A DNA stretch of 64,000 bases. It comes from Geosiphon pyriformis uo1 (Eukaryota; Fungi; Glomeromycota). A program made the translations under genes and the position numbers. The notes under the pieces were generated by a model, which had not been told where the DNA came from, searched no databases, and worked only from the letters and a program-made list of their open reading frames with translations. Where the stretch lies: NCBI GenBank assembly GCA_016748015.1, contig JAAOMT010000603.1, positions 415,532 to 479,531 on the forward strand, written 5' to 3'. How positions within the stretch are numbered: the stretch's first letter is position 1; each line of letters starts with the position of its first letter. Shown here one piece after another: positions 1 through 64,000 of this stretch.

Positions 1-34
1 AGAATTTCCGCTGATCAATTTATTTTAAATTTAG

Positions 35-1250
35 GTCATACTGATCGTATTGGGGGGATTGCTTGGCATCCAGAGGCCACAATTTCTATAGGAGCAAATA
101 GTGTTAATTTGGCATCTGGAGCAGCCGATTGTTTGATCCATCTATGGTCGTTGGAAAGCGAATTACCTATTGCTTCATTACAAGGTCATGCTGCAAGGGT
201 TGCAAAAATTGATTTTCATCCTTCAGGAAGGTTTCTTGGAAGTGCTAGGTAATTCTTTTGCAAGATTCTTGCATTTTCTGATCTAAAATGGTTGAAAGTT
301 TCCACAAATTTGACCCCATGTTATAGTGATGATACCACGTGGCGATTATGGGATATTGAAACCACTGTAGAGTTGTTACTTCAAGAAGGACATGCCAAGG
401 AAGTTTGTGCAATTCGTTTTCAAAAGGATGGTGCTCTAATTGCTACCGGGTAGGTACGTCTCGAACATTTAAAACTTCCTGCACTTAAAAATTCCTCGCT
501 TATATTCTTTGAATATTCTCCAGTGGTCGGGATTCCATCGGACGTGTTTGGGATTTGAGAACTGGTAGATCTACAATGGTTTTAGAGGGTCACATAAATG
601 AAATATTTGCCGTGGATTTCTCGCCCAATGGGTAATTTTTACGAATTTATCTCCCTTTTCAATCCAAAGAAAGTCGAATTAAACTTTAAAAAATGTTCAA
701 AATCATCTAGGTACCAAGTAGCAACCGGAAGTGGAGACAATACAATACGAATATGGGACATTCGTACATTACGTTCAATTTACACCATTGCTGCCCATAA
801 ATCATTAGTTTCTGACTTGAAATTCTTTCACGGTTCTTCAAGTTTCGTCAATGAAGAATGGTCAAATAGTGTTAAATCTACCATTTCCGGATTATATATG
901 GCTAGTTCTGGGTTCGATGGAGTCATAAACATATGGTCAGCAGATGATTGGAATTTGCTGAAAAGCTTGGCGGGTCACCATGGGAAAGTTATGGCAGTTG
1001 ATGTTTCTTCAGGTAAGTTATTTCGGATGAAATGTTGTATTAAAGAAATTAATTTTTGCTATTTTCAATGTATTCTCAAATTTCTAGATAACAATTTTAT
1101 CGCTTCTTGTGGATCCGACCGTACATTTAAACTGGTAATTATTGAACCTTTGTCAATTTATTTTCAATTTCTACTTTGAAAATAACAATATTTTTCAATC
1201 ATACTCGAAATTTTTATATTAAGTGGTCGAACGAAAGCATGGAACTTTAG
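35..1250 (+). CDS. PRP4: U4/U6 snRNP protein Prp4 (WD40), 3' part; exons ~35-248, 327-449, 524-631, 711-1012, 1088-1134, 1224-1250
   Basis: The spliced translation gives [16 protein letters not shown]..., [65 protein letters not shown] and DRTFKLW, typical of Prp4. Introns are GT-AG. The 5' end lies outside the window. Confidence 0.9.
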
Positions 1251-1634
1251 CAGTTAAATTTAACACCAATGAAAATTATTCGTCATGTCTGCCTTTGGGA
1301 ACAAGACAAAGATAATTAATAATAAAAATTGTTCCCATTTCTAATTAATGAGTTTTTCGGTTCCGACGTTCAAACCAAAGCCGAATGAAATCAGTTTGCA
1401 AAGTTTTGTGTGTTCCTCGATGTTTCTTCAAGGCCTTCGTTATATAAAACCAAATAAAATAATCTTGGGCTCATTTCCATATAAATTTATGTTTACTACG
1501 AGCTTGTTCCTCGAGTCGATTAATACGAAAGTATCTTTAGGTAAATCTTAGATATGAGGCAGGGAGATTTCTTTAGATAAATCATATTGAGAACTTAAAC
1601 TTTCGGTTCTTGGAAATACCTTTTGGATATAAAT

Positions 1635-2394
1635 TTATAAAATATCGTCCCAAGTCTCGTTATAGTGGCCATCATTATCTTCGTCTGATTCATCAGCTTC
1701 GCTGTCATCGACATCTACTTTTTCTCGTTTTAACATGCATTCTAAGAAGATGGATTATTTTAATTACTGTCGAAAAGTACCGAGATCAAATAAAAAATAA
1801 TAAAAATAATTCCTACTGCGACATCTCGCCTTTTCAGCGTTTTTACGTTGAGCCTAAAAACAAAAACAATTAATTTCGATTAAAAAAGTAATACACATAA
1901 TATTTTCTTTAGGAATGGAATTTAACAGATTGCTTCGAGTAAAAGCATATCTTAATATTTTGGAGTTGAGAGAGGCCCTACTAATTTGGAAACGAAGAGA
2001 AGCAAAATTAATATAGATTCGAATTCAAAGATATACCTTAGCAAATTCTTCAAGCGCCATGGTTTTTGTGCATAACATGCAAGTTAGAGTCAAGTTTTGT
2101 TTAGGGGTGCACTCCTTGCACGTGATATGGTGCTTCTTCAAGTTCTTGCCTTTAGCGTAGGCTATTGTTTTAAGGAACAAACGAAAATTTGTTCAAAGTA
2201 ATCATAATTTGTTAACAAAACAAACCTGAATAGTAAATTTATTTACGATTATGTGTAGCTTTTGTCACTTGAGTTCTGGAGAATGAATAAGTAGGCTTTT
2301 CCTTTTGACATCCATTACAGTATAATTTTTTAGGGTCATTTTGACCTTGCGCATTTGCTCCCAAGGCCGAGTGTCCGCTCCCGACCGACGCCAT
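1635..2394 (-). CDS. Stc1-domain (tandem zinc finger) protein with acidic C-terminal tail; exons ~2394-2247, 2161-2038, 1853-1817, 1741-1635
   Basis: Spliced: LYCNGCQKEKPTYSFSRTQ...HITCKECTPKQNLTLTCMLCTKTMALEEFAKAQRKNAEKARCRKCMLKREKVDVDDSEADESDEDND...DDIL*. Four CxxC pairs with F-S/A-K/R-x-Q spacing match the Stc1 domain pattern. Confidence 0.8.
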
Positions 2395-2670
2395 AGGTGT
2401 TGTAAAACTGTTCGAGTTGTTTTTCTTAATAGGAAGTTTTGGACTCACTGTTTGAAATCGCAATAAATGACAGGAAGGGAAGCTATTGAACTTCTCAACC
2501 CGCGTTATTCGAATAATCATATACTATCAGATATGACGAATTAGACCCTTGTGTACCAACTACGCCACGAGAGCTTTTGGTAAATAATCATATGTCAGGA
2601 ATTTCGAGCCTTTACAATTAAAATAACAGAAAGTTATTCCCATTACCAAAGAGCAGATACTTTGCAATTT

Positions 2671-5418
2671 ATGATTCTTACGACAACTGCTGATATGGAA
2701 CCCCCAACTCTTCCACCTCAAGAAGTAATTCCATTAATTGTGAGGTAATCAACAGTGAGGGTTTTGCATAACATTACAGCCTAGGCTTTGTATGGAAACG
2801 CAACTCTTTAAAGGGATTTGATATAATAGGGAAATCACCAATGAGCACTCCTACTCGAAGGACTCGCTTGTTCCTATTTTCCCTTCCGTTATTATCATCG
2901 AACCCCTTTTCTTTTTGGGTTATAGTATAAACGTTTTGCAAAATCATAACTTACCCTCAATGGATACATGGAATTGGTTTTCCGTTTACTGAAAATTTCA
3001 ACATGGCTAAAAATGACATTCACAATTTGATTAAATCGTATAAAATGAATGTATTCTCAAAAAACGCGCAAAAATAAGTCAACTTTGCGAATACGGCTAC
3101 ACTTCTCTCGCTCAAGTAGTGGCAGAACAGACTGATAACCCGATTGATCTGACCCCGAGCTCACGATTATCCGAATTACTTTTTATTGCCAAAGAACAAG
3201 GTTGTGATTAGGGGTTTTAAGAAAATGGAAAATCATGTAGACCCATCAAAATGTGATTTAATCATAGATCTCGCAATCAATGGATTGCTTTTCAAGCTAT
3301 GCATCGATCAGGAACACTTCTGTTAAACTGCTTTTGTTTCAATAAACTTGGGTATACTTTGGTTTCTTTGCAAATATATTCAAAAGAATTGAATTTTCTC
3401 ATTCACAATATTGAAGATGAAGGAGATGAAATGCGCCCATCTCAAATGCCTGACGATATTATTGGTGAGGACTCACCGGATGAGGAGAATTATCAAAATC
3501 ATTCAAGATGGCTGACATCTGTAGACCCTGATAATAGACCTGGTAATTCTTTTTCTCCCGTTTTCTTATGTCGATCATTACCAAGTGCTTGGATTGATCA
3601 TCGTTTCCTAATTTTATCTTTATATTTTAATTCCTCTGAACAGTTACCAAAACTTCACCAAACTTCTCAACATGGTATATAACTACACATCGAGCTGCAT
3701 CAACTTGTGCTATTTTTAGTGGCGATGGTAAATTCTCATGATTTCCCAAACAAAAAGATGGGATTATGATATGGTGTACTATTCTTTTGAAATTTACCTC
3801 CAATTGAAATAATAGCATTGGTTTTTAATTCTCCTTATTAAATTCATTCGATTTTAACAACTTTTTATTTATTTTCTCAGGTAAGTATGCCGCGACCGGA
3901 TCCGCGGATGCATCATTGAAGGTCCTCGATACTCGCAAAATGAACAGCCGTTCGGATGAAGATAGACCAGTCATACGTACCTTATACGATCATCTTGCTG
4001 TACGTCTTTTTTAAGGAAACCCTCATCGAAAAGATCATGTCCTTACCTTTTTTTTTTAATCAGACCTTGGAAATGTTCCTTTCTTTGATGTAGACCTCTC
4101 ATCCTTTATATCCATTTATATATTTTGAAATAGGCCGTCAATGATTTATCTTTTCATCCTAATGGTCTGGTTCTTGCATCATGCTCCGAAGATCAGAGTA
4201 TAAAGTTATTTGATCTTTCAAAGCCTGGGGTTAAACGATCTTTTCGGTATTTGCAGGTAATAATTGATTTTTTCTATATCTTCAATTACTCTTTAATATA
4301 CTTTATCTTGGCTTTTGTTAGGATACTCATATTGTGAGATCAATAGCTTTTCATCCATCGGGTGATTTCATTTTAGCAGGTATTTTTGCAGTATGGGATT
4401 GTAATTAAATTTTCTCTAATAATTTTATTAAATTTCTTAAGGAACGGATCATGAATCTATAAGAGTTTATGATGTAAAAAAATTTCAGTGTTACACAGCA
4501 TCAAGCAATCCAGCTGATCTTCATCGTGGAGGAATTACAAAAGTATATCAATGCTTTTAATGTTGGTTATTTTTTTAACAATCTTCCGACCATCAATTAA
4601 TTTTATCTATTTATTGTTATATAGGTACGGTTCGCTAATAATGGATCTCAATTTGTTACATCTTCTTTAGATGGAAGCATCAAAATTTGGGATACAGTCA
4701 GTGGAAAATGTATCAAAACGATAGAAAATGCACATGATGGTGCCTTGGTATCAAGTGTACAATTTTCTAAAAATGGGAAATATCTACTATCTGGTGGAAA
4801 GGATTCTATCTGTCGATTATGGGAGGTTGCTAGTGGTCGATGCATTATTAAATATGAAGGAGCGATGCAAATGGTGATCAATAATATAAAACCACATATT
4901 TCATTTTTTTTTATTCCTAAATCTTTATACCAGTTTTTCCATTTTTTTTTACAGAATAATGCTATACAAACCACCTTCACATTTAATGAAGACTTCGTTC
5001 TCAGTAGTGATGAGAGCAACAATACTGTTGTTTGTTGGGATACGCGAACTGGGCAGTTGATCAAACGATTTTCTGGTCAGTATAAAAGAATAATTCAGCT
5101 CAAACAATTGAAAAGGGTATATCAGATTGTTCGACAAATGGTGAAAATTTTCAATATTTTACAATATTCATGTATAGGACATGCTAGCATCGTTCGATGT
5201 GTGGCAGCATCTCCCACTGAGCCAGGATTTATTAGCTGCAGGTATTTGAAAAAACATGGTATTTTATTACTGAAAATCATTGACATTCATTTTTATTTCT
5301 TGTTAAAGCGATGACTTTCGTGTTAGGCAAGTAGTTTTGCTGTTTAAGCTTATTTAAAAGAATAACAATTTTAACACTAATTCCTATGCGTAATTTTAGA
5401 TATTGGAACCTGGATTAA
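2671..5418 (+). CDS. CSTF1: Cleavage stimulation factor 50 kDa subunit (CstF-50), multi-exon WD40 protein
   Basis: N-terminal dimerisation-like segment [18 protein letters not shown]...PSSRLSELL, then [35 protein letters not shown]...[10 protein letters not shown] and [21 protein letters not shown]. Ends YWNLD* at 5418. Alternative ATG at 2695. Confidence 0.9.
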
Positions 5419-6070
5419 GCGTCTGGTCACTATAAGATTTTATTCAAAAGTCAAAAATGATTTAAATTAACTTTTTGAAATCATTTTTGACCTTTTCAAT
5501 TTATTATAATTATAGTACGGATAATATGGATTTAAAATAACCTATCAAGTTTCACTCAGTTATTAAGTAATTATTGGGACGATTTATTCCCTTAGCAATC
5601 CACTTTTGAAGTGACCACTTTTCAAATAAAATGCTGCGAATTATTCATCAAACCAATTAATCACTGAAAAATTTGTATAAATAGTTGAACAAAAAGATTG
5701 AGCAGAGTAAAATACAAATTATTTTATTAAACAAAAATAATTAAATATTATATTGTTTATTTAATTAATAAACTATTTCTATAGTATTAATATTAAATCT
5801 TTAACAATATTAAAGTTTAAATTGTACAAAATATACAAAACATTGATCAAAGTAAAAATTCAAAAGATTAAAATTCCAACAATGATTTTATTTTTAAAAA
5901 TTTTTATTAAGGATACAGAAAGGCTTGTAATTTGGTTCGAATATGTTTCAATTGCTCACCTTATTAAAATAAATAAGTTTTCGTAATAAATAACGAATCT
6001 TGAAAATCAAAACATTTGTCACAAAGTTACCTTTTAATTTCCTTTTATTCTCCAGATGAAACAATTCTAA

Positions 6071-7031
6071 TTAAACACTTAAACAGCACATGAAAAATGG
6101 AATCAAGAATAAGCGAGGTTCTTGAGCAAAAAAAGCAATGAGTAATATGATTGTGCAAATTTTTTGATGTCGAAAAAATTGTATTTATTGAATAATAAAA
6201 GTTTTAAATCGGTGGAAAAAATATTGTTCATATCAACATGAATTAACAAGACAAGAACGTCTTCGTACAACTAACTTACTTGGTCTTTAAGAAGAATCAG
6301 GTCAATAAAAGTCTGTAGACATCCTGTATTATTAACTAATTTTTCTCCCACTTCATTTCCTTCTCACTCAACCCCCCCCCCCATATTTCATTTATTCAAC
6401 CCATAATTTTCCCGCTCCGGTCTCCGAATAAGAATGATTCGGTAATATGTTTCCCGTCATCCAAATTAAGCTCTCTAGAAGGAGAAATTTCACGACCATG
6501 TTGAGTCTGACTGGACGGCAAAGAAGGATTCAATTTGGGACTAGATAGCCCTGTCGATTGATCTTCAAAGCTATGACATTCAACCGGGGTATTTAATAAT
6601 TCAGATGTATTTTGAGAATTTGATGAATCTGGGCGAAAATTAGGACCAGGATAAGAGTAGGCACGTTGATATAGATCCCGTTTGTAAAGGTTATGATCAT
6701 ATGAAGAACGTCGTGTTACAAAGCCCGGGCGAGTTGACGTTTTTGAATTGTCGTGCGAAGGTGGTAAATTTGGGCGAGGTTCCTCAGGTAGTGGTTGAGA
6801 GGTATGTTTGGAATGCGAATTTGAGGATGATTTATCATCAAAAGTTAATTTTGGTTGAGACTTGTTAAAGGAGGGTGATTCTGGTGGAAAAGTTTGACGA
6901 AATTCACCATAACACGTTGAAGGGGGTGCATCATGAAAAGTTGGCTTTAATTCAGACGTGTTAGACTTAGGTGTTGTATTTCTATTTCTATATCCTAACC
7001 TATCACCTGAAGCAGAATTTTTGTGTTCCAT
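6071..7031 (-). CDS. Hypothetical protein: Ser/Pro-rich disordered N-terminus, possible C-terminal hydrophobic segment (3' exon structure uncertain)
   Basis: 211-aa ORF with gene-like composition and retained CpG. Plausible small exon GCLQTFIDLILLKDQ at ~6323-6280 flanked by AG/GT. Downstream hydrophobic frame ICTIILLIAFFAQEPRLFLIPFFMCCLSV*. Confidence 0.45.
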
Positions 7032-9216
7032 TTTCTACAATACTTTTTAAAGAGTGGTAGTAAGGGAATCGACTTTTGTAATGTCACTACTGTTTAGCTA
7101 TCCTATCGAAAGAAATAAAACGAATTGATGAAATAAATTTTTAGTGGATCATTAATCAAGTCAATATCACCCACGACTCATTTATAACCACATGCATTAG
7201 CATCCATGGGAAAACTTTGATGGTTCTTTTTTCTGCATCATCGTTCTCAATTAAACATTTGACAGATGGATTTAGCTGATTCCGAAATATTCATGATATA
7301 TTTATGATGAAACATTTGAAAAACCTTTTAGCAGTTAATTATTACCCTTATGAGTGTGTGTATGGGAAAATTGTCTTTTTGTCCGTGTTAAAATAATAGA
7401 AGTGCTATTATTGTTTGATTATCTATGTTTAAGAATGGCGTTATTTGCTTTAGTAGCTAAATAAATATTAAAGTGTGTTGATATCCAAATTTGAAGACAA
7501 AACCAGACAAAGTGAACTTGTGACGTCACTTGGTTCTTTGAATTTTTAGTTACTTTCTTATGATTACCTTTTAACCTTAATTTGAGTGTTCTGTTGAGAA
7601 TTCAATTTTTCTAATTGAAGTTTTAATCGAGCAATTTCTTTCTTGTAAGATTTTATTTTATTAATTGGTGTTAGTTTTTTTAAAAGCTTAATTTCTGTTT
7701 CTTTGTTGCTTAATTTTGTTTAATAATTCTTGCTTTTGTTTTTTACTTTATTGTTTTAAAATTTTCATGAAATTTTTATGGGAGGGGGGGGTTTTTTTTT
7801 TGAATAGTTTATTCAATAGTGTTTAACTGTTTTGGTAAGTTGTCTATTTGTTGTTTATATTTAACAAATATTCTTTTTTTGTAAAATAGAATTAGCAGTT
7901 TTTTTCGTTTTTTTGCAATTACAAAAATATCTAATTTTTAATTTTTTGTAATTATATTTTAGTAGTTTATTGTTTAAAACTTTTATAAAGCAAATTATTT
8001 TTAAGATCAGAATAATAATTGTAAATAGCAATATTATTTTAATTTTAAAATTATGTAAAGTAATTTTTTTATAATTACTTAACAGAAACTTTATTTTAGT
8101 AATAAATTCTTGTTTTTTAATAAATATTAAAACTTAGTTTTTGTTTTTTGCTCAATAATTTAAATTTATGTTGTTTTTAAATAATTTAAATAAAAATTTA
8201 TTTGTTAAATATAATTGTAATTGAAATTTATTGTTATTTCTTTTTATTATTTCCAATAATTTTTTTTTATCTTGTAATTATATAATTTTTATCATATTTT
8301 AATTGATTTAATTCTGTTTTTTGAGTATTATTAAATTTTTTATTAATTTAATAAGAAAAATAAAATAAAATTTTTAATTTTTACTTTTCAATAATTTTTA
8401 TAATAATTTTTTATAATAATTTTTTTGTTTGTTAATAAATAATTTCAAATAATTTAATAAAAGTTTTTTTTAACTGTTTTGTTTTAATTTTTGAACATTT
8501 TTTTTAAATATTGTTTTTTTTTACTTAATTTTAATATTTTGCTTATTTTTTTATAATAATAATTTTTCAACCTTTTTAATTAATTATAATATTTTTTTAA
8601 TTATAATATTATTAAATTTATTTATTTTTTATTTTTTTTTATTAAACTAAAATAATTAATATTTTTAGTTATTTTTAATTTATTTTTAGTCAATTATTTC
8701 ATATTTAATATTATATATTAAAAAGCAATAGTAAAATATTTAATAATATTTAATTTTTCAGTTTAAGATTTTTTTGGTTTTAAAATATTAATTTTACTTA
8801 ATAATTTTTTATTTGTTTGTAATTATGTTTTAAAATATTTAATTATAATTTTTTATTTGTTTTTTAAATATAATTAATATAATTATATAATTTATTTTAG
8901 TATTTTTAAAAATTGAAAAAACTAATAATATTTACAAAATTAATTTAATAATAACAAAAGTAAATTAATAAACAACAAAATAATTGAAATAATTAATTTT
9001 ATTTATTAAAATATTTTTGGTACTTTAATTTTATAAAAAAATTAATATTAAAATTAATAATGTCTTGATTTTTATAATTTTTAAAGTTTTAAATTTACTA
9101 AATTCTTAAAAAAATTTATTAATAACTTTTTAAATTTTAATTATATTAAAATTAATATTTATATATTTAATAATTTTTTAAAATATGTTGTTAAATTACT
9201 TAAAATATTTAAGCAC

Positions 9217-12200
9217 TTTTTATTTATTTATTTATGAGTATGGCCCAATTATTATTTAAGTACATAAAATTACACAAAATTTTAAATTAAGTATAGCTTC
9301 TGTTTTTTTATATGTAATTAACTATTTAAACCAATCAAAACAGCACTATATATTTAAATTACTTATTAAGAAAACATCTCTTAAAAAACCAAAATTTATA
9401 TTGGACAAATATAGATATAACTCAAAACAAATATGAATATTTAATTTAACACCAAAACTGTAAATTAATTCAGAAAACTACAAAAATAATAAATTAAAGA
9501 CTAAAAAGACAACTGATCTATTATGCAACAAAAGATTATGTTTTTCATAGTAAGATTTCAACTTAATAGTCAGCATTTAAATGACAGATCTGTGATCTTC
9601 AGCCAAACTTTGAATTAATTTGATAATTAATAGACTATCATCAAATTTAATATCTAAATATTATATTGTATCAGTTATCTAACTCTTTAGTATAAAGTTT
9701 TTAGCTAATAATATGTATAAATTAGTAAACAATTTGGTCTTATATTAAAACTAAACAATCACATTACTCTTAACAAATATGCCTAATAACTTATTTTATT
9801 TTATAATAGTATTTAATAATAATTTCTCTTTGGAGTTGTTATTATGTATGTATAAAAATATGTAATCAGAGTTCTCTAATATTCCATATTAAATACAAGC
9901 TATGCTAAGATACTTTGGATTATACAATCTTTTTTTGACCACAAGTAAGCAGTAATACAATGTCTTTATAAAATAAAACCAAAGTGTTATTAATAAAAAA
10001 CTAATATAACTGAAATAAAATTTGCCATTAGGATGCCAAATACTAAAGATCTTAATCACATTAAAACTATTACTAATATTTAAATTTATGGCATTATTAT
10101 TATACTTGAATTTCCAATTAATAAAATTAACTATATTAAACAAATTTCTAATAAAATAACAAATATTTTTAGATATATGTTTATTTTTAATGCTAAGGAA
10201 ATAACATAGCACTTAAAAAGCCAAAATAAACTTAAAAACAATAGCAGCATTAGCATAAAAATCAGCATGTTTATTTTTAATAACACCAGAATAGTTTTTG
10301 ATCTTTTTTTAATTAACCAACAAACTTTTTTTTAAAATGACTTGGTAAATATGTTTTTTTTCAATCTAATATTTACTATAAAAGTCAAAACCAGATTTTT
10401 TTTTGTTAAAACAATACATATCTAGTAACACTTGGCTGTTTGTAAACAAAATAACAGAGCTAAAAGTAGGTACACAATTTAAAACAAGAGTAATGGCTTG
10501 TAATTCTACTAAAGTCAAGAAAAACAAATTATTTACTCTAACTCTAATATTTATATTATTATCAGAAAAGTAAGCAGTAACACTTTCATAAGCACTCACC
10601 AAATTTAAATTCTTAACAGAATTATTTATATAAACATTTACACTATTTAATTCAAAGTTTAGCAAATATTCTTTAACATAGCTTAAATCACAAGAATAAT
10701 CAGCAGAAGTTAGATAAAAAGCCAATAATCTACTATTTATTAATTAACCATTCCCAATAAACTTGGCCAATAAACTGAATTAACCAGAAATCAAACCTCT
10801 AAGATTCAACTTTTTCTATATGTAAAAAGTGTTTCATATAAAACATGTACCATAACAATTCAAAAGCTAATTAATAAAAATAATGTTGAATTTTTTGAAA
10901 AGTTTCATTATACTCATGTAACTATTCAAGTTTAGCATATCCAAAACTGTAATATGATCTTTGGCTTTGAAAACATTAAAGAAAATACCATTCAAAAACA
11001 TATTGCAAAAAGTAAGAATATGTATCACATTTATTAAAAAATAATTTATAAGATTAATTAACAACTTGATTAAAAATTATAGAAAATGCCAGAACATTCA
11101 GCTAGTTGTTTGTAAATTCATAGCTTTGTGCTTAAATAAACTACTAAGAATTTTACCCATATTAGGAAAATTGACCAAATTAGCCAAAAATTTTTTTGTT
11201 AATATTTGCTTAACCATTTTAAAACCATATAACATAAAATAGTATATTGTTTTATTGGAGAAGTTTTTAGAAAGATTAGTCTTAAGTTTTAGCCTCTTTC
11301 TTAATATTTTGTTTTACCTCTTATATGCATTCTTTGAAGCCCAATTAAACTGTATTTTATAACCAATTATGAACTGTAAAACAGCAGATATCAGGTATAA
11401 AAATTGTTTTTTAGTAATAGTCTTCTTTAAAATCACATTTGAAAAGAATTTAATATAAGAGTAAGTTTTGGTTAAGCTTAGTTTAAACAGATTATTAGTT
11501 GACAGAAAAATCTCCAAATATCTATAAGATTTGTTTTTATTAGCCACCAAAATTCTTAATTCATTAATAGACAATACAGTATTTTTTATCTTTTAATTAA
11601 TAGAGATAGTGACCATTTTATTAATATTAATTGAAATCTTATTAATAAAAAAAATTTATTTGTAATGTTTAAAATCTGTTGAGTTATTATCATGCAATTT
11701 CCAATTCAAATAATATTATTAACAAAAACATCTACAGCAAGAAAAGAAGTTTTGCTATTCTTAAAATCAGCTTTGCCAGTCTTTGTAAAAAATTTTGAAC
11801 TTATTTTGTAACTACATAATTGTTTTTGCTTTTTAATCTTACAAAACAGATCATAAAAAATCTTTTATAACAAAAGTAAAAAACTTTTCTTTGGTCAAGT
11901 CTATTATAAATCACATATTTATATAAAAGTCTAAAATTTGTTATAATTTGATTAATTCTACCATTGTAAATATTTTTAAAGAATTTAATAAACTGTTTAT
12001 ATATTTTAATCTAAATTAAACTGTTTCACAAATGATGTCAGCTAATTAAATCATATGTTTTATATATATTTTGTAAAACCAGCCACAATTTTCTATTTTT
12101 TTTCAGGATATTCTTAATCACAAAACCTATAATCAAAATTGGAATCTGTATTAAAATACTTTTTAATATTAAAAAATTGTTTCTACAAAGCACATTAAAT

Positions 12201-15200
12201 TTGTTGTAAATAAAAAAAATCTTATTAAAAAAAATTTTGGATAAAATTTTTCTCATTGTCTTAATTAAAACAATAGGTTAAGTATTTATTAATGTTTTTT
12301 TCTATTCATATGACTTAGATATTATTAAAACTTAAGCATGTTTCTATAATATAAGAACCTTATTTAGAAACAAACAAGAATTCAGCAGATCTAGTAAAAA
12401 CTTTACAATCTCATTTTCATAATGCTTTCACAACTTATTGAATATATCACTTAGATCAGTAGCTTTTCTGTTCAGTAATTTTTTAACTATCTGAACCAAC
12501 TCTTCAAATTCTATATTATCTATTATATTTAAAAAAACATAATTATCTACATACTTTAAAAAAATATATTAATTTGTTCAAACTCCAAAAATAAAATCCA
12601 GAATTTTTTGTTTTCTGGTTCAGTCTTCTATTATTTTATCTACTTTGGCTCTAATTTTATTAAATTTCAAAATCAATTTCTCATTAATTACCAAGTGATT
12701 TAAAATTATACTATGAAAAAATCTTTTCAATATACTTTTAATCATGTGGTCTTTATTTATACAGAAATTTTCTACCTTTTTTTAATTGTAATATTAATGG
12801 CTGTAGTTTTAGTAATCCTTGATTTCTACAACTTGGACTTGTAATACTTTTTTTTAATCTTAAACAAATGACAAAATATGTTAATTGGTCTTGTATTATC
12901 TTAAACCAAGCATTGAACTTCCAAAATTCTATTATAATTTGTAATCATCTAGACCCATAGAAAACAATTCAATTTTATTTTGTCTTCAATGCCTAAAGTT
13001 TTGACTAGCTTAACAATCAATAACTTCAATTTATGAATCTTAATGATTGTTTTTTAAAAAAGCATCTTGTTTTATTGTATTAAAGTTTAGAGAACATTTT
13101 ATCAGCCAAATCTATTATTATATTCTGTAAGATTTTTTATATTGTGTCTAAATTACTTTTACTATTAGCATTATTAAACTCAACCTTTATCAAAAAAAGT
13201 AGAGAAAACAAGTAATTTTTAAAACTAGTTTATTTAGATTTATTTGTATTTTTAATTTTTAATTTTTAACAATTTTTGTTAGTTTGTTTCTAAACAATGT
13301 TTATTTCTACATCAAGTAAACCACTTAATCTAATTAAAAACAAAACAGCTCTGTGGTTTGTGTTAAAGAACTTTAAAACATTATTAAATATCTGCTTAGC
13401 CAATGTTGATAAAAAATTTTTACTTATAAATTAATAATCAATAATCTTTGCAGTTTTTCTGAAATTGTTTTATGTGAGCATTTTAAGTGAAAACTGATCT
13501 CTGAAGACATTAACTAAATTTAAATCAAACACAATTTATAATTTAAATTCTTCTTAAAACTATTTTCATTAAAATCTTCATCTATAATTACAAAAAAGCT
13601 AAAATTTACAGTTTTAGCAATAAGTACATTTATTTTTACTGCTTGTTTAGCTTGTGTCACTACAAATGTACATGTATACAACCCCAAAACTGGTACTAAA
13701 AGCTTGTTCTTAAAAATTAGACAAACTGAAATCAAACAGTTCAGAACTTCTTTAATTTTAAATATATAATAAGCCAAAGAGATGTTCATAATTACTATTA
13801 CATTTATATTTAAAAAGTTTTTATCCAATCTGGAAGTAAAAACCCAAATCTTATCAAATTTGTTCATTATTTAAAACCTGTAATTAAATCTTAACTTTAT
13901 TTTTGTAATAATTAAAACCAAGTATTCCTTATTTATATGCCAATAAATAATATCTTTCTGCTTAATAGAGACATTAATACTTTGAACATTACATATAGCA
14001 ATCTTCCAAACAAGACCAGTCATTGAAATAAATAAAAACTTAAATCCAGAACACTATTGTTTACTTTGACTAAAAAATGCAAAATCATATCTAAAAAACT
14101 TTTTAAACTGTCTTCTAATTTAGAAACTATTAAAAAATCCAAAGATATTACTTCTATAATAGTCCTACTACTAGTAACCACACCCAAACTTTCTTTTATT
14201 ACTATATTCGTTCTTTGATTTTGTAATAATAGAATTACTAATAACTGATATTCAGGACTAAACTAAAAAACTATTGGTTTGAATGTGTTCAACTTCTTAG
14301 CCAACTTACTAATCTGTGCTGTAAGATTAGCAAAACTGTGCTTAAGAGCAGTAAACTTAATATTGAATTCATTAAACATAAGCAAGATAAACTTTATCTT
14401 TAGAGAAAAACCAAAATTCACAGAACTATTTTGCACAGAAAGAGAAAAAAAAATCTACCAACTACTTCAGTTCAAAAAATGCTACCAAAAAAGACAGACC
14501 AAGTAATAAATATTAAATATTTAGCATAAATAATTATTAGTTTGCTTTTATCTGTTTTTGATAAGTTTCTGTAAGTTAAATTACTAAAAAACACTTTTTT
14601 ATTTATAGTGCAGTCTAATAATATATAATCTAAATTCTTATACTTTGTATATTTAACCAAATCCAGACAAAACCAATACAAATTGGTATTTTATAATACT
14701 GATATAGTTTTCATGACAGTCTCTAATTATTTAGTAAAAATAAAACAAATTACTGTATATTTAACTTAGATATATATAACTGGATAATAATCTATAACAC
14801 ATGTTTTTTTATCCACAAAACCAATAAAATCCCAAATATTGTAAGCATTTGTTTCTACTGGCAATATGTAAAACAGTATTCTATTCTTGTTTTTTGCATT
14901 TCAAAATTTTTTGTTAATATTAGCTTTGGTTATACACACTATATTCTTTTCAATTAAAACAAACTACATTGCTATAATTAGATTATTATAATTTGAATAA
15001 CCAAATTCAACCACAGTTTTTTGTTACAGCCTTATCAATTGCATCTTGATTGACTTAATCTTTTTAAATTCAAATAATACAACATACAAAACATCAGCCA
15101 ATATTATAATTATAATTTTTTTTTTACTACAGCTTGATTTAAATACATTGTTGATTTTTTAAGATTGGTATTTACAATGATATTTCTAGCTTTTGCTAAT

Positions 15201-15830
15201 TCAATCACTTGTGCCAAGTTAAATTTAGAAGTAAATATTATTTTAATAATTCCAGCAAATTTTAAAAAAGTAGATGCCTTCTTAAAACTATTGATTTTTG
15301 AAAACAACTTTTTAATTGCCAAAGACTTGTTTTAAGAAAATTTTCCAACAATATTATTCAAATTAATATTCAGAGCAAATAATTTTCTAACAAAAAAATT
15401 GACCAAATTTTTGAAAGAAAAAAAAAACTGGTAGAATATCTAATAAGACATTATTATCTTTATTATTTAAGTAATTGATTTTTCCCAAAGGTATTCTTAA
15501 TGTTTTTTGATTTTAACACATAGACTTTTTAGTATTTAATTAGATTTTTTTCTATTAAAAGTATTGTTTTTTCTATAATTAACATTAATTTCTTCTACCA
15601 AATACTTTTTTTCTATATTAATATTATCAAATTTAATAGTATTACCAGTTTCAAAGTCTCAAAAATAATTACTTAACATTTTAGCAAAAATTATCTTGTT
15701 TTTAATACTGTTTTTTAATGACCTTTTTTTTTTTTAGAAAAAACTTGTTTGCTATTATTATTATTAAGCCAGAACTTTTAATAAACTTTTTTATAACAAC
15801 AATACTAAGACCAATAATGGTTTTGTAATC
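9217..15830 (-). mobile_element. Full-length, heavily AT-mutated LINE (ORF1; ORF2 APE-RT-RNaseH-CCHC), related to the element at 30291-37200
   Basis: ORF fragments match the intact copy: KFDKIWVFTSRLD...LIAKTVN (APE), RKILSKI...LWLVLQN (RT), VELQAITLVLNCVP (RNase H). The 3' UTR ...ATTGGGCCATACTCATAAATAAAT at ~9217-9270 matches 37141-37190. Confidence 0.85.
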
Positions 15831-16489
15831 AAGCAAAAAAGGTTTAAATTTATTATATTAAATAATTAAAAAATATTTTTTCAATAATTGTATTTTTTTG
15901 ATAAATTTTTTGAATATAAAAAAGAAAGAAGTTTTTTTATATTTTTAAACACTTTAAAATATTTTTATTATTATAATTTTAAGTTTTAATTAATTTGATA
16001 ATACTAAATTTTTTTATTATTTTAATTACATAATATAATTTATTATAATTTTATAAATTAAACTAATATTATTATTTATATTTGAATTTAATATAATTAA
16101 AAACCATAAAATTTAACTTAATATTTTTATAATATTTGTAAATTATAAAATATAGATAAAAATAAAATAAAATAATTTTTGTTTTGTTTATTAAGTATTT
16201 TTATTTTTATTTAATTGTTTTATTTTGTTATTTAAATTTGTTTAATAAATTTTTATTTATTTATACATAATTAATTTGTTTATATATTATTTTAATTTAT
16301 AAATATAATTTAAAAATATTAAAATAATATATTTATTAATTTTTTAATATAAATAAATATTTTATATTTAATTATAACTATAATAAACAATAGTATTAAT
16401 ATTACAATATTAATTTTATTATTTATTCATAAATATTAATTAATAAGTTTTTTTTGTTTTTTTATTAACTTAATATTTTTGTTATAATA

Positions 16490-16695
16490 ATTTCTGCAAT
16501 TCATGATAGACTTTTGATTGCAGTACACAAAAGACTTTATGACAAGTTCTATTCTGATATTCTATGTTTATCTTATAGGGAAGTAGAGTTTTTGGATTAT
16601 TTTTTCACATGTTCTAGAAATACAGATTGGTACAAAGTGCTAATTATAAATCATGTTAAGTTTTGGTCTTCTGTAGTTGGTAGAATATTGCCTGA
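16490..16695 (+). mobile_element. 5'-truncated LINE 3' fragment, left part (CCHC region), interrupted by the LTR element
   Basis: IAVHKRLYDKFYSDILCLSYREVEFLDYFFTC is homologous to VAVRKRLYDKCYPSVLCLFCGEVKFSDHAFTC in ORF 36396-36665. Confidence 0.8.
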
Positions 16696-17667
16696 TGTTA
16701 CTAGAGGTTTTTGGTCTTTTTTCTTAAATGTTGGTAATGTTAATTTATTGTGAATTCACGTTCTCAGAAAGTAGGTGAACCTCTAGTAACTGAATTTATC
16801 TTCAAATTATCTCCTATAATCTGAACTGCTGGGCTTATAAGTGGAATAGCCAATTCCTTGCCAGTTATTTTATGTAGTTACATTGTAGTAAACATCAACT
16901 CTTTCCCAGGAATTGCTCGTCTGGAAGCTCACTAAAAATGTGTAGTTACTTTGCTGTGAAAGTCAACTCTTCTACAAGAATTTTGTCTGTAGGCTATCCT
17001 AATGATTGTAATAAAAAAAGAAAAGAAAAATAAAAGAAATGTAAAAGAAATAGGATTTTATTAAGAGAAACGTTTTCTATTCAGGCCTGGAGTTACTAAC
17101 AGTTTATTGAAATTGGTAGTTAATCAATTTCAAAATGTTAATTGGGTTTTGGGGATTTTCCAAGTGCAATAATTAAAGAATTTGGTTTTTTGAATTATTT
17201 GATATTTATTTCTTTTTGTGTGTATAGGAATGGTTCTAAGTGATAAATCTAAAATAAGATACATTTTTTTGAAGAGAAAAGCTCTTCTTTTATACAACTT
17301 GTTGTAGTACTAGTCTATGAACTTGCACTTTTTCTCTTTGCTCAAATTTCGGTGAATTAAAGATACATTTTGATGAACTACAAGTTATTTTGCTGAACTA
17401 TTGATTAATTTGGGTGAACTATTCATAATTTTGGTGAATTTCTTATAAATTTCAGCAAATTTTTGAATATTATAAAGTTCAGAGTATTGTGTAATTTGAT
17501 CATCCTACTTTCTGTTATACTAATTAGATTATTTTGATTGAATTGTGATATGTGATAATTGATTAAATAATAAATGATAATTTGAAATGATATTAATATA
17601 CTAATTAATTATAGGAATTATAAGGGTAATTTCATGCTAATTAATAGCTAAAATTCTACTAGTAACA
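16696..17667 (-). repeat. 3' LTR
   Basis: TGTTACTAG...CTAGTAACA 9-bp terminal inverted repeat; aligns end to end with 25611-26581. Confidence 0.95.
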
Positions 17668-18268
17668 TAATCTCCTCCTCAAGACTGAGCTCCATCAAAG
17701 TCCAAGTACTATCTGTAATATTGAGATAGTAATCCAAAATAATTGAAGTAATCTGGTCTGAAAATTGTTGAAATTCCAGTTCTGTGAGTTTGCCAATGTA
17801 TTGGACTTTCATTGGTTGCAGTATTGGATTTTGTAGAACATTTTCACAAGTATTAAACAAATCATAGAGTCTAAAAGCTGCTTTAAGTTTGTAGTGAGTG
17901 TTTGTTGGTCCAGCTGCTGTTTTGAATTCATTGTGAATTTGTTTTTGTATAGCTTCAGGAGTGAGATTTGTTGCTTCAAGTTCTAGTTTTCATTCATAAA
18001 GTGTCTTTCCAATGTGAAAGTATTTATAGATAGGAGTGTGTTCATTGTTCTGTTTATTGAAAAGTAGTAAAAGTTTTTGTTGTATTGTAGTATTTAATGG
18101 AATGTCAATAGAGGCAATTAAAAGATTTTTTTCTAGTGCTTGCTTTAAAAGTCTTGGTAATCTATTTTCAGAGTGACTTCTTGTTTTTCTTCTATAGGTG
18201 ATAGTTCTGTAAATGATTTGCTACTGGGGCTGTGGTTTCTTTCTGAACATAATTAATTTGACTTCCAT
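17648..18268 (-). pseudogene. Extra ORF3 (~206 codons) downstream of integrase, unknown function
   Basis: ATG at 18268/18250. One frame MEVKLIMFRKKPQPQ*QIIYRT...IYKYFHIGKTLYE*KLELE...KLKAAFRLYDLF...KVQYIGKLTELEFQQF continues to a stop in the 3' LTR, with only two internal stops. Confidence 0.65.
17671..17682 (-). promoter_or_regulatory. Polypurine tract
   Basis: Minus strand GAGGAGGAGA lies immediately before the 3' LTR. Confidence 0.75.
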
Positions 18269-18498
18269 TAATTGTTATGGATAAGTCAGAAAGTGTTTTT
18301 AAGGCTAACATTAACTTTTGGGATATTTGTTGAATATTTCGGGGAATAATCATGATAAAATTGACTAATTATGAAAAGAGAGAATAAGGAAAATTATTTT
18401 TGGGATATGGGGTTTTTATTTGTTTTTGGGTTTGGGTGTTTTTGTAATTTATTTACTATTTTTGTCTTTGTGTTTTTATTGGAGAATTATTGTAAAAT

Positions 18499-21400
18499 TT
18501 AAGTGTTTAAGTTTGATTGTTGTTCTATTATAATTATTGGTTCTAAATTTCGGGAAAAATCTTCAGGATTAATTAAAAGAGAATATGTACCAATTTGTGG
18601 AATTAATGGTTCAGGATTGTTACTGGAATGATAATGTTTCAATCTGTCTCTATGTGCAACTTTTGCTAATATTTTGTCATCAAGTCTTAACTTGTATGAT
18701 CTATTGCCTAGAATTTTGTGAATATAAAATGGTCCATCTCATTTATTTTCAAATTTCTCACTCTATTGTTTTTCAGCCTTAGTTCTGTGTAAGAAAACTT
18801 TATTTCCAACTTTAAATTCATTAGTAATAGGTGATAATTTGTTATCATGTCTTTCTTTTTGTTGAGCTTGGGAATGTTCAATATGAGTTGCTGCTATTCT
18901 TCTTTTTCCTTCCAGTATACTAAGAAGAGTGTAGGCTCTTCTTTGAAATGTTTTTTGAAAGTTTTCTTCATTGATTGGTTGTATTGGGTATGTTTCTACT
19001 ATAAAATTAATTGGTAATATTGCTGTCTTTCTATAAGTAAGATCAAATAATATGTGTTTTGTAGTATTTTGTTTTAGTGTTCTGTATGCTAGTAACACTG
19101 ATGAAATAAAGATATCCCATTCCTGCTCAAAATCTGTTGAGACTTTGGCTAAAGATTCACACAATGTTCTGTTGAAACGTTCTACAAGTCCATTTGTTTG
19201 AAGATGATAAGGTGATGATAAAGGTTTTTTGATATTGAATCATTCACAAATTTCTTGTATCAATTTGTTCACAAAATGTGTTCCTTGATTAGATAAAAGT
19301 TCAATTGGACATCCATGTTTACAAATAATGTCTTTATAGATGAAATTTGCTACTGATTTTGCATCTGCTCTTTGGATGGCTCTAGCTTCAGGCCATTTGA
19401 TAAGATAATTCACTGCAACTGCAATATAACGATTTTCTTGGGTTGTAATAGGTAATGGTCTGACTAAATCAATTCCAACTCTGTCAAAAGATTGTCCAAC
19501 TTTGATTGAATTTAAAGATTCTGTGGGGCAAGTTTTTTCTCTTCTTTGACAACTATTACAAGATTCTACATATTGTCAAATGTCTTTTTGCATGTGAGGC
19601 CAAAAATAATGTTCAAGGGTTCTTTGAATTGTTTTATCTCTTCCCAAGTGTGCTGAAGACAGATCTGTGTGCATGTTGTATAAAATTGTTTCTTTTTCAT
19701 TCTCTTGTACTAATCTGAGTGGTTGGTTTGGGTTTCTGTGATTTTTATAATAGATTTTGTTCTGGTGTATAAAATATTGTTTTGATTGGTATTGTAAACG
19801 ATGTTTTTCACTTGAAGACCAGTTTTTTGGCATGGTAAGAGTCTCCAAATAATTTTTAAGATTGCTGTAATTTCTGGGATCCATTCTTGTTTGGTTATTT
19901 TGTTGGTAGATTGGTAAGTTGTGGTGGAATTGTTGTTGGTATTAATCTTGTCTCATTCTTGAGAGGCTATCAACATTGGTATGTAGTTTTCCTGGTTTGT
20001 GGTGTACAATATATCTGTAGTCTGCTAGGAAGTTATTCCATTGAGACTGTTTGGCACTTTGTTCAGTTTTCTTTTTATTGAACTATTTGAGACCAATATT
20101 GTCTATTATTATGTCAAATTCTTTTCCATTCTTCAGATATTGTTGAAAATATTTAAGAGTCCAAATAACTGTGACAGCTTCTAATTTAGTTGAGCCGTAT
20201 TTTAGTTCTGTTGGTTTGAGTGTTCTACTAGCATAAGTGATGACTTGTTCTTGCCCATTTTTATCTACTTGTGATAAGATGGCACCAAATGCTATGTGTG
20301 AAACATTAGTAGCTAGTTGAAATTGTTTGTTGAAGTCTGGGTAAACAAGAACTGGGGCTGTTGTCAGCTTTGTTTTGAGGGTTTCAAATGCTTTTTGTTG
20401 TTCTTCAGTCTATTTGTATGGCACATTTTTATTGGTGAGATAATTGAGTGGTTTGGCAATTTCTGAGAATCCTTTGATGAATTTTTGATAATAGGAGACT
20501 AATCCTACAAATCCTCGTAGCTCTGTGGTATTTTTTGGGATTTGGAAGTTTTTGATAGCACTAATTGTTCCAGAGTTTGGTTTGACTCTATCTTTGCTAA
20601 CAATATGTCCAAAAAAAATTAAGCTTGTTTTTCCAAAGTAATATTTCTCAATATTTAACTTCAATTCTGCTTTCTGTAATCATTGAAAAACTTCTTGCAG
20701 ATGAATAAGATAGGCTTCAAAGCTTGGTGAGTACACATCAATATCATCAAGATAAACAACTACTGATTGCCATAAGAGTCCTTCATATACAACATTCATG
20801 AGTCATTGGAATGTTACTAGTGCATTGCAGAGTCCAAAAGACATAACATTGAACTTATAGTTTTCTCTTTGGGTGGTGAATACTGTTTTGGGTCGGTCTT
20901 TTGGGTCCATTTTGACTTGCCAGTATTCACTTTCCAAGTCTAAAGTTGAGAAGAACTTGGTTTTTCCTAGAGCATCTAGCATGTCATCAATTCTTGGAAA
21001 AAGATAAGCATCTCCAATTGTAACACTATTCAGTTGTCTATAATTAACACAAAATCTGATTTTTTCATTTTTCATTTTAACTAAAACTACTGATGAGGCC
21101 CAAGGACTTCTTGATAGTTGAATCAATCCGTTATTGAGCATTCTTTGGACCTTTTCTCTGATAAATTGGTGGCTGGCAAGTGGCACTTGATAGGCTTGTT
21201 GATGTTTTGGTGGAGCATCTTCTGTATGAATCTGATGTTGAACAATGTCTGTTTTTCCCAAGTTATTGTTGTCTTTTGCAAATATATCTGCAAATTCAGC
21301 TATCAATTGTTTCAATTGTCTTTGTTGTTGAGGTTCTAAGGGACCCATGTTGATTCGAGAGAGTTTTTCTTCCAAAAAGTAGTAGTTTTCAGTAGTGGGA

Positions 21401-24400
21401 ATGATATTTGGATTTGAAAGTAGAGTGTGCCTTATAATTTCGATGAAATTAGAGACAATTTGAGGGTTTTCATCTTGAAAAATATTGCTGTGTATGATTC
21501 CAATCTCTAGTTTGTTTAATAAAACAATAGGGTAATTATTGGGGTTATAGAATATAACTCAAAATTTTTTTATTCCTTTGGGAATATAAACGTTTGGAAT
21601 TGAGATTTCATGCTTTAAACAGATTTGTTTATTGGATTCAAAGATTTGTTGTGTGGTGGTGGGTTTTGAGCAAGTATAAATTTTGTGATGTTCTCCAAAA
21701 AGTAAAATAGTAATTGGCTGGGAAAGTTGAAGAATTTGGTGAGATTCATTTTGTGTATTAAGAGCTATGTTTACTAGAACTGTAAATCATCCAGTTGAAC
21801 CAAAATCTTGAGTTCTTCTTTTACTTTTTCCCAATTGTTCTCTGTTGTTTACTGATTGTAATCCCGAAATGTTGATTAAGAGTAAGTAAATTGCTTGAGC
21901 AATTTTTTCAACATGTTCAATTTTGAATGGTTTGTCTGTCTCATTCTGTAACATGATAGTAATGTCTCCAGTGTATCCTGCATCTATAACTTCTTCTCTA
22001 ATATTGATTCCTTTGCTTGCCAATAATGATCTGGAGGCAATTTGAACCATTGCTTCTGGTGGAATTTCAAGAGCAATTTTGAGATTGATTTTTGTCAAGG
22101 ACTTTGGTTGGAGAACCAAAGTATTTTTTCCTGAGTATCTTAGGTTATATCCAGCATCAATTTTGTGTGCTTTTTCTGGTCTGATTCCTTGGCCATGGTT
22201 GTCAAAATATTTAAGTTGTAGAGGTGGTTGTTTTTCAAGAAAATAGATGGGTGCAGTTAGTAGTTTTTCTACTAGTTCAGATACTCCAAATTTGATTTCA
22301 TTTTCGTCATTCTCATCTGGCAGAAGAATGCTAAGAGCATAATATTCTAAACACCATTGGTCATCACAAAACATAACACATTCTTCACACAATTGAATGT
22401 TTATTTGCTCTAATCATTGAATTTGAGCTTTTTTGGTCAGATATGTGTGGCTTGCCATTTGGTGATAGGTTTCTACTTCATCTTCATAATCAAATCCAGC
22501 TAATTCTATGGTATACTCAATATATTCAGCTTCTTTCATTTGGCAGACATTTTTTTGGGTGGCTTCATTGATCAATGCCATTGCTAGATCAAAAATTATT
22601 TCAGCATCATGAGGGTAGTGGTAAAGTTTATTGAGAGCACTGTTGTATGCTGCATCAAATAGTGTTCCTCTTCTGACTTTTTCCGAAATTAATAGAGCAT
22701 ATTGACAGGTTTGATCACATACTCCTCTTCTCATTGCTACATCAATCCAATTGCATTCTTCTAGTAGCATTTTTCCACATGTAAGACAAGGAGTTTTGTC
22801 CCATTTTCCACTTCTCTTTGGAGATCCAAATTGTTCTCTATGACATGCCTTGCAGAAGTAACAAGTACGAGTTTCATATTCCTCTTCTGGGGAAATACAG
22901 GCTCCCATAGATAAAAGCTTTTTTTTGCAATCCTTGCATTTTAGTGGAATATATGGTGGTTTTTTTCGTGGTTCTGGTATAGAATATCTAACTTTCTTCT
23001 ATTTCCTTGATTCTTCAAAAATCTCTTGTTCTGTTTCCTCAGCCCAATTGGATGGTAATTCAAGAGCCATGTAGGTTTCAGTGAGTGGCATTTCCTTCTT
23101 TTCTTCAAATTCAGATACTGGAGCTTTTTCTGATTATTTGTTAAAGGTACTACAGATTGCAGGTACTATGGTATATTGTCCTTGGTATGAGATTTTAAGT
23201 TCTTGAGTTTCCCAGTTCAGGTTTGCATTGGCCTTGAGAAGCCAATCATTTCCAACTAGAGCTTGATATTGGGGTGCATTCATAACAAGAACTTTAACTG
23301 GAATGGTGATTCCATCAATTGTAAAGAGGAAGTCATCAATTTCTCCTACTGAAGTCTTCTTCATACCATTAGCTGTAACAATAACTGTTTGAGCTGGTCT
23401 GTCTACATTTTGTTTGAGTTGTTGCATCAGCTGGTAAATGATAATACTTCTAGCTGATCCACTATCTAAGATTAAGCAAATAGGTTTTTCTTCCACTGTA
23501 GCTTCTGTATACATAGCAGTAATTGCTTTCTGTTCATTAACTGTTGCATTACTAAGCAGAAATGGTGATTCATTTGCTTCAAATTCAAATGGAAATATAT
23601 CTGACAGATTGGCATTTTGGGCAATTTGAGCTGGTAGAATAGTGTGGTTGGAAGGGTTTGATCTTGGTGCTACAACTTCACTTTTAGAAAGTGCAGTTTG
23701 TTGAAAATCCGATTCCTCTGGTATTGTAAAATAACTGGATTGAGTGTGATAGTGATTGGGTCTTTGCTGACCAGAATTTCGGGGAACCAACTGGTTATTT
23801 GGATTGATTCTGTTGTGGTTACTCTGCAATTGATTTTGGGGTGTAAATTGGTTATGTTGAACCAATCTTCTTGTTGGTATTTGATATTGTTGAGTGGGTG
23901 GTATCTGATATGGCTGAATTGGTAAAGGTTGCTGATATTGTTGCTGCATTGGTTGTAGAGCTGGTGGATAGTAACTGTTTTGATTTTGTGGTCTTGGTGA
24001 ATAATAGGTTGGTGGTGGAGATTGGTAATAGAATTGTTGTGGTGAAGAGTAATGTTGATTACTCCTGTTTTGTTGGTCTCTTTGTAATTTCCTACAATCT
24101 TGTTTCCAGTGTCCTGGAATTCCACAATAATGACAATTTTGAGATTGGTTGTTGGATGGTGATCCAAAATTGTTTTGGTTGTATTGTTGTGGGGGTTGAT
24201 ATTTTTGTGGTTGTTGTTGCTGTTATTGTTGGTTTGTAAAGTAGCTTTCAACTTTTTTTGTGAGTTGGTCTATCTTCTCTTCAGCTGCTGAGCTGGTTTC
24301 TCTAATTGCAAGGTTTACAAGCTTAGTGTGATTTGCTTTTTCCATTGTCATTTCATAGTTCTTTGCATGTCTAATAGCAGTTGCTAAGTTTGCTGGAGCA

Positions 24401-25565
24401 TGTGGACAGACTTTCTTAATCAGTTTGTCTTTTAACCCTGCTATAAACTGATTCAGAATTTGAGCATCAGAATAGTAGTCATTGGTTTCTAATTGTTGAA
24501 TTCGTCTGAAAAGTTTGTTAAATCTTCCAAGATAGGTCATAACAGTTTCAGATGTTTCTTGTTTGATATTGCAAAAGCGGTTTCTAAGAGTGATAGAGGT
24601 ATTGTTGTCAGTGAATTGTTGTAGAAAAGCATCTTTGAATGCTTGCCAGTTTTCAAATGGTTCTTCTAAATTTTCAAACCATTCTCCTGCTGTTTCTTGG
24701 AGAAAGTAGGGAATTGCTTTAAGCATTTTTGCTGCAATCCAACCATTTGCATCTTCTGCTTTTTGAACTTTGTCAAGCCATTCTTGAGAACTGGTATCAT
24801 CATCTTTACCAATGAATTCTGGGATTTTGCAATGTAAGCAGTTGTCATTTCTTTTTCATTTTCTGTAATTTCTTTTGGTTTTGATTCAGTTTCTTCACTT
24901 TCCAAGCTTTCTGAATAATTACTTTTGTTTTCCTGTAAGTAATCAATGATATTGGCACTTGTTGATATTAGTTTTTGCTGTTGAATAGGGTTTCTAGGTG
25001 ACTGAAAATCTTCTGGTCTGGAGAAGCAGTTGAGTGGTGAATTTGGTGTTTGTAGTTGAACAAGTGAAATTGGGAATGGTGTAATAGAAAGTGGTAATTT
25101 GACACTAGTTTTTTGTTCAAGTGTTTGCAAGTGTTTGGCAGATGTCTTTTGTAGTGTTGGAGTGTTTGAAATGGTTCTTGAGTATTGCTTTAATCTTTGT
25201 TTGCCTTTGTTGCTTGTTTTTGTCTCTGATTCAAAGTCAAAAGAGTATTTAGACTGTACTGGGTATTTTTCTTCACAATACTCAATAATGTTAAAATTAA
25301 GTTCTTGAAAGTAGGTAGCAAGTGTTTCACTGTTCAGGTCTTCTGTTCCCAATTGTGAATAGTGCACTAAATTATTGTAGAGGTTGCTTCTAACTTCTGA
25401 AATGTTGTAGTTTCCAAAAAGATAATTGTTAATGCAGTTTTCAATGTATTGGTATACTGATTTCTTGACAACTTCAATTCCGTCTGGAATGTTGAATCTT
25501 TGCTTGCAGTGGATGTAAATTGACTGGTAATACTCTAGAGTTGCTGTCTCTGGTGTGGTCGCCAC
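18499..25565 (-). pseudogene. gag-pol polyprotein, disrupted by in-frame stops and one frameshift near 24830
   Basis: Retrotrans gag (AGEWFE...WQAFKDAFLQQF), CCHC knuckle CHYCGIPGHWKQDC, protease LILDSGS, RT (LDLESEYWQV, YLDD), RNase H, integrase H2C2/core and GPFY motif. ORF pieces starting at 24726, 23949, 22908, 22392, 21375, 20664, 19884 and 19164 are all in one frame. Confidence 0.93.
21787..22200 (-). pseudogene. dUTPase domain inside the gypsy pol (between protease and RT)
   Basis: All five dUTPase motifs are recognisable: DAGYNL, IASRS, VIDAGYTGDI, KIAQAI, RRTQDFGSTG. Confidence 0.9.
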
Positions 25566-25590
25566 TTTGAATTTGTTGTTGCTGTGTTAT

Positions 25591-25608
25591 TTCCGTGGAA
25601 GAGCACCA
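25591..25608 (-). promoter_or_regulatory. Primer binding site
   Basis: Minus strand TGGTGCTCTTCCACGGAA starts 2 nt after the 5' LTR and is complementary to a tRNA 3' end ...GAGCACCA. Confidence 0.8.
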
Positions 25609-25610
25609 AA

Positions 25611-26581
25611 TGTTATCAGAAGTTTTTGGTCTCTTTTCTTAAATGTTGGTAATGTTAATTTACTGTGAATTCACATTTTCAGAAAGTAGGTGAACCTCCA
25701 GTAACTGAATTTATCTTCAAATTATTTCCTATAATCTGAACTGCTGGGCTTATAAGTAGAATGGCCAATTTCTTGCCAGTTATTTTATGTAGTTACATTG
25801 TAGTAAACATCAACTCTTTCCCAGGAATTGCTCATCTGGAAGCTCACTAAAAATGTGTAGTTACTTTGCTGTGAAAGTCAACTCTTCTACAGGAATCTTG
25901 TCTGTAGGCTATCTTAATAATTGTAATAAGAAAAGAAAAGAAAAATAAAAGAAATGTAAAAGAAATAGGATTTTATCAAGAGAAACGTTTTCTATCCAGG
26001 CCTGAAGTTACTAACAGTTTATTGAAATTGGTAGCTAATCAATTTCAAAACATTAGTTGGGTTTTGGGGATTTTCCAAGTACAATAATTAAAAAATTTGG
26101 TTTTTTGAATTATTTGATATTTATTTCTTTTTGTGTGTATAGGAATGGTTTTAAGTAATAAATCTAAAGTAAGATACATTTTTTTGAAGAGAAAAGCTCT
26201 TCTTTTATACAATTTGTTGTAGTACTAGTCTATGAACTTGCACTTTTTCTCTTTGCTTAAATTTCGGTAAATTAAAGATATATTTTAATGAACTACAAGT
26301 TATTTTGCTGAACTATTGATTAATTTGGGTGAACTATTCATAATTTCGGCGAATTTCTGTAAATTTCAGCAAATTTTTGAATATTATAAAGTTCAGAGTA
26401 TTGTGTAATTTGATCATTCTACTTTCTGTTATACTAATTAGATTATTTTGATTGAATCGTGATATGTGATAATTGATTAAATAATAAATGATAATTTGAA
26501 ATAATATTAATATACTAATTAATTATAGGAATTATAAGGGTAATTTTATGTTAATTAATAGCTAAAATTCTATTGGTAACA
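25611..26581 (-). repeat. 5' LTR
   Basis: TGTTA...TAACA; direct repeat of 16696-17667. TATA-like TATAAAAG on the minus strand near 26202-26209. Confidence 0.95.
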
Positions 26582-26585
26582 CTGA

Positions 26586-27130
26586 GTTGTTATTTATAGT
26601 GCTCTTTTTTTTTGTATTTTTTTAATATTGGTATATACACAATGCTTTGCAAAGATTTTATTATAAAAAACTGAATTAAGGATGTTCTTTTAGCTTTTAA
26701 TAATAGAAAAAAGACAATTTCTGTTCTGGTTAGTTTTTTTCAATGCTTGATTAACCATTATTACCAAGAAATATGGTCTAATAAAACCAAATATAGATTT
26801 AATACTAAGAAAATTAGACTAATATATAATGCTAAAGTAATGTCAAATGTAAATAATGGTTTATATTTGTGTTTATCTAATAGAATAATCCATATGCTTA
26901 ATGTTATAGAGACTTTATCAGTTAGTTTTGGTAGATACTTACAATGTTTCTTTTTTTTGGGTATTAATAATGGTTTAATTGTACATATAAATCTATAATG
27001 TTGTCTAAATTGGCTTAAATAGTTGGTTATATATAGTAAGTACATAAGTTATATCTAGTTAGAGTTTTTTAGTTTAATTCTGTATATTAGATAGCAACTG
27101 GACTATACTCATTAAAATAAAATAAAAAAA
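26586..27130 (+). mobile_element. LINE 3' fragment, right part, with 3' UTR and A-rich tail
   Basis: Continues the ORF2 C-terminus (IGIYTMLCK..., VSFG) and ends TTAGATAGCAACTGGACTATACTCATTAAAATAAAATAAAAAAA, homologous to 37150-37200. Confidence 0.8.
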
Positions 27131-27899
27131 TAATTTCTCTTTAACTTGGCTTTAATTAAATAGTTTTTTTATTTTTTAATATATTTAAAATTTTTTTTTT
27201 ATAAAATTTAAAATTTAAATTATTTGCAAATACCAAAAAATATTATATTTTAAATATTATTATTAAAAATTTTGGTTATTTTTTTTGATATTTTTAATGT
27301 TAAATTTATTGTTAATAAAAATTATTGAATTTTTAATAAGTTATTTATTTTCAAATATTTTTTTATATTTAAATTTATTTAATATTAGATTTAAAATAAA
27401 AAAACTAATTTTATGCTAATAACTCTTTTATAAAAAATTTTAATTGTAAATTTTTATTATATAAGTAGTTTTTTTTTTGAATTTTTAATTAAAAATTTTT
27501 TAATAAAATAAAAAAATAAAATAAAAATAAAAAATATCTAAATAATAATTTATTAAAAAATTTTTTTTACAAACTTAAAAAAAACTAATTTGATTTATTA
27601 AAATTAATAATTAATTAATTTTAAAATATTAATCAAAAATAATTAATTTCAAAGTAAATAATTTTGATTTTTTAAATAAAAATTATTAATTTATTAATTT
27701 AAAAAAAATATTTAAATATATAATATATTTTTTCAAAAAAAAAAGCTTTTTTTATATATTTAATTATAGTATTATTTTATGTTTTAAAGCTTTTTCTTTT
27801 GTTAATATTTTTATAAATTTTTAAAAATTAACTGTATATTTAAACAAATTAATGACTATCATTAAATTATTAAGTATTTTGTTAAATTTTTAAATATTA

Positions 27900-29120
27900 T
27901 AGAATTTAAAATATTATATAATCTTATTAATAATAAAAGTTATAAGAATAATTTCATGTTTTTACCAACTTAAATTTTATTTGGTAATAATATTAAGAAA
28001 AAAAATATAGTTTTAAAATTGAATAAATTACAAAATTATTATTTTTATAAAAAAAACACAAAAAATTATTTTGGAAATTTATCTATTAAAACTTTTAAAA
28101 CAAAATTTAAAAACAAATACAACAATTATTTTTATTAATATTACAATTTAAAAAAGTATTTAATAATATTTTAATAAAACAAACAATAAATATTTTTATC
28201 TTTAAAATAATAGCTAAATTAATAAACATTTATTACAAAATTAAAATAATTTTAAAACTTTATAACTTATTTAATACTTGTAAAAATAGTTATTAAAAAT
28301 TTAATATATTAAAAGATTACAAAATTAAAATTTTAACAATTTTTAAACCAAATTATTAAAATAATTTTGAATTATTATTTATAAACTTTAAAAAAACCTA
28401 ATTTTAAATAAAAATATATACTATTAAATAAAATTTAAGTTATTAAAAACATAAAATTACTCTTACAATTTTAACTATTAATTAATATTATTAATTTATT
28501 TAATTAATAATTTAATTATATAATACACAAATATAACTAAATATAATAATTAGATTATATAATACTCTATCTAAAAATTAGTTTTTAATAATTATATTTT
28601 TTTAATTTAAATTTAAATTTAAATTTTATTATTTTATTAAAAAATCTAATATTAAAAATTTTTGTAAAAAATAAACTTTTATTTAAAAAGTAATTAATTA
28701 TATAACAAAAGTTTACTGTCAAAATTTTTTATTAAAAAATTGATTTTTGTTAAAAAATAATTATATTAAAAAGTTAATTAATATAAGATTAATTATTTTA
28801 TTATAATTTTAATATTGTACAGATTTAAATATTAAAAATACATTAAAAATAAATAACTTATTAAAAATTTAACAATTTTTATTAAAAACAATATTAATAA
28901 TAATAAATATATTATTACAAATAAATATATAATTTAATAGTTTATAAGTTAATATTGTAAATTAATAAAATAATTTAAAAATTTTATTAATTTAAAAATT
29001 TTATTAATTGAATTTTTAGTATAATAACCAAAAATTCAAGTTATAATAATTGATAATATTTAAGATCTTATTTTTTGAATAAATACTGTTGATATTTGTT
29101 GTTTTTAACAAGTTAAATAT
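27900..29120 (-). mobile_element. Extremely degraded LINE RT-region remnant
   Basis: Faint motif matches (e.g. ATAACCAAAAATTC ~29023, TTAACAATTTTTATTAAAAACAATATTAAT ~28870) to the minus-strand LINE copy at ~11600-12100. Confidence 0.3.
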
Positions 29121-30414
29121 AAAAAATTAATAATTTAATAAAATAAATAAAAATTCATATGTTTAATAATTTTAATAATTAAGTTAATTATAAATAATTA
29201 TTGTAATTTTATATAAAAAAGTATTTATTTTAAGTATTAAATTATTAATTACTAAATTAAATTATTTAATCTATGTTTTTTTGTTTTTAATATTATTTTT
29301 ATATATATTTATATCTTTATAATATAAAATTTATGAAATTTTTAATAATTTTTACATCTTTTTTAAGTTATTATTAAAATTTTTAGTATTATATTTAATA
29401 ATTTCTAATATATAATTAATTAATTTTATGTTATATTAACTATTTATTATTTGTTATTTTTATTTTATAAGTAATAATATTAATATACTTTGTAAAAAAA
29501 AAATTTTAATTGTTTTTTTTAAAATAATTTTAGTTTTTTATGTTAATTTAAAATAGTTTTTTTATAATTGTACAATAATTTTTAGTAATAAAAATATAGT
29601 TTAAAATATATATATAAAGTTTAAATCTGTTTAAAAAATTTTTTTATAAAATATTGTTATATAAATCTTAATATTTAAATAATTATTAATATATTAAATT
29701 TTTTTGTAAAATTTGTTTATTAAATTTAAAAGTAAATAATTTTTAAAAAGTGAAATTGTAATTGTCTTTTATAATTTTAAATATTAAGTATTATATTAAT
29801 TTGTATAAATTATTTAATAAAATTAAAACTTTAGATTTTTTTATTATTTTTGTTTAACTTTTATATATAATTGATTAATATATCTTATATATTAAATATT
29901 AATTATTTTTTTTATAAATAATAATAATATAATATAATTTTATTAAAATAATTATTTTTAAAATATATTTAATATATTTAGTTTTTTTATTTATTTAATT
30001 TTTTTTATTTATTTAATTTTTTAAAAAAAATAAAAATTATTATTAATTTATAAATTATTGTATTATAAAAGTAATAATACAATATTATTATGTATTATTT
30101 AAAATAAATTTTTTTTAAAAAAACATATTAATATGTTTAATTATAAATATTTTTTTTATTAAAATATAATATAAGACAGCATAATTTAATATTTTTTTAT
30201 ATAAATAGCCAAATTTCAAAATTCTGTATATGTATATGATATTTAAATTTTTTAATAAAATTTATCATATAATTATATAACAATATAAATAAAAACTCTT
30301 TCTTTCGTTGATCCCCTGACCACAATGAGAGCATAGAGTAGTCAAAGAAATATCTTCCTTTTCTCTTATTCTCTTCTGTTCCCTTCAGTTATTTCTTTAC
30401 ATACACCTCTGTTT

Positions 30415-32382
30415 ATGACAATAAATCCAGTAGGCTCTTCTGCTGGTGGGTCAGCATCTGGTTTGGCTGGTGTGGGGACCTGTTCTGGTAATAAAAAAAA
30501 GGCGTGCGTTGAGAGTGTTTACGCTCATGGTCCGTCTTACAAGAAAGTGAAGAAACCTGATGATTTTGGTGTTGTTGTGGATTCATCGGCTGGCTCTCTG
30601 CCTGTAAACATGCTACATGGTAGCATTGATGACTGGAAGAAATCTTGGGGTAGTGAAATGGACAGTGAGGAATCAAGTATTGGCAGGACTTCTGACGTTG
30701 AGAACATGAAGAACACAATTGTGGAAGAAACGAGCTACGTCAATTCCGATGCTTCCGGGGATGACAAACTAATGGGTAATGCTATGCCAAAGGGTTTGAG
30801 AACAAGAATGTATGTATTTGATCACCTGCCTAAGCAGCCTTCTTTCGTTGATGTGAGTGGTACTGATGATGTTTTGGAGCTCCCTTCTTGCACATTCTAT
30901 GGATCCAATCAGTTACTGCCAGTCGCGTTACATGATCGGGAGATTTGGAATTTTATTTCAGTGAAATCTTTTGCATTGGATATTGAACTTTCTGCTGTTT
31001 CTGGGAAAACTGTTAGTGATAAGTTGATTTGTGTAAAAAAGATTTTTTATCAAGTTGATGGTTTTGGGGGGGGGCTTTGACTTCCTTAAAATTTTCTGGA
31101 ATAATAAGGTCATCATTTACATCTGAAAAAAGTTTGATTAAGGCAAGGGAAATGGCAATCAGTAAAAAAATTTTGGTAAATGATGATCTAAGAAAAATAA
31201 ACAGCCATTCAGATTGGGAGGTGATCGCCAAGGAAATCCCAGTAGATCTTCCCAAATCAGCGATTGAGGCAGTATTCTTCAAGTTTGGCAAGATTATTTC
31301 AATTAAAGTACAGCTTATTGGTCTTTGGCAAAAAGTCCTAGTGGAATATAAATCATCTGAAATAGCTGATTTGGTCACGGTTAGATGGTCTGTGCTCATG
31401 GGAAAAGATTCTGTTTGCGTGGCAAAGGCGTGTGTTGATAAACAAACGTGGGTATCTAGGGATCAGCATTGGGTGTTGTTTTACACTCTTTCAGTTGGCA
31501 CGACTGCTCATGATTTGTCTGAATTGGTGAAGGCTTATGGTGGGAAAACTTGTTTTATAGGCCATAATCCAACTTCATATGTTCGTGATCAGTGTGCTGT
31601 GATTTGTTTTGAAAGTGAGGCATCCAAGTTGGCTGCTATTGGTTCGGTTCCAGTTTTCAAAGATGTGGGCTTGTGTTGGGCTGGTCTTTCTTTGGCCAGT
31701 TGTGCTCATTGCAAACTGTTTGGTCATATTGCTGTTGATTGCTCTGTGGGTAGGGGGTCTGGGGGTTGTGGGAAATGTGCGGCGACTTCTTAGAATAGGG
31801 TACGGTTGGCCAATATTTATAGGAAGAAGCAGGCACCGATTGTCCGCCCAGTTTCTTTTGGTGGAAAGACATGGGCCCAAGTGGCAGGCAGCTCTCCCTC
31901 TTGTGTTGTCTCTTCAAGTGCTCCTGGTGTTGGTTCAATCTCTGGTTCGAAGGCTTTCTCAATGGATTCCTCCTCATTTGGTGCTGCTGATCTAGGTGGT
32001 CGCCTAACTGTGCTGGAACACTCCATGGAAATTCTCTCGGACCAAGTGTCACTCATTTTAAAGAAATTAAGTTTTCATTGACTTGGTGTCATTGGCACCC
32101 TCTCCCTCAGCTCTTCCTTTGGTATCTCCAACTGCCGTTGTTTCAGATATAGACTCAGGTTTGGCTTTGGATAGTACGTTGTTATCATCTGCCTCTTTTC
32201 CTCCCAATGTTGGTGAGTTAATTGTTGATTTCAGTCCGAGCAGTTCTAGGGTTTTGACTGCCAAGATTGGTGGTTTGGAGTCGAATATGGTGGCTCTTAA
32301 GGCTTCAGTTCACTCAGTTTTGGATAGATTGGATTATCTGCATTCTGGATCGGGTTCGTTGGCTTTTCCTTCATCTCAATGA
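30415..32382 (+). pseudogene. LINE ORF1 (RRM-like region and CCHC knuckle CAHCKLFGHIAVDC)
   Basis: ORFs 30415, 31077, 31806 and 32083 joined across a frameshift in the G9 run (31066-31074) and premature stops. Confidence 0.85.
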
Positions 32383-35300
32383 GTGGTTTGGTTTGGAAAT
32401 TTGCTGCGTGCAACATTCAGGGTATCAATGTTTCTATGAAGCAAGATGTTGTTCATTGGCATGTGAACTTGGGGAATATGGTTTCTTTCATCACTGAGAC
32501 TAAGTTGAGGTCCTCTTCTGGGCCATGGATAAAGGACAAATTTGATGGAGTGCGAATATTTTTTTCTGGCTTGGATAAAGGTTTTATGGGTGCTGGAGTT
32601 GCAATTGTTATAAACGTTTCTTTGGCCTGTCATGTATCTAAGGTGGAAGAAATTCCTGGTCAGATTATTTCTGTTTGGCTCCTGTTTAAGGACAAGCTCT
32701 TGGTTACTGTTTTGGAGTTGTATGCTGGTGCCTCTTCTGGAGCTAGATTTGGTCAGGCTTCTGAAGTTAACTCTCTCATTGCAAAGGCAGTCAACTCCAG
32801 CAATTTTGTTATCTTGGGTGGGGACTTTAATGAGAATGAATCTGGTAGAAGTGCTAGTTTCAAGTTTTGTTTGAGTTTGGGTTTGGTCAATTCATTTGTT
32901 GGTTATCATTTGGCTAATTTTTATATGTGGAGCAATTCGAGAGGAGTTGGGAAAACGATTGATTACATTTTTGTTGGTGGTAATTTGTCTTCTGCTATTG
33001 CTGGTTATTAAGTTGTCTCTGTTTTGGATTTCTTTGACACCGATCACAAAGCAGTTGTGGTTTCAGTTGGTTTGGGTGGGCTTCTAGATGTACAATTGAA
33101 TAGTTTGTGCAAGCAGGTGAATAAAGATTGTTGGAAGTTCAAAATCAAGAATGCTGACTGTGTTGGATGGGCTAAGTTTAAGGATCTCTCGTCAGCTAGA
33201 CTTTTGTCTTTGGGTGAGGTGTTCTTTGGTACCGAAATACGTGGTAATGTGGATACAATGTGGGCAGTTTTGGTGGGGGCTGTAGTAGATTCTGCTGATG
33301 TGACATTTTCAAGGCTTTGGTTTAGTGAATTCAAGTGTTCAAGAAACAAACATTCTTCTAGGTTTTTTGGTCTGAAATTGTTGGTGGCCAAGATTGTCAA
33401 AAAATTTTGCTCTGGTGACTTACTGGGTGCTGATTGTCTTGTGAGTAAATAGTCAACTTTGAATAATGTAAAGGCTCATGTTTTCAAGGACTTGGTGGGC
33501 TCAGGTGTTAAATTTGATGTTGTTGTTAGGCATTTGTCATTGGTTCGCAGAGATTACAAGAGATCGAAGATGTTTGAATCAAGGTTGGCTGAGAAAGCTT
33601 CAGTTAAGAAGGCGATTGAAAAGCGCATGGATAATTTCTGTTTGGATAAGGGTAGTATGATCAGGAGTATGTTGGAAAAGCCTTTTTGCAAGGTCGTGCT
33701 GGATCACTTAATAGTTGACAATGATCTGGTTTTGTTGTCTGAAGAGGTGAAGTCCAGTGTGGATAGAATAATGGAGGGGTGGACGAGGAAACGCTCCGTG
33801 CAGTTAGTGCTTCCTGGTCTTTGGGCTCGTCAGTACGCGCCTTTGGACTATGTTCGGGATGATGCTTTTTCAGGTGTTATGAGTGCTATCAGTATGGGCA
33901 AATTACTCTCTGTTGTTGGTGGTCTTCCTGATGACAAGACTGCTGGTTTGTCTGGTGTTCCTAATGAGTTGTGAAAACATGGTGGTGAGGTGGTTTTGGG
34001 GTGCCTGTTGGCACTGTTTAATAAATGTTTGTCTGTTGGTGTGGTGCCTGTTTTGTGGAAGAGGGTTTGGGTGTCAATGATTCCTAAGCCTTATGACTGG
34101 GATGGAGTTCTTATGAACACTCGGCCCATTGTTTTGATTGAGACAGCCAGGAAGATTCTTTCTAAGATTCTGTCTGATCGTATTTCAATGGCTTGTAGCA
34201 AGTTTAATGTTCTTCAGGGTGACAACTTTTCGGTGCTGAAGGGTACGTCTACCCAATCTCTGGTGTTTGCTGTCAGATCGGTGATTGAGGATGCCATTGA
34301 GAAAGATAGGGAGTTATGGTTGGTCTTACAAGATATGCGGAAAGCTTACAATTCAGTTGGGTGGCACCATTTAAGAGCTAGTTTGCGGCATGTCAAGATG
34401 TGTGAGAGATTCATAAGGTTTTTTGGTGGTATTCATGAGGATAGAGTTAATAGGGTGATGACTGACTTTGGTTTGTCTGGTGGTTATAAGGTGTATGATG
34501 GGCTGGATCAGGATGAGGTCTTTTTGCTGCTTCTTTGGAGAATTTTTTATGATCTGTTTTTGTGTGAGGTTAAGAGGCACGAACAATTGTGTGGGTACTG
34601 GATTGATACTAAGTTTGTTTCAAAATCTGGCAGAATTGAGAGCGGTGGCGGTTTGACATCATATTTTTTGGCTGGTGCATTTGTTAATGATACAATCTGG
34701 GTTGGAAATTGTCAAGCTTCTACTCAATATGCTCTGAACATTACCAGTGAATTTTTTGTGATCAATGATATTTCTATCAATAGTGAAAAGACGGTAGCTA
34801 TTCCCATCAATCAGGGCGTTAAAGTTGCTTCACTAAACATTTGTGGTCAGCCAATTTCTATTGCTAAGAAAGGAGAAGCACATTGGTATCTGGGTATTTT
34901 TCTGTCAACTGAAAGGCTCTCCAAGCCGAGTGTTGCTAAGGCTCATGTGGATGTACGTTTCTTCGTCAATGTTGTGCTTAGGAAGGATATTACAGACAAA
35001 CAGTTCTCCTATCTGGTGTCGGCTGTTTTGCAGCCTATTGTTGCCTATCGTATTCAGTTCAGTTTTGTCTCATTTAATGTTTGTCGCAAGTGGGATGTCT
35101 TGGTTAGAAAGGATCTTAGGTCCAAGGCTTGTCTCCCTCATGATTTTCCAGATGCTGCTTTACATCATTCCTCATTGTATGGCCTAAAGCCTTTTGAGCA
35201 GGTGCAGTCAGAAGGGAAGATTGCTGCTTTGATGGTGTTCTCTAATGCCTATGGTATTCTTGGGCATTTGTTTAGACATAGGTTTTTGGACCTTCAGATT

Positions 35301-37060
35301 CTTAGTTGGGCTCCTTTGGATCTTTTGCAGTTTCTGGTCAGGTTGCGTGTTAGTCCGGTGAACAATTTTTTGGCTGGGATAGTAAAAATCTTTCTGGACA
35401 ATGAGCTTGCTTTGGTGAACAACCTTCCCACTGTATTTCGTAGTCCTGGTCAGTTTCTGTTGTCCTCTGTTCTTGGAAAGTCTCTGTATTTTGATTTGGT
35501 CAAATCTTTTAAACGTTTTGGTGTCACTTTTGGTGATCAGTTTTTTGATAAGAAGGGCGTTTTGTTGGATTGGAAAACTTTTCATCGTTGGAAAAGGTTG
35601 GATCCGTGTGGCCCTGTGTCTCACTGGTTCATGGTTTCTTCTGAGTTTTTGAAGGGTCAGGGTTACTCATTTTCTGGTTCTATTGGCTATGCGGAAAAGC
35701 TTGGTTTGAACATTTTGGGGTCTGAGGAATTTTCTGTGGTAAAAGATAGGATGCATGACGTTTGGTCGGGCTTTTTTGAAGTTTTTACGGATGGGTCTTT
35801 GAAGAATGCAGGCTCTGCTGAAGTTGCCTGTGGTGCTGTTGCATACTTTCCAGTCTTGAATAAAAGCATTGGTGTTGCTGTTCGTGGCCTTTTGTCATCT
35901 ACTTTGGCCGAGTTACAGGCTGTTGCTTTGGCTTTGGAGTGTGTTCCTTCTTCTAGTACTGTGGTGTTACGTCTTAACAGCCAGGCTGCCATTGATGCAT
36001 GTGTATCTGAGATGTCCTTGGTTGCCCCTGATTTCCATAATCAATGCTGGCTGGAAAGGCGTCATATTTTCAATTTGGTCAGGGATAAGGATCTTAGCAT
36101 GAGTTGGGTTAAGGTGAAAGGACACTCTGGGATTCCTGATAATGTAAAAGCTGACTTGGCTGCTGAGGCTGCCTCTGGGTCTCCCTTTTCTCTTTGTGCC
36201 GATGTGCATGAACATTTTTTGGTTGCTGAGGGTATTGCTGTTTCTGGTAATGCCCGTCATTTTGTCAGGAATATTTTTCAATCAATTTGTTGTGCTCGTT
36301 GGGAAGCTGGGCCTGGTTGTGACGTGGTTCCGAATGCGATAATTGGTTGCATAAACTGGGTTGTCACAGCAGAGGTGTGACATCCTGATTCTCATATGCT
36401 TGCTGGGTTCACTAGCTGCGCATCCTCAATGCTTCACACTTATGTTATGAAGGCTGTACACAGGAGGTTGCCAGTGGCGGTAAGGAAGAGGTTGTATGAT
36501 AAGTGCTATCCTAGTGTACTGTGTTTGTTTTGTGGCGAGGTGAAGTTCTCTGACCACGCTTTTACTTGTGTTCATGAGTCTGGCGTTCGTGATGAGATTT
36601 TGGCAGAGGCTTCTGCCCGTTGGTCAGCTTTGGCTGGTGGTTCCCCTGCTTCTGCCATGTTGTGAGTTTTGTCTCAATGTTCTATTGATGTTGGGCTGTA
36701 CACTTTGGTGTGCAAAAGGTTTGTGCTGGAGAGTGGTATGAGGAGGCTTGCAGTGTTTTTGAGGATAGAAAGATGGCCGCTGCTCGGATTGTTGATTTTG
36801 TCAGGTTTGTTGTTGGGTTATATCATGCTAAAGTATGGTTGGCTAGGGCCAGCCACCAGGTGGTGATGGAGAAGGCTGGTCTGGTTTGTGACGTTGGTGT
36901 TGTTTCTGGGCTTCCTTGTGGTATGTCTTCGGTTTTGTCTGATGGTGTTGTGAGATTGCTTGGTGTGGCCAATTCCTTTGCTGTTAGCTTTGGTCATTGG
37001 AAGCCTTATTGTTTCTTTTCTGGTCTGGGTAGCAGTGTGCAGGTAATTATAGATGTGTAG
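32379..37060 (+). pseudogene. LINE ORF2: APE endonuclease - RT - RNase H - CCHC
   Basis: ACNIQG/ITETK/LGGDFN/IDYIF/TDH (APE); IPKP, RPIVL, QDMRKAYN, AFVNDT (RT, DD->ND); VFTDGS, AELQAV, VKGHSG (RNase H); CLFC...H...C. Same frame with five premature stops and a frameshift near 36733. Confidence 0.92.
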
Positions 37061-39186
37061 TGTTGCCTTATCTGGTCTGAGTGGCTAGCCACATGTAGAA
37101 AGTGCGTGAGTCGCGTTTAGTTTGAGCCTCTTAGTTTGGTTCTATGTACTAGATAGTGATTGGGCTACACTCATTAAATGTGTTAAATAAAAAAAAAAAA
37201 TATAAATTTTTTTTTAGATTTTAATTTTTAAAGAACAAGATTAAAAAAATAAAAACAAAATAAATATTTAGATAGTTTCTTAAAATAAATTATAAAAGTA
37301 ATATAACAGAATAAAACTTTTTTAATTTATTTTTTATGTTAAATATAAAACATGTTATAAAACATATATACTAAATAAAACAAACATAAAAACCATATTT
37401 TATAAGCAATATAATAAATAATATATTGTATATTAACTTTTTAATTAAAAAACATTTTAATAATCTATTTAATTTTTTTTAATTGATTATTTTTTATAAA
37501 TTCTCTTTTATCAATAACTTTTAAATTATAATATATTGATTATTTTTTTGTTAAGATTAAGTTTTTGATAATTTTTTTGTTTATAAACAGTATATTTAGC
37601 TGTTGTTTTAGTTAGTATATTTTAATATACATTTATTTTTTAGAAACTTAGTTTAACATATATATAAATACACTTTATTAAAACCAAATCTAAGATTTCA
37701 GAAACAATACAATATAGACTATTTTAAGAATAATCATAATTCTGTTATATATATGTTTTTACAGTATTTTAATACATTTTTATATAGTTAAGTTTCAAAT
37801 AAAACTTGAAATAAAAAATTATTTTGTTTTTTTTTTCTAATTTTTTTTATATTACTTTAACATTATTATTTTTTGTTTTTATATTTTTAACAATCTGTTA
37901 TTAACTTTTTTTATCATAATTTTTGTTTTTGTAAAATAATTTTTATCTTTTTAATATTTAATAAATAAAAATTAATAATTAAATATAAATACAAATCACA
38001 AAATTTTTATTTTTTATTTGGCCTTATAATTTTTTTTTGAATAATCAAAAAAAAACCATATTTTAAATATAATTATTTCATATAATAAAATATATTTTTG
38101 GCTATTAACTTTTAGAATTCATATTTATCTTTTTTATATTTAATATATTTGGTACTATTATTGTGTAAATTGTTAAATTATTAAATATTTATATTTTAAT
38201 AGCTCTTAAATGTGTTTTTTTAAAGATAATAATTGCTTTATGTATTTGATTTAACAATTTTTTGTTATTTTAATATCTATTATAGTTTGTATTTAATATC
38301 ATAATTATTTGTGCTTTTTTTTATTATCTTTTAACTACTTAATTTCTTTGTTAAAAAATTGTTAACATGTAAGTCTGCACTCATATTTTTTTTTCAATAA
38401 TTATTTTTTATATAATTATTAAAATACATGTATTTTATTATAAACATAAAATATTGATTCATTATATATTAATAAAATATGTGATTTTTAATTTAAATAT
38501 AAATTAAGTAGTATTTTTACTCTATACTTTTTATTAAATTATTTGGACATCAATAATTCTAATTTAGAAACTTGGTTTAAAATTTATTTCAATATGCAAT
38601 TATATTAAAATGTTTATAATTATCAATATAATTTTTTTTTAATATTGCTTGTATATAAAACCAAAATAATACATCTATTATTATGTTATTCAAATATTAA
38701 TTATTTATAGTATATTAAATTCAAGGTCAAAAAAGATTTTTTTTTTAAGATATTGTTTTATTAAGTAAAAATTTACTTTAAATTTTATTAATCTGAAATA
38801 AATTATTATATGCATAGATAAAATTTTATTATAAAGCAAAAATTTAGATGAATATTTTCTTTAAAAATGTTATTTATAATAATATTATTAATATAAAATA
38901 ATTTTTATATAATAAAATTATTAATTATTATTTTTTAAACATATTATTATCTATTTTTTTATATACCAAGCATAATATTTGTCTTTTTTATGAATAATTG
39001 TAATTGTATTATTAGAATTTTTTTATTTTTTATTTTTTAAAAAATATAAATACTAAATAACAGATTAATATTATACTAGTTTAATTTTTTTTGGTTTTTT
39101 GTTATTTATTAATTTATTAATTTTTTTTATTGTGTTTTCAATATTTTTTTCCAATTATTTTATTTTTATTTTTATTATTTTTGTTA

Positions 39187-39230
<44 letters not shown>

Positions 39231-40509
39231 TTTTTTTTGTAATTTTTGGAAAAAAATTGGTAATATAAATTGTTTTTATAGCAGCTTGTCTATTTTTAGC
39301 CCATTTTTGTTAATATGTTTTTAGAATTGCTTATGTAAACAAACGGTTATTTTTGATTTTTGATTTGTTTAAATTTAATATTAACAAATTTCATTTTTGA
39401 TTTATTTATTAATATTTTTTCTAAAAATTTATTATTACTAATATCAATACTATTTTTAATATTTTTAATGTCTTTTATACTATTTAACTTGATCATAAAT
39501 TGTACTGGTAAGTTAGTTTATAAGAATTATTAAATATTAAAAGTTTTTTTTTGTAATTAAAATACATATTTGTTTTTTTATAACATTTTAAAAATCCAAG
39601 TAAATTAAAAAATGCATTTTAATTATAAAATACATAATTAATTATCATGTAAATTAATATTTAGCCAATTAAATTTATTTTATTTGTTTGGTCAAATTAA
39701 TATAAACTTATAAAAAAAAGACAACTTTAAATTGCTAAAACTTTTAATTGAATAATTATTTTTAAAAATTTTTTTAGCCAAATTGTACTTATATTAAAGA
39801 AGAATATTTTGACTAAAATATTTTTTTGTTTAATAAAAATTGAATGGCTAATAGTAATTTTAAAAAAATTATTTTTAGTATTGAATTATATTGTCCTGTA
39901 TTGTATAAATAAATTTTTATAAATTTGAGTTTTTTTATATAATTTTTGTATTTAAGTAAAACATAAACTATTTTTTTTAATAAATGTATTAAATAAAAAA
40001 TACTTTATTAAAGTTTTTTTAATAATATTAATTTAAAATTGTAATTTTTTATGATTATTATGTTTTAACAAAGTAATTTTTTTTACTATTTACAGTATAA
40101 AACATATATATTCTATAATAAGCATAAATTATATACTTTTTGTACATAATTAATTATTTAAACTTTTATTAAAACAATATTAAACACTATACAACAAATT
40201 AACAAATACATATAAATTACATATTATGTATTTTTACATATTCAAAATATTAAAAAAATTTAAAAACTTAAACTATATTAATAAAACTTAAATATTTAAT
40301 ATTAAACGAACCAATATCAGACAAAATATTTAAAACAGCACATTTAATACTACCAAGATTTATAAATTTATTAGCTATAATTATAATTGAATCTAATTTT
40401 TTAGATTTAGTCTTTAATCTTATAATGTAAAAAATATTGTTAATATATTATAAACAAATTGCTTAGCACTAAAAATTCATAATTTTTTGAAAAGTATAAT
40501 TTTAGTGAT

Positions 40510-40541
<32 letters not shown>

Positions 40542-41507
40542 GACTATTTTTCTTAAAAATTAAGATTAAAAACTTTAATTTATTTTACATTTTTTTTTCG
40601 AATAAATTAATATTCGCATTTTTTGATTGTGAATATACTATAATATAGATTATAACTGTAATAATTCACTTTAAAGAAAATATATATATTTGCAATATCA
40701 GATTTTTTTATATTAAATTATATTATTATTTATAAATGTTTTTTAATTATTTGTTATATAATAACATTTATCTAATTAAATATTTTTAATTTAATTAACA
40801 AAAATTTTATAAATATATATATATATCTTTATCTATAACTATATAATTTATATGATATAAATATAATTATAATAATTATATAATAATAGTTTTTTTTATA
40901 TTTATTTTAATTGATATTTGTTAATTGTATAAAATTACAATTTTGTATTTTAATAAAAAGTTAAATAATTTGACTAATTTATATTGCAATTAATTTCCTA
41001 ATTTATCATTTTATTATTAAAAAAAATTTGTATTCAGCTTTTATCATTTTTTATCCTGAATTTGGGTAATTTATAATAACTTTATTGAATAACAAAATAT
41101 CCTCATTACAATTAATATAGCTTTTAACGAAAAACATTAGGTTTTCATTTTGCCATATCACTTTCAAGACATTTTGCGTATAATTTTTTCTATGAAATAA
41201 ATCTCTGAACCTTTTTTTTCCTAATATGGCTAAGACTATTTATGTTGACAGTGTTACAAATTCAACATTCCCTTTTTCGTGACCTTTCTTGGTTTGAGAT
41301 TTTGATTGACATGACCTATCAGAAAAATTTATAAATTTGCCAACCTCTTAGTTCTTATAAATTCTAATATTATTATTATTTCAAGGTGTAAACAAACAAA
41401 AAAAGATAAATAAGAGGTGTATTAGAGAAAACGGAGAGAATTTAACAATCTTTTATCAGGTTGTAGTAAGAGTCCTTATCGCAGAAGGTTAGAGTAGTAA
41501 CCCTTGT

Positions 41508-42462
41508 TTAAATCTGAGAAAATTAGAAAATTGAATATATTCATAAATTTTAATGAAATTGATTTAATTCATGGTATACGATATTAAGTTGAACAAAAAA
41601 CTTTTTATACGTACATCATCAATGTCAAACTCGAAAGGACAGTCTTCTTCTTCAGGATTGAATGTATCTGTTTCATTAATTTTGGCTTTGGGTGTACCAG
41701 CAAGTTTGTCAGCTTTTTGTTTGATTACAATTTCAAAAAAGCAAAATTTAAATAAAACATCACACACCATTTTCTGGTAATTCGCCATACGTTTTCAAAT
41801 TTCGGGCCTCTTCGGTTGTGTATTTTAGGATAACATCAGCTTTAGCGTCTTGATAATCACGCAGTGAAATAAGAATGATATCCCCTTGGTTGATCCAAAC
41901 CTTTTTTTGAAAATAATAATAATTGGAACTTGAGGACATTTGGATGATAAAGAATTATAAAACCATCCGAATAAAAAATTTGCAGACCTTTTTCCGCAGT
42001 TTACCACGAATATGTGCTAATCGCTTCTCGCCATCAAAACATTGAGCTTCTAACCGACCATTTCCAAGCATTTTTACTACTTGTGCATATTCTGGATTAT
42101 GAATTCAACCACATTGATATTTATGGAATTTGGAAGGATAGAATAATAACGCAGAAAGAATATCGATCCGAATGCAGAATATATAATAGTTGAAAATATT
42201 AAAGAAATTTTAAGATGAGTAATTCTTAAGAAATTTAATAGTTCTCGATACCTAGATACTGAAGGAAATATATAAAACCGCAGTACCTTGGCCATCTTCT
42301 TTGAAAATTAGTTCTCTCTTTTCAGATTCATTTTCATTCTTTCCTCTTCTTCGGTTTTTACCTCCCTGTCAAAATTTTCCCAAGAATGATAGCGATAAGC
42401 AACTTAATGTAAATGGTCAACTTTCCTTTGAAGATGTATACCTTTCCTTTGTTCTTTGGCAT
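41508..42462 (-). CDS. TIF11: Eukaryotic translation initiation factor 1A; exons ~42462-42442, 42365-42287, 42091-41988, 41900-41768, 41685-41615, 41513-41508
   Basis: Spliced: [121 protein letters not shown]...FEFDIDDI*. Confidence 0.97.
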
Positions 42463-42753
42463 AGTTGTTTTATTTGAAGTTTAAGCTAAAAACTTTTTTG
42501 ATCACAAAAAAACTCTTTACACTTTAGCCTTGCTAATTTCAAAGGAAGAGATTTTTATTGAGAGTTGAAAAGTAATTAACAAGTTTTCTTTTGTCTTTAT
42601 TGGACAGAGGTCGGGAGCCAAGATTTCTAAGCTTGCTTTACCACTGATGAAAAAGATTTGCTTAATAATGCCTATCAAGTGATGCTGATCTGGTTCAAAA
42701 TCGCGAAAATAAATATCTCACGCTTTTCCTCTTTCCATAGCTAACTTCTTAAA

Positions 42754-42882
42754 ATGCTGACACCCACCACCTCTGCTATCAAGAAATACCTCTATGTCCA
42801 TATCTCTAGTGCAAAGCAAAGAGAGGATCTTGAGTTACAAAACAACTTCTCGTCCGATTCCCTACATATATGCATAAAATAA
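42754..42882 (+). pseudogene. tnpA: IS607 TnpA serine recombinase remnant
   Basis: KKYLYVHISSAKQREDLELQ matches the IS607/resolvase catalytic motif Y-A-R-V-S-S-x-K-Q-K-D-D-L-E-R-Q. The rest is deleted or frameshifted. Confidence 0.75.
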
Positions 42883-42919
42883 AGGTTAACTCAGAATTGG
42901 TTAATGCCTTTAAGCTAAC

Positions 42920-44712
42920 GACGACGAGGAGCAATCATAGAATACAGCAAGAGATTTGTCAGAAGGGAAAAAGAGAAACTCAGGATTACCCTCAATGCCA
43001 CAAAGCCAATCGTCACGAAGGATATTTTTGAAACGGCATCTTCAAAAGTTATTCCCTGGTTGAAGTCTCTCAAGAGTATTGTTGCCGTAAACTTCTCAGA
43101 TATGCATGCGGCAGATGAAGACTGTGTTGATGGCACGCGTACTTTTGATTTTCTTTCGTCGCTTGTAGCGATCCATGTAACTCGTTTGCGATAAAGACAA
43201 TTCGTGGGTAAATATATCGACATGGTAATGATTCTCCCACAGGGAAGCAGAGCTTTTCCCTACTGAATAGAACGCAGGAACAAAAAAGCGCAAGAGAAAG
43301 GTAACAGTAGCCCGTGGCAAACGCCAGAAGACGGAAGGCATGCTCAACCACACGTTACTAGCCAAGATCTATCAATTCTTCAGAACGGAACAAATCTACA
43401 TGCCACCTTCTACCTAAACTTGCTGTGAGGACTTTGCATCACCGACACAGCACGTCGACAGGTCTTGAAAATGGTATCCTTGCAGCACGCTCACTTGGAC
43501 TTTTTCCCCAGAGGATAACAAGTAATTATTCAAAACGGAACAAATATACCTGTCACCAACCACACTCAGAAGCGGTTATTGAAGCGATGGATGAGCTTGG
43601 CAAGATTTGCCTTTATTACTGTGGTGAGATGAACCAAAAGATGTCGCATCATTATGATATCACGGAAAAAAGATGGTTAAACCCTATGACGTTTCAACCA
43701 AAACGTCTCCTTTTTGATGATGTTTCCGGTATCTGGTGTGAAAGAAAATTTTGCAGAGCTATGGTCCGTCTTGGCATGCTCTTAAGAGGCTGTTTAGGCT
43801 CAGCTCCTGCTAACATCGCAGACAAAGCGATTGATCAGGGCGAAAGGAAGTTATTAAACGTAATGCACAGCGACAACAAGGCGCATCAACGCATCATCTT
43901 TCTTTTCAATCTCTGAATTTTGCCAAATTATCTTGAATCGCTTCCAGCAATATATGTATATGCACATCGATACAAGGTAAAGATCATAAATTTTTGTTTA
44001 AATTGTTATATACCATCATTTATATCGTCTTTATGCCATTTTTTATCTTTATTTTTAAGAATAAACATGTACTATGGCCTCTCCACTTTGAAAAAATAAC
44101 AAGTGGTCCAATCCGCACAAGATCACATGTTATAGCAAGCTCACTTACTATCGCAAAACTAATGAATGAAAGTTTGCCTGGGTATATGAGACGCAAAAAC
44201 ACCTTCACGAAACTCAAGCGGATGGCTCTGTTCATGCAGTCTCCATAGATCCTGACATTCGCACTTCATTTACATGGTATTCCCCAACAAAAGGCGCAGG
44301 CAAAATAGGCTCTTGTGACATTAGTCGTATTGTTTGCCTCTGCAAATTTATGGATGAGCTTTGCTCAAAGATAAATTAAATAACTCTTCAAAACGTAAGA
44401 AAGCTAAAGCCAGAATATTAGAAAAAGCGATTGGGTGCATCCATCAAAAAGTTTATCGGACATGGTGAATCGAAAAATCACCCGAAAAAAGTTAAAATAT
44501 GCTATGCTGGGGGCACTATCGATTTCGTCAACGTCTGATCACCAAGGCTGAGGAATTAGAACCAAGCTTACATATCTAAGACTTGTAGTCAACGTGGCAA
44601 CATCCAAAGAATCGAAGGGCTCAAAATGTACAACTGCCGGAATTGTAAGCTTGCTGTGGATAGAACTCTTGGTCCTACAGTGACCATGCAGGACATGATA
44701 GGCGTTATATAG
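42920..44712 (+). pseudogene. Fanzor2 / IS607 TnpB-like RNA-guided endonuclease pseudogene with a candidate intron (43977-44059)
   Basis: KKRKRK...LAKIY (43283-43372); APANIADKAID helix; RuvC-I AVSIDPDIRTSFTWYSP (D at 44248) followed by GKIGSCDISRIVCLCKFMDELCSK; SDMV..RKIT; MLCWGHYRFRQRLITKAEE (44499-44555); NQAYISKTCSQRG...YNCRNCKLAVDR (44560-44664). Confidence 0.88.
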
Positions 44713-45559
44713 CAGTGATTATTTTTCAATTATTTTATTATTATTGAAACTAATAATAATAATGTGGCGCTGCTGTTTTTGTTTTAAATCTAAAATAAAA
44801 ACAATTTTACAATTCAATAATAACCTAAAAAATAACCAAGTTATCAACAAATTTGTAATTAATTTTAATATCTGTAAATAAATTTAATTTTAATGATATA
44901 ATTATTATAAAAATATGGTGCAGGCACTCTAAAGACATCAAATATTACACCACCGCTGAAATTCTCGATGCATGTATTACGTAGTATACTGGGGGTGGTT
45001 ATTTTATTAATAAAATAATAAACCACATGATTACTATATAATAAATCATGTGCAAATGAAATGCGTTGCGCGTTCATATAATCTATTAGGGAACAATTTT
45101 AAATTACTTTATTTTAAGAGTGACTCTTAAACTTATTTAAGAGACTCTCAGGCTTTCCCTTTTCTATATAAGAGCGTGTCTGGAAGGCCGCTTGCCTAAT
45201 AACCCTGTTCTTCCCACAATATACTTTAGCATTTCATAATGTCTTTTTTTTTCAAAAAAAAGCAAAAACAAAACGTTTGTTGGTTTAATGTGTTTTTTTT
45301 ATAATTAAAAACCCGTTGTTTCCATTGAGAGTGTATTTTTTATCAAAGATCCTTTTAGATTACACATTTTTTATTATGTCAAAACGAAAAAGCAAAATAA
45401 ATACTGTTCTAAATGCTCTATTTACTATTGGTTTTTATTTAAAGTGTCTACAGAAAAAATCTAAATTTCTAAGACATTTTTTATAAAAAATGCATTAGTT
45501 TATGGATCTTATTAAAGACTATTTAATAATGCATTTATTATTATTATTATTATTATTAT

Positions 45560-45700
45560 GTTTTTATTTATAGAACCTTAGTATTTGATAAATTATAATC
45601 AATATAAAGTATTGGCCCAAGTGACTGATCACATGTAGTAAGTACATAAGTCATGTACTAGATAGTAGTTAGGCTGTACTTATTAGATTATATAAAAAAA
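45560..45700 (+). mobile_element. Short LINE 3'-end fragment
   Basis: GGCCCAAGTGACTGATCACATGTAGTAAG...ATGTACTAGATAGTAGTTAGGCTGTACTTATT plus an A-run matches 37075-37195, with an internal deletion. Confidence 0.7.
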
Positions 45701-47240
45701 ATATATTTAAGATTTATATATATTTATTTTCTGTTTGGTTTTTTTAGTAAATATTAATAATTTTAATAAAAAAATAATATTTTTTTAATTTTATTCTGAC
45801 TTAATATAGTTATTTAAACAATATATACAAAAAATAAGCACTAAATTTATTAATATAGTTTTTTATATAATTATTATAAAATATTTAAAATATTATTTAA
45901 TAAACAGAAAATAATATTAAAATTATAATAAATATTTAAAATAATAAAAACAATAAATAACAATTTATCTTATACTTAAAAACATTTATAATTAATGCAA
46001 ATATTTTAATAATATTAATAAAATTATTAATATTCATGTTATCAATAGACATAAAACATTAATAATAATAAAAATAATATAATACTATTAAAATACAAAT
46101 CAAAAATATAAAAATTACTTGTAAGTTTATCATAAACAATTTTAATTGCTTTAATTTTTTATGTAAAAAACTTGAAAAAATTATTTGTTTAAATATAATT
46201 TTTAATTATATTTTTTATTGACTTATTAATTTTTTGTTAATTTTGCAAAGTTTTTATTGTTTTAAAATATTTTTTTTCTTATATTTAATAAAATTATATT
46301 TTTTTAATATTTTTTTGTAATTTTAATTATTATTATATTTTAAATATGTATTTAATATTTTTTTGTAATGTTTATAAGTAAATATTTTTTTATTAATAAT
46401 ATAAATAAATTTTAAATATTAATATTATATTATCTTTCTAAATTTAAAGATTTAAAAAGCAAAAAATCTGATTTTATAAGCAAAAACTTTATTAATAAAA
46501 TAATAGTAAGATTAATAATATATAATTTATAATTTAAATATTGTTATAAAAGTGTTTTTTGATATATTAGTTATTAATACTCTATAATTATGATTAGTCT
46601 TTTATAAGTTTTTTAATTTTATTTACATAATAATATTAATATTATATTAAAAACTTTTTTATTAATATTATAATATAGTTATTTTTTAAATTTTATTTAT
46701 TATGTATATTTATATATTTCTTTTTAAAGACTAATCTAAAATCTATTTACAATAATAAAATCTTTTTTAAACTATTTTTGCAATTGTTTAAAATATTTTT
46801 TTAATTTAAAAACACAAAATATTAATAGTCTTTAATATTTTTTGTTAATTAATAACAATATAAATAATTTTGATCAAAAATTATTTTTTTAAAAAATTTA
46901 ATTAATAAATAATACAAATAAGTTTTTTAATATTTTTAATTATAATAATTTAGTTTTTAATATTATTTCTTATTTTTTTTTAATTAAAAGTTTTCTTGAA
47001 TATTTATTAAAAATAAAGACTAAAAAATAATTAAAATAAAAAATAAAAATGTTAAAATTGTTTTTCTTTTTAATATTAAAATTACTATATATTTATATAT
47101 TTGTAGTTTTATAAAAAAACATATTATAATACTTTTTTTTAATATTTTAATATAGTGTTTATTATTTTAATTATTTGATAAAAAAATTACCAATAATTAA
47201 TATCTAAAACTAAACTAAAAAACTACTAATACAAATGTAT

Positions 47241-49205
47241 TATTACTAAAAAATTTTCTATTTTTTTTTTAATGTTGTTAATACTGTTTTGTTATTAATT
47301 CTGTTGTTAATAAAAGTTGATAAATCTTTAATAAGTCAATTTTTTTTTAAAATATCTTTTTATATTTTAAACTGTATATATTATTAAGCTTATAATAAAA
47401 TGATTAATTCTATATTAATTATTTATATAGTTATTTTGTAATAAAATTCAACTTTTTTTACCAAAAGATTTTATTTGTAGGCTCTTTAATTTAATATATA
47501 ATTATTTTATTGTTAATACTAAAGGTTTTTTTATCTTTTTTTTAATGTTGTTTTGTTGTTAATTCTATTGTTAATAAAAATCAATAAACTTTTAATAAGC
47601 TAATTCTTTTTTTAAAGTATCTTTTTATACTTTGAACTATGTTTGTTGTTAAACTTATAATAGAATAGCCAATTTTATGCCAATTATTTATATAGTTATT
47701 TTGCAGTAAAAGTCAACTTTTTTACAAAAAATCTTATCTATAAGCTTTTTAATTAATATATAGTTACTTTGTTATAAAAGTCAACTTTTTTACAAAAAAT
47801 TCCAACTATAGACTATTCAATGATATAAAAATAACAAAAAAACAAAAAAAAACAAAAAAAAGAAATAAAAAATGTGTTAAGAAAGTTGTTTCAAATTCAG
47901 ATCTGAAAGTTACTAATAATTATTGAAATTAATAACTAATTAATTTCAAAATATTAATATAAAATAGTTAATTTCAAAATAATAATAATTAAATATTTAT
48001 GTTTTTCAAAATAAGTTTTATTGAAATTAATTTGTAAGAAAAATAATTCTAAGAAAAGATATCTTTTTTTGTTAAGATAAAATTAAAATAAATTTTCTTG
48101 AAGAAAAAAGCTTTTTTTTTATATAATTTGTTGTAATACTATTCTATAATCTAGCAGTTTTTTTTAATATTTCGGTGAATTAAAAATATATTTTGTCAAA
48201 CTATAAATTATTTCTGTAAATAATATAAATTATTTTTGTAAAATATTAATTGTTTTATCAAATTACTTAATATTTTAGCAAATTTTGTATGTTATATAAT
48301 TCAATATATTACATAATTTAATCATTACAATTTTGTTATATTTGTGTTTTGTACAAATCAAGTTATTAATTAAATAATAATTCGAATAATTTAATAAGAT
48401 AATAGGTAATAAATTGATAATAATACATGCTAATTAATAATAAAAATTATAGAGATAATTTTATGCTAAATAATAACTCAAATTTCGGCTGATAATATTG
48501 TAAAAGTCAACTTTTTTACAGAAAATTTTGACTGTAGACTACTTAATAATATAAAAAAATTAAATTAAATTAGAGAAAAAAAAATAAGAAATATATTAAA
48601 AAAGTTGTTTTAGATTCAGATCTGAAAGTTACTAATAATTACTGAAATTAGTATTTAATCAATTTCAAAATATTAGTTTTGAATAATTTAATTTTAATTG
48701 TTTAATACTTTAAGAATTTTGGATTTTAAAGTGATATTTTATTAAATTAATTTGTAGAAACTGTATTGATTTTAAAGTAAAATTAAGTCTAAAAAAATAT
48801 CTAATAGAAAATAAAATTTTATTTTAATTTAGATACATTTTTTTAAAAAAAAAAACTTTTCTTTTATTTAACACTTTTTTTTCTAATATTTTAACAAATT
48901 AAAAATATATTTTATTAAACTATGAGTTATTTCAGTAAACTATTAGATATTTTGTTAAATTATTAAATATTTTAGTAAATTCTGAATATTATATAGTTTA
49001 GTATATTGCATAATTTGATTATTACAATTTAATTCTTTTTTGTGTTTTATATAAATCAGATTATTAATTAAATAATAATTTGAATAATTTGATAAAATAA
49101 TAAGTAATAAATTGAAATAATAATATATGTTAATTAATAATAAGAATTATAAAGATAATTTTATGTTAAAAAAAATTCCAAATTTTAGTTGATTTTTAGC
49201 TAACT
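47241..49205 (-). repeat. Degenerate solo LTR (related to the 16696 LTR family), interrupted by a second solo LTR
   Basis: 47241-47513 resembles the LTR left part. 48502-49200 resumes at AAAAGTCAACTT and follows LTR order (TCTGAAAGTTACTAA, GATACATTTTTT, TAATTTGATTA). Confidence 0.7.
47514..48497 (-). repeat. Nested degenerate solo LTR, ~984 bp, 4-bp TSD TTGT
   Basis: TAATACTAAAGGTTTT...TTCGGCTGATAATA is colinear with the 16696-17667 LTR. TTGT at 47510-47513 and 48498-48501. Confidence 0.7.
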
Positions 49206-49329
49206 TATTAATCAGTTTTGTAAAAATAATAAGACTATATTTCAAATTAGTAAACTTTAAATTTATTTTATTAAACATTAACAAAAAAGGTTTAATTTAT
49301 TAAAAAAACCAAATTTAAAAAAAAAACAC

Positions 49330-50660
49330 CAAAAAACAAATAAAATAAAAAACTGTTAATAATTCAAGTTTTATTACCAAAAAACATTAAACAAAAAATA
49401 AAAGCCAATTTTTTAGCATAAATTTTAGCTAATTTAATTTTATTTAAATTTAACAACAGATTTTTTTTATTTAATTATTTGTTTACTTATTACTAATTTG
49501 CAAGCAATAAAAATATAATTAAACTTATTACAAGTTAAACAGATTGCTAAAATTAAATAAAACCAATAAAAAACAATACTTTTTATAATTAAAACATTAA
49601 TTACAATTTTGTATAAGCTTTTTTCTAAATCAAAACAAATAGTTATATACTTAACTCAAAAATAGTTTACTAAATTGTAGTTAATAATGCAAGTTTTTTT
49701 ATTAATTAAATTAATAAAATCTTACAAATTATAAGCATTTGTGTTTATTAAAAAAGTATAAAACAAAAACTTATATATCTTTTTAATATTTTATAATTGT
49801 TTGTTTATATTTATTCTTTTTATATAAACTGTATTTTTTTTAATAAAAATTAACTACTTAAATATTAAGAAATTAGCTTGATTTTAATTTTTTAACTTCA
49901 TAATAGCTTTCTGCTATAATTTTATTAATTGTATTTTAATTAATCTAATAATCTTATATTTAGCAAATACAGTATATATAGCTTTTAAAAATATTTTATA
50001 GATATTTTTTTAATTATTACTGTCTAATTTATTTAATTATTTACTGGTTTTTTAAAATTAGTGTTTACTAAAACATTTTAATTATTTGTTAATTTAGCTA
50101 TACTCAATATTGTTTTTTTAAAAGTAAAAAACTTTTAAATTATCTTACTGAATTTTAAAAAAATATCTATTTTTTTAAAACTATTTACATTAAAAAACAA
50201 ATTTTTAACAACTTTTAATTTATTTTAAGCTAATTTTTACTAAAAATTAAAAAATTTATATTTAAAACAAAAAATTTATAAACTGAAATATTAATTAATA
50301 ACTTTAAAAAAAAAAAAAGAGATTTATTCAAAATATTTTTATTATTATCATAACTATAAAATTAATTTTACCAAAAAATTTCTTAAGAGTACACTTTATC
50401 ACAATTTTAAGTCTTTTAAAAATTATATTAACATCTTTAAAACCAAAATTATTTTTATTATTAAGCTAAAACTGGTTTTTTTTACTAAAAAATATTTTTA
50501 TGTTTATATTATCTAATTTTATTGTGTTGTCAATATCTGAACCAATTAATTTATTAAGTAAAAAAACATCTTGAAAAATATTTATACTAATATTAATGAT
50601 TGATTTTTTTAGAATTCTACTTTTATACTTTTTTTTAGTTATTAAATCTGTTATAATTAA
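49330..50660 (-). mobile_element. Heavily AT-mutated LINE ORF1 remnant
   Basis: The minus strand resembles RLANIYAKK..P..FGNKT (49360-49430), TNAYNL and KINF..DD motifs of ORF1 in the other copies. Confidence 0.55.
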
Positions 50661-50674
50661 ATCAAATTTAAAAA

Positions 50675-50705
<31 letters not shown>

Positions 50706-50872
50706 ATATTAAATTAACTGATTAATATAGAATTAAAAAAATAATATAATAAAAAAAATATCAAAAATATTAGAAATATTAAGAATATTAAAAATTTTAA
50801 TAATACTAAAAAAATTAAAAAATCTTAAAAATAATTAAAAATACTAAAACATCTTATATTATTAAAAATAAG

Positions 50873-50874
<2 letters not shown>

Positions 50875-50919
<45 letters not shown>
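50875..50919. repeat. (TAA)n microsatellite
   Basis: About 15 perfect TAA units. Confidence 0.9.
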
Positions 50920-50921
<2 letters not shown>

Positions 50922-53900
50922 TTTTTTGTAATCTAAAAATTTATTTAATAATTAAATAAATTAAAAATTTAATTATTAAAATTATATAATAAAAAATAGT
51001 TATTTTACTTTACTTTTAAAAACACTAGATATTAAAAACATAATTATAAATAGTTAATATTTTAAATTAATAATTTTTAATTATGATTATTAACAAAATA
51101 TTAATTTTATTTTTTAATTTTTTGTTATTGTTAAATTAATTAGTTAAAATTAATTTATAAAAAATTAAAAGTTTATTAAAAGAATAAAAAACACCAAAAT
51201 AAATTAATTATTATATTAAAAAAATAAAATATTGAGTTTTTTTTATTATTTAATTATTTATTTTTTGTTTTTTATACAAAAAACTTCAAATAAAAATCTT
51301 AAAATTTATTAAAATCGTTAAAAATTATTAAAAAAATCATAGTACTAAATTATAAAACATAACTTAACAATTTTATTTATAATATTGTTTTTATTAAAAT
51401 TAAAATTTTATATATATAAAATATAAAATTATATTTTTTGGCAATTTTAAAAAATCTTAAAACACAAATCAAAAATAATTTTTTATTTAATTATAAATTT
51501 GAAAAAATATTTTTCAATTTTGAATTATATATTTTAAATTTTTGTTATTTTAAATTTTTTTTTAATTTATTAATATTTAAAAATAATAATAATAAAACAA
51601 GTTAAAAATAATTATTTTAAAATTAATATTATATTGTAATTTGTTATTTTATTATATAAAAAATAAAATTATTAATTTACTCAATTATTTAACAAAATAT
51701 ATATATATAATTCTTAATTCAATCTATTATATCTAATTTAATTTTCTATTTATTTTAATTTACTATATCTAATACAGTTTTTTATTTATAATTTATTGTA
51801 TTATTTAATTTAAAAACTGGTTTTATTTTTTGAACATAAATAAATATTAATATATTATTTGTTAACTCTTTTTAAAAATAAAATATATATAGTTTTTTGG
51901 TAGTATGCTTAAAAAAATAGGTATTTTATTTTTTTTATTTATAACACATAATTTTTTATTTCTATAAACAATTAATATTGTTTTTAAATAAGTAATAACT
52001 GTTAATATAATTATTAAATTTTAATATTACAAAAACAAATTTTTGTTTGTAATTATAAATTTTTTTTAATTTATCTGAATTTTATTTTTGTTATATTAAT
52101 TAATTTATAATTTGGTAATTTAACATAAAAATTGGAAAATTGGAAAATTGATTTTTATTTTTTATTTTTTTTTGTTTAGTTAATAGTTTATTAAATTTTT
52201 GATGCAGAAATTGGTATTTTTTTCTCTTAAATAATAACAAATTAATTTATAAAGTATTTTTTATAACAAAATTTTTATTTGATTTTTTTATTCATTGTCA
52301 ATTTTTTTATTCAAGTTGGTAATTTTTTTGTTTCTTTTTTCGACCAAATTATTTAAATAATAAATTATTTTTTTATATAATAACCAATTCTAAAATCTGT
52401 TTAAAAAACTAGTTTTTTGGAACCAGAATCAAACTGTACTAATTTAATAATATTTGATATTTATTAAGACTTTAAATAAATATATGTTAAGTTTTAATTT
52501 CGATTATTATTTTATGATTTTTATGGTAAATTTAGACAATTTTTCATTGAAATTAATTCTGATATTTATCAAAATTTAGCTGATTAGTGTAGTCTTAACT
52601 AGCTTGGATGGATGGTTACTTGTAGAAAACACATGAATAAAGTCTATTGTAATGTATGTGTATGTCTTATAAAAGTAGAACTTGACAAAACTATACTTTG
52701 TTATAACAGCTATAAAAAATAATAATAATAACATTATTAAAATACTTAATTAACAGCTAAGTTTTGTATAAATAAATTAAAAAGTTGTAAATCAAAAAGT
52801 TTTTTATAATTAATATAATTATAATTTTTAAATTTTTAAAATATAAATTATTTTTTTAATACAAAATTAAATTATTTTTAACATGTAAAAATTATATTAT
52901 TGGTTAATAATTTGATTGGTTATCATGTGAAAAAATAATATTAGCTAATAACTTGTTTTGGCTATTATGTGAATATTTTATCGAATATAATATTAAATTA
53001 AATTTCTATTTATAAATTATAAATTTTTAATGAAATTTATGTTTGACAAAAGCTTATTAAAAAATATAAGTAGATTTTTTTTATGCTTTTTGCGAGTATA
53101 ACCCAAACACAATTTACCGAGATGAAACATGACCTACATGCCGCATACTATGGGTAAACATAAATCTTTAGACTTAAAATATCTATATTAACCATACAAG
53201 TAGATTTATAAAGAAAAAATCAGATAATATAAATTTGATTACAATTCGATAAAATGTATATTGTTCGAAAGGCTAAACTTTATTTATTTAAAATTTAAAA
53301 TACAATCTTTTTGATAATCAACTCATATTGAATTTATTTAAATTGATTAAATATATATCGTTTCAAATAATCTATATTTTACAGTGTTTTGTCATTTTAA
53401 TTCACATTTAATGATCTCTATAAATTTCAAAAAAATTTGTATAATCTTTTAGCCTTGAATAAACTGGTCATTTTTTCTTGCACCAATCTTTCAGTTATCA
53501 TTAAAATAAAATTTAGCCTATTTTAAATACTTTTCTGTTTTTGAACATTGGTATACTAATTGCTGGGTTTTTCATATATTCAAGTGATTTTAATATTTGT
53601 GTAATATAAAATAATTATTTCTTCTGTATCTCGTTTTTTTCCAGAGACAAAAACCTTTTTTATTTAATTGTTCCAACTTTATTTATAGTACAATTAATGG
53701 TATTAATATGGAATAGTTATGTTTTTTATGAATCGAATTATTTATCCATTTCTCCATTCACGGAAAGTTCGAATATTTTTATCCTTTAATAAATTGAGCC
53801 TAGAGTAGATCTAAGCTTTAAATGTTTATATACATAATTATATTTGGCATTTTCATAAACATTAATCCGGGTCTTGGTAACTTCAAAAGGCAATTATTAT

Positions 53901-54097
53901 TTTTAGATTTAAAAGAGATCCTTAAAGTAATTTTTCTTTTACAAAATGATTAGTATGATATAAGTGTAATCTTAACTATATTTGATTTTAAGTTTTTCGA
54001 TGATAGAATATTTAAGAATAAAATTAAGGATAAAACTAAAAAACTAACCTCTATTCAAAAAAATTATTCTGTAAAGAAAAATAACTTTTTTCAAACA

Positions 54098-54631
54098 ATG
54101 AAGCAATTTTTATTCGTCGTTTATTTTAATCATTACCTCTTGATTATTTCAATATTTTTATCTTTTTTTATTTTAGTCATTAAAAGTTCATCAATTAATG
54201 AAATAGTATACCCAATTGATTCGGAGGGAATTTTTTCGGTTGACATACTCTATGTCCAGAAAAATGGAACAATTTTGCTAGAATGTTATTATGAAGATCA
54301 CCATTATGATGCACACTTTAAACTTACGTCTGACGGTCGATTGTCTCGAGCCGAAGAAAAATATTATCGAGACAAGAGTAATATAACTGAAATTTATCCT
54401 CTTAACTCTGATTATCTTTTGGTAGAATATGAAAATCAAGGCAAAATATACTCATGGAATGGAACATTAGTTCAAAGGTTTCTATTAAATAACTCTTTAA
54501 AATAAAATCCCCTTAATTTTTTGAAAATAGTATTGATAATAAATAACGCTTTTCTCTAGTGATAGTATAGAATTAGCTACAGGGAACAACTCGTTAATAA
54601 ATAATATCCAAAATGACAAATTTCTTATTTG

Positions 54632-54672
<41 letters not shown>

Positions 54673-57460
54673 TAACAGAAATAGGGTGGACTATTTATAA
54701 TACTCCGTAAGTTAATAAATATAAGTTTTGAAAATATTCAATATATAAATCCAAATAATTTTTCCATATTTAATTTATATCTAGGACTGAATCCAATCAA
54801 AATGTCAATCCAATTTTTAATTCTACAATACTTAAATTGGAAGGAAATTTGACATCTAATTCCTTTTTTGCCACAACTGAAGGAGGCTTTGGATATGCAT
54901 ACATTGTTAATAATTCTCCCATTATTGATTCTCCCAGTATAAACTTGAAAACATATTCGGTATATGTCACATTTTGGGAGCCAGAAACAACTGACTTTGG
55001 TCTTCATTTTCTACTCGATCAATATGACGGAAATGATTTGAGTTTTGGATCATGTGATCCTCAAATAGATGGTTTGGGTCATTATTGTTCCCTGGAGCTA
55101 AGAACAACGGAATTTGGAATTAAAAAAACCCGTGGATTTACGATATCATTTCTTCAAAGTGGAGCAGTATTAAAATATGACACGAATTATCAATTTCTTA
55201 GCAACGACTCTTGGGAGTCAAATTCGACATCTTCAAAAACATATCCACTGCCTTATGGGGGAAAAATTACTCAAACCCAGAAATCGGATAATTCTAGCGT
55301 ATTTAATTTAAGTGATCAATTTGGAAACCAGAAGGAGTCATGGAACATTTGGCAAGACACTTTGATTATTTTACCAAACAATACTTTCTTAGCTGCTAAA
55401 TTCGAGAAGAACCATATTATAATATATTCCAAGAATTTACCACATTTTTTAAAAAACGGTAAGATCGAATGATGATATTTTTATAGAGTTTCATAATTTT
55501 TATTAATTTTTTTATTTGTATAGACACTGGATATGAAAATCCTTTGATCGAAATTACTTACCCTCGTCTTAATACGATAATTCCATTTGGGTGGCGCGAA
55601 ATAAATATCACTTATTCTAATGAAATCTCATTATCCAACAACAATAACAACAATATTTCTATTTATCAAATCAATGAGACTATACCAATTCTACGACAAA
55701 GTATCTCTGGAAAGAATTGTCGTGTGGGTTCGGATAAGAAAACTATCATAGTAGAAACAATATTAGAAAGTACATTTAATCAACCGGATAAAGATTATTT
55801 TATAGTCGTCGATAATAATTTTGTAAAAGATGCAAAATATAAGGAAGCCATTAAAGGAATCCGTAGAAATATTTGGCAATTTAAAACAGGTAAATGTACA
55901 TTTTTTTATTTTTTTGCTTTCTAGGAGATTCATTTTAAAATTTCATTCATTCATTCATTCATTAATTCGTTCGCTCGTTTGTTTAGATGGACGAGAAAAA
56001 AGCAAACATGCAGGTAAGAAGGTTTATTGCTTATTTTCTTTTAAAAATATTGAATATCGTTGTCTAACTAAAATACATAATGTTTATTAATTTAAGCTAC
56101 CCTGACTGGACTTTTGCGTCTGAATACAAATGGAACTTCGAATTTCACCGAAAGTAGAAACAGCAGTGGATTTTTCGAGACACTTGAAGATCAATTGGCT
56201 TTAACCATTCCAGTTGAAAGACATCGTATCGAAATCATTGATCATAAGACTGATAAATCAGGATCAGCAGGCCAAGAAATATTACAACTCAAAATTTCCT
56301 CAATAAACGATAAATTGGAAAGAAATCCTATGGAAATTGCAAATGATCTCGATACAATGGTTAAAAAGAAATGGCTCAGTCCTATTAGCATTTATTCACA
56401 TACAGGTTTTTTAGATGAGGCTTACGGGTTCCAAGTTAAACGTGAGTGATCATAATTTAATCTTCAATACTTGATTTCTATTAAATTACATATCTAAAAT
56501 ATCTGTACTTACACTATTTCTTTAGCCAATCTTTGGGAAGAAAATAAATTAAATTTAATTGCGATTGCTATTATTGCAGTAACATTAATGGCTCTATATT
56601 TTATAGGAAGAAAGAAAAATCCCGAGGTATATAACTTTTTATTATAATTAGAGTATATTAGAATTATTGCTGGTTTGAAATTTAAAATTAAACAAATATT
56701 TAATAACTTTTACAATTTTAGGGTAAAAATTTTATAATTATTTTTATAACATTGATTTTAGTCGATGTTGTAGTCGACATCATATTTGTTATAAATAATG
56801 GAAAAGATGTGAGAGATTTATATTTACTAAGGTAATCCTCAAAATTTTCAAATCTTTAAAAAATTCCTTAAAATCTGCAAAAATCTTATTAATTCTTTTA
56901 TCAATTAGCATTCTTTTCCTAGTTATATCTTTTGTTTTTAATAGTGGACTAGCAGTGTACATCGTAATTACAGAGATTACCATAAATTATGAATATGTTT
57001 TGTGGTTACGGAAACATGCAAAACCCGCTGCGTTATTTACTCTGCTCTCCGCTGCCGATATTGATGCTCTAAATCTCCTCTATTCGAAATATGCCAACTT
57101 TGATATTTTTAATGCCCCAATATCTAACAGAGTTGAAGATTTAATCTTCTGGGGTAGTGGTATTAATATTTTCATTGAAGATATTCCACAATTTATAATT
57201 CAGGTACGTTTTAGCTAAATGAAATTTTCAATGGTTGATTAGATTAAATATCTTACATAATTATTTTCAAATAGGTTATTTATTATCGAAATACTTTCGC
57301 ATATAATATTATTCCTTTAATAAGTCTTACTATGAGCTCAATAATTTTGAGCATGAATTTAATTTCTCGAATTTATGGCGTTTTTATTTGGTTCCGTGTT
57401 CAAAACGAATGGTCATCGATTAAATCCCAGGAAATAATTGAATTAAATTCCATTAAATAG
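54098..57460 (+). CDS. Membrane protein: N-terminal signal/TM, extracellular region with bacterial Ig-like (Big_5-like) domain, C-terminal multi-TM domain; multi-exon
   Basis: Hydrophobic N-terminus; ITYP..N..IP...INITYSNEISLS..NISIYQ...ILRQ..STFNQPDKDYFIVVDNNFVK...IWQFKT; LLSAADIDALNLL...FNAP...IFIEDIPQFIIQ; GT-AG introns; TAG at 57458-57460. Confidence 0.8.
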
Positions 57461-57729
57461 AATTCTAGCCATAAATTTAATTATTTATTTTACAATATTA
57501 TTTATTAATTTATCTTAATTTTTAATTTTTAATTTTTTGAATATAAAATAATTTTGTTACTTTGCAATTTTTTTTTCATATCACAAATGTTAATACATTT
57601 ATTTTTATTTCTATATATTAAAATATATGTTTTAATATTTAAAAATAATTGAATATTGTTTTTTTAATATATAAATTTTACATAAAATAATAAAAAATAA
57701 ATTTTTTAAGGAAAGAGAGAAATAATTGT

Positions 57730-57762
57730 TTTAACATTAATTATTTTATTGCAATAATTAGG

Positions 57763-57797
<35 letters not shown>

Positions 57798-58262
57798 AGG
57801 TTGAATTCTAGCTAAGATTACTATTGGAAGATATCTTATTGTAAAATTTTTATTAACAAATTACATTTTTTGACATAAAAAAGCTCTTTTTTTATACAAG
57901 TTTTCATTATACTATTATATGTTTTTGAAATTTTTGCAATATTTACTAATTTCTGTAAATAAATATGAATTTCAATGTACTATTCATTATTTCGAACTTT
58001 GATCAATTTCAACCTGAACTAATTGAACTTTGTTTAAATTTACTTGAAATCTATCTAAAATGCATGAATTTGAGTCTGAACTGCTTGAACTTTTTTGAAT
58101 TTTATCCTAAACTGCTTGATCAATACTAATTTCAAAATGAATAATTGAATAAATAAGTAATAAATAATTAGATAAATAAATAAATAAACTAATAAATAAA
58201 AAAACAGCAGATTTGTAAATTTTTATGATAAAAATACTGTACAGAATTCTTTTAGTAATTAC
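57730..58262 (-). repeat. Degenerate partial LTR of a related family
   Basis: TACATTTTTTGACATAAAAAAGCTCTTTTTTTATACAAG resembles the LTR TATA region; ends AATTCTTTTAGTAATT like the LTR terminus. Confidence 0.4.
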
Positions 58263-59539
58263 TTAAAAAAAAATATAACAGATTTTATTTTAATATCTTT
58301 ATTTATTTATTTATTTTATATTGTTAATGTAGATGCAAAAGCTAAAGTAATAAGTAAGATTAAAATATTTGAAGACTTATAATAAAAGCTTTTTACAATA
58401 AATTTATGGTTTTATAACAATTAAGAAACTTAATGCCTAAATACAAAGATAAATATATAATGTTTTTAAAATTAAAATATTAATAATAATTAATAAATTC
58501 AGTTATAATTATTAATTAAAATAAAAATACAACAATACAATATATAATTATAATTATAATTAAGTAATGTACTATTTGTTTTAATATAAAATTTAATTTA
58601 AATTAAGACAACTATTTATTTGATTTTTTAAAAGTCTTATTATTTATACTTAATTGTATAAAAATAAGATTTACTTTTTTTAATAAAATAATATTAGTAA
58701 AAAAAATACAAACATACATAATTTTTTATATGTGAGAAAGTTTTAATGAATGTTTATAAATGTGTTTTTTTATTTAAATCATTTTTATTTACTTGTTTTT
58801 TTTTTTGTTAAATAATGTAGTAATAAAAATACATGTTTTTTAAAAATTTGATAACAAAATTATTTTTGGATTCTTTGTAATAATTTTTGGAAATACATAA
58901 ATTATTTTTTTTAAAATTTGTGGTTTTTTTTTCACACTATTTTTTTAAGTGATATAAAAATTGCTGGTAAAAAAATAATAATAGCATCAAATGTCTTACC
59001 AAAAAGTTTTATATTGTAAAAAAAATTAATATTTTATTTCAAATAATAAAATTTCTAAATTATATATATAATCAGCTATGGAAATCTTTTTTTTTTTGCA
59101 AATTTTTTCGGTTCCTAAATCTTTACTTTTTACTTTTTTATTTTATTTAATAATTATCCTTTATATAGTATCAATTTAAAATAATCTACTTGATTATATT
59201 TATTTTTAGTTCATATCTGATGAAACTAGATTAAAATTTAATTTTCAATGAAAATATTTATATAACTTTATTTCGCTAGCTGGGAAATTTAAATTAATTA
59301 TATCTTATTTGATTAAAGGTCCTCCATTGTCTTGTTGCTATTTTTTAATACAAAATAAAGCTGCTTTTCTATATAAATTTAAATCATTCTCATATTATTT
59401 ATCGATTTCGAAAATGATTATACTTTTATAAATAATTGGGTGATCTAAACTTTAGCCTGACCTAAAAAAGCGAATAATAAAAAATTTCATTTCTGATTCT
59501 GATTTAACTTAAAATAAGTTTATTAATTATCAAGAATTT

Positions 59540-61040
59540 TCTAGCATCAATCAATGGTATACACCGCCCACCCAATTGATTATTCAAAGGATAGAAAAAA
59601 TAAAAAAGCTCTAATTATCTTTTCGTAGAATAGGAATATTATTTCAAATGTGTTTTCAATTAACTCTTAAAGATAAATCTACTTAATTTAATCTATTTAA
59701 TACTTTATAAAGTGATGTGAAATTGGTTAGATGAAAGAAACTTATAATAGAAAATATACAAGACAATAATCAAAAACCAAATAGGGTATATTCAATATTA
59801 AATTTGGATCCAAAACCCACTTCAATGAAAATATTAAACTAACAGATTGTTCTATAAAGTTTGGACTTGCCGCGTCTTTCTTTACAGTTCTCATCTTTTG
59901 AATCAGCATATATTGCAAATTTAAATATAAAAATAAAATTAGCATTTTTTTAAAAGGTATTTAATTGCACACTTTTAACTTGAACTCTCAAAATATAACC
60001 AATTATACGTATAATTTGGCTCTGAAAAACTTAAGTAAAATAATAATAATAATCAATAATAATTAAAAATTTCACATAATTTTTCAAAGACATGGATGAT
60101 GTTTTTTTACAATCAAATTTTAGCAAGATTGAACAATTTAACGTGATTTAACTTTATTTAATCCTCTAAAGTTCCCATTCTGCTACGTTAATTGGTACCC
60201 ATGGAAAAACCGAGATAGAACCTTGGATATAACCCAACAATTCGATGTTTTCTTAAGATCGTGGAAAAAAGTGGAGTCTTCAAATACTGGAAGTGAAATA
60301 GGAATTAATCCAATGCCTGAAAATTCTTTATTTTATTTCAATAATACTTTATCACACTGGTTAAATTCAGATACGACTATAATTAATAAATCATTATCAT
60401 CATCTCTATGTGTCGTCTTGAATATATATTTCAATAAGCATCAACAAGCATCAATAATTCAATCATATATTTTATTTGGTGTTCAACGTTATATTAATTA
60501 TTAGTATATATAAATTTATTAAGAAACCACTGAATTCGGTACAATTCAAAATAACTGGTCTTTTGCTTATGTTTCTAAAATAGTCTAATGTGTGCTATGG
60601 AAGAATAGGATATTCTAAAAACCTATTAAGAAATGGAAAAATTTATGTTATTATAGTTTATAACGAGCCTAAATTAGAATTGGTTCCTATGCAGTTTTTA
60701 ATACTAATAAATTTTTATGGTCGAGTTAGATAGCGTAGGTAAAGAAATTTTATAAATGTTTCATTTCTTAAAATTTATTATTATTAATTAGATAGTTGAT
60801 GAAAATATCCCACCATCTCATAGATTTCACGGAACTGTTGCAAGTAAGCTGTTTAAAAAAATTGAATCCCTTATTTTTGTGACATTTCAGTCATTTATTT
60901 ACAAAAACTTCGAAAAATCTTTTCATAAATTCGAATAGCATGGTTATAATAATATTTGGTGGTCCAGATGTTTCGGCAGTACACTATTATAATGATTTTT
61001 ACATTCTAAACACGTTAGCTTCAGTATGATATGGTCTTTT
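59540..61040 (+). pseudogene. Kelch/galactose-oxidase repeat gene remnant
   Basis: Fragments HTAT (~59560), SHSATLIG (~60175), LDITQQF...SW (60223), PPSHRFHG (~60810) and IIIFGGPD...YNDFYILNTL..* (~60945-61030), with stops and frameshifts. Confidence 0.6.
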
Positions 61041-62499
61041 CACTCAATGAAAGGGCAAATATCCGTGTTACTTTAGTAGATAAATGTAATGCAATAAGAA
61101 AAAAGTAAAAAATAATTTTTTTTAGAGTTAATAATTAATTAACTTCAAAGTTATTAATTTATAATATAATAGTAAAAAGAGAATTTTGGTTCTTGTTAAT
61201 TATGTTTTTGAAAAAAAAAAATTTGTTTTAATAAATTGTATTTATTTTAAATATAAAATAATTTTAATTTGAATTGAAATTCATTTCTTAAATATATTTT
61301 TAAGTAGTATTATTTTGAGCTTTGACATTATTATTTTACAAATTTTTTTAAAATAAATGTAAATTTTACCAACTATTGAAAATTTCAACAAACTTCTTAA
61401 TATTGCAAAGTTTAAAATAATGTATAATTTAATTTGGAATAGATTGTTACGTGTTGAAACTATATAATTTACATTTATAGTTATAGGAATTTTGTAAACA
61501 ATAAAAAAACTACACTTTATTAAAATTATTGCTTTGGTAAAATTTTATAGTAATAAAAGCAATAAAAAAATAAAAACAACAATTTAAATATAAAATTTAA
61601 TAATACTTGTAAATTATATAAATTAGATTATTAATAAAGTAAAAAAAATTATAAACAAATTAAATAATTAATATTAAAAAAATATTTGTTAAAATTTCAA
61701 TTCTATTTTTTACAAAAAATAAGCCTTTTTTTTTACACAAAACATATTTAATATTATTTTTAATTTACATAGAATATTTGTATATTTTGCAAAAATTTTA
61801 ATAAATTTAAACTTAATTACATGTTTTTTAACAAATTTTTTATGTATAATATCTAATTATTTTTATAAATTAATATTAATTTTGTTTAATACTATTAGTT
61901 AATAATAATAATTAATTTCAAAATAAGTAAATAAATAAATAAATAAATAATAAATAAGAATGTTTTTTTAGTAACAAAGTAAAAAAATATAATATTAAGT
62001 ATAATAAAATAAAATATTTAAATTATATATTTATATATATATTAAATTAAAACTTAAAAGTCAAAATTTAAAATTTAAAATAAAATTTTAATAAAATTTG
62101 AGTATTGTTATTGGCTAAAATTTAACTCATAAAATTTTTTTTTAAATTTTATTATCAATTAATATAAATTATTATTTTATATTTAAAAATATAATTTTTT
62201 ATTTTTTAATTATTTTAATAAAATTATTACCATTTAAACAATTTTTTTCTAAATAAAAAATTAATATTAAACTTTAAATTTTAATAAATTATAAATTAAA
62301 CTTTGAATAATTAATTATATATAATTTTAGAATAACTTTTTTATTTTTATATTATATTTAATAAGTAAAATCTAAATATTATTTAATAAAATACATTAAA
62401 TTAAGTAATTTAAACTATATATAAATTATACATATTTTATATATAACTAGTTATTTAAATTGATTAAAATAACATTATGTTTTTATATAAACAAAAATT

Positions 62500-64000
62500 A
62501 TATTACTTATATCTAAAAAAAACAAATATAATATACATGTGCTAAAACTAATACCAAAAGTCTTAGCAATCTTAAGCATTTTAATTATATTACTAAACAG
62601 TATAGATAAAAAATTCAATATTCAAAAAAACCAATTTATTATACAAAATTAAATCATTGTTCTATAATAAACCAATATTTAAAATAAATAAACCAGATTT
62701 TTTTTTACTTACTAATACAAAATTATACATAAAATTCACAATCTTATTAACAATAATCTTAGTATTTTTAAAAACAAATAAAAACTTTTATATAAAGTTA
62801 TATATATAATAATATTAAAAAAACAATTAAAACATATATAATAATAATTTACATAAATCAAACATAGTTTTTTATGCAATAATATATAAATTTAATAAGT
62901 TTTTCTATATTATAGCATCTATTTTACATAAAAAAATAATTTAAAAATTTAACTTTGCTATAATATAAACACAATATAAATTCTTACAGATAGTTATAAG
63001 CAACTAATAATATAAGATTTTTATAAAATAAAATTGTATACCAATTATAGTTTTGCTTATAAAACTGGCTGCCATATAAAAATCTGAATATTATATTAAT
63101 AATGACCAAATTCAGTTAATATTTTCAATTAAATAACTATTCAAGACTCTAATATTAGAACCAACTTCTCAATAAACATAATAAATTGTTCAAAAAATTC
63201 TATAAACAAAATATTTTGTGTTTTTAATACAACTATCTTATTAGTTTTAATAAATTGTTTTTAAATATAGACCAAAAGCATTATGTTTAAGAAAAAAATA
63301 GCATTAATCAATGCATTAATTTTTTTATTGTCTAAAATACCAAAATAATTTTTAACTTTATACTAATTAACATGTAAATTTTTTTCTGATAACATTTAAA
63401 ATATAATATTGTTTAATTCAATAGTAATTACAAAAATCTGACAATATTATGTTTAATTTTAAAGAATATGTATTCAAAACTGCTTGGCTATTAAATTTTA
63501 TTTTAATTATATAGAAAAAAAAAACACATTTTAAAGCCAGTACAATAATTTGTAGTTTGGCTATTATAAAAAAACCAAACCAAATAATTTAATATTTATA
63601 TTCAAATTTAAATTTTAAAAAAATACTACAATACTTGTTATTATATTAATTGTATTTAAATTATTTAAAAAACTATTAATGTAAATAGAAAAACAGATTA
63701 TATTAATACTAAGTAACTAATTATAAATGAAACCAAATTTATCTAAAACCAAAATATTTAAAAACTAAAAATTAATAACCAAAAATAAATTAATATAGTA
63801 AAAAGCTAAGTCATTTAAAAATTTAATTGTCAAAATAAATTGTCTAAAAACCAAGTCTTAAAAATCCAATTTTTTTTAATATTTGAAAATTTTTTAGTTA
63901 AAAACACCACTATTTTTATTATGTAATTGTTTAATAAAAGTAATATTAAATTACTTAAAAAAATATTTTGAAAAAAACCATGTTATTCAAAACTATTAAC
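62500..64000 (-). mobile_element. Heavily AT-mutated LINE ORF2 remnant (APE to RT), runs off the window
   Basis: The minus strand resembles NNMVF (63975-63990), APE GLDN/KFK motifs and RT-region motifs of the 9217-15830 copy. Confidence 0.5.

Follow-up and report, generated by a model that had tools for sequence, protein, structure and literature searches.

The stretch of DNA analyzed here, referred to as the window, covers 64,000 nucleotides of a contig of the fungus Geosiphon pyriformis. Within it, positions 42647 to ~44721 are confirmed as a decayed IS607/Fanzor2 element, arranged divergently to a host eIF1A gene (Table 1). The neighbors of the element are eIF1A, other intron-containing genes, and retroelements. 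No viral flanking genes occur in the window, and an endogenous giant-virus region was rejected as the setting of the element given these neighbors.

Table 1. Features of the decayed element and the adjacent host gene, in window coordinates.
Feature	Position	Strand	Basis or remark
eIF1A of the host (five GT-AG introns), in divergent orientation to the element	41400..42622	-	PF01176 over cut-off; spliced RNA contigs
CTG triplet at the left junction, taken for a decayed CCG (predicted target motif/TAM)	42644..42646	+	Other copies; intact relatives L328, L248, L082
Left end with subterminal ~19-nt repeat at 42660-42678	42647..42730	+	Putative TnpA binding site
Junction of ~135-nt family-shared deletion (TnpA start codon and winged-helix domain gone)	42728..42736	+	Anchor distances
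Fanzor2 start codon (42754) and overlapping TnpA catalytic motif	42754..42870	+	Motif, relatives
Scrambled TnpA middle; inverted piece of TnpA C-terminus at 43103-43148	42871..43239	+	Family profile
TnpA tail/end of Fanzor2 N-terminal extension	43240..43373	+	103 bits to family profile
182-nt insertion private to the window copy	43374..43555	+	Unmatched by family profile
Fanzor2 HTH/REC region, frameshifted	43556..43976	+	PF12323 weak; tblastn to P0011
83-nt AT-rich GT-AG phase-0 insertion, likely spliceosomal intron	43977..44059	+	Subfamily comparison
Fanzor2 WED and RuvC-I, then ~85-nt deletion	44060..44453	+	tblastn, copy alignment
RuvC-II and zinc ribbon; Glu-to-Gln at 44563	44499..44664	+	Profile, alignment
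Putative omegaRNA scaffold remnant; last ~40 nt including terminal CCATCCG absent	44668..44721	+	Alignment
Motif starts: YVHISS, SIDPD, GKIG, DISRI	42793, 44242, 44299, 44317	+	Six-frame translation
Motif starts: MLCWGH (different frame), NQAYIS, CSQR, CRNC, VDR	44499, 44560, 44584, 44635, 44656	+	Six-frame translation

Identity and State of the Window Copy

A preliminary description of this DNA had read the feature as an IS607-type element with a Fanzor2, rather than Fanzor1, nuclease. All of the motifs it quoted were located by six-frame translation on the plus strand, where it had placed them. They extend from 42793 to 44664 and are scattered across three frames via stops and frameshifts. 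Broken copies of the element were translated with X at stops and shifts, and the pieces of the window copy were searched separately. Taken in isolation, these pieces score weakly against family profiles (PF12323, E = 0.031; PF07282, E = 8e-4), including that of the IS607 transposase (NF033518, E = 0.027). A tblastn comparison with the intact relative P0011 is colinear, with 50% identity over 95 aa (E = 6e-24), and a profile made from 51 other genomic copies matches window positions 43556-44738 with 1150 bits. These two matches exclude a chance origin of the feature. The locus is best described, at a probability of roughly 85%, as a relic of a non-autonomous DNA transposon of the IS607 family, which once expressed a Fanzor2 nuclease and its guide RNA.

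The copy was previously called dead, and the lesions named in support of this (a Glu-to-Gln change in RuvC-II, loss of RuvC-III, and frameshifts) are all real in the copy alignment. The window copy lacks an intact D-E-D triad and carries many stops. In RuvC-I, the catalytic Asp at 44248 is kept and DPG reads DPD, while the RuvC-III Asp is lost through a ~45-nt deletion after 44664. Deletions are found near 44450, 44557, and 44665, and the right end is truncated near 44721. In TnpA, the motif YARVSS has decayed to YVHISS, with the serine kept and the arginine lost. Several features had been overlooked: the left end at 42647, the missing TnpA start and HTH, the scrambled stretch at 42871-43239, the 182-nt insertion, the putative intron, and the truncated right end. 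The scrambled stretch has no match elsewhere in the genome search, and the 182-nt insertion has a single 83-nt match, elsewhere on the same contig.

Copies in the Geosiphon Genome

The assembly searched comprises 128.3 Mb in 792 contigs. Further copies in this genome, for which a search had been advised, number well over 100, all of those seen being broken. They are dispersed and have unrelated flanks, which bears out the idea that the element was once mobile. No Geosiphon copy seen has a long ORF, and no intact copy was found; among the best candidates scored, open frames at RuvC-I matches reach 234 aa at most. Over the element core, 30 extracted DNA copies share 64-82% identity. Genome-wide profile matches amount to at least 148 for RuvC-I, at least 147 for the TnpA catalytic region, and at least 68 for the PF07282 zinc ribbon. 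The top hit of a profile search, the Geosiphon protein KAG9304279.1, matches copy L002 over 132 aa at 100% identity. Plasmids and viral contigs, searched with single fragments, gave no matches, nor did a scan for sigma-70 promoters, a bacterial consensus that is inapplicable to a fungal host.

Members of the window subfamily diverge by 9-26% from the column majority, and C-to-T and G-to-A changes are ~3 times commoner among them than the reverse changes. CpG-specific decay was considered and rejected, given a C-to-T value of 0.17 at CpG vs 0.15 elsewhere. The history proposed for the family is one of at least three subfamilies in Geosiphon, one of which gained an intron, followed by extinction in this genome.

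One 2.8-kb contig from a DNA run spans 41400-43338 without differences and joins eIF1A to the left half of the element; the run is possibly the source of the assembly, and hence not independent. Contamination or misassembly, for which the only argument is that this sole bridging contig may derive from the very reads used for the assembly, deserves almost no credence: copies occur on many large contigs amid fungal genes and repeats, they carry the C-to-T/G-to-A decay spectrum, and one subfamily shares an intron-like insertion.

Element Ends and the Putative omegaRNA

Alignment of copies, which had been suggested as a means to define the ends and the target-adjacent motif (TAM), fixed the ends and placed CCG at both junctions. 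Right ends terminate sharply at CAATCCATCCG, and the flanks beyond are unrelated. The CCG terminus is present in 17 of 31 right ends, with most of the others one change off, and a 26-nt end pattern has 37 genomic matches vs none in the control. The same right-end terminus occurs in Diversispora and in one virus-like contig. On the left, the triplet that precedes the end is CCG or CTG in several Geosiphon copies, and CCG in L328, L248, and L082. Since CCG stands at both junctions, a 5'-CCG TAM is predicted, and CCG is the likely TAM of the family.

Terminal inverted repeats and variable target duplications are absent; a short core is identical at both junctions, with unrelated flanks. This fits the insertion mode of IS607, which exchanges at a short core and duplicates no target sequence (PMC6188088). 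In complete copies, the left-end ~19-nt repeat aligns in direct orientation to the right-end stem, from which we infer a TnpA binding site. Capture of the nuclease by a TIR/TSD transposon, the arrangement known as Fanzor2*, was rejected in view of the TnpA remnant and the IS607-type ends.

The last ~150 nt of the element fold into hairpins whose compensatory changes clearly exceed those in both controls, a count that related sequences may inflate. Both sides of the pair have changed in 16 of 35 pairs of the putative omegaRNA region, a figure equaled in none of 500 shuffles, and three right-end hairpins covary. A further pairing near the right end, GAUGGA/UCCAUC, is nearly invariant, lies within coding sequence, and is without covariation support; by analogy, it could be a TnpB-type pseudoknot. 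Both strands of this pairing have been lost from the window copy.

The Fanzor2 Nuclease

At each catalytic site, most of the copies that cover it keep the residue: Asp in 29 of 35, Glu in 29 of 36, and Asp in 22 of 29. A DPG in RuvC-I and a Glu a few residues N-terminal to the zinc finger are the majority state of the family, and these two features define Fanzor2 and pro-Fanzors (10.1101/2023.08.09.552727). As both the triad and the Fanzor signature are the majority state across copies, the master copy most likely encoded a working nuclease. HTH_OrfB_IS605, a C4 zinc ribbon, and an N-terminal extension are also present, the frame of the extension being visible in copy L061.

The assignment to Fanzor2 rather than Fanzor1 holds on sequence and fold. 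Among solved structures, the intact relative P0277 is closest to a mimivirus Fanzor2 on both counts: its best PDB sequence match is ApmFz2 (E = 3.5e-24), with no Fanzor1 at E <= 1, and ApmFz2 is also its best fold match (rank 1, TM 0.60) vs rank 40 and TM 0.34 for SpuFz1. The preliminary description had noted that fungal Fanzors are mostly Fanzor1 associated with other transposons. To this must be added that IS607/Fanzor2 in fungi has precedent: Fz2 is broadly distributed in fungi (PMC10432273), and IS607-like sequences are known from ascomycetes and one basidiomycete (PMC3673617).

TnpA: A Nested Frame and a Lost Head

That intact relatives might exist had been a guess, and it proved sound. 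The metagenomic L328 is, judged by its sequence, an intact autonomous relative. It encodes a 258-aa TnpA with MerR and Resolvase domains over cut-off, starting 114 nt inside the left end, and its Fanzor2 frame starts inside TnpA, overlaps it by 205 codons, and is open for 654 codons. TnpA and the nuclease overlap by >100 codons at 19 of the 22 viral loci and at 8 of the 15 bacterial ones. Nested frames are therefore a trait of the clade and not Geosiphon's own. In relatives, TnpA scores 155-159 bits against NF033518, above its cut-off of 110, and copies L061-L063 pass PF00239.

The TnpA start codon and HTH lie within a ~135-nt segment that, by comparison with L328, is absent from the window copy, L006, L008, L023, and L029. 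Across this deletion, the distance between anchors is 29-38 nt in the five copies vs 165-169 nt in two intact relatives. Five more copies (L007, L010, L013, L063, and L070) have the same sequence context at the deletion. In ten copies other than the five measured, the downstream anchor is present without an HTH match, and the upstream anchor is too decayed to measure. The HTH does not score in any Geosiphon copy whose DNA was extracted. Genome-wide, there are ~9 HTH matches vs 147 catalytic ones, two of the former being strong and directly upstream of catalytic matches. The winged-helix HTH is present in L328, L248, L082, and at least two other decayed genomic copies.

With the N-terminal winged-helix domain deleted in the copies examined, the family probably represents a non-autonomous derivative rather than an autonomous IS607. 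A different history, in which the family was autonomous and each copy lost the domain separately after insertion, would suit the many private deletions of the copies and the at least two decayed copies that retain the HTH. It is nevertheless unlikely, since the junction is identical in the window copy, L006, L008, L023, and L029, and independent deletions would not share breakpoints. The amplified master was thus probably non-autonomous, with a TnpA already non-functional at the time of amplification. The form that multiplied would have made Fanzor2 but no usable TnpA, relying on rarer complete elements. The loss of ~135 nt holding the start and DNA-binding domain of TnpA, common to the amplified copies, is a new finding.

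A Putative Intron in the Window Subfamily

Copies of the window subfamily carry an AT-rich segment at one fixed site, 47-101 nt in length (83 nt in the window copy) and in phase 0. In 13 of 17 copies, it opens with a GT that follows one and the same exonic codon, and in the majority it closes in AG. Its GC content is 12-24% vs ~40% in the flanks, and both length and GC resemble those of the eIF1A introns. Removing the segment leaves a frame that matches relatives. In two other Geosiphon subfamilies and in all intact relatives checked, the same site holds a short coding sequence.

The 83-nt segment is most likely a spliceosomal intron specific to the window subfamily, as suggested by this comparison of copies. 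That Fanzors can gain introns is established in general terms (PMC10530073). A plain AT-rich insertion into a master that had already lost Fanzor function is improbable by comparison. The variation in length would agree with it, as would the two RNA-like runs, in which no GT-AG joint at 43977-44059 was found; the recurrent GT, the AG ends, the low GC, the eIF1A-like size, and the restored frame all speak against it, as does the retention of the catalytic residues in most family members.

Relatives and Origin

Searches placed homologues in Diversispora, Cetraspora, Gigaspora, and many metagenome contigs of about element length. A maximum likelihood tree of the RuvC region (101 rows) has no reliable root and includes no Fanzor1. 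Its Geosiphon rows, translated across breaks with X and masked according to how similar they are to relatives, may be drawn toward those relatives. In this tree, the window copy groups with four other intron-bearing copies (support 100/99). The clade of Glomeromycota and soil or metagenome sequences that holds the window subfamily has support of 100/96, most of its rows being of unknown host. Its sister group includes P0153, P0154, and P0005 (100/99). P0153 lies in a complete IS607 beside genes for an NCLDV minor capsid protein (P11_C) and DUF5901, both over cut-off, and the contig of P0154, which is dense in genes, encodes an RNA ligase and an AAA protein. At 9 and 26 kb, these virus-like contigs are short, and they are unclassified. 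Searches of P0153 against IMG/VR and of P0277 against bacterial genomes returned no close relative, and profile scans returned distant ones only.

Geosiphon hosts Nostoc, so a direct transfer from this endosymbiont comes to mind as a source. Pro-Fanzors are mainly cyanobacterial (10.1101/2023.08.09.552727), and a TnpB of Nostoc PCC 7120 shares 37% identity with a clade member. Even so, Nostoc as the direct donor is very improbable. Diversispora, Cetraspora, and Gigaspora all have relatives of the element without having such a symbiont; the window copy is 51-66% identical to Glomeromycota and soil rows vs 29% to the Nostoc protein; no rows labeled bacterial fall inside the clade; and the AU test rejects a tree that forces Nostoc and Microcoleus together with the clade (p = 0.00015).

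As placed by the tree, then, the closest non-fungal relatives are on giant-virus-like DNA and not in the cyanobacterial partner. The preliminary description had left open a prokaryotic or a viral derivation; this narrows to the virus-associated side, and the AU test rejects a direct cyanobacterial donor. Entry of the lineage into Glomeromycota once, long ago, via a giant virus would be a slightly favored account of this pattern. The fuller scenario is more tentative, and we lean a little against it: a giant-virus-borne IS607/Fanzor2 became a resident transposon of AM fungi, moved toward a nuclease-only selfish form, with a TnpA that lost its head but could not be discarded since its DNA also encodes the N-terminal domain of the nuclease, gained an intron in the nuclease gene, and has intact CCG-targeting relatives still active in soil Glomeromycota.

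Comparison with Known Systems

IS607-encoded Fanzor2 is a known kind of element (PMC3627910), seen here in a new lineage, the Glomeromycota, and with two variant features, a headless TnpA and a probable intron. A literature search, within the library covered, found no paper linking Fanzor or TnpB to Glomeromycota. The best match in sequence and fold, ApmFz2 of a mimivirus (PDB 9B0L; ISvMimi), shares the TnpA plus Fanzor2 layout, the N-terminal extension, and DPG (PMC11832414), along with the C-terminally shifted Glu, the zinc ribbon, and, putatively, the right-end omegaRNA. However, structure-aligned identity is only 18%, and its TAM is GGG vs the CCG inferred for the Geosiphon family. ApmFz2 is also viral and intact, whereas the Geosiphon family is nuclear, decayed, headless in TnpA, and intron-bearing. 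The 5'-CCG TAM measured for NlovFz2, a Fanzor2 of Naegleria lovaniensis, equals the motif at the Geosiphon junctions (PMC10432273); the shared CCG may be convergent.

Bacterial pro-Fanzor IS607 TnpBs (Moorena, Microcoleus, Nostoc, and others) likewise have DPG and the shifted Glu, many with a long TnpA/TnpB overlap, but fall outside the element's clade and share 29-42% identity over the RuvC region. IS607 and ISC1926 (PMC6188088) also lack inverted repeats and have an identical short core at both junctions; their serine recombinase with an N-terminal DNA-binding domain is found in the intact relatives of the Geosiphon family. In contrast, their core is GG vs CG/CCG here, and the amplified Geosiphon form is without the DNA-binding domain and start codon. 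Among fungi, homologues from Diversispora (Glove_40g20 and Glove_688g24), Cetraspora, and Gigaspora, annotated as hypothetical proteins or transposases, belong to the same clade and have the same right-end terminus. The Diversispora homologues differ in having no intron at the window-subfamily site, and in them the Fanzor frame is open and the TnpA frame has stops.

Proposed Mechanism and Significance

By analogy with related systems, mobilization of the family could have proceeded in trans. The full-length serine recombinase of a rarer, putative helper element would have bound the end repeats and excised the element. As in IS607 biology (PMC6188088), the helper TnpA would then have inserted it at CCG sites through exchange at a 2-bp core. 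With the right-end RNA and ~20 nt of flank as its guide, Fanzor2 may have cut the empty CCG-adjacent donor sites, and cutting of these vacated sites would have favored restoration or retention of the element. The TnpA stump would have been kept since its DNA, read in the other frame, encodes the N-terminal domain of the nuclease. This mechanism does not operate in the window copy.

The window copy itself does nothing, and the significance of the family is modest. Eukaryotic IS607 elements have been described as sporadic and low in copy number, with 1-22 per genome (PMC3673617), in contrast to the >100 relics of the Geosiphon genome. Loss of the TnpA head, common to the copies, and gain of an intron can be seen as steps of adaptation to the nucleus. 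If so, the resident nuclease-only lineage would be an intermediate between prokaryote-type IS607 and eukaryote-adapted Fanzors, and, if the viral route is correct, a trace of giant-virus infection of arbuscular mycorrhizal fungi. The virus-like sister group adds to the evidence of DNA exchange between giant viruses and these fungi (PMC10640383). L328, P0277, and P0153 are natural intact relatives with a predicted CCG TAM and a mapped candidate omegaRNA, and are candidate compact genome-editing nucleases.

The Adjacent eIF1A Gene

All five eIF1A introns are spliced in contigs from two RNA-like runs, and the assembled transcript extends as far as 42622, 24 nt short of the element's left end. Given this spacing and the divergent orientation, an upstream core promoter would be element DNA, which raises the idea that the window copy was co-opted as part of the eIF1A promoter. 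This is doubtful, as true starts cannot be read from assembled contigs, conservation of the left-end region in the window copy is nothing out of the ordinary, and, with >100 copies, some are expected near genes.

As a separate observation, low-depth contigs from one RNA-like run match parts of the window copy exactly, which may reflect either weak transcription or DNA carry-over.

Related Loci and TnpA

The locus L328 (positions 7169-9439; ENA ERZ25039516 contig_60907), from a metagenome, is a member of the clade that is autonomous and seemingly intact. Its left flank carries unassigned ORFs at a GC content of 22-35%, and its right flank carries the bacterial genes FTCD, LpxK and Por secretion tail at 40-53%. 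The contig is either a chimera or a genuine bacterial insertion of the element.

Overlap of the TnpA and TnpB reading frames, by 100-240 codons, is common across the viral and bacterial pro-Fanzor loci (L088-L246). In the Geosiphon assembly, decayed TnpA copies at G000:C673:54631-55151 and C692:1462705-1463116 retain the HTH DNA-binding domain beside the catalytic domain, and are candidate helper elements.

In two loci of Diversispora epigaea (L084:6001-8144 and L085), the N-terminal extension is open throughout in the Fanzor2 frame, while the overlapping TnpA frame contains several stops. The RuvC region is tandemly duplicated internally in both, and they have an upstream flank in common over several hundred bases. 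It is possible that these elements were captured by a larger repeat.

A second, more distant Geosiphon Fanzor2 family (L031, L033, L034 and L046; e.g., G000:C701:385626) occupies its own branch of the tree. Its members have an AT-rich interruption directly past the RuvC-I motif, which may be another intron.

Genomic Surroundings of the Window Element

The eIF1A transcript, as assembled, has its 5′ end 24 nt short of the element's left end (window 42622-42647). Within a private insertion at 43374-43555, 83 nt match, at 82% identity, a second site of this contig at a distance of about 100 kb (G000:C675:358500). A piece of the TnpA tail (43103-43135) recurs near the end of a 2.6-kb, high-depth contig assembled from sequencing run X3; this contig may represent a host transcript whose UTR contains a remnant of the element.

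Retroelements also occur elsewhere in the window. The CpG observed/expected ratio of the LINE-like element is 0.39, far below the 0.88 of the IS607 copies.

Retroelement features in the window
Feature	Position	Strand	Remarks
LINE-like element	30415-37060		Endonuclease, reverse transcriptase and RNase H-like frames
Ty3/Gypsy-like retroelement frames	18763-25565	minus	Include a dUTPase-like frame
dUTPase-like frame in the Ty3/Gypsy-like retroelement	21787-22392	minus	Putative; recognised by eye
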